DNA of 64,000 bases from Eledone cirrhosa (lineage: Eukaryota). The notes under the pieces are model-generated. The model was not told where the DNA came from. It saw only the letters and a list, made by a program, of their open reading frames with translations, and did not search any database. The translations under genes were made by a program, and so were the position numbers. Below are positions 1-64,000 of the stretch, in pieces. The stretch lies in assembly GCA_964016885.1 (NCBI GenBank), contig OZ024745.1, positions 118,668,001-118,732,000 of the forward strand, read 5' to 3'. Within the stretch, counting starts at the first letter, position 1; each line of letters opens with the position of its first letter.

Positions 1-164
1 AAAGTTAGGAAATCCACATACTTTTGTCAATAATTTCTAAGTACATTCATCACCATCATTTTACGTTCACTTTCCATAATGGCTGGGTTGGGTGGATTGT
101 TACAGGTCAGGGGAGACCAGGTTGGGTGGATTGCTAAGTTTTATTATTTAGGGTTAATATTTGA

Positions 165-370
165 AAAGAGTACCCAGTCCACACTGTCAAGTGGTCAAGT
201 AGGTGTCACGATAAAAAGCACTGTCCACTCTGTAAATGTGGTTGGTGTTAGGAAGAGCATCCAGCCATAGAAACCAAACCAAAAGCAGTCCATTATCCTA
301 TCTGGCTTGTCTCACAACAGGAGAATTCGTCTAACCCATGCTAGCATGGAAAAATGGAGATTTGATGATG
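165..370 (+). mobile_element. 3' part of a SINE/RTE-tail repeat (aggaag[a/g]gcatccagc ... aacccatgctagcatggaa ... gatgatga tail)
   Basis: The same motif set recurs at ~5550-6010, 6318-6535, 25540-25837, 44020-44250, 59710-59895 and in the full SINE at 61985-62361. Confidence 0.7.
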
Positions 371-1109
371 ATTAAATAAAATATTTCTCTCAATTAACAT
401 GGCATATGACATAGTAACATAGACCAACTTATTTAATACCATTGTTGTTCACTGTAGCACCTCTAGCTTTGTGTGTCCAAAGTCCTTTCTCAACTCTATA
501 TGCAGCAAACTTACATTGTAGTTGTTTTGTTTTTGTTTTTATTTCATAGAACACTAAAACTATAGCTTGCAAAGCTCCAGGGGTTTTAAAACTCTCATAA
601 CTTTGATAGCAAGATACTGGTCTATCTAAGAAAATAATTTTCGTTTGGTGAAGTACAGAACCAATTTCTACAAAAGAGAGGTATGTTCAGCTGAAACATT
701 GCCAGATTGAATTGCTGGTACTTAGATTATCAACACTACAATGATGATATATATCTAATAATATAAAATGTCTCACATTTCACTCTGACACAAAAAAACA
801 TGATTAAGGGAGATAATTATGACTTTAACACTTACGAGATAATGTTCTATTTCTTAATTAACTTTAAATAAAAGGAGTTGTTTTAGAATAACAACCAAAT
901 AAAAATCATTGATTTTTATCTTTTCCACAAAATATTTTGAGCACATCTATGATCAAAGGACATTTCTGCTGAGACAATTCTATCTTTTTGTATGAGTATA
1001 GAAACAGTTTGGGATATATTTCCTTTTCTAAGAGAATGCAGTGTGATTTGAGGAAGATTTGGCTGTTATATCTAACAGGTAGAACAACAACATAAAAACT
1101 GTCTTGTTG

Positions 1110-1350
1110 TTGCTCTTCTTCACCCACTTATCCCTGGGAGGCTGGTGGGGACAGAGTCTTTAAATTGCCTTCCTGTGGAGCCTGTCAAAGGCAGCCACCT
1201 TCAATTGATCCATCTGGATCCCTAAGTGAGACTATCCAAGCTCACAGATGTTATCCACCCATCTGGCTTGAGGTCTACTCCTGGGTGTCCTTGTCAGTTG
1301 GGTTTGCCCATAAAATCTATCCAATGATTCTTTCTTGAGACACTCTAACT
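1110..1350 (-). mobile_element. Decayed RTE-type LINE 3' fragment
   Basis: Homologous in reverse orientation to 46700-46935 (caattgatcc/gatcaattg, gatgttatcca/tggataacatc). It has a remnant RP.GRP..RW.DNI-type C-terminal motif. Confidence 0.55.
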
Positions 1351-1667
1351 GAAACCTTCATAGGCTGACTATGAAGGAGTGATGCTAAGGCTGTAAAGTC
1401 TTGCATGCATTAATTTTAACTCTTCTTATTAATAACTGCATTGTTTCTTTCCAGGGACTATATTTAAAAATAAACCTCATTTGGTCATTCCAAGAGAGTA
1501 TCTTGGTCAGCCTATGAAACTTCTCAGCCGACTCTTGTACATATATACACACACACTCATGCAGAAACGATGCCAGAAATAGAACAGAAGTTACTCCAAG
1601 CTGACTAGTGTCAAGCTGTTACAACACATTCAATCTATGCTTGCCTGGAAAGTGCGTATAAAATAAT

Positions 1668-1840
1668 TTTCTACTTTAGGCACAAGGCCAGCAAATTACC
1701 CAGTGCATTACTGGTACTTTATTTTATCGACCCCCGTAAGGATGAAAGGCAAAGTCAACCTCGGCAGGATTTGAACTCAGATCGTAAAGGGACGTAACTA
1801 TGCTGGAAAGCATGGCGTCCGACCCTCTACCGATACTGCC
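1668..1840 (-). mobile_element. tRNA-derived SINE with Meta-like central domain
   Basis: The reverse complement contains box B (gagttcaaatcc) followed by gcctttcatccttacgggggtcgataaaataaagtaccag. About 20 copies occur in the window. Confidence 0.85.
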
Positions 1841-2019
1841 AAAAAAATGACACATATATACATACACACACAACACGTGCCTTTATGTAAGATCTATGGC
1901 CTTTATAAACATTAAGAGTGAAAGCAGCGATTCTTTGCTTAAACTTTAATCTGCTATTTTAATAAATATTTGCTCGTCAGGTTTTTTATATATCTTTATT
2001 TATATATATATATATATTT

Positions 2020-2084
2020 TATTTCATTATACATATTTCAAGGACACCAAGTTAAATTATGATGTACTTTCATCAGATAAAATA
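2020..2084 (-). ncRNA. Type I hammerhead ribozyme motif (intact core)
   Basis: Minus strand reads UAUUUUAU-CUGAUGA-AAGUACAUCA...UGGUGUCCUU-GAAA-UAUGUA-UA|AUGAAAUA. Stem I is 8 bp, stem II is 9/10 paired, and the cleavage triplet is AUA. Confidence 0.75.
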
Positions 2085-2220
2085 TAATATAGATCAGTTT
2101 TATAAATAAATATTGACATACCCATAAAAAATGCAACCATTACTGTTGGAAGCTTCCAACAATAATGGTTGCATTTTTTAAGGGTATGTCAATATTTATT
2201 TATAAAACCGATCTATCTTA

Positions 2221-2285
2221 TATATTATCTGATGAAAGCACACCATAATTTAACTTGGTGTCCTTGAAATATGTATAATGAAATA
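2221..2285 (+). ncRNA. Type I hammerhead ribozyme motif (intact core)
   Basis: ctgatga at 2229-2235; stem II aagcacacca/tggtgtcctt; gaaa at 2266-2269; tatgta-ta with predicted cut after 2277; stem I tatattat/atgaaata (7/8). Confidence 0.75.
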
Positions 2286-2393
2286 AATATGGTATTGTTA
2301 ATATCGTATTTTTACTCCAAATATTTGTTGAGTGCTTTATATCAGTTATAAAAATATTTGCTTGTTGTATCCCAACAATTTAAATAGAACTTT

Positions 2394-2394
<1 letters not shown>

Positions 2395-2441
<47 letters not shown>

Positions 2442-2575
2442 TATACAAACACACACACACATATATACATATATACATACATACACAAATATACACAAAC
2501 ACACATACACATACACACATGTGTACCTTCATATATATATATAGACACACACATACATACATACACACACACACC
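2395..2575. repeat. (TA)n/(CA)n compound microsatellite
   Basis: Directly visible. Confidence 0.95.
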
Positions 2576-3299
2576 TATGTAACGTTTCTGCTGTAGATGT
2601 ACCACCTAAGTTTTGTCTGTCAATCTATATTTACAATACCGAGTTCATCTAATCCATATTTACACCGTCAACCAGTTATACCCAACAAACTAGCTAACCA
2701 GTCAATAATTTTGGGACAGGCTGTGTCTATTTAATAAACATTTATAAGCTGCAGTAACTATGCATATCTGCAAGATGTTCCTACTCAAATCGTGAAAATA
2801 TAATTACATGGATTTATATCAGTATATTAAGCTATAAAGCAGATAAAAACAACAAGCAACATTTGAATGGAATTTAACCTTAATGTTGGGCAGATAGGAT
2901 CAGTTACACTAATATTATGTTACATTGGTTTTAAACTTTTGGTGGGGAGTTAGACATAATATAATCTCTGACAAAAAACTTTATTTGCATTATCCATGAT
3001 ACAATTGCAAGTGAAGCTACTCTACTCATCTTTGTTTTAAGTGATTGTTGTACAGAAATTTAGAACATGCAAATGGTTATCAGAGATGAGTTCCAACAAC
3101 CAATCTGATGACAGTTTTACACAATAACAAACAAAAAAGATTATCTATATTTATATAAAAGAGAGAGGAGTAGTTTGACTACCTCATACTACTCCTCTCT
3201 CTTTATGTCTGTTGCTTGTGTGAATGTATGTGTGTGTAAAAGGAAGGAAGGGGATGGTGAAAAACTATAGCAAAATAGCAGCTGGTGGTTCATTTGTTA

Positions 3300-3730
3300 T
3301 TCTGTGTATGTGTTTGTGTGAATGTGCCTCTGTGTGAATGTGTGTGTGTGAATGTGTGTTTGTGTGAATGTATGTTTGTGTGAATGTGTGTCTGTGTGAA
3401 TGTGTGTCAGTGTGAATGTGTGTTTGTGTGAATGTATGTCTGTGTGAATGTATGTTTGTCATCATCATCATCATCATCGTTTAACGTCCATCTTCCAAGC
3501 TAGCATGGGTTAGACTGTGTCTGTGTGAATGTATGTGTGTGTGTGTGTGAATGTATATGTGTGTTTGTGTGAATGTCTGTCTGTGTAAATGTGTGTGTGC
3601 GTGTGAATGTATGCCTGTGAGTGTGTATTTTAGTAAGTGTGTGTGTTTGCATGTTTATATTTATATACTCATACATATAAATGTATGCATATGCACATAC
3701 ACACACATGCATACACATATACACATACGT
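3300..3730. repeat. TG-rich microsatellite with gtgtgaat subunits
   Basis: Directly visible; interrupted by a SINE tail at ~3459-3515. Confidence 0.9.
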
Positions 3731-6700
3731 GCCAGCATGTTGAAAAAAATCCTAGTTTTCTATATTCCCTTGTTAATGTTTTTCTTGTGACTATGAGTTG
3801 TTTAACATGCATATTACAGGGATCAAATCTTTAATATAAGAAATCCTTAAATTTTGAAAGTACTAAAAACAGAGGCTTAGAATGTTTTAATAGTTTAGGC
3901 CATTAGATAAAAGGGGGAATTCTGTAAGGAAGTTTCTTGGTAACAATGCTAACATTTGATAACGAGCAGGATTACTACAACACTATATCGTAATATAAAA
4001 CAACTATTACATTACTAGCATCACCTTGATTACCATAGCACAGCTACCACTATCATATCACCTACCAATACAACGTACTAAATGAAACTGCCACAACTAA
4101 TGTTACACAAACCCCAGCCACAACCTTTTACACAACTATTACTAATATTACGCTATTAATAATACATAAACCCTTTACTAACAATTCCTTGTATAAAAAT
4201 GGTGTTGAAATTGTTTTGTTTTTTTGTTGTTATTTTCAAATTCTGTTTCAGCATGTCTACAATTAGATTTTATAAATACAAGAGAGTATTAGTCACTGTA
4301 TGTGTATGGACCACATGGGAAGATGTACGTGTATGGACACACACATATATAAGAAATACATACATACACACTGGTTTGGTTGAAATAGAATAACAGAGAG
4401 TGCTTCAATAGACTCGGGTCTGCTAAAGGTACTCAAGAAGCAGGAGGTGGCGCTAAAGGAGAGATATAAAGGGCAAGATGACATGGGTGGGTGGATGGTT
4501 AAGGGGAAATATGAGAAGTGCCTTCATGGGTTTGTTTTGGTTTACATTCCTCTACATAAGTACACACATTCTTTCATACAAAAACTAATCCATATATACT
4601 CTCACATGATGCAAACATGCACACACATATTTACCTAGTATATATATGTATGTCCATAACACACATGCACATACACATACACACATATACATGCATGCGC
4701 GCGCACACATATTTTTTATTAGATACTTTATATACTCGAGTAATAGTTGATGTTAAGTAAAAGTCAACCTTAGTATTTCACGGATAACAGGTCCACATTT
4801 GTGAGTCAACGTATCATCCCATATGTAGAATTAACACTTACAAAAGTGGAATGCTCGCTGTTTATAGTAAAACACCATATAATAGTGAGCACTACACATC
4901 TGTCGATGGGTGCTACATCACCACTACTAAGATACATGCACAAGATGTGCTGCAAGCATGCAGCCTTTATATTTTCTTCCAAACACAATAAACACATGTA
5001 TCAGCACTTGTCCCATTGTCTGTTTACATGGTGAGAAACGTGTATCACAGACAACGCTGCCAGGGAACACTAGCACACATTACTGTCTGCCGTGTGCACA
5101 ATATTATGGTAGGTAGTGGCATACTGGTAGATATATTACTCATGTGTAATATACAGTAATTATGAGATATAAATTGATTGCACTAAGCTAGTCTGTTAAG
5201 TGTGATAGATATGAGGAAAGCAGCAAGTGTAAATATTTATAAGAGCTACGCGGCCTTGTTTCTGGATTTTGTTATTTACTAGGACGTATGTTTTGATGCA
5301 CAGAGTCAGTAGTACTGTAATTTATTGTTTTTCTTTTTTTATTCGTTTAGAGATCAGTTGGGCTTCTGCTACTAATGTGGTACTTTGGATTCTAGTTCGA
5401 ATTTCAAGCCCCTCAAATGAAGTATCCATGTAAAAGTAGACCTAATAAATTTAACCTTAAAAAATTGGTCTAAGACATTTGACTTTTACACAGGTATATA
5501 CACGTATGAGAGAGAGAAAGAGAGAGAGAAAGAGAAAGAGAAAGAGAAAGATCATCTTCATCCTCTTCACCGTGTTATGTCTATTTTCTATGCTTGCATG
5601 GGTTAGATGCATTGTTACATTCTGGGGTTAGTCCGGTCACTTCTAGCTCATGTTTCATATTGGCATGGTTTCTATGCTAGAATGCTCTTCAGAAAGCCAA
5701 CCACTCTACAGTGTTGTAATGGGAGTATTTTATCGTAATGTCACCAATTTTTCAGAGTAAACTGGGTGTTGTTTACCATGGCACCAGCACTAGAGTGTTG
5801 GTTAGAAGTATGTTATTATGGCACCAACCCTACAACTTTACATAGTGGTGTATATGGAAGCATGTATAATATGTTTCATCATCATCATCATCATCATCAT
5901 ACATCCATTTTTTTCATGCGTGCATGGGTCAGACGAGTCGTCCGTGTCAAGAGACATGTCTGGCCAGGGTTTTTTGCAGTTGGATGCCCTTCCTTACATC
6001 AACAATATATACAGTGTTATAAATAATATACATAAATTTTGTTGTGGATATTTTAAGCTGTGGTCATGTCATAGTTACCTTAGTAGCCATGTTAGAAAAC
6101 TAAATAGCACTATTTCAGGGTTTTTTCTATCTTCAGTACAGTTCAGTTCAGAGGCAAAATAAGCTGACAGCTTATATAGATTTTTGTTAATAATACATTT
6201 ATAGTGATGCTCATTTGCATATAATGGAAGCTTGATGAGCTGGTATTGATTAGCAGTAACACAAGATAATTCATAATAGAGGTGTGTATGAAAACATATA
6301 CAGCATCTCTATGTATATCACCATCGTCATTTTACATCCATTTCTCCACACTGGCATGAGTTAGACGAGTTGTCCTGTTGTGGGCAATGTTAAGTCAGGT
6401 GACCATGTCTTGCTCATATAGAACTGATTTTGGCTTGGTTTCTACAGCTGGATGCCCTTCCTATTGCCAACCTCATTTACAGTGAGTACTGGGTGCTTTT
6501 TGTCATGTTACCTACATGACCACTTTACAGTGAGGGTATTTTAAGTTGTAATCATGTGTTTCAATTTATTATATATAAATGTATTGTATGTGCTACTGCC
6601 ATAAGAAAGTTAGGATTGAAGGGATTTTTAAAGCTTGCCAAATAAAGGGTTGGGGGGACCTTTCAGTCGTATCAAAAACCTGACAGCCTCCCTAGTGTTG

Positions 6701-7085
6701 GTGATCTACATGATAAATTCACCCAGTACACTGTGTTCCTTCCCGGTATGGTCCAAGTTTCAGATCATCCCTGATTACCTCTTCCCTGTCTACCAGGGTC
6801 TACAACCTTGCAACATCAATATATCTACTCACCACTGCAGTTGACATGTCTAACATAGTCTGTATTACAGAGTCAAGTGCTGGCATTTTTAATTAAAACC
6901 ATAGTATTTATGTTGTTTATATTTTCCAACACATTTTAGATGTTTAAAATAAACTGAGTTCTATTGGATCCCTGTTATGATGACAAGTGTTCCAGTTGTT
7001 CAAACAATGGAACAACCTACTTAAGAAATGTACAAGTAGCTGGACAGGCAGTGCTTTCCATAAGAAATATCGTCATAATAATAAT

Positions 7086-7260
7086 TGTTTCTACTTTTGG
7101 CACAAGGCCAGCAATTATCCCAGTGCATTACTGGTACTTTATTTTATCGACCCCGGAAGGATGAAAGGCAAAGTCAACCTCGGCGGGATTTGAACTCAAA
7201 TGGCAAGGGCCGTAACTATGCGCTAAAGCATGGTGTCCGACGCTCTGCCGATACTGCCAA
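7086..7260 (-). mobile_element. tRNA-derived Meta-like SINE
   Basis: Same family as 1668-1840. Confidence 0.85.
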
Positions 7261-7611
7261 TGCTTTCTTCTTTCTATTTACCAATCTAAAGCACTATAAA
7301 ATTCTATCAACTGTAATATGATATATTTTGTTTATATGTATACACACACACACATACAAATGTATATATAGGTATGTGCGTGCATGTGTGTGTGTGTGCA
7401 TGTACACATGAGCATGTATATGCGTGTTTAAATACATACATATATATGTGAATGTGTATACATATATATATGTTTAATATATATATATGTATATATAATT
7501 GTGTGGGATGCTTAAGGCGTCCGTATGCGTTAGGCCGTTTGAGCACTCGATGCTCTTATAGAGCAGAGTATAATATAATATTATTTGGAAACTCTGCTTC
7601 GAAGAATCGAC

Positions 7612-7704
7612 ACGTATCTGAGGATCTTGCGATTTCGGAGTCAGGTTCGATCATTGCATCGACCGTGCCTCGAGCTGGTCGCTAGAGAAACGATTGTAAT
7701 ATGT
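7612..7704 (+). ncRNA. Type I hammerhead ribozyme motif (intact core) in a (TA)n-flanked element at ~7498-7752
   Basis: Stem I acgtat/atatgt; ctgagga at 7618-7624; stem II tcttgcgatt/ggtcgctaga; gaaa at 7687-7690; c-gatt-g-ta with GUA cut after 7698. Confidence 0.8.
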
Positions 7705-7977
7705 CTAATAAATTTTAATTTGTCACACCACTGATTCTCCGTTTCTTATGTGATATATATATATATAAATCATATCTGTTAGGCTGTTTACCAACGGGTA
7801 GAACCGGTGGTTCAGCTTGGTAAATGATGATGCAACAAATTAATTAAAGCACTCAAAGTTATGCCAATCATCCATCGTAGATGTGGTATCCAGTGTTTGG
7901 AGCAGGAACGGAGTAAAGAATTCATTAAAACAACAGAAAGCTGGTCTGGAAAATATATTTTAGAATTTTAATTCCTC

Positions 7978-8061
7978 GCAAGCACTATACATATTTAGAT
8001 GGCCCAGCTCTATCATCCGATTATGATGTAGAACTAGATGATTTCTTCAGGTGTTACTTGC
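7978..8061 (-). ncRNA. Decayed hammerhead motif
   Basis: Minus strand reads gcaagtaacac-CUGAAGA-long stem II-(U)AAA-uaugua-ua|gugcuugc. GAAA is mutated to UAAA and the base of stem II is eroded. Confidence 0.55.
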
Positions 8062-8652
8062 AGAATTATATAATAGGATTACATTGAACCCAAATACAGA
8101 ATAGGAGGTAGAAGACACAAAGATATTGAAAATAGGGGACCAATTGGATTCGGTGACCGCCTGCTAATTTGGTGTTACACCGATAGCAGACGATATAAGT
8201 ATGTGAAGTGTGTATATCGGATAATATACGATTTGTTTATGAATAAACATTTGAAAGCCTTTAGCTATGAATTCTAAAAGGTGGTGGCAGGGCGCCACCT
8301 GGTGACTTCCAACAGAAGCAAGGGGAAATTACCGACTGCTGTTTCTGGCTTATTGGCCATTGTCAAGATAAAGTACCACTCTACCCCCTATGTTGGAACG
8401 AACACTTTAATTAAAGAGAGATTACTCTGCTTTGTAAAACTATCAGCTTTAATGATATCCTTTATATATATAGATCAATTAAATAGTTATCTGTCTCTAA
8501 TACTTAGACATCTCAATGAAAGGAAAAAATATATTAATAAATTATCAACTCGTAGAAGTAATGAAACATATTAAACTGAAGCCAAAATCTCTATTTGGGG
8601 GGATATTAGCTGGTATATATGCTTTATATATGAATATATGTATATATGTATG

Positions 8653-9468
<816 letters not shown>

Positions 9469-10290
9469 ATGTGTGTGTATGCTTTATATATATATATATG
9501 TATATATGTATGCTTTATATATATGAATATATGTATGTATGTATATATATGTGTGTGTATATATGTATTTGTGTTTAACACACCCACCTCCTATGAAATG
9601 CAACCTTGAAAGAGGCCAGCTAAACCTACACAGGCGTGGGCTGTAAATTTCATTTTCATTTCATATAATAAAGGTCTGTTTTTTATATTTATTTTTCACA
9701 ACGTTTAACATGGTTAGTGTACATAATTGGTGTGTGTGCAAGTGCATGTGTGTGTATTTGTTGTTAATTTATTAACTGTTTAAATGTATAAGTCATTTTC
9801 CAGGTAGCCTGCTTACCCTGTTGCCTCACCATCTCTACTTATCTACCTATCTATATCCTTAGCCATTCTATCTGTCTTCTCCTTTCACTTCCATATGCGA
9901 AACTCTTATTTCCTGACAGACAACATCTCTAGAACAGCACCAACACACATTACTCTGGTTTCTTATAGGAATGGGATTCAGCAAGATTTTTTTTGCCGAA
10001 AGACCATGACTAGCACAGCCTACAGTATTGAAAATAATTGCATATACAGCAGGGCTAACACTAACCATGCTAGTGCCTCACACAGTAATAAAGAGGCTAG
10101 CTGAGGGCATGTGCAAGAACTCCTCAATCATCATCAAATGATTTAACATTCCCTTTCAGGTATGGGAAGACAACCCTAACATCAATGTAAGGTAACCTAA
10201 TTCAGAACTGTCACATTTAATGTTGGCACACTGAAAGGTAAATCAAGTGCAATTATGGACATGCTGGAGTAGTGACAAATAGGTGTGTGC

Positions 10291-10775
10291 TGTGAGCAAG
10301 AGGTAAGATGGAGGGGTTGTGGGCAAGAGGTGAGATGGAGGGGTTGTGGGCAAGAGGTGAGATGGAGGGGTTGTGGGCAAGAGGTGAGATGGAGGGGTTG
10401 TGGGCAAGAGGTGAGATGGAGAGGCTGTGAGCAAGAGGTGAGATGGAGGGGTTGTGGGCAAGAGGTGAGATGGAGGGGTTGTGGGCAAGAGGTGAGATGG
10501 AGGGGTTGTGGGCAAGAGGTGAGATGGAGAGGCTGTGAGCAAGAGGTGAGATGGAGGGGTTGTGGGCAAGAGGTGAGATGGAGGGGTTGTGGGCAAGAGG
10601 TGAGATGGAGGGGTTGTGGGCAAGAGGTGAGATGGAGGGGTTGTGGGCAAGAGGTGAGATGGAGAGGCTGTGAGCAAGAGGTGAGATGGAGGGGTTGTGG
10701 GCAAGAGGTGAGATGGAGGGGTTGTGGGCAAGAGGTGAGATGGAGAGGCTGTGAGCAAGAGGTGAGATGGAGGGG
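10291..10775. repeat. 27-bp minisatellite, ~18 units
   Basis: Unit gggcaagaggtgagatggaggggttgt, with a recurring variant (gagaggctgtgagcaa). Confidence 0.95.
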
Positions 10776-10812
10776 CTGCATCAGCCAGACACCTCACAAG
10801 CATACTATTTAA

Positions 10813-11023
10813 CCCTTTAGCATTTACATTACTTTATATATACTATTATATTTTTGTGTTAAAGGCTTTATCTCACATAATTATCCCACATAATATGGAA
10901 TCTATGGGATTTTGATATTATTTATTTTGAGAACAATACCTTTATATCAGTATGAGTCACCGGTTTGAACAGAAAAAGGTGAGAGAATTCTGGCCAGATA
11001 TAGCCGGTTTAAATGCTAAAGGG
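10813..11023. mobile_element. piggyBac-type MITE
   Basis: TIRs ccctttagcattta/taaatgctaaaggg with TTAA at 10809-10812 and 11024-11027. Relatives at ~16342-16530, 18897-19103 and ~60011-60190. Confidence 0.85.
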
Positions 11024-11597
11024 TTAAATACAAGCTTTTCCACAAAGAAATGAAAATAGCTACATAGATTTGGTATTTTACTGAGAAGTGGATAAGTAAC
11101 CGAGGTAGAAAAAATGACAGAATTATTAAGTTGAGAATAGTAATAAGCAATAGAATACCGACAGCTATCTCCACTAATGCCTGGCAATCAGGACTAAGTA
11201 AAGAACAGAAAGACTGTTTCTATGAGGACCTCTTACAGACAACTTCAGTAAGAGATGACAGAAAGCTCATCATCTTAGTAAATTCAATGGACATGTTCAG
11301 CAGCATCAGAATGGCTAAGCTTCAGTGCACAGTGGCTATGGACATGGCTCAAGCAATGAAGAGATCTCAAGGCTCCTAAAATTCAGTGATGCAAATAAGT
11401 TGACCTTTTGCAACATTAATTTCAGGTAACCTGCCAGCTACTTTATCATCAACCAAGCAGGTGAGCATGCAAGCTAGATTGACTTCATACTTGTTAGAAA
11501 ATGGGATAGACAGATGATTATGAATATTTTACCAGAGAATTCACCACCCAACAAAAATTGATATTATTGACATCAGACAGAATTATAAACACTAGAC

Positions 11598-12840
11598 CAG
11601 TGGTTCCCAATCGTGTGTGTACCATCCCCCACCTTAACATCTGAAAAATTGTTATGCAACCCCTGCTTTGATATGAAAACAGCAATGATCAACTGCAAAG
11701 TGTAAAGAAATTGGTGTATAGGTGGTGCCAGATACACAATAACAGGAGGTGAGACAGGAGTTTCTGACAGTAATGTGTACCAAAGTTACCTTGGTGTAGG
11801 TGGTGCCAGATACACAATAACAGGAGGTGAGACAGGAGTTTCTGACAGTAATGTGTACCAAAGTTACCTTGGTGTAAGTGGTGCCAGATACACAATAACA
11901 TATGGAGGAGGTGAGACAGGAGTTTCTGACAGTAATGTGTACCAAAGTTACCTTGGTGTAGGTGGTGCCAGATACACAATAACATATGGAGGAGGTGAGA
12001 CAGGAGTTTCTGACAGTAATGTGTACCAAAGTTACCTTGGTGTAGGTGGTGCCAGATGTACAATAACATATGGAGGAGGTGAGACAGGAGTTTCTGACAG
12101 TAATGTGTACCAAAGTTACCTTGGTGTAGGTGGTGCCAGATGTACAATAACATATGGAGGAGGTGAGACAGGAGTTTCTGACAGTAATGTGTACCAAAGT
12201 TACCTTGGTGTAGGTGGTGCCAGATGTACAATAACATATGGAGGAGGTGAGACAGGAGTTTCTGACAGTAATGTGTACCAAAGTTACCTTGGTGTAGGTG
12301 GTGCCAGATGTACAATAACATATGGAGGAGGTGAGACAGGAGTTTCTGACAGTAATGTGTACCAAAGTTACCTTGGTGTAGGTGGTGCCAGATGTACAAT
12401 AACATATGGAGGAGGTGAGACAGGAGTTTCTGACAGTAATGTGTACCAAAGTTACCTTGGTGTAGGTGGTGCCAGATGTACAATAACATATGGAGGAGGT
12501 GAGACAGGAGTTTCTGACAGTAATGTGTACCAAAGTTACCTTGGTGTAGGTGGTGCCAGATGTACAATTACGTATGGAGGAGATGAGACAGGAGTTTCAG
12601 ACAGTAATGTGTACCAAAGTTACCTTGGTGTAGGTGGTGCCAGATGTACAATTACGTATGGAGGAAGTGAGACAGGAGTTTCTGACAGTAATGTGTACCA
12701 AAGTTGCCTTGGTGTAAAAGTAATAAAGTAAAACTTGAGGTTTGTTCTCATTAACATAATTTTCAAATGGCCCCCCCCCCCCCCCTTAAATATTCAAATT
12801 TCCCCCATGTAGGGTGTGTGCCCCACGTTGAGAATCACTG
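11598..12840. mobile_element. Non-autonomous hAT element carrying an internal tandem array
   Basis: TIRs cagtggttcccaa/ttgagaatcactg with a perfect 8-bp TSD cactagac (11590-11597 and 12841-12848). Confidence 0.9.
11713..12716. repeat. 84-bp tandem repeat, ~12 units (first two are 78 bp)
   Basis: 28-aa periodicity in the ORF track; directly visible. Confidence 0.95.
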
Positions 12841-13114
12841 CACTAGACAATCTGGAGAAGGTAAGTATGGGTGGCAAAAGCCTTTTCTGTTAAATATAAG
12901 TTTTAAAAGTTCTACATGATGTGTATAACAAGAAAGAGGGAGAAAGTAGATATGTATGACATAGGAGACTGTTGGAAGTTTCTAGAGCGAAACCTACATC
13001 AGTGGCTAGAGCAAAGTTCCAACCAGATGTCTTGGTGGTAGAACAGTACTGTAGACAAAGCCATTAAATCAAGAGGCAGGCATGGTAAAGCTGGAAAAAT
13101 GGAGGAAGCAAATT

Positions 13115-13385
13115 ACTGACGGAAATATATGCGATATTTTTATAAGTGTTATAATATAACGGCCGCTAACCGGAAGTGTTGACATTTGAAAATTTTAAGA
13201 AGTGAATTTTAAAGGTCTTTAAATAAGCTATAAAATATATTTAATCAACAGCCACGAAATTTAGTAGGTAAATTATGTAATATTCATTCATTATTTATTC
13301 AAAGTAATCCAACTTATTTTACAAACGGGGTAAAAAGATATATTCTGGACGCAATCCCGCACTCCTTTCTTATTATAGTTAAGAT
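13115..13385 (-). mobile_element. Possible non-autonomous Helitron-like fragment
   Basis: Minus strand begins a-TCttaactataataag, resembling a Helitron 5' TC end. It retains CpG and abuts the RTE fragment. Confidence 0.3.
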
Positions 13386-14029
13386 ACACATTACATTACA
13401 TTACATATACATTACATACACACATGTATCTGCATACATCAAAACATACAGATCTATATATGCAACAACATGTAGATGTGGTCAGATTCATGCATATATA
13501 CATGTATGTCTGACTGACTAGCTGATATTGGCTAAATTTTAATGAAAGAATCTCTCATTTCTGGGCTAGAGACCCAGCTCTAATTTATTGGTGAAAAATT
13601 TGAAAAATGAAACTAGAAAACATGCATCAACATACAGATAGATATATACAGACATTTATGATATCTATGAAAGACATATAAAGAACTAGGTAGACAGATC
13701 AAATTACAGTGTGTAGGAGAGAAAGGTGCTTTTTAAAAGCTTCATTTACAGGGCAGCCTGCCTCATAATATTGAAGGGGATGGAGGCAAGTGAAGAAACT
13801 AGGAAGAGGAAATAGTGATGGTTGCTTTATTAACCTTCCTATATTTCTCCACCTCAAACTATTTATTATCCACCATTTAATGGAGTAAGGGTAAGTAAAA
13901 AAAGGTTGGGAGGAATATGTGTAGGTATCCTATTGTACATACAGAAAAAAGTTAAATAGAAACAAAATCTTGTGGGCGGGGTGGGGGTGTTACATCAATG
14001 GTAGCCTGACCTCTTTCGTTTATAATAAT

Positions 14030-14272
14030 GGTTTCTGATTTAGTCACAGGCCAACAATTTTAGGAAGGGGAAAATCGATTAAATCGCCTCCTGTGGTACT
14101 GTTTACTGGTACTTTATTGTATAAAGTACCATTACTGGTACTTTATTTTATCGACCCAGTAAAGATGAAAGGCAAAGTTAACCTTGGTGGGATTTGAACT
14201 CAAACCGCAAAGGGCCGTAACTCTATGCTGCAAAGTATGACGTCCAGCCTTCTACCGATACTGCCAATCCAC
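14030..14272 (-). mobile_element. tRNA-derived Meta-like SINE
   Basis: Family motifs, with a small internal rearrangement near 14100-14135. Confidence 0.8.
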
Positions 14273-14699
14273 CGGCATGGTGTTTATAGTAGCTAAAGTA
14301 GGAGTTAAGCCCTTTTAGTTGTTTTTTTCTGGTGGTGGTGGTAATGGTGGTGGAATTTGGTGAATAATGAGTGAAGGTAGAAATGCAATTTTTTTTTGGG
14401 GGGGGGGGGGGATTGTGGAATGTAGGTGTGTGGGCTGGGTATCTAGGGTGGACGTTGGCAATGAGCTGAGTAACTAGGGTAGATGTTGGTAGTCGGTGGG
14501 TTAATGGACTATGACAATAGCGGTGAAGAATATTATGTAAGGGGAGAGTAGTGGCAATGGAAATTATTTCTTGAACAAGAGAGAAGAGCAAAGGGGCTGA
14601 AATAAGGGAATAGTAAATAGGAAGATAATGAGAAAGGAAAGGAAGGAAAGATGGTGGCTTGAGGGAATGGATGGAGTACTGTGAGGAGAATAACTGAGG

Positions 14700-14848
14700 G
14701 AGAGTGGAGTATAGTAAAGAGAGTGGAGTATAGTAAAGAGAGTGGAGTATAGTAAAGAGAGTGGAGTAGAGTAAAGAGAGTGGAGTAGAGTAAAGAGAGT
14801 GGAGTAGAGTAAAGAGAGTGGAGTAGAGTAAAGAGAGTGGAGTAGAGT
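14700..14848. repeat. 19-bp purine-rich minisatellite (~8 units)
   Basis: agagtggagta(t/g)agtaaag repeated. Confidence 0.9.
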
Positions 14849-15199
14849 ACAGATAGACAAGCTTTGAAAGGATGGAAGAATGAAAGAGATCAGACAAGAA
14901 ACCAAGAGGAAATAAAAGATAAAGAAGGGAACTGAATTAGGGGGTGGGGGTGTTATAATGTACTGAATGAAGGATCAAAGAAGTGTTTCAAAAGAGAAGG
15001 AATGAAAAGAAACAAGAAATGTAAGGGGAAAAAGGGGAAATACATACAAAGCAAGAAAGAAAGGAAGTGAAAGAAGGAATGGATGGAAGAAGATTTTGAA
15101 GTGAAATAAGATCAGAGAGCCACAATAATGGGAGACAACTATGAGGATGAGTGAATGGATGGATGAGTGAATGGATGGATGTATAAATGGGTGAATGGG

Positions 15200-15550
15200 T
15201 GGCCGAAATCGACTCAACAATTGATCTCCACATGGGTCTGTCGTTCATTGCCGTTGCCAAGTCCTGGATTTCAATACCAGAATCTCTGGAGATGACATCG
15301 ATATAGGAGAGCTTGTGCCCCCTGTTATTAGTGACTGCTTGTAGTTTCCAAAGCACTAATGGGGACACAGCCTCATAGGTGGCACGATGGCAGTGGCCAG
15401 CAAGTCTTACTCTCCTTTTACATACAACGACAGATATATGTGGGAGGCCAGCATATATCTCTCTCAAAGTCAGATGTCACCAGCTTATGTTCTGAATGCG
15501 TTGAAGTAGGGTAGTGTTGTTTGGATGAAAGCGTCCATGTTTCACTTCCA
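15200..15550 (-). mobile_element. RTE/RTEX LINE 3' end fragment
   Basis: ORF 14988-15467 includes RRVRLAGHCHR...LVLWK...SYIDVISRD...AMNDRPMWRSIV, a typical RTE C-terminus. Confidence 0.85.
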
Positions 15551-15847
15551 TATAGCAAGATTGGTTGAATTGTTACTTGGAAGAGTGGATGTATAAATAA
15601 GAATGAAAAGAACTGATGAATGAACAGTTGGCTGGATGGATATTTCTAACAAATAATTGGAATACTTTTTGAACCAATTCTTTAAAATACAGGTTAAGGA
15701 GTAATGGAGAAAGGCAGGTGTAAATAAGAGGGGTCGGTGGGAAAGCAAGCAAAGAAAACAATACAGTTTATGAAGAAGTAGAGAAGCAAAACAATAAAAA
15801 CAAAAACAAGAATGAGGAAAGATAGACAGACAAGTAGATAGATATAA

Positions 15848-16035
15848 TGGTACAAGGCCAACAATTTTGAGGCAGGGGAAAGTCGATTAAATCAACCCCA
15901 GTGTAATACTGGTATTTTATTTTATCAACCCTATAAAAATGAAAGACAAAGCTAACCTCAGTGGGATTTGAAATCAGAACATATGCCATGCAGCATGGTA
16001 TCCAACACTCTACAGATACTGCCAACCCACTGCCC
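15848..16035 (-). mobile_element. tRNA-derived Meta-like SINE (diverged)
   Basis: Family motifs. Confidence 0.75.
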
Positions 16036-16101
16036 TCTGGCAGATAGATATAATGATACTTAGACAAGTACAAAAAGTCAAATTCACAGTCCAACACATG
16101 C

Positions 16102-16136
<35 letters not shown>

Positions 16137-16140
<4 letters not shown>

Positions 16141-16277
16141 TAATCAAAATTTCATATGCTTAATATGTATGGGCGACCATTGTGAAACGGCTCCTCTACT
16201 GTACAGTGAGGCCATAACTGGACCCCAAAACCTAGGCCATGCAGACATGTTAAATGTATGAAATTTTAATTAAACTA
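16137..16277. mobile_element. Small MITE-like element in a TA tract
   Basis: Imperfect TIRs agtataatcaaaatttcata/tatgaaattttaattaaact. Confidence 0.5.
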
Positions 16278-16559
16278 TATAAGCTCTCTTGGTTAATGAT
16301 GCAACAGTTGTTTTCACAATAGGTTTGGGGATAACATTTAACCCTTTAACATTTACATTACTCTATATTGGCTCTTACATTTTCACGGTAAAAGCTTCAC
16401 ATAATTATCTCACATAAAATTGAAGCTATGAGATTTTGATGTTATTTATTTTGAGAACAATACCTTAACATCAGTACCGGTTTGAACAGAAAGAGCTGAG
16501 AGCATTCTGACCAGATATGACCGGTTTAAAGTTGGATTTTCTTTGCTCACGGTATAAAG

Positions 16560-17110
16560 AACAGACTGACTAATACATAGTTACAATTTCAAGGAAATCG
16601 GTCTGACGTAATGCCTCAAAAACCCCCTAAAAAGCTTAAAAAACGCAGTTTTTCACCTAATGCGGGACATAGGAGATCAAAAAGTTGAATTTTTTATTGC
16701 ATAACACTCCCTGAATCATAAGTAATACACATATAAAGTTTGAAAAAAATCAGTTGGGTACTTCTCGAGTTTTAGGGATTCAAACTCACAGGCACACACA
16801 CTGAGACAGACATCCTCAGGGAAGTGACGTAATGCAGACAGCTAGACATACAGACAGATATTATAAGGATGCAACGTTATATATATGTATCTATCTAAAA
16901 AGAGAAAGACTAAGAATTATAGAGAGAGATCGCTAAATCGCCTAATGTGGTCCCTAGGGCATTGAAAATTTGAAATTTGTTTTGTTCAGAACACTCCCTG
17001 AAACATAAGTATTACATGTGTAAAGTTTAAAAACAGTCGGTTAGGTGGTTCTCGAGTTTTAGGGATTCAAACTCACACATACAGACATCCTCAGTTTTAT
17101 ATATATAGAT
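16560..17110 (-). mobile_element. Two tandem partial copies of a Helitron-like non-autonomous element
   Basis: Duplicated block (aacactccctgaa...ttctcgagttttagggattcaaactcac...acagacatcctcag). The minus strand starts a-TCtatatatataaaa, and acag subrepeats are present. Confidence 0.5.
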
Positions 17111-17217
17111 AAGTATTTCGGCTCTGTATTATATTTGTTATTTTACATTGAGCTACTCTCATACTTGTAATTGGATAATATTTAATATTACCCACATTAT
17201 ATATATATATATATATA

Positions 17218-17632
17218 AGTAGATAAATCTACCAAAATATACGGTAGTGTCCAATCCGTATGAAGAACTCAATGTAATCCAAATATCATGAAAAGAGAAG
17301 AATTTTTTCGATGAAAATCACAGGAAAACAGAGTCAAGATAAATTAATAAAAACAAAGAAACCGTTCCTTATATTAAAAAATTCATCATTTTACGATCGT
17401 TTCTAGGATATATATGTGTGTGTTGGTATGTATATCATATAGATCTATGTAAAAATTTTACAAACTTGTAGGTATGTATATTCCCTCTGATAGTTTGTAA
17501 AATTTTTACATAGATCTATATGATATACATACCAACACACACATATATATCCTAGAAACGATCGTAAAATGATGAATTTTTTAATATAAGGAACTGTTTC
17601 TTTGTTTTTATTCATTGTTTTTATTAATTTAT
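17218..17632. mobile_element. (TA)n-flanked foldback element with hammerhead 3' halves
   Basis: Inverted arms at 17341-17466 and 17492-17632 with a 25-nt spacer. Each arm carries GAAAC-GAUC-GUA. Confidence 0.65.
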
Positions 17633-17649
17633 ATATATATATATATATA

Positions 17650-17988
17650 ATCATCATCATCATCATTTCATTTTACGTCCGCATTTTCCCTGCTTGCAAG
17701 GGTGGGACGGGAACTGATTCTGGCTTGATTTCTACAGCTGGATGCCCTTCCTAACACCAACCTCATTTACAGTGAGTGCTGGGTGCTTTTTTGCCGTGGC
17801 ACCTGCACGACCACTTTGCAGTGGAATGATATGGACCCTAGTCCCTATCATCTCATTTCTACAGCTGAGTAAACTGGAGCAATCTGAAATAAAGTGTCTT
17901 GCTCAAGGAAACAACACATCACCCGGTCTGAGAATTGAACTCACAACCTTTCGATTGCAAGGCCAATGCTCTAACCACTAAGCCATGT
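17650..17988 (-). mobile_element. tRNA-derived CORE-like SINE with RTE-type tail
   Basis: Box A ggcttagtggttagag, box B gagttcaattctc, and CORE-like ccttgagcaagacacttt. Nearly identical to 43457-43791. Confidence 0.85.
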
Positions 17989-18896
17989 ATATATATATAT
18001 ATACTCACATACATAATCTCCCCACAGGCATTTGAATAGCTGATTATGTTTACCACCCATACAAAATACAATACACAGATCGAAGAAGAATTGATTGTGT
18101 TCTTACATCAATAACTAAATGAAAAAGATTCATTGAAAAAGCAAAGGATCAAATCCTCCACACGATGATGTCAACCATACCTTTGTGAAGCGCTACTCAC
18201 ATTCTTCCTGATTAACACCACTTTTGCTATCAGAGATATCTAACTACCAACAAATTAACTGCCTCTATTATTCTTTTATCCAAATAGTTTTTTGATAGCT
18301 TGTTTGATTGATTGTTTCAGTGACCAGTCTTGTGTTTCAGAAACTACTAAATCTAGTGAGCTGAAAATTTTAAACTCAGATTAATTAATTACTGAACAAA
18401 ATCAAATCCTGTTCTTTTCATTTTTCCCCCTTAAATTTTGATTTTTTTTTTTCTTTCTTTTTTTTTTCCTTTTTTTATTTTATTTTATTAATTTATTTAT
18501 TCATTTTATTTTTTTGTTACCTTACTTGGATATCAAATACATGATAGGCTGATTGAGCATGTTCATTGGCTGGTGTGTTATAGGTTATATGTAAATTTAA
18601 ATCAGTTACATGGAAAGTGAGTACAATAGTCAGTAATTCAAAATGAATTTAGCTATTGATATTATAATGTAGAGAAAAATTGTCCTTGCATATAGAGTCA
18701 ATGACTTTTCAGTTAATTTTAGGTCAAATAGTTCTTTTTATTATAAGACAGAATGTAGAAAGTGTACAGATTCAATGTAGCCTTATTGAGCCTTCTTCTT
18801 ATTGTCTCTTTTTAAAAAATTGATATCAGGAAAATTCAAATTCAAGAAGTGAACAGCATAGATGAAGAAGATTACCTCTTTTGTGGTCTAATTTAA

Positions 18897-19103
18897 CCCT
18901 TTAGCATCTAAACTGACCATATCAAGTCAGAATTCATTCACCTCTTTCTCTCCAAACCAGCCATATATGGCCACTCATACTGATGTTAAGGTATTGTTCT
19001 CAAAATAAATAATATCAAAATCTCATAGATTTGATATTATGTGAGATAATTGTGAGATAAAGCCTTTACTGTGAAAATGTAATAGTAAATAAATGGTAAA
19101 GGG
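18897..19103. mobile_element. piggyBac-type MITE (reverse orientation relative to 10813-11023)
   Basis: ttaa-ccctttagcat ... aaatggtaaaggg-tgaa, with internal homology to 10813-11023. Confidence 0.75.
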
Positions 19104-20536
19104 TGAATCTGTCAACATTTGAGAGGAATTTGTTTGTATATATTTTATCTTCTTAAGTTTCATTATAGTTTCTTTCTTCAATTATATACTCAATTGAATT
19201 ATATAGCACTCTATATTCAGTTACATGCCATCATAAGATATTGGGTTTTTTTTTATAGCTATTCAACACTCATAAAATATAACTTCTACTGCAACTTAAC
19301 TAGCTTCACACCGCAATATATAAAGCCATGTGTATCCGGTTTATCAAATGAAATTTGAGTTTATGATATTTTAAAGATGTTAACTATTATACAAACGCTC
19401 AGAATAAACATGCTAACCATTGGGAAAATTACCACTAGTGGAATCAGATGGAAGAAACGGCAAGTAACAAGGCAAAATAGATTCATCACTGCTCAGGGAT
19501 AAATAACAAACAGGACAGAGCATAGATTATATGAGACAATTAAGAGAGAGAAAATAAAATAAAACGTTATCTCGGATGAATAGGCTGCATTTCTAATAAA
19601 ATACATTCTTTTTGAAGGATTTACTAAAATTATTAATTATTTCATTACTAAATAGTAACTTAATATAAGGTTCTTATATAAAATTATGTAGGAAGATTTT
19701 GGTTTAAATTGGAAACCTTTAAAATAGGTGGCTTTATTTCATAGAACCAGAACTGGTTTTGGTCGGGTTACTAAAGGTTAAGAGTAGAGCATGAAAATAA
19801 ATTACAGAAGCCAGTCGTTAAACTGAAGGAAGGACAAAACATGAAGGAACATGATGCCAAAGAAAAGAAAATATGGCCTTGAGGCCTAAAAAAAAAACGT
19901 GTTACCACTTCGATAGAAGGGAGAGTTTTGGGTGGATAAAGAAGGGGACAGAATTCAGACAAAAGTATGGAAGGTCAGTAGAAACATCAACCCAAGGTGC
20001 CACACAGTGAAATCAAACCCAGAATCACATGGCTGGAGAATGAATGTTAACCACATAGCTATGGCTGTACCCACGTAAATATAAAATATAAGTCAACTGT
20101 ACCAAATCTCTTCTCAACAGTGACTGTATAGTAACTAATTTACAAATATAGAGGATATTATAAGCCATTAATTAGTGGAATAATTAGGAAATGGGTTTCA
20201 TTTGATGACAAAGGGAGAGGAAGAAAATCCAGATTTAGATCTGGCAAATTTTCCAATATATTTAACTGAAGATGCACAAAATGTCCATTTCATCATTTGA
20301 TATGCTTGAATAAGTAAGATGTTAAACCAGCCAACTAACTCATTAACCAAACAACCAAACAATCACATAAGCCAAACCAGGGAGCTACTCAGTTTAGCAG
20401 TCAAAATATTCAACACACTTCTAACCCTACAATGCCTCTTTTCTTAAGTGTTAGCTACATTTCTTTGAATTAAGCAGATGTAACTAACATATTCCAGTTT
20501 GTTTCAGGTAACATCCTCCAGAAGATCTTGTTTATA

Positions 20537-20908
20537 CAGTGTACCTTCAGCATTTGCAGTCCAGGTTGTTCGCAGAATTTTCCTTAAAACCTAATTAATA
20601 ATAGTTCATGGAAACCACCGCAATTCACGGAATTGTAAATATCTTCCACAATTTTTTTAATGGATTTTTTTTTGCAGCAATATATATTTTTTTAACACTA
20701 AATTATTAATAAAAATATACCGTATTTTTCAGCCTATTGGACGCTCCTTCACATAAGACGCTCTCTTTCTTTATTATATTTTACGTTATATTTTGATGTT
20801 TATATGCATTTTTATGGACCGCATCTAATATTTGCAGTTTTTCACTCCTTGCGGGAGCTCTAGGAACGTAACCCCCACCCCCGAATTCCAGGCGGGGGGG
20901 GCAACTGT
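20537..20908. mobile_element. Decayed Tc1/mariner-pogo-type MITE(s)
   Basis: ta-cagtgtacc ... ggcaactg-ta ends, with an internal ta-ccgtatttt terminus at ~20720. Confidence 0.4.
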
Positions 20909-21176
20909 ATTTCTAACAGCTAGGTGACAAAATATAACACACTGTCAGTGACAATTCATGAACCAGCATACCTGATTCTAGTCAGCTGATGTTTCTTTTA
21001 ACTTGGCCAGTTCCAACTCTCACATTAGAACTAATGAGAATTTAATACTGATAAATTACATATAACAAACCTAATTAAATATTATCAAACTACACAATTA
21101 TATTCAAATTACACATTTGATAATCAAGTAACTCTTTCATAACACGTTTTTATCCAAATATTCTTTCAAATACTCA

Positions 21177-21375
21177 CCCCCACCCCACTAAAATAGCTCA
21201 CCTCAACCCTTCTCCAACACCCCCACCCCACTAATCTAGCTCACCTCAACCCTTCTCCAACGCCCCCACCCCACTAAAATAGCTCATAGCTCACCTCAGC
21301 CCTTCTCCAACACCCCCACCCCACTAAAATAGCTCACCTCAACCCTTCTCCAACACCCCCACCCCACTAAAATAG
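21177..21375. repeat. ~43-bp C-rich tandem repeat (~4.5 units)
   Basis: cccccaccccactaaaatagctcacctcaacccttctccaaca repeated. Confidence 0.9.
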
Positions 21376-21519
21376 AACTGCAGTTCTGTTTACATGCCAA
21401 CACAAGAGCAAGAATGAGGGGCTCATTCTATTAACATGGCTTAAAAAAATGCTTCTTTGCATAATTGCAAACGTATTGAATGTTATTAATATTCGAAAAA
21501 CTCAGATTACATTTATATT

Positions 21520-21954
21520 TACATATACATATACATATATATACATATACATATACCTATATATATACATATATATATATACATATACATATACATATAC
21601 CTATATATATACATATATATATATACATATACACATATACATACATATATATACATATACATACATATACATACATATACATACATATACATACATATAT
21701 ATACATATACATACATACATATATATACATATACATACATATACATACATATATACACATATACATACATATATACACATATACATACATATACATACAT
21801 ACATACACATACATATACATACATATATATATATACACATATATATACATACATATATATATACACATATATATACACATATATACACACACATACACAC
21901 ATATACATACACTATATATATATACATACATACACATGTATATATATATATATA
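21520..21954. repeat. TACA/TATACA compound microsatellite
   Basis: Directly visible. Confidence 0.95.
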
Positions 21955-22386
21955 CTTTGGCACAATGCCATAAACTTGTAAGGAGCAAGGATGAGGTGTA
22001 GTTGATTAATAGTGCTTATCCTATCAATCCCATTGAGATGAAAAGATAGAGTTAATGACTGCTGGGCTATGTATGATTTATTCATTTGCACACTAAAGTA
22101 TTCATATAGTTATTTTCAAAATCAGTAATACAACATAACTTGTTTCACCCAAGTAAAGTACTACACAACAGAGACTGCTTACTCTCACTCAAAAATTCAA
22201 AGAAATTAAATTATATTCTTCAATTTGAAATACATATTCAATTAGCTAACATACTTTAAGTGTTGTTTTATTTTTTGTACTGGATATAAAACAATTTATG
22301 TCAACAAACATTGCATATATGTAGCAGATCTCTCGGATTTATACAAAGCGCTGAGAAGATAAAGAATGACAATTGTATGTGTGAAA

Positions 22387-22592
22387 GTGCATGGCTATGT
22401 GGCTATAGAATTGGATTCACAATCATGAGGTTGTCAGTTCGATTCCCAGACTGGGTGATGCGTTGAGCAAGACACTTTATTTCACGTTGCTCCTTCTGCC
22501 TGGATTTGCGACCGATAGATAGTATTAGCAATTGGAAAGACCAATGGAAACATTGTTTCCTTGGTCCGATTTGACGAAAGTCGATCGACTGT
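22387..22592 (+). mobile_element. CORE-like tRNA SINE, second subfamily
   Basis: Box B agttcgattccc, ttgagcaagacacttt, and tail ggaaagaccaatggaaacattgtttcc. Relatives at 25883-26048 (-) and 63533-63720 (+). Confidence 0.75.
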
Positions 22593-22615
22593 CAATTGTA
22601 TGTGTAAAAAAATAA

Positions 22616-23043
22616 TTGTTTCTACTTTAGGCACAAGGCCAGCAATTACCCAGTACATTACTGGTACTTTATTTTATCGACCCCGTAAGGATGAAAGGCA
22701 AAGTTAACCTCGGTGGGATTTGAACTCAGACTGTAAAGGGACGTAACTATGCTAAAATAATAACAGTGATAAGGAAATCACTCATGGTCATAAATATAGG
22801 TCGGTGACCTATCCAGGGACTGTTATCTTCCATTCACTTTATTATTATTATCAGTAGAGCGTCAGACACCATGCTTTGCAGCATAGAGTTATGACCTTTG
22901 ACGTTCTGAGATCAAATCTCGCCCAGGTTAGCTTTGCCTTTCATCCTTACGGGATTAATAAAATAAAGCACCAGTAATTCACTGGGGTCAATTTAATCGA
23001 TCACCACCCCCAAATTGCTGTCCGTGTGCCTAAAGTAGAAACA
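22616..23043. mobile_element. Two Meta-like SINEs in inverted (head-to-head) orientation
   Basis: 22616-22753 on the minus strand and 22851-23043 on the plus strand. Confidence 0.8.
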
Positions 23044-23059
23044 ATTATTATTATTATTA

Positions 23060-23510
23060 TTATTCTTTTTTACATCAGTTTTTGCACACTTGCATGGGTT
23101 TGACGGGTCCTTCTCAGCATGGCATCTCTCTACTTTTCGTGTTCTTTCATCATCACGTTGTGAGTCTCAGTGATTTGAGATCAGCTCTCACCACCTCTGC
23201 CCAAGATTTTCTTCATCTGCCTCTACTGCAACTTCCTTCCACTGGGATTTCCTGGCACTGCTTCACCCAGCAATCATTGTCCATGCACATCACATGTCCT
23301 TACCAATGCAGTCTGCTCTCCTGCACACCAGATCAGATTCCTCTTAAACCCAGCTTCTCCCTCAACTCATCCAAGCTCTGCCTTTCTCTCATATTTACAT
23401 TCCAGTCTATACACATTCTCTACAGTCACAGCCCATGTTTCACTACCATGCAACATCACACTTTGCACACAGGCCTCATACAGCCATCCTTTTCTACATA
23501 AGGAGAAACA
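23060..23510 (-). mobile_element. Decayed RTE LINE 3' end
   Basis: Minus strand has an RL.WxGHV...GSCSRGR*RKSWAEVVRADL-like C-terminus and an aacccatgcaag tail. Confidence 0.7.
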
Positions 23511-23600
23511 TTGTCTATATGATTCCAACAGCACAATCACTGGTTTACTGAATTTTCAATGGCGAGAGTATCATTAAGGGAATGGAACTTGGATGAAGTC

Positions 23601-23787
23601 CAAGTAAAATTCCGTTATAATGAATACCATTATAACAAATTTTTCAGTATAATGAAATGTTTTTGAATCCCTGAGGTAATAACAAACAAACGATCGATTT
23701 GTTTCGGTCAATCTCATTATAAAGATTTTACGTTACAACAAATTTTTTTTTATACCCCATGAATTTCATTGTAACAGAATTTCACTG
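23601..23787. mobile_element. pogo/Tigger-like MITE
   Basis: Homologous to 56024-56180; ends in gaatttcactg-ta. Confidence 0.65.
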
Positions 23788-23914
23788 TAGTAAGGCTAGT
23801 AATACTTATATGGAGTATATACAAGATGTTGTTTGATACAATAGTTTACTGGCAAATTGTTTTCTTGCTGCATGTATGTCTTATACTGATAAACACCTAC
23901 ATATATATATCTAT

Positions 23915-24345
23915 CTAAGGCGGGTAAAATTCCCGAGATCCATGGACGAGTTCTCTCCAGCAGTCTCTGTCCCTCATTATCGCTGCCATATCCTGCATCT
24001 CCAACAGACCAGTGTCTGTCCTTAGGGCATCAACATATGTTAACCTTGGTCTTCCTCTTCTAGTGTGTCCATGTAGGGGCTCCCAAAGGAGCACTGAGTG
24101 CAATGTCAACTCTGGATGTCGGTGAGCATGTCCAGCCAACCTCAATCTCCTCTGTGTCACTTTTGAGCTGACTTTTGGGATGCTCCCATACAGTTCTGAG
24201 TTTTTTATCCTCAGTGTATACTGATTAATGTTCAGAGCCATCCTCAGCATTCTCGTGTAGCACCCATCCACCATCTGAGTGAGTCTCTTGGTCAGTGTCC
24301 AAGTCTCAGACCCATACAGCAGCACAGACTCCACTACAGCAATGG
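23915..24345 (-). mobile_element. RTEX/RTE LINE 3' end with an open C-terminal frame
   Basis: VESVLLYGSETWTLTK...DGCYTRMLRMALNI...RRLRLAGHAHRH...LLWEP..G...RGRPRLTYVD. Confidence 0.9.
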
Positions 24346-24444
24346 GACATACATATATATATATATATACATATACATACATGCGGTGCCCCAGCATGGC
24401 CTCAACTTTCTGGCTGGAATGAGTAATGGTAAAATAGAATACAT

Positions 24445-24710
24445 ACATGCGTGATATGCAACAAAGTGTGTAGAACTAGTTCCGGACTAAAAAAAAACAC
24501 ATGGTGGTACAGAAAGATTTTGTACCACAGGGTGACCCCAGTGGTCCTGTGGAAAGCACGACCCTCTTATGTCACCTGTGGTGTAAACCATGCAGATCTG
24601 CAGCTCGTCTACAAAGTCATCTACGAAGTCATGGAGCGGGTGGGATGAGAATGAAGAATCAATAAGAGACGGCAATCGTCTGTGAAGATGCTGCAATCCT
24701 CCTCATATAA
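24445..24710 (+). mobile_element. RTE(BovB-like) LINE 3' end with two degenerate C2H2 fingers
   Basis: CVICNKVCRTSSGLKK(frameshift)HMVV...LCHLWCKPCRSAARLQSHLRSH followed by a stop. Confidence 0.6.
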
Positions 24711-25059
24711 GCATAAATTCAGGCTTTTAGAATAGATAGTGTATCCCTGTGTGCCGTAAGATGTAGCTATAAGACTTGATGTCAGGAGGAATATTTGACT
24801 GTGAGATATTATTGACTTAAAACATCCTGTCCATCCCACGTCAACATGAACAAAATCCATGTAAAAGCAATAATATATATATATATATATATATACAATG
24901 GTTAAATATACTTTTCATTGATTTCTACCGTCATGTACATAGTAATGCAAATAGCAAATAATAGACTGACAACTGAAATAAACAAAAATTGCACAGTACT
25001 ATATATATATATATATAGTTTGGATTGCCTCGAGAATGTAACCTTATTACATAATGAAA

Positions 25060-25132
25060 CTGTCTGATGAGATCATGTCAATGGTTGCATAAAATCACGT
25101 GGCCACTGTCGTCATTGAAATATGTACGACAG
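25060..25132 (+). ncRNA. Decayed hammerhead motif in a (TA)n-flanked insert (~25018-25174)
   Basis: ctgt-ctgatga (25064-25070), 18-bp stem II with 3 mismatches, gaaa (25117-25120), tatgta-cg-acag. The cleavage triplet is lost. Confidence 0.6.
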
Positions 25133-25167
25133 CCTTAAACATCTACAACAACTTTACATTTTCTTAT

Positions 25168-25209
<42 letters not shown>

Positions 25210-26050
25210 AACATACATACATACAGAGTATGCACAGTGTTGACTAAAAATCTATTGACTTATTCTGTAGTGCAGGATGACAACATTTAACACACCAGTA
25301 ATTTGTAGGAGGTGAATAAGTGTCCGAGTCTGTTTACAGTCTATAAGCCAGGGTTGTTTATAATTTGAAACTTTAGATCTCACAACTTAGCAATTCAATA
25401 AAACAAGTATCACTCAATTTGAAATATATACTAGGATTGATGTCTCACAAAGTCATAAGGATTGTGCTCCGGCTTGGCCACATTCAAATGGTTGAAGCTG
25501 GTAACAGAACAAAAGAATACCCCATCCTCTCATTTCTGTCCACTGTGTCGGTGACACAACAAAAAGCACCCAGTCCACACTGTAAAGTGGTCATGTCGGT
25601 GACACAACAAAAAGCACCCAGTCTACACTGTAAGGTGGTCGTGTAGGAGACATGGTAAAAAGGCTCCCAGTCCACACTGTAAATGTGGTTGGTGTTAGGA
25701 AGGGCATCCAGCCGTAGAAAACCTGCCAGAGACACTTCTGTACGAGCCAGACACGGCCTCCCGACCATTCCCGCATCAAATGGAACAAAAGCGTCTAACC
25801 CATGCTAGCGTGGAAGATGGACACTAAATGATGATGATATATATATATTCTTTTCTATCCCCCCCCCCCCCTTCTCTCTATCAACAATCGATCAACTTTC
25901 GTCAAATCGGACCGAGGAAACAATGTTTCCGTTGGTCTTTCCAATTGCTAATACTATCTATTGGTCGCAACTCCATGTAGGAGCAATGTGAAATAATGCA
26001 TCGACCGGTCCAGGAATTGAAATGACAACCCTCACGATTGCGAATCAATT

Positions 26051-26114
<64 letters not shown>

Positions 26115-26155
26115 AACAGAGAGGGGGGAGAATAGATATAAATAAGTACATATGC

Positions 26156-26268
26156 TTATGTATACTAACATTCTAATATGTGCATGTGTTTATGTATACT
26201 AACATTCTAATATGTGCATGTGTTTATGTATACTAACATTCTAATATGTGCATGTGTTTATGTATATG
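26156..26268. repeat. 34-bp tandem repeat x3
   Basis: ttatgtatactaacattctaatatgtgcatgtgt. Confidence 0.9.
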
Positions 26269-26835
26269 CGTGGAGGTGAGTGCGTGTCCACACACACACA
26301 TTCATCTATGAGCACACACCTTCACACACAGCACACACATTCACACATACACATTCACACACACACACACACATATTCATACCTAAAAATATTACAGAGG
26401 AAATGATATAAACATGCGTGTGTGTGTGAGTGTGTGTGAGTGTGTAAATTAAATTTTCCCATTATTGTGTATATAATATATTTTAAAGAGATTTCTATTT
26501 ATAGTCTGCCATCACTCCTCTTTTGCTAGCAAGGAAAAACGGACATGAAGATGGGCGATGAAGATGGCGTTGATGATGATGATGTATAATAGATGAAGTC
26601 TTAACCCTCTTCCTCTGCTACCTACATTCCTCTGTGCATCAGCAAAAGCAAGCACTGGTGCTACACTGACTGCGGCTGCTGTCGTTGCAATCACAGATGC
26701 TCTAGTTATAGTAGTAGTTAACATAGTATAACCTGGTAAGAGTACAAACTGCGTTCTACTCGGTGCATTGCTAAACAGAACTAAGCAATAGTAATAATAG
26801 TAATTATTATAATAGCAATAAATCTCTCTCTCTCT

Positions 26836-32987
<6,152 letters not shown>

Positions 32988-33062
32988 GTATGTGGTTGTT
33001 GAGAGGAAAGAGTACTCAATACCAAAGTAGATTTTTAAGATTCAATTTATTAAGGCTAAACA

Positions 33063-33820
<758 letters not shown>

Positions 33821-33980
33821 AAGGGACAAAGTGGCCAATACAAAATTAAAGAATATATTTATTATATTCCTGAAATTATTGTTGCAACTCTTTCACACAT
33901 TCCTCGTGATTATGGCAAGTTCCATGATCAGCAGTCATGTGAAAATCTCAAATTAGAGACAGCAATTTGAGTAATATTAT

Positions 33981-34470
33981 GCTTTCTGATTTAGGCACAA
34001 GGCCAGCAGTTACTCCAGTGCATTACTGGTACTTATTTTATCGACCCCATAAGGATGAAAGGCTAAGTTAACCTCAGCGGGATTTGAGTGATATAATGGT
34101 TTCATATTTAGACTCAAAGCCTACAATTTTCGGAAAGGGGAAATTTGATTAAATTGATCCTAGTGTATTACTGGTACTTTATTTTATCAACTCCATAAGG
34201 ATAAAAGGTAAAGCAAACCTTAGCAGGATTTGAACAAAGCATGTTGTCCGACGCCCTATCACTACTTCTATTAATAATAATGGTTTAGGCACAACACCTA
34301 CAATTTTGGTGGAAGGGAAAGTTGATTAAATCAACCTCAGTACATTACTGGTACTTCATTTTATCAGACCCTCGTAAGGATGAAAGACAAAGCTAACCTT
34401 GGCAAGGTTTGAACTCAGAAGTAACAAAATGCCAGAAAGCATGTCCAAAATTCTACTGATACTACCCATT
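33981..34470 (-). mobile_element. Three tandem diverged Meta-like SINE copies
   Basis: Family motifs at ~33981-34090, 34098-34268 and 34280-34470. Confidence 0.75.
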
Positions 34471-35384
34471 CACGGCTCTCTAAAACAAATAGATATACAT
34501 ATATATGGAATGGATGTCTCTCGGTTTCAATGAGTATTCCATTGGTTTCATCAATGGAACTGTCTGCTAGTGAAATCAATGTGTAAGTGTCCGAGCATTT
34601 CAAAGACACATGTAATTCTCAGGTAGATTCAACATTTTTGTGGCCCTAACATAGTGATGTTGCTGGGGTCATTTCTACAAAGGGGCTGAGAGATTTTAGG
34701 GTGGAATTAGAGGAAAGAAAGGATGACAGGTATATCAGGGAGTCAAATTTACATTTGTCACCTCACCCCACCCATTGTCACTCCTTAGAATCTCCTCCTA
34801 CAATCACCCTGTCATATATATATATACACATATATATATATACTAGCTGAGAAGCCAGTTGGGCAATAATCACAATAGTATGCCTTTATTTCATTTTTTT
34901 TAAATTCCCTGTCAGAACATGTATCCTCTGAGGGATAGTCCCTTTTATTCCCTGTCAGACCATGTCTCCCTTGAGAGATAGTCCCCATGATGAGAAAGAT
35001 TTCTTTATTAATTGGCTCAATTTATAATGTTTGTTGTTTTTCCATCTGGTAGATAAATATAAAGATTTTTCTGAATTCCTACTCTTGAACATCCAACATA
35101 AAGCTGATCATGGGTGAAGCAGGGCTCTTCAAGGTGTAAACCAGCCACCAAAACTGTTTGTCCTTATGATTTGTTGATGGTCATGGCATGACTCACTGGA
35201 TATTGAAGTCATTTGAATTGAAATGAGACATCAGTTGGGATAAGAAGAATTTTGGGAATGAACACACCCTCTCTCCTACCACATCGTGTTGAAATGGTGG
35301 CTTCAATGTGGACACATATTTTTCACAACCAATCGAGCGATGTTGCATAGCCTTAGTGGGCCCAAATTCCTCAATAACATGATG

Positions 35385-35690
35385 ATCATGGTGGTGTTGG
35401 TGGTGGCTGTTGTTGTTGTAATGGCTGTTGGTGGTGGAGGCTGTTGTATTGGTTGTTGTGGTGTTGGTGGCTGTTGTTGTAGTGGCTGTTGTGGTGTTGG
35501 TGGTGGCTGTTGTTGTTGTAATGGCTGTTGGTGGTGGTGGTGGAGGCTGTTTTATTGGTTGTTGTGGTGTAAGTGTTGGCTGTTGTGGTGTTGGTGGCTG
35601 CTGTGGAAGTGGTGATGGTGATAGTAGTAGTAGTAGTAGTAACACTATTGATCATTGTAATTTTGTTTGTGGTGGTGGTAGATGTGGTGG
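35385..35690. repeat. GGT/GTT trinucleotide low-complexity repeat
   Basis: Directly visible. Confidence 0.9.
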
Positions 35691-35971
35691 AGCCCTTTTG
35701 TGGCAATAATATTAGTCAACCCTTTTATTACCACATTACTAACAAAAGACACTGTTTAGGAATTCCAAAGAATCTTTTTTTAAATAATCAAGAATTTGAA
35801 GTAATTGGTAAAATAACTCAATATTAAGTTTGTGTTTGAAACAGCACAGAAAGGTTGTGACATGAAATTATGATGGAAGGTAAATATAAATACTTTTATA
35901 TGGTAGAGCGAGAGGAAGTTTCTGATGGTTTGTTATTAATGTAGTGGCTGTGAAGACAATAGAGATCTATT

Positions 35972-38092
35972 GTGGTGTTGGTGGTAGTGGTGATAGGTGG
36001 TAGTGGTGATAGGTGGTAGTGGTGATAGGTGGTAGTGGTGTTGGTGGTAGTGGTGTTGGTGGTAGTGGTGTTGGTGGTAATGGTGTTGGTGGTAATGGTG
36101 ATAGGTGGTAGTGGTGTTGGTGGTAGTGGTGACAGGTGGTAGTGGTGTTGGTGGTAGTGGTGTTGGTGGTGTTGGTGGTAGTGGTGTTGGTGGTAGTGGT
36201 GTTGGTGGTAGTGGTGTTGGTGGTAGTGGTGCTGGTGGTAGTGGTGACAGGTGGTAGTGGTGACAGGTGGTAGTGGTGACAGGTGGTAGTGGTGTTGGTG
36301 GTAGTGGTGTTGGTGGTAGTGGTGACAGATGGTAGTGGTGACAGATGGTAGTGGTGACAGGTGGTAGTGGTGACAGGTGGTAGTGGTGTTGGTGGTAGTG
36401 GTGTTGGTGGTAGTGGTGCTAGTGGTAGTGGTGCCAGTGTTAATAGTTGTGGTGGTAGTGGTGATAATGTTGATGTCAGTGATAATAGTTGTGGAGCTGG
36501 TGGTAGTGCTGACTGGTGGTAGTGGTGATGGCGGGTAGTGGTAATAGTTGTGGAGCTGGTGGTAGTGGTGATGTCAGTAGTAATAGTTGTGGTAGTGGTG
36601 GTAGTGGTGATGTCAGTGGTAATAGTTGTGGTAGTGGTGATGTCAGTAGTAATAGTTGTGGTAGTGGTGGTAGTGGTGATGTCCGTGGTAATAGTTGTGG
36701 TAGTGGTGATGTCAGTAGTAATAGTTGTGGTAGTGGTGGTAGTGGTGATGTCCGTGGTAATAGTTGTGGTAGTGGTGATGTCAGTAGTAATAGTTGTGGT
36801 AGTGGTGATGTCAGTGGTAATAGTTGTGGTAGTGGTGGTAGTGGTGATGTCAGTAGTAATAGTTGTGGTAGTGGTGGTAGTGGTGATGTCAGTGGTAATA
36901 GTTGTGGTAGTGGTGATGTCAGTAGTAATAGTTGTGGTAGTGGTGATGTCCGTGGTAATAGTTGTGGTAGTGGTGATGTCCGTGGTAATAGTTGTGGTAG
37001 TGGTGATGTCAGTAGTAATAGTTGTGGTAGTGGTGGTAGTGGTGATGTCCGTGGTAATAGTTGTGGTAGTGGTGATGTCAGTAGTAATAGTTGTGGTAGT
37101 GGTGATGTCCGTGGTAATAGTTGTGGTAGTGGTGATGTCCGTGGTAATAGTTGTGGTAGTGGTGGTAGTGGTGATGTCCGTGGTAATAGTTGTGGTAGTG
37201 GTGATGTCAGTAGTAATAGTTGTGGTAGTGGTGGTAGTGGTGATGTCCGTGGTAATAGTTGTGGTAGTGGTGATGTCAGTAGTAATAGTTGTGGTAGTGG
37301 TGGTAGTGGTGATGTCAGTAGTAATAGTTGTGGTAGTGGTGATGTCCGTGGTAATAGTTGTGGTAGTGGTGATGTCCGTGGTAATAGTTGTGGTAGTGGT
37401 GATGTCCGTGGTAATAGTTGTGGTAGTGGTGGTAGTGGTGATGTCCGTGGTAATAGTTGTGGTAGTGGTGATGTCCGTGGTAATAGTTGTGGTAGTGGTG
37501 ATGTCCGTGGTAATAGTTGTGGTAGTGGTGATGTCCGTGGTAATAGTTGTGGTAGTGGTGGTAGTGGTGATGTCCGTGGTAATAGTTGTGGTAGTGGTGA
37601 TGTCAGTAGTAATAGTTGTGGTAGTGGTGATGTCAGTGGTAATAGTTGTGGTAGTGGTGGTAGTGGTGATGTCAGTAGTAATAGTTGTGGTAGTGGTGGT
37701 AGTGGTGATGTCAGTGGTAATAGTTGTGGTAGTGGTGATGTCAGTAGTAATAGTTGTGGTAGTGGTGATGTCAGTAGTAATAGTTGTGGTAGTGGTGATG
37801 TCAGTAGTAATAGTTGTGGTAGTGGTGATGTCAGTGGTAATAGTTGTGGTAGTGGTGGTAGTGGTGATGTCAGTGGTAATAGTTGTGGTAGTGGTGATGT
37901 CAGTAGTAATAGTTGTGGTAGTGGTGGTAGTGGTGATGTCAGTAGTAATAGTTGTGGTAGTGGTGGTAGTGGTGATGTCAGTAGTAATAGTTGTGGTAGT
38001 GGTGGTAGTGGTGATGTCAGTGGTAATAGTTGTGGCAGTGGTAGTGGTAATATTGATAACAGTGGTGGTAGTGGTAACAGTGGTGGTAGTGT
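35972..38092. repeat. GGT/AGT-based minisatellite: 15-bp units (35972-36430), then 30/39-bp units (36540-38040)
   Basis: ggtggtagtggtg(tt/aca), then gtggtgatgtc(a/c)gt(a/g)gtaatagttgtggta with an optional 9-bp gtggtggta. Confidence 0.95.
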
Positions 38093-38249
38093 AGAAAGGT
38101 TGTAGTGAATGTCAACAGCAGCTGTAGTAATACTAACAGTAGTAATAAAGGTAGTACAAGTGTTGTCATCTGTGTAGTGATAGTTGTTCACCCAACACCC
38201 CATGGGTGCACTATAAGAAATTGGAGCAGTAATCTAATCTCTCTCATAC

Positions 38250-38810
38250 ATCTCTCTCTCTCTCTTTCCTTCTCCCTCATTCTTTCTCTCCTCTTACCTC
38301 CTCTCATTCTCTTTCCTTCTCTTACCTCCTCTCATTCTCTTTCCTTCTCTTACCTCCTCCCATTCTCTTTCCTTCTCTTACCTCCTCTCATTCTCTCTTT
38401 CCTTCTCTTACCTCCTCTCATTCTCTTTCCTTCTCTTACCTCCTCTCATTCTCTTACCTCCTCCCATTCTCTTTCCTTCTCTTACCTCCTCTCATTCTCT
38501 CTTACCTCCTCTCATTCTCTTTCCTTCTCTTACCTCCTCCCATTCTCTTTCCTTCTCTTACCCCTTCTCATTCTCTCTTTCCTTCTCTTACCTCCTCCCA
38601 TTCTCTTTCCTTCTCTTACCTCCTCTCATTCTCTTTCCTTCTCTTACCTCCTCTCATTCTCTCTTTCCTTCTCTTACCCCCTCTCATTCTCTTTTTCCTT
38701 CTCTCATTCTCTTTTTCCTTCTCCCTCTTCTCTTTCGCTCACTCCCTCTCTCACCCTTTCCCTCTCATCCTCTCTCTCCATCTCCCTCTCATCTTCTCTC
38801 TCCCTAACCT
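38250..38810. repeat. Polypyrimidine minisatellite (~28-bp units)
   Basis: cctcctctcattctctttccttctctta and variants. Confidence 0.9.
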
Positions 38811-39109
38811 ACATACTTTTCCTTCCTTCCTTTATCTCCTGGTTTGTTATATTATTATTATTATTATTTAATCCACTGTTCAGTATTGTTTATTGATTAA
38901 TTGATTGTAGGTGGGGGTGGGAGTGGCAGAGGTCTGAAGACAACAGAGAGACCTCTTACATAGATCAAATAACTACATAACAACAGCAGCAGCAGCAGTA
39001 GTGGTAGTAATAGTAGTAGTGGTAATAATAGTAATGGTAGTGTTAATATATAATATTTGTGACAATAGTGAAGATAAATATATGATAGAGTACACAAATA
39101 TACATAGAT

Positions 39110-39159
<50 letters not shown>

Positions 39160-39174
39160 ATATATATATGAATG

Positions 39175-39205
<31 letters not shown>

Positions 39206-39400
39206 ATATATATATATATGAATGTATATATATATATATGAATGTATATATATATATATAGGTATATATGTATATATATGTCTAACCCAGCTAGCATGGA
39301 AGATGGACGTTAAACAAAGATGATGATGTATGCATGTATATATATATATATATGTGTGTGTGTATATGTATGTATGTATATATGTATGTATATATGTCTG

Positions 39401-39456
<56 letters not shown>

Positions 39457-40440
39457 CATGTATACATGTATATATATATATGTGTGTATATATGTACATG
39501 TATGTATGTGCGTGTGTATATATATATGTATGTATGTATGTATATGCTCTAAATAACACTGGATAATAGATAACAAAAGAATGGGCACATTTCACATTGA
39601 GAGTTGATCAAGTACACTTTCCACGGTTACATCAAACATAGGAACATGTGCATCAAGTTGTTGAGTGCAATAGATGCACATACATGTGTGTGTGTAGAGG
39701 GAGGTTGTGTGTGTGTGTGTGTTAGCTAAGGAATAAGATTAATGTATGTGCACAGTGTCTGGTTGCCTGTTCAGGATTGATTCTGTGTGTGATTGCATGT
39801 GGATAGTTGTGAGTGGGGTGTGGGGGGGGGTATGGTTGTGTACCTGAGTGGTTGTATGTGTGTGTGGTTGCGTGTGTGTGTGTGGTTGCGTGTGTGTGTG
39901 GTTGCGTGTGTGTGTGTGGTTGCGTGTGTGTGTGGTTGCGTGTGTCTATGGTTGTGTACCTGAATGGTTGTGTGTGTGTGTGGGTGTGTATGATTGTGTA
40001 TGTGAATGGTTGTGTGTGTGGGTGTGTATGGTTGTGCGTGTGTGTGGGGGGGGGGGGTATGATTGTGTACCTGAATGGTTGTGTGTGTGTGTATGGTTGT
40101 GTACCTGAATGGTTGTGTGTGTGTGGGTGTGTATGGTGGTGTACCTGAATGGTTGTGTGTGTGTGTGGGTGTGTATGGTGGTGTACCTGAATGGTTGTGT
40201 GTGTGTGTGTGGGTGTGTATGGTTGTGTGTGTATGGTTGTGTACCTGAATGGTTGTGTGTGTGTGTATGGGTGTGTGTGTGTGTGGGTGTGTATGGTTGT
40301 GTGTGTGTGTGGGTGTGTATGGTTGTGTGTGTGTGTGTGTGTATGGTTGTGTGTGTGTGGGTGTGTATGGTTGTGTGTGTGTATGGTTGTGTGTGAGTAT
40401 GGTTGTATACCTGAATGGTTGTGTGTGTGTGTGTGTGTGT
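39110..40440. repeat. TA/TG microsatellites, including (tatggttgtgtacctgaatggttg)(TG)n units
   Basis: Directly visible. Confidence 0.85.
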
Positions 40441-40471
40441 GTTGTTGTACTTCCGATATGTGTATGTATGT

Positions 40472-40666
40472 ATGAAGCTTTAAGCCTGGCTATATGTGTG
40501 TGTGTGTGTATGTATGTGTGTATGAAGCTTTAAGCCTGGCTATATGTGTGTGTGTGTGAAGCTTTAAGCCTGGCTATATGTGTGTGTGTGTGTATGTATG
40601 TATGTGTGTATGAAGCTTTAAGCCTGGCTATATGTGTGTGTATGTATGAAGCTTTTTAAGCCTAGC

Positions 40667-40698
<32 letters not shown>

Positions 40699-40926
40699 AA
40701 GCTTTAAGCCTGGCTATATGTGTGTGTGTGTATGTATGTGTGTATGAAGCTTTAAGCCTGGCTATATGTGTGTGTGTGTATGAAGCTTTAAGCCTGGCTA
40801 TATGTGTGTGTGTGTGTGTGTGAAGCTTTAAGCCTGGCTATATGTGTGTGTGTGTATGTATGTGTGTATGAAGCTTTAAGCCTGGCTATATGTGTGTGTG
40901 TGTATGAAGCTTTAAGCCTGGCTATA

Positions 40927-40958
<32 letters not shown>

Positions 40959-41044
40959 TATGAAGCTTTAAGCCTGGCTATATGTGTGTGTGTGTATGAA
41001 GCTTTAAGCCTGGCTATATGTGTGTGTGAAGCTTTAAGCCTGGC

Positions 41045-41102
<58 letters not shown>

Positions 41103-41180
41103 GCTTTAAGCCTGGCTGTATGTGTGAGTGTGCCAGTGTGTATGTATGAGTATGTATGAAGCTTCCCTTGGCTATATGTG
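40472..41180. repeat. Array of constant gaagctttaagcctggctata motifs separated by variable (TG)n (~15 copies)
   Basis: Directly visible. Confidence 0.92.
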
Positions 41181-41204
41181 TGTGTGTGTAAGTTCACTTC
41201 TGTA

Positions 41205-41702
41205 CCTGTCTATGAGCTGCACTGTGGCTGTGTGGCTGTGTATGTGTATGTGTTTTCATGTCTATGAGCTGCACTGTGTATATGTGTATGTGGATGTGTT
41301 TTCATGTCTATGAGCTGCACTGTGTATGTGTATGTGGATGTGTATGTGTTTTCATGTCTATGAGCTGCACTGTGTATGTGTATGTGTTTTCATGTCTATG
41401 AGCTGCACTGTGTATATGTGTATGTGTATGTGTATGTGTTTTCATGTCTATGAGCTGCACTGTGTATATGTGTATGTGTATGTGTATGTGTTTTCATGTG
41501 TATGTGTATGTGTATGTGTTTTAATGTCTATGAGCTGCACTGTGTATATGTGTATGTGTATGTGTATGTGTTTTCATGTGTATGTGTATGTGTATGTGTT
41601 TTCATGTCTATGAGCTGCACTGTGTATGTGTGTATGTGTGTATGTGGATGTGTGTGTGTATGTGTTTTCATGTCTATGAGGTTCACTGTGTGGCTGTGTG
41701 TA

Positions 41703-41741
<39 letters not shown>

Positions 41742-41745
41742 GTGT
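41205..41745. repeat. Array of gttttcatgtctatgagctgcactgtg motifs separated by (TATGTG)n (~9 copies)
   Basis: Directly visible. Confidence 0.9.
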
Positions 41746-41809
41746 ACTGTTAACATATTATTGATGATGTGGAGTCAATGTCGGTAGTGATGGATATATT
41801 GATGATAGC

Positions 41810-42330
41810 AGCAGTGGTGGTGGTGGTGGTGACAGTGGTGGTGGTGGTGACTGGTGGCAGTGGTGGTGGTGACAGTGGTGGTGGTGGTGACTAGTGTGGG
41901 TGGTGGTGGTGGTGGTGGTGACTGGTGTGGGTGGTGGTAATGGTAGTGACAGTGGCGGTGGTGGTGGTGGTTGTTGTTGAGATGGTGGTGGTGGTGATAG
42001 TGATGGTGGTGGTGGTGACAGTGATGGTGGTGGTGACAGTGGTGGCGGTGGTGACTGGTGACAGTGGTGGTGGGTGGTTGCTGTTGAGATGGTGGTGGTG
42101 GTGTTGATGGTGATGGTAGTAGTAGTGGTAGTGGTGGTAGTGTTGATATTGATGGTAGTAGTGGTGGTAGTGGTGGTAGTGTTGATATTGATGGTAGTAG
42201 TGGTGGTAGTGTTGATATTGATGGTAGTAGTGGTGGTAGTGGTGGTAGTGTTGATATTGATGATGGTAGTGGTGGTAGTGTTGATATTGATGGAGGTAGT
42301 GGTAGTAGTGGTGTTAGTATGGTGGTAGTG
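41810..42330. repeat. GGT/GAT/GTA trinucleotide low-complexity repeat
   Basis: Directly visible. Confidence 0.9.
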
Positions 42331-42583
42331 CCTCATGAGATTCAGTATAGTGAGGAATACAAATCTCAGTAGTAATGATGGATAAAGAAGCAAAAAGGAA
42401 AAGAAGCAGAGAGCAGAGGGAGAGTGAGTCTAGAAGTTTCTATTCTCAAAGTTCACTGAGTTCAGGATAATTGCAGACATTTCATTAGCAGTATTAGAAT
42501 AATGTTATCCACATTAAGTAGGGAGATTTCTCGGACATTTCATATTTTTCTGCTTCCATTTCACAGATCTACCTGCAAATACA

Positions 42584-42752
42584 CCGTATTTCCCAGCGTC
42601 AAAGACGCTACTTTTTTCATAAAATAAGTCTTAAAAATCTACCATGCATCCTGGAGGCCAAAAGTTGTTTATTTTTTATTCAAATTTTTGGTTGTCAAAA
42701 TTAGGGTGGTGCCTCCTCGAGGACAAAGCGTCTTCGGCGCTGTGAAATACGG
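42584..42752. mobile_element. pogo-like MITE
   Basis: TIRs ccgtatttcccagcgtcaaagacgct/agcgtcttcggcgctgtgaaatacgg-ta. A partial second copy lies at ~42985-43077. Confidence 0.7.
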
Positions 42753-43144
42753 TAATTCATTCCCTGTTAGCGTATCAGTACTGAGATTTGAGTGTATAAA
42801 TGTACACAACCTGCCAGAAGTCAGTTTTGAAGTTAGGTCAGTTGTTTAATGATCCCTGGTCATTAGATTTAGATGAGATAGCCATCAGCAAGAACTGGGT
42901 TTCCTGGTTGCATGTATTATATCTCCTTGATGTCTAGAAGGTGTATGTATGTTTTGGTTGGCTTGAAGGTAGCGAGAGTACCGAAGGTTGTTAATTATTT
43001 TTTTTTTCAAATTTTTGGTTGTCAAAATAAGGCTGTGTCCTCAAGGACGAAGCATCTTCGGCGCCGGGAAATAGGGTACCTATATGTATGAATCTGTAGA
43101 TATATATGTACATGTTTGGAGGTATGTGAATGCATTTACACATA

Positions 43145-43430
43145 CAGGGCCGGCGCTACCATATAGGTAAACTAGGCAACCGCCTAGGGTGCTGATTTCA
43201 GGGGGCGCATTTCTCCAAATCAACAAGAATTTTGAAAAATAAATAAATAAATTTCAGTTTTATTGAGGGTCAGTTTTTATCCTGGTTTATTTCATACAGG
43301 GAAAAATAAATGTTGAAAACATTTTTTTTTAATCTATTATTTAAAAATGTTTAAACTGATATTTTTCCAGGAAGGGGTGGGGTGGCATCTAACCTTGCCT
43401 AGGGTGCCAGATAGTCTGGGGCTGGCCCTG
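43145..43430. mobile_element. hAT-like MITE
   Basis: TIRs cagggccggc/gctggccctg with subterminal gcctagggtgc repeats. The TSD is imperfect. Confidence 0.65.
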
Positions 43431-43456
43431 CATACACACACATATATATATATATA

Positions 43457-43791
43457 TCATCATTTCATTTTACGTCCGCTTTTTCCCTGCTTGCAAGGGT
43501 GGGACGGGAACTGATTCTGGCTTGATTTCTACAGCTGGATGCCCTTCCTAACACCAACCTCATTTACAGTGAGTGCTGGGTGCTTTTTTGCAGTGGCACC
43601 TGCACGACCTCTTTGCAGTGGAATGATATGGACCCCAGTCCCTATCATCTCATTTCTACAGCTGAGTAAACTGGAGCAATGTGAAATAAAGTGTCTTGCT
43701 CAAGGAAACAACACATCACCCGGTCTGAGAATTGAACTCACAACCTTTCGATTGCAAGGCCAATGCTCTAACCACTAAGCCATGTGCCTCC
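43457..43791 (-). mobile_element. CORE-like tRNA SINE with RTE-type tail (near full length)
   Basis: Nearly identical to 17650-17988. Confidence 0.87.
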
Positions 43792-44694
43792 ATATATATA
43801 TAAGTGTAAGTTACATATAGCCCAGCTGCCACATCAACTCACTCAATGAATTTAGAGCGATCACATGTTGTAAATACGAATCTGTAAGTCAGGGTGGACA
43901 CTATACGTTAAACAGTGGATAAACGACAGTGTAGGAACATACACATATGCATGTATATGCCATGTGTATTGCAGCTTTTAGAATAGGAACACCATATCCC
44001 TGCATGTCATAAGAAGCTACCAAAAAGGTTGGTGTCAGGAAGGGTACTCAACTGTAAAATAGTGCCTCAAAAACATCCTCTACAACCTATGCCAGTATGG
44101 AAAAGTCGACATAAAAACGATGAAAATGATATATATTTATGTCCACTGTAAAGTGGTCGTGTAGGCGTCACAACAAAAAGTACCACGTACTGTAAATGAG
44201 GTTGATCTTAAGAAGGGCAGCCAGCAGTAGAAATCAAGCCAAAATCAGTTCTGTATAAGCAAGACATACACATACCTGTATACCTACAGACATACATACA
44301 TATACATACATACACATCACACACATATGTATACACATCTAGTCAAGTATTTAAGTTTACATATACATTTGTAGTTTATGTACACAAACTATCATGTAGA
44401 CCGGTTCCTGTTTCACCAATGTAGTATTCTTTACATTGTGGACAGGTTGCACAGTAAATTAAGTTTTTTGTTTTGCAATTCATGTTTGCATTAACTTTGA
44501 AAATCTGATTGTTTTTAAAGGAAATATATATAGGGGGATGGACATTTGTAAGAGCAACATCAAATACAAGTCTGTCCTCTTATCAATACCCTGATTGCCT
44601 TAGAAATATATTACGTAATAAATGTATTGCATACAATGCTGTTTGGGGAGGTAATGGTAGTGATTGTGTGATGAAAGTATTAAGTAATTAATAA

Positions 44695-44876
44695 CTGTTT
44701 CTACTTTAGGCACAAGGCCAGCAATTACCCAGTGCATTACTGGTACTTTATTTTATCGACCCCGTAAGGATGAAAGGCAAAGTCAACCTCGGCGGGATTT
44801 GAACTCAGATCGTAAAGGGACGTAACTATGCTGGAAAGCATGGCGTCCGACCCTCTACCGATACTGCCAATCCACC
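44695..44876 (-). mobile_element. Meta-like tRNA SINE, young full-length copy
   Basis: Intact box A and box B; almost identical to 55420-55602 and 1668-1840. Confidence 0.88.
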
Positions 44877-45003
44877 AGAAATATGTATTACAGGCGATTT
44901 ATATAATAAAATGAGTTATGAATATCTAGCCTTCATATTTTTATGTGCCTGTATATATATGTGTATATATGTATATATATATATATGTGTGTGTGTGTAC
45001 ACA

Positions 45004-45218
45004 CAGTCTGTTCGCTTTTTACGTGAACTTGAAGTACACGAATTCGCTTTAACGCCTCTAGAAAAAATATTATTAAATATTAATTTTGCGTGGATAATGC
45101 GCTATAACACGTGTAGTTTTTAATCTTTTTTATTTATGGGAAAATTAGACTTGAATTACATGAATTTGCTTTACGCACCATGTTCATGAACGCATATTTG
45201 TGTAAAGAGTGGACAGAG
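45004..45218. mobile_element. Decayed pogo/mariner-like MITE
   Basis: Imperfect TIRs cagtctgttcgcttttac/gtaaagagtggacagag. Confidence 0.4.
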
Positions 45219-45233
45219 CATGGGTGTGTATTC

Positions 45234-45287
<54 letters not shown>

Positions 45288-45659
45288 GTGCACAATAGTA
45301 CTAATGCACATGTGTTTGTGTGTGCATGCATGCACAAACATGTGTGTCTGTGTGCGAGGAGCTGATTCTAGCTCATCAATGTCACTCAAGCTTGGTGATA
45401 ACAGTTCAAATACATTTATGGTGATTCTAAATTTTTTTATTCCTTTTGATCATCAAGTTTGTTCATTTCACTACGTACAATTTTATGATTTCAAGCGAGC
45501 ACATTCATTCCACTAATGTTTGCTTCTATAGCCTTGGGTTGACTCAAAAAGCCATCCTATATATAGGTCTAGATATTCTTGACACAAAGTCTGTAGTGCT
45601 GGAGGTACCATAAAATGTTCCCCAGTACATGCTGTAATGTGGTAGTGCTGGAGGTACCA

Positions 45660-45972
45660 TAAGTCAGAAAATAGCACAGCTCCCATGACTTTTGGAAACA
45701 TTTTTTCACGCTGAGAGTTGCTGAAGCATGGAACAAACTACCTGCATCAGTTGTTAGATGTCGAGACACTGCATCCTTTAAAACCTCCATGCTTCCTGAG
45801 ATTCGCCAACACTACACCTAATATTCCTCCTCCATATACACGCACACATATATATCATGACTCATACACTATTCACTTCCCTGACATTTGTACATTATTC
45901 TATGTACTATACATGCACCTTTGATGAGTTGTAGTGCACCTGAGCACTGTACACAATAATTTCATTATTATA
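45660..45972 (+). mobile_element. CR1/L2-clade LINE 3' end
   Basis: Translates HSSHDFWKHFFTLRVAEAWNKLPASVVRCRDTASFKTSM, carrying the FF..RV...WN.LP..VV...SFK motif. It ends in an (ATT)n-like tail. Confidence 0.85.
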
Positions 45973-46034
45973 TCAAATGTTCCCCAGTACATGCTGTAAT
46001 GTGGTAGTGCTGGAGTCACTATAAAATGCTCCCT

Positions 46035-46115
<81 letters not shown>

Positions 46116-46699
46116 TTACATAACTCAAAGAATCATTTTGGCAGTCCATAATAGTTTACATATTTGATACATTCAATAATATGTCTACACATTTGAAAGC
46201 ATGCAGCAAATATCTGATGTATGCAATATGGTTTTGTAAATGCCTTATTTGTTTGCAAGTGTGACTGACATGGGGCAATGTGCTAACTGCAAATGTACTA
46301 GGCCTTTAGTGCACTGTTTGACAGCTGTCACATAATCAATGAGATTAATGTTGATGCTGACAGGAAAAGATTAGCAGATTCTGCATCTCAATAGCTTCAA
46401 ATCTGATTGGGTTAGCAAACTAGCTTTAGTAAAAAACAAAATATAAAAACATAAAAAAACGCCAATTATGCAATGAAAATATTTAGCTAATCAACTTGAA
46501 TTGTGAAAAAAAATTTCAATGATCTTTGAAATAGATTATCAGTTATATGTGGGGAATAGACGCACACTATGTTTCGACATATTAATGAAGTAGATTTGCC
46601 TTGTCCTTTGAACAACACCTCTCTGTGAATTATATATTTCTAAACCTGGTATACACCTTTTGTTATATAAAATGTTCTGTCAAGTTACATAGTAAAAAT

Positions 46700-46935
46700 T
46701 ACAGCCATATGGTTAGAATATCTCAGGAAAAATCTCTGGGGAGATTTTACAGACAAAGCCAACCAACAGGAGACCCAGGTGCAGACCCCATGCAAGATGT
46801 TTGGATAACATCCATGAGCTCGGCTGGTCTCGTTTGAGGATCCGGCCTGATCAATTGGAGATGGTTGCTTTTGACAAGACCCACTGAAATGCATGATTCA
46901 GGACTCTGCCCCACAACCATTCCAGGCATAAGTGA
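46700..46935 (+). mobile_element. Decayed RTE-type LINE 3' fragment
   Basis: RRPRCRPHARCLDNIHELGWSRLRIRPDQLEMVA-like remnant; homologous to 1110-1350. Confidence 0.6.
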
Positions 46936-49360
46936 GCAAAGAAAATGTCCAATCTCTTTTTTTTAACTTTGGAAATTTCAGTTCTTTGAAGAATATCCAA
47001 AATTCGTCTTGGATATATGCCTCTTACACTTGGTTTTCAAGCCACTCAATGAATATTTCAAGACATATTTTACAAGTTCTTTAGAAACAAGAGAATTATA
47101 CATCCACAAGGTATTTCTCATTCAACCTAGCATCAATATTCACACAAAACAAATACACACACTGCATTACATTATTTGCCTTTCATCCTTACAGGGTCAA
47201 TAAAATAAAGTACCAGTAATGTACTGGGTAATTGCTGGTCTTGTGCCAAAAGTAGAAAATTATTTTTATTGTAATTAATATTTGATTTATTGTGTATATT
47301 AAGTTTTCTATATAGTAATGTTAAGTTGACCTTATGCAGTTTGGGGAGGGGGAAAGCTGATTACATTGACTCCAGTATGTAACTGGTACTTTATTTTATC
47401 GACGCCAGAAAGATGAAAAACAGAACAAAATTTATCTGGCACACTAATAGTTCTGCCAATATGAGTTGTTTTCCAAGCCTTCTCATTTGCTCACATTCAA
47501 GTTCTTCTCTTGTACATCTAGTACATATGTAAAGTAAAGTTCATATTTTACTCCGATTAGAAAACTCACAAGCTTGAAAATGCTGATAAATTTTACAATA
47601 AACCAAATTTAGTTTGTGATCTAGGATCAAATATTTGATTTAGTCACCTCCCTCTTTATCCTTCATACTTCCATTTCCCATCTATATTTGAACAGCTTTG
47701 ATTGGTTGAGATTGTCATCACTTCACCTACAATGTGCTTTTCATATTCTTATGCATTTCCCAAATTTGGTATAGGAAATGGGGCCTTGGTAGTAAACTTA
47801 ATCCATTTCTTGCTTTAACACATCTAACCAATACCTGAGTACCTTTGGTAGTAAAGTCCACTCGTTTGCAAGTATTTGGGCTTGGGCTCAGGCTGAGGTT
47901 AACATCCTCCCACAAATCTTGGAGGCCCAGAAAATGTTGCAGACATTATCATTTCCTCTCTATGTCACAAGAAAAAATACCATGCAAAAAAAAAAAACCA
48001 TTCTGAAAATGAGATCAGAAGTAGTGAGATAATAATTGAATAAGATTTGAAGTTAATATGATGTAGTTAATGTAATGAATTTTGTTATTCTTATCGCAAT
48101 GCAGTAAGTAGATTATTGGTAATGGGGGATAAGAAGGGCAGGGAAACGGTTTGACAATGATGAGAGGAGTATACTGCACAATATAAAAGTTGATTCAGTC
48201 TTTGTCTGAGTGATAAGTGAATCATGTTGAAGTGGATTTAAGTATCTCTCTCTCTCACCTACAAATGCTATAACTCTATTCTCAACCAGTTTCAAGCTTT
48301 TATTTTATTTTATTCTACATGAATCTGCTATGTTCATATTTTCTTCCTGCTTTCTGTTCTTGTTATCTAAAGATGATAATCCTCACAGATCAGAGAATTT
48401 AAAAATGAAACATACAAAGTGCTGCATTGCAAATTTTGTCCAAGGAGAACTGGATGGTAAGATGGTAATGATTATAAAGTATGAACAGCCAGCAGGAATA
48501 AAATAGTGTTGTATACCTGACTAACACTGCTGTGTCTATAGTCAAGCCATTTTACTCCCACTGACTCAGCCCACCTAGCTGTAAATAGGGACAATGTTCA
48601 GTAAGGTGCAACACAACACAACACACCCCTGTAAGCAATATAGCACTGTTTCATTAGCTAGTAATGCTGAGTTCAAATACTCCTATAAGCTATTGAAAAT
48701 GTAAGTGAAAATGTGCTCCAGGGTTCTGTCAAAAATCCAAGTCTGCAATCATTTCAGTTTTTTTTTTATGTAGAGGAACCTAGATCCTGGTTCTTATTAT
48801 TTGCTCCATATGATTTAAACTGTTGATCTTTTCCTAAGATCCTCAACATTAATCTGAAATACACTATTCCACACTAAAGAACTCCTCACAGGCACACAGA
48901 CAGACAGACTGATAGATAAATAAACCCCGGGTGTATAGTTATTTGGTGACAAAAGAATCCCTAACAAAGGAGGGGTATGAAAAAAAGTATGGGCAAAGTT
49001 GCTAGAGAGTCATCATTTTTTTATTTCATCTACATGGATTAGCTAAATGTCACATAACCTGATAAGCTAGGGCCTTTACTTTATAAGAGAGCTAGTAAGA
49101 GAAAAAAGGTTGGGAGAGTTCTTCAGCTACGTCAAAGGCATGACAACATTTCTTAGTGTTGGTGCCATGATAAATTGTACCCATTACACCATGTAGAGTG
49201 TGAGAATGTATGTAAGTGAAATATGGTCACTCGTTCTGCCTGAGAGGCCAGTAGTGCAGATTAAGTGTTGATGTAGTCTGTGATGTCCATTTTCTCTGCT
49301 AACAAAGGTTTGACTGGTCGTCAAATGATGATGATATATATGTAATATATGTATTCATGT

Positions 49361-49545
49361 CAGGTCGCTCTTCAGCTTTACTGGTAACATGTAACCTAAT
49401 ACAACCTGTGTATGGTTGGGTCGTCGCCGACTAAACCGGCAACCCAACCAAGCTTACTTGGTGAGGAGGGTGATTTTGGACACCCTGCAGGATGAAAAAC
49501 AAAACCCATCAAAGGAAACTCTCAGGAGAGCCAACAGCCATCCAA
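49361..49545 (+). mobile_element. Unclassified interspersed repeat (possibly LINE 5' UTR or SINE)
   Basis: A second copy lies at 50594-50697 (caggtc...tactggtaacatgtaacc...actaaac...ccaagctt). Confidence 0.5.
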
Positions 49546-50280
49546 TAATTTTTTTTTTTTTTTTGTGGAGCAAGAAACTCCTAGTCTTCATTAAGACATC
49601 TTTCTAGAAGAAGGTTATTCTGATATAAAACCTGCGACATCGTTTGCATCTAATGATGTAGGCCAGTTCTTCTTTTGGGGTAAATGCATTCAAGGTTCAG
49701 AGTGGGATTGGCCCCATACCAAAACCTTTCCTCACTTAAAAAAGCTTTAGGCACAGGCATTGCTTGATGTGTAACATTTTTTGTGATGCATGGTATTGCT
49801 AGCCATAGGCAAGTCCCTAGCAGGACTAAAAAGCCATGTCTGTGATGCTCATGGTTAAATATCAAGTGGTGGCATTACTCTAAAACAAGTTGCAGTCATC
49901 ATATGTAAACATATGTATATGTATGTATGTGTATGTGTATATATATATATGTGTATGTGTATGTGTGTGTGTATATATATATAAGCCAAATGCTACCATT
50001 CCATTATACAGTGATTGGAAACTGATTTTCTCTAATAACCGATTTTTCACTCACTTGTTAATTTGAGTTTGAGATACGTTGGCTGAGGGCATATGGCAGG
50101 AACAGAACTATTTGAATTTGGTCTCCTACCATCTCGTAAATTTCTGAATCAATAGCCAATCGGTTGACATCATTGTGATGACACATAGCGATTTCAGTTA
50201 CTGATGTTTTACTGTGTTGTTAATCAGTCATAGCCGACACGGACTGAAATCGAATTCTGTTGATCGATTGGTTATTGATT

Positions 50281-50370
50281 AGTCTAAACTTGCTGATGAA
50301 GCCACATGCCCCAATTGTGCATTCTATTGCTCCATTAAGTGTGGCCGAAACTCGAGTACAGGTATAGATT
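50281..50370 (+). ncRNA. Type I hammerhead ribozyme motif (intact core), best example in the window
   Basis: Stem I agtctaaacttg/caggtatagatt (11/12); ctgatga at 50293-50299; stem II gccaca/tgtggc; gaaa at 50347-50350; palindromic actcgagt; GUA cut after 50358. Confidence 0.9.
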
Positions 50371-50695
50371 GAAGGTACCCATTTATGTGTGTTGTATTGA
50401 AGGCAATAACTATGTGTCTATTCTGGAATAGAGTACGCTGAGATGCAACTGGAACTAATTATCCCGTGCGAGGGAGACATGGTCTCCCGACCATTCCCGC
50501 ATCGATTGAAACAAAACCGTCTAACCCATGCTAACATGGAAGATGGATGTTAAACGATGATGATGATATATATATATATATTTATATATATGTCAGGTCA
50601 CTCTATCACTACTGGTAACATGTAACCCAGTACAACCTGCCACGTGGCTCGGTCCGCAGCAACTAAACTAGAAATCCCACCAAGCTTTGGGTTGA

Positions 50696-50882
50696 GGCGG
50701 TGGATTGGCAATATCGGTAGAGGGTCGGATGCCATGCTTTGCAGCAGAGAGTTACCTCCCTTTATGATTTGAGTTCAAATCCCGCCGAGGTTAACTTTGC
50801 CTTTCATCCTTACGGGGTCGATAAAATAAAGTACCAGTAATACACTGGGTATTTGCTGGCGTTGTGCCAAAAGTAGAAACAA
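50696..50882 (+). mobile_element. Meta-like tRNA SINE
   Basis: ggattggcaatatcggtagag ... gagttcaaatcccgccgagg ... gcctttcatccttacggggtcgataaaataaagtaccag. Confidence 0.87.
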
Positions 50883-51362
50883 TTATTATCATTAGTTCGT
50901 TATCTTATATAACTGTCAAAGCTCTTTCATCACACATTCTGTGACCTCATCAATGACTATTTGTGTTCCTCTGTGGCTCTTCTTCATTCTGGTCTTATTT
51001 TGTCTACTCCATCTCGTCTTTCTGTGGTACGTTTATCTGTCTGTGTTGTGTATCTTTGTGTGGGTGTATGTCTTGTGGGAACAGGGGAGGGGTGGTGGTA
51101 AACACTGGGTTTGTATCTATTTCTCTGTGCTCCACCCATGGACTTTTCTTCCTTATGTGTCCTATGTCATTAAGTTGTGGAGTGGGGGTTATTGCTGTTA
51201 GAAGCTGTGGGTGGATGTATATACATATGATGTATTGTGTGTATGTGTGTGTGCGTGTGTGTACACATATAACTTAGTAGTTCGACAAAATGAAAAATGC
51301 ATAACGGGTTCGATAAGATCGACTAAATCAAGCATGGTCGCAGTCTAATGAGTAGAACAATA

Positions 51363-51396
<34 letters not shown>

Positions 51397-51904
51397 ATAC
51401 ACGCATATATGTGTTTGTGTGTATATCTATATTTATATGCACATATATACATATACATACATATAACACAAATAAAAGATCAATAAATTTAGGACACTTT
51501 ATCGATTTACTTTGAAGAAAATTTCAAACGAAACAAAAAGATAACGACAAAAACAATCACAAGAGACAGAATCCGCTTAAAAGATGAAAAGAAAAGATCA
51601 AAAACGCTCAATAATGACAAATTGATTTACTTGTAAAATATACATGTCGTTTATGTGTTTAAAAAAATGGAAGTGAACGCCTTCACTGAAAGCACACAAC
51701 TGTGTGTCTGTCTTTGTCTGTGTTTATCTAAATTTCTAACTCATCTATATAAAGATTCGCTTGACTGATATACAAGCACACTCCTTCTCTCAAAAAACAC
51801 ACAGCTACACACACTCACTCCCATCAACACCAAAACTGTTACACATACATACATACATACACAGATATATATAAAAGCCATTGCAATAAATGTGTGTGTG
51901 TGGG

Positions 51905-51967
<63 letters not shown>

Positions 51968-53639
51968 CAATAAATGGAGAGAAGAGATAAACACACATAC
52001 ACACAATATATATATATTGAGAAGAGATAAACACATACACACAATATATATATATATATTGAGAAGAGATAAACACACACACGCGCAATATCTATATATA
52101 TATATATACACATACAAAGATGCACGTGCATGCGCGATTACGCACAAACGAAAAACGCGCGCAGAAGGCGATAAAACTGGCATGTATTAAAACACACAGG
52201 CACAATAAAGTTAGGACGTATACATACAGACGGCTATAAAACTTTAATGTGTTCACAGACACACCATTACCAACACCGATGAAATTAAATGAAGAGCACA
52301 AACATATACATCTATATATATATATACAGAATGTATAGTTACATTTCAAAAACACACACAAAAAGATAAAAACTTACGCACATAATCGAATGCAAAAATA
52401 TGCACAGGCAAGCATACATACAGACGTTTGTAGAAATATTAAGAGGTCATATCCCTAAAGTTATTATTCAACATCTGGATAATAAGCAAGAGTTATAGGC
52501 GAGGAGGGAGATACAGGAAAGAGAGATATGAGCTAAAAGAAAAAGAGGTTACGAGAGGGGGGGGGGACATGCTCTTAGGTGTTTAAAAACAAACAAGGGA
52601 GATAACTTCAATGATATCAGTTGATTGAAACTTTTTAAAGATATCTACAAATATCACAGTGGATGCGGTCTTTCACATAACTGGTGCAAAGAATGGATGT
52701 TTCACTGCAAATTAGCAATTTGTATAGAAACAGAGAAAGCAGCGACGCTAATTATAAACACCACTAATATGGCTTGAGGAATATACCTCACGGGAGCCTT
52801 CTACGTGGGCCCTAAACTCCTTATTGAATCATAGGGACGGCATAGTATATATATATATATATATATATATATACGGCGTATCGTGGACAATTAAACCTGA
52901 CGGAGACCGACCCTCTCTCTGTGTCACAACAGCCGAAGAAAATGAGGAAGAAATATAGGAAGAATCGGCCGCAGTTGAATGATTAGAACATCAGATAAAA
53001 TGTTTTGCTGTATTCGATCCAGATCTCTGCGCTCTCAGTTCAAATTCCACCGAGGTCAAATTTATCTCTCGTTCTTTCGAAATCGATAAAAGAAACCTAC
53101 CAGTCCAGTACTGGGGTCGATTATTTCTCTCTCTGGAAGAAATCGGCTGTTTTCAAACCAAGGCAAAAGATAAGTACCACCAAGTTCAAAGTGCCCAAGA
53201 TACAACGTGCGACACAACGGAGCCCCAACGATTCCATCATTGGTTAAAAATCTATGATATACAATATAGTTGATTAGATCGACGCCACAGATTTGATCTG
53301 CATCTATGTTATTGACTAATGTCGAACTTCTGAAGATTTTTAATCAATGTGAAACCGCATTACTAAGATGTAGAAAACAGCACTATGATTACGTAAGTTT
53401 CTACAATGCTCTGTCCATCAATAAAGATACTATAAAGATAATAAAAACCCGTTTTTAGATATTTTCTGCTAGATCATTCATTATAGGATGTTGGGAGTTG
53501 TCTGGTGCTATACAGCATCTTAAGTCTTCAAAAGAAAAAAAAAATGTGTAGAGTCATGTGTGAAGCCATTGGTGCCATGCCTTAAATTTTGCATTTTGGC
53601 AGTTACCCGTCTACCGAGGACAAGGTTTGTCCTTTAACC

Positions 53640-53922
53640 CAGTGGTCTCCAACCTTTTTTAGACCTCGGACCGGCTTCATGCCGGACAATCTTTCTACGG
53701 ACTGGTGATTGCACATATATGTTATTTAAGTGCATTTTGATAAAGAGAGAAATAAAAAAAAAAAAAGAGATTTATTAAAGGGAAGAAAAAGTGTATAATC
53801 TTTTGACTCTCATTTAAATCTTTTTAAATTGAAGTTCAATATTCAATTTATCTATTATATAATGTTAAACTAGTTAATTATTTCTTTGCAGCACAGTAGC
53901 AAATGATCCGGTACCGGTGGTT
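53640..53922. mobile_element. Truncated hAT(Charlie)-like MITE
   Basis: It starts cagtggtctccaacctttttt; the right TIR is not recognisable. Confidence 0.45.
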
Positions 53923-54030
53923 TAACCTTTTCTTACCATATTTCTTATAAAATACAATTCTTGTGTTTAATATGGAGTTTATTTTATATATATATATAAA
54001 ATCAAGAATTTGGAGGGATTTAGTATTATA

Positions 54031-54460
54031 ATTAACTGTTTCTACTTTAGGCACAAGGCCAGCAAATACCCAGTGCATTACTGGTACTTTATTTTATCGA
54101 CCCCGTAAGGATGAAAGGCAAAGTCAACCTCGGCGGGATTTTAACTCAGATCGTAAAGGGACGTAACTATGCTGGAAAGCATGGCGTCCAAACTTAATAA
54201 TGGTTTCTGATTTAGGCACAAGGCCAACAATTTTGGGAGAGGGGAAAGTCTCCCAAAATTGTTGGCCTTGTGCCTAAATCAGAAACCATTATTAAGTTTG
54301 GACGCCATGCTTTCCAGCATAGTTACGTCCCTTTACGATCTGAGTTCAAATCCCGCCGAGGTTGACTTTGCCTTTCATCCTTACGGGGTCGATAAAATAA
54401 AGTACCAGTAATGCACTGGGTAATTGCTGGTCTTGTGCCTAAAAGTAGAAACAATTATTA
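54031..54460. repeat. Near-perfect foldback made of Meta-like SINE sequence
   Basis: Arms at 54031-54240 and 54249-54460, with an 8-nt spacer ggggaaag. Confidence 0.92.
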
Positions 54461-54613
54461 AGTTGGAACACGACTTAAATATTATGATAGAAGATAATAT
54501 AACTAATCGCTTTAAAACAAACAGCATAGTATAGTAGAACCAGGAGCGGATTGGTGCCACTAAGACAATCTCCACAATCTAATGGCGCCTGTGTGCCTAT
54601 AATGTGTGTGTGT

Positions 54614-54661
<48 letters not shown>

Positions 54662-54799
54662 GGAGGTGAGTTTTATTGTAGTACAATGCAGATATCGGAT
54701 AAGAAGCACTCTACAGTTTGTAGGACTGGAGTATACATAATATATAAGAACAAAAGATGGTTAAAGGAGTTCCATGTATTTTATTATGCGCATTTCAAA

Positions 54800-54868
<69 letters not shown>

Positions 54869-55228
54869 ATAAAACAAGGATATTCAAGACGAGTTTACAG
54901 CAGAAGTATGTAATGTAGAAATATATCTGAGTAAAACATGAAATTGATTCATACCTTAAGTTCACACGGCATGTCGATTTTCACACAAAATTGCAAAATT
55001 CCTATTCTATTTGATTCACACATGAATCAAGTACAATAGGAATATTGCAATTTTGCTTTCAAAAGTTCACTTCCACTCTTAACACTCTCATTCTTTTTTT
55101 TTTAATTCGACTGAATTAATGTCACATGATTGAGATTACCTCAGTCAATTATTTCCAACATACGACACTGGTTATATCAACTCTTTTAGAGGCAGTGATT
55201 GTCATTGAAAAATTAATGATCTTAAATA

Positions 55229-55602
55229 TTTGGCATAAGGCCAGCAATTACCCTAGTGCATTATTGGTGCTTTATTTTATCGCCCCCGTAAGAATGAAAA
55301 GCAAAGTTAACCTCGGAGGGATTTGAACTCAGACCATAATGGGCCATAACTATGCTACAAAGCATGGTGTCTGACGCTCTACCGATACTGCCAATCCACT
55401 GCCTTAGATCCAAAATTAATTGTTTCTACTTTAGGCACAAGGCCAGCAACTACCCAGTGCCTCACTGGTACTTTATTTTATCGACCCCGTAAGGATGAAA
55501 GGCAAAGTCAACCTCGGCGGGATTTGAACTCAGATCGTAAAGGGACGTAACTATGCTAGAAAGCATGGCGTCCGACCCTCTACCGATACTGCCAATCCAC
55601 CA
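55229..55602 (-). mobile_element. Two tandem Meta-like SINEs
   Basis: 55229-55405 and 55420-55602. Confidence 0.85.
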
Positions 55603-56023
55603 ATGATCTTAAAACATATTTATTAAATATATGAAATAATTTCAATCAACTTTCAACGAAGTTCTTGGCATAGTAGATGGCTCGTTTTACCGATGTATTA
55701 GGTGATGACCGCGATGGTGCTTGGTTATTGCAGCGCCTTAGTCACGCTATCATCCGCGGAGATGTTGCAAAGTAGTTGGTTTGCCTCAAACATTATTAAA
55801 GGGGAAACTCTAGTGCCCCTTGTGGCGTGTGGTTCAGCGTGTAGGTTTTCTCTCGACCTTTTTTCTGCTTTTATTATTTCCTCCCTCGAAGGGCTGTGGA
55901 TTGGCAGTATTGGTAGTATTTTTTTTTTAACCTAGACCATCCCTGATTAAGCCAACCGTGACCATCACGTCTTATCGTATATCTTAGATTGCCTTATATA
56001 ATTTGTCCTTGCTTTTTAAGATA

Positions 56024-56180
56024 CAGGTAAAATTCCGTTATAACGAATACCATTATAACGAATTTTTCAATACAACGAAATCTTTTTCAATCCCCGGCCG
56101 CACACTTGATGTGTTAAGTCGATCTCATTATAACGAATTTTTTTATACCTCGTGAATTTTGTTATAACGAAATTTCACTG
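56024..56180. mobile_element. pogo/Tigger-like MITE
   Basis: ta-caggtaaaattccgttataacgaa ... ttgttataacgaaatttcactg-ta, with internal ttataacgaa subrepeats. Confidence 0.75.
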
Positions 56181-56751
56181 TAATAATTATTTGAGGGAGA
56201 CTTGACTGCTATTTCTAACAGATCAAGCGACCACGTAAGAGTTTCCTCGTGGACTTGAAGACGAGTTGAAGGATGAAGTGATTGTTTTTATCCCCCGCAG
56301 TGATAAAACAACACTGACTAGAAAACAATAAAGAGAAATATTGAGTTGAAGGAAGGGGTGATAGAGTTTACACATTTTCTTTCGTAAGGAGCAATGGAAG
56401 TGAGAGTATATGGGTAAAAGGGAAGGTGGAAGGCTTTGTTTATTATTTATGTTTGTTCGTCTGCTGCTTATATTATCATGTCTAGTCAGCTTGCCTCATC
56501 GCTATCAAGTGTAATTTTGTCGGTCGGTCTGATTCAATCATTAAGCCGGGCCACTCCATAACGTGATGGTAACAAGATCACGTTTTTATTCCAACTCATT
56601 GATTAGATAAGTAACTAGCTGGCTGCTTTTAAACACATACCAACATTCGAACCAATAAGAGGACCTCTATATAGTTGCTTGGCCTGTTAGAAATAACAGC
56701 CACATATCCCTCAAATCACACTCTACTCCTAAAAAAGGGACACATTGTATC

Positions 56752-56786
<35 letters not shown>

Positions 56787-56787
<1 letters not shown>

Positions 56788-57130
56788 GAGGTTATATTTA
56801 ATTTGTTGGGATTCAACAAGCTTAACATTTTTTTATAACTGATATAAAGCACTGAACAAGTTAGTGGAGTAAATAATATCTTTTCAACTTTTTGGACACT
56901 CATATGAGTGAGTATCACTCATAACTTTGTATTACCCTCAATAAAATATTATCTCCACTATCCAGGAAGCTCCAACCGTTAAGGTTGTTTTTTTTTTCCG
57001 GGTATGTCACTATTTATTTATAAAACAAATCTGTATTTTATCTGATGAAAGGGCACCATAATTTGCCTTGGTTGCCCTTAAAATATATATAATAAAATAA
57101 ATATGGTTTTATAAATATAGTTTCCATTTA
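56787..57130. mobile_element. Second copy of the 2017-2390 hammerhead element family, with an internal inversion
   Basis: 56787-56880 is the reverse complement of ~2300-2390, and 56965-57120 matches ~2148-2305 directly. Flanked by (TA)n. Confidence 0.75.
57034..57099 (+). ncRNA. Hammerhead motif with a single core mutation (GAAA to AAAA)
   Basis: tattttat-ctgatga (57042-57048)-aagggcacca/tggttgccctt-aaaa-tatata-ta|ataaaata. Confidence 0.7.
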
Positions 57131-57185
<55 letters not shown>

Positions 57186-60100
57186 GACGGGGTCTGCTCG
57201 ATCAAGGTTGACTTAGAGCTAAACGACAACAGAGGTTGGATTATACTATCGATACGTCTGACCTTCTCCTCCCACCATAATCAATACATAATTAATCAAA
57301 ACGCTAACGAACGAAGACAGAAATTTTCTCTATATCCAGTATTAGTTTTCGTTATTTTTTATAGCCCCCACATATCAAAGAAAATATATTGCCATGAGTC
57401 AATGTGCGTGACGTATATATGTTTTTTTGTTAGGTGTTTGTGTGAGTTGGATTTTCGTACAACCCGTAATTTATCTAGTATATGGTGTGTTGAACAGAGC
57501 GGAGGCAGGGATTTAATATGCAAATTACTTAGTTAAAAGTAAATTTAACAAAAAAAAAAAAAAAAAGATATATATTTTGCTCAGTATTATTTTTAGATAT
57601 CTGGGCAGACATTCGATCAAACAAGCGAAACAAAAACAGTACCACTTGCATTTTTTCTGCTTAGATAACTTGAATGATGCGAAACTGGTATGCCAATGAT
57701 CCACATTTACAAAGAAAGCAGGGAATGGTGTTTGAAGCCAAAACATTTGGTTCTAAAAAAAAAATGGCCGAATCGGTTATTCACCCGGTACAAATGAGTA
57801 ATAACAACACTCACATTAAGTTGATAGTAATTTCTATACACCATATCTCAACTGTTTTCAGCACTGTAAAACTGACGAATGCTTCCTTAGTTGGCAATAT
57901 CAAGTGAAATTTCATTAATGCATATGTATAAAAGTCATGAAAGGCGACGAATTGGCAGTCTCTAGAACGTCGGGTAGAATATTTTGCGGTATTCGTTTCG
58001 GCTCTCCGAGTTCAAATCCCGCCATGGTCAACTTTGCTTTTCATCTTTTCTATGTCGACAAAAAAAAGTACCAGTTTAGTACTGGAGTCGATTCTTCCTC
58101 TTATATATCTCTTTCTCACTTCCTCTCTCTCTCATTTTCTACCCTTCTCTTGAAAAAATCTGCTGTATTCAGACCTGGAGAGGGATGGGCTCAGCTTGGT
58201 TTTAAAATGCCCTAGAAACACTGTATCTCAATATGGCGCCCCTACGACTCTCAGTAGTTATAGGATCATGCATGCACACATACGTATAAATATCATGAAT
58301 ATTTTCTTTTACAGAATTCAGTTTGAGTCAATGTCTAACTACGAAATTGAAATTCCAAGAAAATCAATTCTGTCTTATTAGATAGGTGGAGGAAAATTGT
58401 TTTAAAACAATCATCAACCAATCATGTAGTGAGAACAGTTCAATCGACTATTCCTTTTCTTTCACAAATCTGTAGCATTTGTAGCAGTCATTAATTAATT
58501 AATATGCAAAACCAAAGGTATATTGCATATAACCTGCCTTAAGCTATTCTATCCAAGAGAAATGGATAACTCTCTTTGAATGAGAGATTAGGGAGGTTGA
58601 CAATCAGTTTGAAAACTTCTCACAGCTTAGCAGAGTTTAGTGATTGAATAATAAATAGGATGGAGAGATGGACATAGTTTTGGGAATAAATAAATTTACA
58701 AGCTGTTAAGCACCAGGACTTTAATAGTGACACTCAAGGGATTTTGGGTAGGTTACAAGAGAAAGGAGAAACAGGTGCTGCATTAAATAGATTTCAGAAA
58801 TAAAATATATCTGCAAGTTTAGAGAAGGTCACAACAGCACTATAAGAAAAGTTTAAATTATAACAAATTGAATAACAGTGAAAAACAAACATTATTATAT
58901 ATGAATATATAATAAATATATTACTATAAAATAAGAAGTAGTGAAAAAACTAAAAAACTTGGGCCAATGATCCAGTTAACATCCATTTTTCCATACTGGC
59001 ATGGGTTAGACGAGTTGTCCTGTTTTGGGCAATGCCAGGTCAGGTGACAATATCTTGCTTGTAAGTCCTTTCCAACTAGCTCACCTGCTTCCCCACCTCT
59101 CTTCTAGTCAAGTTAGGACCCATAAAAACCTTAAAAATTAAAATTAAAATGCTAATGAGGTATATAATTGAAGACAGCCTGTTTAGTTCAAACAAGACCT
59201 TTGAAGACCAAAGTGGAGGAGGAGTTTGTGTCAACGGTAGTCGAGCATGGGACAGTCGATCCTAAAAAGTGGGTGAAAGCTTGCATGAAAGACATCGAAT
59301 CCATCGTCAATCTCACATTTTACTTCTGATTAGTTTAGTAGTCAACAAGAATTTGGCAGATCAGGTCACAGAACTCATTTTTATTTTTTTATGTAAGCAT
59401 GGAAAAGTGGACATAAAACCTTTTCCCCAGTTTACCTGTACTATCTGTTACACCCTGGTATCTCCCATCCACCTTTATGCTGCAAACATGTAGTGGGCTG
59501 TGACATTTGGCCCATTCATACTCTACTTCTCCATCATCTCTATTACTATTCTCATCATCACCGTAACTCCCTCCACTCTATACTACCATATTCTACTAAT
59601 CACCCTGCTTCACCCCACCACACTTGTCATTCACCTCTATTCCAGCTTAAATCCCTTCTCCTATTCTCACTCTCAGAAGAAGAAAAACTGTTGCCCTGGA
59701 ACAGAACAACCTCCCTAGTGTTAGTGTCACTATAAAATACACTCAATACCCTCTGGCACATTCTACTTGTAACAACAGTCACGTTGACAACCTGACAACC
59801 TCTCTAGTGCTGGTGTCACAATAAAATGTACCCAGTACATTCTATAAAGTGACACGCATTGGGAAAAACATCCAGTTGTAAAACCCATGCTAAACCTAGA
59901 ATGTGTGTAAGAGAGATGTAGTCCACAGTTCGCCTAAGACAGTAGCTCTAATTAAGTATTTCCTTAGACAACCTCTGCAACTCATATCAGCAAGGAAAAG
60001 TGGACATTAACCCTTTAACATTTACATTATATATGCTATTATATTTTCTTGGTAAAGGCTTTATCTCACATAATATCGAATCTATGAGATTTTGATATTA

Positions 60101-60189
60101 TTTATTTTGAGAACAATACCTTAACACCAATATGAGCGGCCAGTTACAGCCAATTTGAACAGAAAGGGGCGAGAGAATTCTGGCCGGAT

Positions 60190-60338
60190 ATCATGTGCGG
60201 AGGTGGTGAGAGCTAACCTCAGATGATTGAAGCTCATAGAGGAGATGACGAAGGACTGTGACGAATGAAGAGATGCTGTGCTGAATAAGACCCATCTCAC
60301 CCTCGTAAGCAGGGAAAAGCGGACGTAAAATGATGATG
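60190..60338 (+). mobile_element. RTE LINE extreme 3' end
   Basis: AEVVRANLR*LKLIEEMTKDCDE*RDAVL remnant, followed by a gcagggaaaagcggacgtaaaatgatgatg tail. Confidence 0.7.
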
Positions 60339-61511
60339 CGGATGGGTACCAAATACTCTTTGTATAAGCCCTAATAATGTATTAAAACTGTGTTGACCAT
60401 TCAATTCTAGGCCCACTAAACAATAAATCTAATATTGTCTCCTAATTATTGTTCATTTTTTAATATATTTTTTCATCTATTTTCTTTGTTTCCTTTTTAA
60501 TAGTTTCCATCTTTATTGAATAAGATATGTCATTCTCCCAGATAAGGAGAGCAAGCAGGAATTTGTAAAACTACCAAAGAGAAAACCAGAAAAATAGAAT
60601 TTCTCAGTATGTCTGTATGTGTGTTTGTCCTACCTGGTTGGGTTTTAGCTGTGAATGAGTTAGTAGGAAGAAAATTTAGGTCATACATAGACCACAACAC
60701 TTATAACTTCATCTGTCTGTAATAGCCTATTAGAGAATTTCTTGGTATCTATAACACTATTGGAAAAAATATAAATATAAATAAGTCTTTCATTCTATTT
60801 AAGCAATATATAAGTGTGTTAGTACAACCATAAGTAGTAGTAGTAGTAAGAGACATGGTATAGTTTATTAACATGACATGTATAGGAGTGGTGTGCAAAT
60901 GAGTGGTATGTGAATGTTGTGTGTGTATGTGTACGAGTTTGGGAGATTATATGTGTGTGTGTGGGGGGGGGGGTGCTTGTATTAACAGACCAAACAAACA
61001 AAAATGTGTGTTTGTGGGTGTTTCTATTCTATATATGTGTATATATGTCAACGAAACTAAGTAGCATATAGTTTTTTTTTTAATAGTTATTGGTGTTGCT
61101 GTAAATAGCTTTTTTCCCCAACTATTTTGAAGTTAGGCAACCATGAAGTTGATAGCAAAAATATGAGATATCTTGAGGGATCAGTCCACTAATGAGCTGG
61201 AGATGTCCTATAGGTCCTCGGCCTAATAGCAAATATACAGTGGACACCACTTAATGTGTGATTGTGATGAAACCTTTCCATAACACAAACTAGCTTTGAT
61301 CTCCATAACTGGTTGATAATAATCAGCAACTTCCACTGAGTGTATGGTCCCCGTACCCCTGAAGGAGTTGTAGGGGTGCCATATTGACATCAGCATTTTT
61401 AGGACATTTTCAAAGCTAGTGGAGCCCATCCCTCTCCAGGTTTGGATACAGCAGATTGCTTCCAAAGAAGGATAGAGAGAAGAAGTGAGAGGAAGAGATT
61501 CAGAGGAAGAA

Positions 61512-61662
61512 TCGGCCCCAGTATTTGACTAGTACTTTTTTTTATTGACTTCAAAAAGATGAAAGGCAAAGCTGACCTCTGGAGGAATTTGAACTCAGAG
61601 AGGTGAAACGAAATACCGCAAAACATCCTATCTGACATTCTGATGAATCGGCCAATTCACCA

Positions 61663-61664
<2 letters not shown>
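61512..61664 (-). mobile_element. Older Meta-like SINE
   Basis: gatgaaaggcaaagctgacc...gaatttgaactcag; similar old copies at 52968-53122 and 57944-58093 (+). Confidence 0.7.
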
Positions 61665-61707
<43 letters not shown>

Positions 61708-61954
61708 AGAGTATTGAAGTTTGCTTGAAGCATTGTGGAACAATAAGTAAATATCTATAAGTCGTTTGGAAGCCTCGACAATGCAAATGGGTAAATCTCC
61801 GGGTAACAAGGTCCGGTGGTGGAGAGAGAGATGTAAGTGGGTGTACGTTGAGATGCGTGGTGTGTATAAGATGTGTGAGATGTGTAGAATGGAGGAAAGA
61901 GTAAAAGGATAAAAATAAAAATAACAACACAAGAGAGAGTTACCTTGGGAGAGA

Positions 61955-61984
<30 letters not shown>

Positions 61985-61985
<1 letters not shown>

Positions 61986-62361
61986 GCTTAGTGGTTAGAG
62001 CATTGGCCTTGCAATCGAAAGGTTGTGAGTTCAATTCTCAGACCGGGTGATGTGTTGTTTCCTTGAGCAAGACACTTTATTTCACATTACTCCAGTTTAC
62101 TCAGCTGTAAAAATGAGATGATAAGACTGAGGTCCCTATCATTCCACTGCAAAGTGGTCGTGGAGGTGCCACGGCAAAAAAAAGCACCCAGCCCACACTG
62201 TAATGTGGACGTGTAGGCGCCACGGAAAAAAAGCACCTAGCACTCACTGTAAATGAGGTTGGTGTTAGGAAGGGCATCCAGCTGTAGAAATCAAGCCAGA
62301 ATCAGTTCCCGTCCCACCCTTGCAAGCAGAGAAAAGCGGACGTAAAATGAAATGATGATGA
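61985..62361 (+). mobile_element. CORE-like tRNA SINE with RTE-type tail
   Basis: Same family as 17650 and 43457, with one extra internal ~47-bp subrepeat. Confidence 0.87.
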
Positions 62362-63110
62362 ATGATGATATATATATATATAGAGAGAGAGATAGATACA
62401 CACATACATACATATATAATCTTTAATGATCTAAACTTAAAATACTTCTTGAAATATCTATTTACAGCAATACTATAAAGCAACACCAATAACCATAAAA
62501 AACTATACTCCACTTAGACAGCAATAATATCCTTTCACCTCCTATGGGAGCCAATAACAGAACTGTATATGATCACAGAATTGGCTAAACACAGCAGTTA
62601 GATTGCACCTATATCATACTCTACTGCCTTAAAAATAGGAAGGACATATTGGACAATGCATTCCTAAATGTAGTACTCATTGCCCTGCAATTACTAGGTT
62701 TCACCTTTTCATTGTGGTGCATTGCTGGGTATTACTAGAAATGCCAAGAAAAGCACTAACAAAGGTTAACAATAACATCAACAATCCCCTTAAGGCTAAG
62801 TAAAACTATGTCAGAGAGGACACAAGTGGAAAAGCGAGGGTGCAAGGTGCAAATTCAATGCTGCAGGTGGCAGAGAACAGTGTCTGATAACTAAGATATG
62901 TTTTTGTTTGTTTGCTCTTAAATCCTCCATGCAATGAAGGTTGACATATTGCAGCAACAACAACAAAGCCAATTGAAACAGTAATAATAAAAAAAAAATT
63001 TGTAACAATACAATTTTTCAAAGAGGATTAAAGTTTTAGGAATACCATATCTTCTTTCATGTTAAATATGTATATATATTGGATGTTCATCAGGTTCAAG
63101 GATGAGTACC

Positions 63111-63382
63111 AGAGTTGTTTGAGCAATGGAACAGCCTGCTCATGGAATTAATATATAAATGGCTGAGCATTCCACAAATATGTGTACCCATAGCAGAATT
63201 CTCAGGGAAATTCAGTATGCCACATTGTGTGACAAAGCTAAACACTTCTATTACAGGTACAACTCATTTGTACAATGGAAAATAAAATATTTTATTCAGG
63301 AAACACAACACGCTACTAGGAATCGAACTCATGATGTTATAATCATAAACAAAATTCCTTAGCCACAAAGCCACATGCCTTC
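63111..63382 (-). mobile_element. Decayed tRNA-derived SINE
   Basis: Minus-strand head gaaggcatgtggctttgtggctaagg...gagttcgattcc. Confidence 0.55.
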
Positions 63383-64000
63383 GCACTATTAAAATATATA
63401 TAAACCTGCCAGAGACACTTCCGTACGAGCGAGACACGGTCTCTCAACAATTCCGGCATCAGATGAAACAAAACCATCTAACCCATGCTAGCGTGGAAGA
63501 TGGACGTTAAACGATGATGATGATGTACTATGAAAAGAGCAATGGTGTAATTATTTCAATTGTGAGGTCGTGAGTTTGATTTGCAGACCAAGCAATGTGT
63601 TATGTCCTTGAGCAAGACATTTTATTTCACATTGCTCTTTCTGCCAGGAGTTGCAACCAGTAGATAATATCAGCAATGGAAAGACCAATGGAAACATTGT
63701 TTCCTTGGTTCAATCTGACTAGTTCCATTCCACCTGGTAAACCAATGAGGTCTGAGATCTTGTCAATCAATTTTAAAAAATGTTGTTAATGATTTTGACT
63801 ATTGCAGCTGTCTGTAAGAGTTAGATAAGTACCAAATTTCAGGAATATCTAAACTCCTCAGATGTGTACTGTCTCAGTTAAATTCTTTTAGCTCCTTATA
63901 GTTTAAAATATAATTTCTATTTCTGCTTTACATTCTAAATGCTACTAAAAATATATTGCGCATCTGATATAAAAAGGGGTCTTAAATTGCATACCCTAGT

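Follow-up and report, generated by a model that had tools for sequence, protein, structure and literature searches.

The closest described relatives of the repeat analysed here are Penelope-like elements (PLEs) of the Hydra clade. According to Craig et al. 2021 (PMC8557442), these elements carry an RWK motif, DKT in place of DKG and a CxCX5C motif, lack CCHH, and have CxxC and CxH around conserved E and N; they insert into (TA)n, bear a canonical hammerhead near the 3′ end and are generally shorter than 3 kb. Insertions with an inverted 5′ copy and a one-sided tail have been described for PLEs (PMC8557442 and PMC3846280). For another PLE studied in vitro, PMC11167929 reports two internal reverse transcription starts bounding a tail, cutting of both strands and the use of uncut RNA as substrate. 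PMC3846280 offers self-priming on antisense RNA as an alternative origin of inverted junctions.

We analysed a 64,000-nucleotide stretch of the Eledone cirrhosa genome (the window), in which a sequence-only reading had singled out positions 7498-7752 as a compact, highly structured RNA of three hairpin domains resembling a non-LTR retrozyme monomer. Comparison of family copies shows that these 255 nt are a two-armed insertion in (TA)n. Very probably it represents the pseudo-LTR (pLTR) of a Hydra-clade Penelope-like retrotransposon, inserted as two short arms into a TA microsatellite. The element's own endonuclease and reverse transcriptase (RT) are its likely source: both target strands would have been cut, and the 5′ region of the RNA copied from each of them. 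The features of the locus are as follows.

7330..7497, unstranded: (TA)n/(CA)n microsatellite on the left, the target of insertion (sequence; other copies are also (TA)n-flanked)
7498..7576, minus strand: inverted arm, the optional 79-nt 3′ tail, spanning the gap between the element's two alternative 3′ ends (copy comparison)
7545..7569, minus strand: bulged hairpin at the tail start, a few nucleotides past 3′ end 1; candidate RT-start signal (fold)
7577..7582, unstranded: 6-nt filler at the head-to-head junction (compared with native junctions)
7583..7752, plus strand: direct arm, a 5′-truncated, tail-less pLTR carrying the hammerhead (copy comparison)
7612..7617, plus strand: 5′ strand of stem I, pairing with 7699-7704 (pair probabilities 0.5-0.6)
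7618..7624, plus strand: catalytic core CUGAGGA (sequence)
7625..7686, plus strand: 62-nt stem II region, a rod without branches but with imperfect pairing; its first two base pairs are followed by a pyrimidine mismatch (RNAalifold)
7687..7698, plus strand: GAAA core strand (7687-7690), helix III (7690-7697) and GUA (7696-7698) (sequence, fold)
7753..7768, unstranded: right (TA)n tract (sequence)

The TA tracts reported on both sides are present, and the stretch is CpG-rich as claimed, with an observed/expected ratio of 1.5 vs 0.41 for the window; target-site duplications are unreadable within (TA)n. The copy differs from the family majority at 4.1% of positions (median of copies, 5.8%) and is probably inert, and a search within the window found no second copy of 7498-7752. 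Several other repeats lie nearby. An interspersed repeat of about 180 bp at 7079-7261, which looks SINE-like, has at least eight further window copies at 84-92% identity; positions 8687-8798 and 9230-9340 form a 112-bp direct duplication (97% identity); minisatellite arrays with units of about 27 bp and 81 bp and long repetitive open frames occupy 10200-10830 and 11650-12730; and 27000-33000 holds about 6 kb of near-pure TA repeat with a GC content of 5-9% and extreme strand skew.

The two-armed structure became apparent from copies in which the same parts occur in another order. In 12 of 30 loci, chosen on their upstream sequence, the tail (7498-7576, hereafter A) follows the hammerhead repeat in the same orientation, and the order on one strand is upstream sequence, B (7583-7752), reverse complement of A, then (TA)n; A is thus an optional tail that is inverted in the window copy. 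Between A and B, five copies (L014, L022, L027, L030 and L035) hold a reverse complement of B's 3′ end of variable length, and another, L033, holds the whole of B as reverse complement. The tail also precedes the ORF start in full-length copies. Because the tail arm is antisense to the hammerhead arm, the first two proposed hairpins do not belong to one RNA, and the three-domain molecule of the sequence-only reading dissolves: its first 79 nt are an inverted tail.

The whole 255 nt folds modestly better than shuffled sequence, with z-scores of -2.25 on the plus and -2.50 on the minus strand, so that neither high structuredness nor the suggested selection on the plus-strand RNA is borne out. 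Taken separately (300 shuffles each), the hairpin at 7509-7545 gives -1.1 and +0.2 on the plus and minus strands, the domain at 7547-7610 gives -3.1 and -3.0, and the hammerhead alone gives +0.8 and +0.4. The middle domain is stable, but on both strands alike; in it, the first bases of the tail pair with a similar stretch that opens B, and the two lie together on one strand only through the inversion. The copy comparison identifies the domain as a by-product of the inversion junction, its halves derived from two oppositely oriented arms. An Rfam scan of 5000-10500 returned no hammerhead among 49 matches at E<=10; the matches were microsatellite-driven, miRNA-like and below gathering scores.

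The repeat belongs to a large dispersed family. A search of the animal's own genome (3.0 Gb) yielded 3532 candidates, 40 of which were scored; the full-length ones among these, the window itself excluded, are 84-96% identical and sit sharp-ended in (TA)n. Exact genome matches to a 22-mer taken from the hammerhead's 3′ half number 2,215, vs 0 for its control; as 36 of 68 aligned copies hold the exact 22-mer, the corrected figure is about 4,200 arms. The homologs proposed as a check thus number in the thousands. There is also a sister family (3246 candidates), with 76% DNA identity in the RT and a homologous hammerhead motif; its majority core (L190-L219) reads CCGA vs CUGA, and its stems are still compensated. 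We ruled out a MITE or DNA transposon for the family, as there are no fixed-length terminal inverted repeats and an RT is linked.

The hammerhead itself is where it had been placed. CUGAGGA, GAAA, GUA and stem I lie at the positions listed above and fit the type I pattern CUGANGA / GAAA / NUH, with helix III available only as an intermolecular duplex; the cut is predicted, from sequence only, at 7698/7699, after GUA. All three core parts are intact in 37 of 68 copies. The motif thus stands as a plus-strand type I hammerhead in a mobile, protein-free piece of about 250 nt. Helix III consists of 8 self-complementary nucleotides with a monomer pair probability of 0.01, and its self-dimer has 8 bp at -7.8 kcal/mol; the central pair is G-C, G.U or A-U across lineages. 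Helix III is accordingly predicted, on this folding model, to need a dimer.

Stem II is long, as proposed, but is predicted to be unbranched, both in the hammerhead-constrained fold and in RNAalifold, and the proposed register of its inner helix uses a base private to the window copy (C, vs T in 63 of 68 copies). An alignment of 15 family copies with 14 of 20 fetched sister copies gave an RNAalifold stem II of 15 pairs, 5 of them with compensatory changes, and in the full 27-pair model 91.8% of cells pair vs 26-43% in slid controls. Both sides are changed in 9 pairs of this model, a count that is not significant by itself (9 vs 6.9, matched by 53 of 500 shuffles); in stem I, 3 of 7 pairs are changed on both sides. 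Most of the changes represent a single between-family contrast. Sequence comparison points to covarying hammerhead helices and to a stem II that is long, conserved and under structural selection.

A genome-wide search for a long-spacer hammerhead pattern with a perfect palindrome gave 101 matches vs 1 for the control; together with the between-family compensatory changes, this places the hammerhead far above chance. Among 30 long-spacer hammerheads examined, 19 form a stem I of at least 4 bp, in several unrelated sequence families, and tblastn near the 30 placed a Hydra-like protein at 5 loci, in mixed orientation and with no clean linkage. Several sequence-unrelated families across the genome (L110-L139) share a stem II of 45-75+ nt and the same palindromic helix III; their stem I sequences differ yet still pair, and some of them also appear to have two alternative 3′ ends. 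Within the window, a separate type I hammerhead-like motif of unrelated sequence, with a short stem II, lies beside a microsatellite at 33070-33125 on the minus strand.

We traced the parent element by walking upstream through the copies, which form a staircase of 5′ truncation (3532 > 626 > 127 candidates). The upstream sequence comprises a UTR of about 1.9 kb and then an ORF with reverse transcriptase and GIY-YIG; RT and endonuclease (EN) pieces lie on the same strand upstream of the repeat in L105 and L107. Translations contain RMRWRAF (RWK-like, with R for K), DKT and an RT core ending in YRDD, followed by a CxCX5C linker and a GIY-YIG domain that lacks CCHH and has CxxC and CxH flanking conserved E and N; RMRWRAF and DKT were found in L171, L175 and L107. 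The ORF matched the Pfam GIY-YIG family PF01541 at E=0.004, below the curated cut-off, and none of four RT pieces matched an RT family in Pfam. Every ORF piece seen is interrupted. Judged by these motifs, compared by eye with the published set, the parent is an EN+ Penelope-like element of the Hydra clade. Its length, estimated from overlapping copies, is about 5.5 kb, and L105 alone spans 4.8 kb without the N-terminus; this exceeds the <3 kb given for the clade, a length that is a tendency rather than a strict criterion.

Among 20 loci with the RT N-terminus (L170-L189), 11 have the pLTR and/or the tail in direct orientation just before the ATG, which lies about 44 nt past the tail end. This position identifies B plus the tail as the pLTR of the element. 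Both subfamilies occur attached to the ORF; the idea that subfamily S2 exists only in short form was ruled out, since S2 pLTRs precede the ORF in L175, L176 and L178. Fragments of other elements were seen in the fetched loci. L105:1-2400 holds RT and EN pieces of a second Hydra-like family and, after them, a hammerhead-like motif whose stem II region measures about 100 nt and whose first core strand is altered in the L105 copy; L031:2683-3228 (minus strand) is a GIY-YIG fragment of a different, CCHH-type Penelope-like element.

These arrangements bear directly on the proposal that the stretch is a classical non-LTR retrozyme monomer, that is, a 255-nt unit of three plus-strand domains, cut by its hammerhead, circularised and re-inserted. 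Its size, type I hammerhead, non-coding nature and high copy number would all fit. Head-to-tail arrays are absent from the 95 fetched loci (vs 2,215 sites in all), however, where we counted 28 opposite-strand neighbours and one same-strand neighbour that is a rearranged single arm. Moreover, the first 79 nt are antisense, the unit does not end at the cleavage site and has its ribozyme in the middle rather than at the junction, folding has no strand bias, a single RNA molecule forms too weak a helix III, and a Penelope-like element that codes for protein has this sequence as its terminal repeat. The retrozyme-monomer reading is thus already largely refuted, and we consider it very improbable.

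The arms share a sharp 5′ edge. Relative to the first core base, the 5′ ends of 30 arms, which are not independent (six pairs share insertions and two share a flank), fall at -35 to -10 in 20 cases, at -5 to +61 in seven and at -96 or beyond in three, with none between -36 and -95; the direct arm of the window copy begins at -35, the family hot spot. Exact 20-mers at this edge number 380 just inside vs 115 across, or about 1,570 vs 230 after correction for capture rates of 16/66 and 15/30. That the RNA starts there is a likely explanation for the 27 arms whose 5′ ends fall inside the motif or in the 35 nt before the core. Five of the 11 upstream pLTRs extend past the proposed start at -35, so longer read-through RNAs must exist too. 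In contigs from two runs of one sample, depth changes stepwise at this 5′ edge and loose ends occur there, but contig depth is no measure of copy number and we give the observation no weight.

The edge could instead mark a stall or template switch of the RT at an RNA structure, an alternative that concerns only the edge and that we hold to be somewhat unlikely. A stall is favoured by the scatter of the ends across about 25 nt, by the presence at the edge of a degenerate version of the tail hairpin sequence, and by the five pLTRs that run past it. The ends lie 5′ of the stable hammerhead, however, so the RT would already have copied it; at -2.1 kcal/mol, the hairpin at the edge is weak; the interval from -36 to -95 is free of arm ends; and sister-family copies, by eye and uncounted, appear to have their starts about equally far away, in a sequence that differs. 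A transcription start remains our preferred reading of the edge.

At the other side, about 3-4 nt at each of the two 3′ ends are shared with the (TA)n target. The bulged hairpin after 3′ end 1 has a predicted stability of about -8 kcal/mol; the sister family has a fold at the equivalent position, and a weaker look-alike lies past 3′ end 2. Exactly one tail was present in 13 of 15 two-armed insertions, drawn from the first 30 matches of the 22-mer and read by eye. A transcription start at the edge would combine with these ends into a single copying scheme. The element RNA would begin about 35 nt upstream of the hammerhead core, and the RT would have two internal start sites, both of alternating A and U and separated by 79 nt; synthesis primed in the upstream pLTR would then reach the 5′ end of the RNA within about 250 nt at most. 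By analogy with Poseidon_Ac, the RNA starting at -35 may be primed in its upstream pLTR by both target strands, and a tailed cDNA and a second, tail-less cDNA would then join head to head, as in the window copy. The hammerhead may need a dimer or a protein partner to cleave at all, and the RNA that was inserted would have been uncut (compare PMC4209133 and PMC11167929). Longer copies would arise where read-through RNA was primed at its downstream pLTR; this would also account for the five of 11 upstream pLTRs that pass -35.

One may also postulate a non-autonomous mini-element, SINE- or retrozyme-like, in which solo pLTR copies are transcribed and re-copied in trans, such that most of the family stems from short masters and not from full-length RNA. 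About 85-90% of arms are short and share a common 5′ edge; a preprint (10.64898/2026.07.22.740005) derives animal retrozymes from PLE pLTRs, and pLTR sequences suffice in cis for mobilisation according to PMC3846280. Both subfamilies are also ORF-attached, however, a short-only lineage was not found, and tailed arms would need sequence past 3′ end 2, which solo copies would lack if the second hairpin is a signal. We regard short masters as an unlikely main source, although they are compatible with a pLTR insertion by the Hydra-clade machinery.

A further, speculative extension of that insertion model, to which we give little weight, assigns the hammerhead a role less in cutting than as an RNA-pairing and start-site module. 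Helix III would join two element RNAs that start 35 nt upstream; the two nicked TA strands would prime them by pairing over 3-4 nt at the two AU sites that the hairpins mark, yielding head-to-head insertions with one tail in one step.

Much of this family matches what has been described. With the Hydra clade (for example Hydra-1_Obim and Hydra-1_Amil in PMC8557442) it shares the order of RT then GIY-YIG, the RWK-like, DKT and CxCX5C motifs, the lack of CCHH, the (TA)n target and the inverted 5′ copy with its one-sided tail. The published hammerheads of the clade are of type I and lie close to the 3′ end; stem II is flanked on either side by one additional nucleotide, and helix III is short and self-complementary. 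The element class, the hammerhead and the inverted tailed insertions are already known. The family is distinct from Hydra-1_Obim, with a hammerhead that by eye has a different sequence. Its core and stems I and III match the published Hydra pattern, whereas stem II is longer, its region having 62 nt, vs 10-24 nt in the 26 Hydra rows of the published table; the Rfam scan matched no hammerhead. The tail has 79 nt vs the 30-40 quoted for PLEs, and the 3′ UTR of about 1.9 kb and low-complexity ORF inserts further set the element apart from the clade.

Poseidon_Ac (Frangieh et al. 2024, PMC11167929) likewise has two internal RT starts bounding a tail and an AT-rich target, and its hammerhead lies upstream of the start points with uncut RNA being copied, as we infer for the present family. 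It differs in the position of the ATG, which in our element is found about 44 nt beyond the tail rather than inside the hammerhead, and in that our 3′ ends overlap (TA)n by about 3-4 nt, whereas Poseidon_Ac starts at a site that lacks homology to the cut DNA. Non-LTR retrozymes of animals (Cervera and de la Pena 2020, PMC7229834; preprint 10.64898/2026.07.22.740005) are similar in having a type I hammerhead, a length of a few hundred nucleotides, no coding capacity, many copies and a relation to PLEs; in contrast, the present family has head-to-head arms, no tandem arrays in the 95 loci and a direct link to a coding element. The dimer-type PLE hammerheads of Cervera and de la Pena 2014 (PMC4209133) share the weak palindromic helix III, predicted dimer and low expected monomer activity, and have a much shorter stem II.

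Our literature search, with most subscription journals outside its reach, found no paper on long-stem-II hammerheads from the Hydra clade or cephalopods; the nearest long-stem-II precedent seen, in a published table, is PLE-X1_sMoe (53 nt), which is flagged as non-canonical and belongs to another clade. Because Rfam did not pick up this hammerhead, with its stem II of about 60 nt, hammerhead counts in such genomes may be underestimates. What is new relative to these systems is an undescribed family with a long, conserved stem II, whose thousands of copies form a fossil record giving exact coordinates (a putative RNA start, two candidate priming sites and a predicted dimer interface) for the poorly understood copying cycle of the Hydra clade.

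Follow-up and report, generated by a model that had tools for sequence, protein, structure and literature searches.

The window, i.e. the whole stretch of 64,000 nucleotides of Eledone cirrhosa DNA that was analysed, contains one copy of a non-coding repeat family that bears a hammerhead ribozyme motif. Its features are listed in Table 1. Similarity to the family begins at position 49984, directly after a TA/TG microsatellite (49901–49983) that is likely the insertion target or an expansion of it, and stops at 50457. The copy corresponds to columns 328–861 of the 920 reference columns; it lacks the first third of the unit (about 320 nt) and stops about 35 nt short of the family's fixed 3′ end, and there are three deletions of about 8, 37 and 18 nt. 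Its divergence from the column majority is 10.6%, and that of 48 other copies is 9.1 ± 2.5%. With a single ribozyme and no 5′ third, the window copy would thus not yield a unit circle. No host gene was found in the window, i.e. none of 100 frames scanned (165 passed the filter) matches Pfam. Contigs from three runs of one sample contain paralogs and a single 116-nt stretch identical to part of the rod; they carry no independent allele or expression information.

Table 1. Features of the repeat copy and its 5′ flank (window positions)
Feature	Position	Strand	Remark
TA/TG microsatellite adjoining the 5′ truncation	49901–49983		
Truncated copy of the ~870-nt non-coding hammerhead-bearing repeat family	49984–50457	+	Family similarity limits
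Branched rod: 23-pair outer stem, 10-pair inner stem, side hairpins	50147–50280	+	Inherited from the family
Type I hammerhead; stem III palindromic and loop-less	50281–50370	+	Core letters intact
Stem I, 5′ strand (partner 50359–50370)	50281–50292	+	11/12 pairs
CUGAUGA core, then family-wide extra or mismatched A50300	50293–50300	+	
Stem II, 7 pairs; a 37-nt deletion between direct repeats of GTGCA has shortened its loop	50301–50346	+	
GAAA (from 50347), palindrome ACUCGAGU (50350–50357), GUA; predicted cut after 50358	50347–50358	+	
Stem I, 3′ strand, followed by the segment toward the family 3′ end; 18-nt deletion near 50430	50359–50457	+	

The genome (3.0 Gb) is rich in AT microsatellites, and the window itself includes a 6.9-kb AT-type tract (26837–33749), tandem arrays of 27, 84, 43 and 69–99 nt elsewhere, and a near-perfect 103-pair palindrome at 17364–17594. 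SINE-like repeat copies are present at 44692–44877, 50750–50888, 54033–54443 and 55216–55602; two SINE-like copies form a 195-nt inverted repeat of 98% identity with an 8-nt spacer. A second hammerhead-like family (CTGATGAA...GAAATATGTATA), with an AT-rich stem I, is found at 2229 (+), 2076 (−) and 57042 (+). The first two are an inverted pair, and the third is without the G of GAAA. Similar copies also occur in loci L106 and L137.

The first-pass annotation had placed a “textbook minimal” hammerhead at 50281–50370, with CUGAUGA, GAAA, a GUA site, a palindromic stem III and a stem I of 11 out of 12 pairs, and all of these were found there. There are no substitutions in the CUGANGA/GAAA/UH core, and no other complete CUGANGA...CGAAA...UH motif occurs in the window. 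The palindrome ACUCGAGU has a self-duplex energy of −10.7 kcal/mol, while folding prediction gives an intramolecular stem III a probability of 0.0; stem III is therefore predicted to form between two RNA copies rather than within one. The term “textbook minimal” fits stem III but not stem II, whose loop is 31 nt long as compared with about 68 nt in intact family copies, and a search of Rfam gives no hammerhead at the gathering score, nor at E-values up to 10. The long stem II loop and the missing stem III probably account for the Rfam result.

The A-C pair that had been noted at the close of stem II is present, but can also be read in another register, with an extra A after A9, a G50301–C50346 pair (G10.1–C11.1) and a bulged C50345. 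This register costs 2.2 kcal/mol more and has a probability of 0.017. At the A50300 junction pair, the 48 other copies display A-C (32), A-A (8), A-U (6) and G-C (1), with one gapped; position 50346 is an A in 8 of the 48. The core is kept in 23 of 49 aligned copies, a sample biased toward intact copies, and the ACUCGAGU octamer in 30 of the 49. A subfamily (L010, L015, L041, L043, L055) has an A in place of the C before GAAA, linked with a GUU cleavage triplet.

Formation of stem I by the family majority as a monomer is not predicted. The window copy is one of three out of 64 copies in which stems I and II are predicted to form together. It had been proposed as the best candidate for an active ribozyme in the window; as the sole complete motif there and one of the three best predicted folders it keeps that place, but it is solitary and truncated.

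The rod upstream of the hammerhead was recounted as originally described. Its outer stem (50147–50169/50258–50280) has 23 contiguous pairs, of which 19 are Watson-Crick and all four others are G-U (50155/50272, 50163/50264, 50165/50262 and 50166/50261). The enclosed inner stem (50189–50198/50243–50252) has 10 of 10 pairs. The folding energy of the + strand is −52.6 kcal/mol (z = −7.35, none of 200 shuffles being as good) and that of the reverse complement is −35.4 kcal/mol (z = −3.94); these z values are inflated, as the stretch was trimmed to the ends of the rod. The wider span 50140–50400 gives z = −3.73 on the + strand and −1.65 on the − strand. The + strand of the window has four complex stems of at least 20 pairs, among which the rod alone lacks a − strand counterpart. 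Structure does favour the strand of the ribozyme, as had been claimed.

The further claim, that strand-specific wobbles show selection at the window locus, did not survive comparison with the family. Three of the four G-U pairs are in the family majority state, and the remaining one (50166/50261) arose by CpG decay of a family G-C pair. That all four transitions are on one side is weak evidence by itself (1 in 16 by chance). The family majority forms 22 of the 23 outer-stem pairs (five G-U, one C.A) and 9 of the 10 inner-stem pairs, and the outer stem is predicted with a probability >0.5 in 53 of 64 copies. Both the rod and its bias toward one strand thus come from the family, and it is plausible that the selection behind them acted on source RNAs and not on the window locus. 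RNAalifold, applied to the family copies, did not recover the rod. It suggested that the rod could be a switch hiding a strand that invades stem II. This was rejected: the alternative helix exceeds a probability of 0.5 in none of the 64 copies when the rod arm is present and in 2 of 64 when it is absent.

At one column of the rod, 50154, which has a UAG context, 16 of 73 copies show A>G (12 parsimony steps); judged from this recurrence, the column is a possible RNA-editing site. Raw counts on the ribozyme strand are 536 out of 16063 for A>G and 468 out of 20355 for T>C, a strong excess of A>G before filtering. With possible decayed CpGs and subfamily columns set aside, the A>G excess has p = 0.54 in the arms and p = 0.052 elsewhere. 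Compared per copy, A>G and T>C stand at 58 and 36 of 101, with p = 0.019; for the control, G>A against C>T, p = 0.39. These substitution counts hint weakly at ADAR scars as a source of the wobbles.

A similarity search for the window copy yielded 1770 first-look candidates, of which 40 were scored, giving 41 matches; the best other copies among those scored have 73%–85% identity over most of the query. The number of hammerhead-bearing copies in the genome is roughly estimated at about 660–805, based on the share of unbiased copies that keep the exact motifs (3 of 30 and 6 of 30), and on 66 and 168 exact matches genome-wide. Units are found in partial head-to-tail tandems with one type I hammerhead per unit; in the copies examined, the ribozyme is confined to a single strand. 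Six of the eight two-ribozyme loci tested gave cut-to-cut units of 859, 886, 884, 869, 871 and 850 nt. Such loci carry two motifs without amounting to two complete units, and at most ~1.5 units per insertion were seen. Folded as a circle, the whole unit is predicted to be 60%–64% paired (z = −1.3 to −3.5, with 8 shuffles each). The likeness to retrozymes drawn in the first-pass annotation is retained, as to the retrozyme/Penelope kind, but that to viroid-like rods does not hold for the unit as a whole.

Of 100 ribozyme-spanning segments, 89 reach a common 3′ end ~150 nt past the cut site. Beyond this end are TA/TTA repeats (55), the start of a next unit (7) or other sequence (5); 22 were not classed. 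The 5′ starts are scattered across the whole unit, and inverted 5′ pieces are found at L047, L055, L034 and L027. Every insertion examined reads through the cut site. In a tree of 73 copies, terminal branches sum to 5.90 and internal branches to 0.51, with a few subfamilies; this star-like form suggests an old burst of the family. Rare variants are shared at 0.0149 per site in 13 same-locus pairs and at 0.0053 between loci, as expected if both pieces of a locus come from one template. L047 and L048 (G000:C1, 352.58 and 352.61 Mb) are near-identical insertions with shared flanks, in opposite orientation and 27 kb apart; this pair is a segmental inverted duplication or an assembly duplicate.

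No intact open reading frame common to the family copies was seen. Similar short frames recur, and none of four frames matches Pfam at the cut-off. An intron-like segment is found after the 3′ junction at columns 48–149 (e.g. L097:818–919), with ATGAGA|GTAAGT, a pyrimidine-rich stretch and AG. The GTAAGT donor is kept in 26 of 37 copies, with the candidate AG 102 nt on. No spliced copies were seen among 25 fetched of 38 pattern matches, 23 of them being unrelated. A short hydrophobic frame of ~39 aa follows the intron-like segment in several copies. Exact family patterns gave 0 matches in metagenome and viral contigs. No description of the family was found in searches of the literature on Penelope and octopus hammerheads and on cephalopod retrozymes, although supplements or repeat databases may hold it. 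The kind of element, as portrayed in the available text of three accounts (PMC4209133; PMC7229834; 10.64898/2026.07.22.740005), is already known, and the family is a new member.

Taken together, the locus is probably a decayed, truncated copy of an old non-coding family that likely spread as a passenger of Penelope-like elements (PLEs), i.e. a large animal retrozyme. The family displays the properties of a non-autonomous PLE: its 3′ end is fixed, copies are truncated at the 5′ end, tandems are partial, some 5′ pieces are inverted and the targets are microsatellites. In the proposed mechanism, a source locus with two hammerheads would be transcribed on the ribozyme strand. The two motifs would pair via the palindromic ACUCGAGU to form stem III, with low-rate cleavage after GUA. 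A Penelope-type RT-endonuclease may then prime at a nick in a TA repeat on the UUAUUA end region of the RNA, and reverse transcription would run through the cut site. Copying through the cut site implies that the template is an uncut multimer or a re-ligated circle. For RNA of the window copy, weak cutting is conceivable only if it were read through and paired with RNA of another copy.

No autonomous partner sharing sequence with the family was found among the loci covered. All 30 loci fetched of 168 motif matches belong to the non-coding family. Comparison of the unit with PLE loci gave, among the matches listed, only family copies that had been fetched along with them. No terminal sequence in common with an autonomous RT/GIY-YIG element was found in the two PLE families sampled. 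A GIY-YIG open reading frame beside L058 proved to be an independent Neptune-like insertion.

The genome has two abundant autonomous PLE families. One (L127–L140, ~2500–2650 in gene orientation) has 47,195 candidates; its 3′ UTR bears a minimal hammerhead of a build similar to that in the window, but with a different palindrome (ACAATTGT) and U.U as the basal pair of stem II. This PLE family has two alternative 3′ ends before TA repeats. The other (L122–L125) is a young Neptune-like family, in which a 409-aa ORF1 overlaps a 775-aa RT/GIY-YIG frame in another reading frame. Its copies have 97%–98% protein identity and include tandem copies. A canonical hammerhead between the open reading frames was not seen in L122–L125.

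The good pairing of the window copy is an oddity. An alternative, of the same origin, is that the window copy has been under selection at the RNA level since insertion, as a host cis-acting or trans-pairing ribozyme or structured RNA; this is considered improbable. Of 53 helix positions, 10 differ from the majority in the window copy, yet no pairs are broken and four mismatches have become pairs. It keeps 51 of the 53 pairs, as compared with 47 in the majority and at most 48 in the 63 others. Absence of breaks is seen in 2 of 43 gap-free copies, and the four repaired mismatches in the window copy alone. A neutral simulation puts this retention at 1e-5 (200,000 simulations), but the helix set was derived from the window copy itself, and the figure is post hoc and overstated. 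One C-G to U-A double change, together with the joint prediction of stems I and II, also speaks for selection; the double change, however, consists of two CpG deaminations. By energy the window copy ranks only 14th (rod) and 7th (stem I) of 64, its overall divergence is not reduced, and it has three deletions.

Stem I is where the window copy stands out. It has 11 of 12 pairs and others have at most 10; the family majority has five contiguous pairs and an irregular purine-rich part. The window variant of stem I has one exact match genome-wide and a family variant 66. A subfamily carrying the window stem I was considered and rejected, given the single exact match and six one-mismatch matches, each with one of the two changes. 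Also against selection on the window copy, one change, G50283T, recurs in 5 of 73 copies, and hundreds of copies were available from which to pick.

Covariation among homologs, whose absence had been named in the first-pass annotation as one half of what would refute its claim, is at the level of shuffles in 49 aligned paralogs (of 64): 11 double-change pairs versus 9.8 in shuffles, and a score of 0.111 versus 0.113, in a test of low power owing to the star-like, decayed family. Compensatory changes number 9 as against 11.1 expected (kept fraction 0.42 versus 0.37). Pair-breaking changes number 236 versus 289.5 expected. This deficit argues against perfectly neutral decay, but part of it may come from the majority-defined pairs and from sampling, 30 loci having been picked for likeness to the window and many others for intact motifs. 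In 19 copies found with an upstream query from which the ribozyme was excluded, non-CpG changes are 16/190 in the core, 106/1362 in paired positions, 2/76 in stem III and 332/3300 in the rest. The core rate set beside the rest fits the decay reading; the rates for paired positions and stem III again argue against perfect neutrality, subject to the same caveats.

The tidy pairing of the window copy is most likely due to chance and to the reader's choice of the best-looking copy. That a dead retrozyme fragment was re-perfected by selection after insertion, a deletion and point changes having made a well-folded hammerhead of a poorly folding one, is used by the host and would be cut in trans through palindrome pairing with family RNAs is likewise given little credence. 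If it is true that the pair-preserving changes were selected, this would be a rare domestication of a transposon hammerhead.

A further alternative, with about as slight a chance, is that the 870-nt unit is a terminal repeat or internal-deletion product of an unseen autonomous PLE, with the rod a promoter or UTR structure and no circular RNA stage. The intron-like segment after the 3′ junction resembles that in Penelope pLTRs, as they are outlined in the available text of PMC8557442, and read-through of the cut site is explained equally by uncut RNA or a circle. Against it, units past the 3′ end enter the start of the next unit (the seven cases above), no examined copy continues into an open reading frame, and spliced copies are absent from the 25 fetched.

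In quasi-palindrome correction, template switching occurs between the arms of imperfect inverted repeats. The least probable explanation, if by little, is that the extra pairing arose by such switching at the DNA level without RNA function: 8 of 10 changed pairs end as Watson-Crick (three via G-U to A-U), two G-to-T changes within 3 nt both match the opposite arm, and the microhomology deletion shows slippage at the locus, but the neighbouring A50287.A50364 mismatch and G-U pairs are left uncorrected, two changes create new G-U pairs, and changes in three separate helices would need several events.

The reading preferred here, a decayed PLE passenger, makes this most likely one more Penelope-associated hammerhead repeat family in a genome that holds many, and of little significance. 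Its modest value is in the length, unusual for an animal retrozyme, in the large branched stem II and in the intron-like segment. The read-through of the cut site in all insertions is a hint on the question of circles versus uncut templates. The copy also illustrates that G-U pairs confined to one strand of a repeat may be a legacy of its family or a product of CpG decay.

Viroids and plant LTR retrozymes have type III hammerheads, an LTR layout in the case of the plant retrozymes, and a highly self-paired circle. The family resembles them in the long, G-U-containing hairpin that adjoins the hammerhead. It differs in its type I motif, in having no LTR layout, in a circular unit that is predicted to be just 60%–64% paired, and in a ribozyme restricted to a single strand among the copies examined.

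The family is also like the minimal and short-palindromic-helix-III type I hammerheads of metazoan PLEs (Cervera and De la Pena 2014, PMC4209133). As far as the available text of that paper describes them, these have a helix II of 7–8 pairs, a helix I of 4–5, an extra base after A9 and a palindromic 15.2–16.2; a published minimal hammerhead (Schistosoma motif) shows no cleavage as a monomer and low cleavage as a dimer. The family shares the intact core, the palindromic 15.2–16.2, a helix II of 7 pairs, a family helix I of ~5 pairs whose loop 1 is ill-defined, the extra (or mismatched) nucleotide after A9, and the many dispersed, single, decayed motifs. In comparison with the same description, the family stem II is capped by a branched insert of ~68 nt (31 nt in the window copy), G10.1–C11.1 needs a bulged C (one subfamily has an A there), no linked RT-endonuclease open reading frame was found, and stem I of the window copy is extended.

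EN+ PLE insertions, in the available text of Craig et al. (2021, PMC8557442), include partial tandems, inverted 5′-truncated pieces and TA-microsatellite targets. The family is like these, and like non-autonomous PLE derivatives such as MRC1, in its partial tandems, inverted 5′ pieces and TA targets, and like EN+ PLEs in the intron-like segment beside the repeat junction. Unlike the MRC1-type derivatives as presented there, similarity of its 3′ end to an autonomous family was not found, and a 30–40-bp tail is not separately delimited.

Animal non-LTR retrozymes, as characterized in the available text of two accounts (PMC7229834; Li et al. 10.64898/2026.07.22.740005), share with the family a non-coding unit with one type I hammerhead in head-to-tail repeats, a GC content of ~40%, a predicted structured RNA and many monomer derivatives. 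The axolotl retrozyme motif HHR_Amex2, with U.U at the base of helix II and 22% monomer cleavage (PMC7229834), likewise has a non-standard pair at that place. The family differs in having at most ~1.5 units per insertion and a loop-less stem III; animal retrozymes are characterized by expressed linear and circular RNAs. In the same available text, animal retrozyme units are 170–400 nt (PMC7229834) and repeats 150–450 bp. Family units, at 850–886 nt, exceed the described units two- to fivefold; this size range of the retrozymes is typical and not strict, and the family is filed as a retrozyme-like, non-autonomous PLE passenger.
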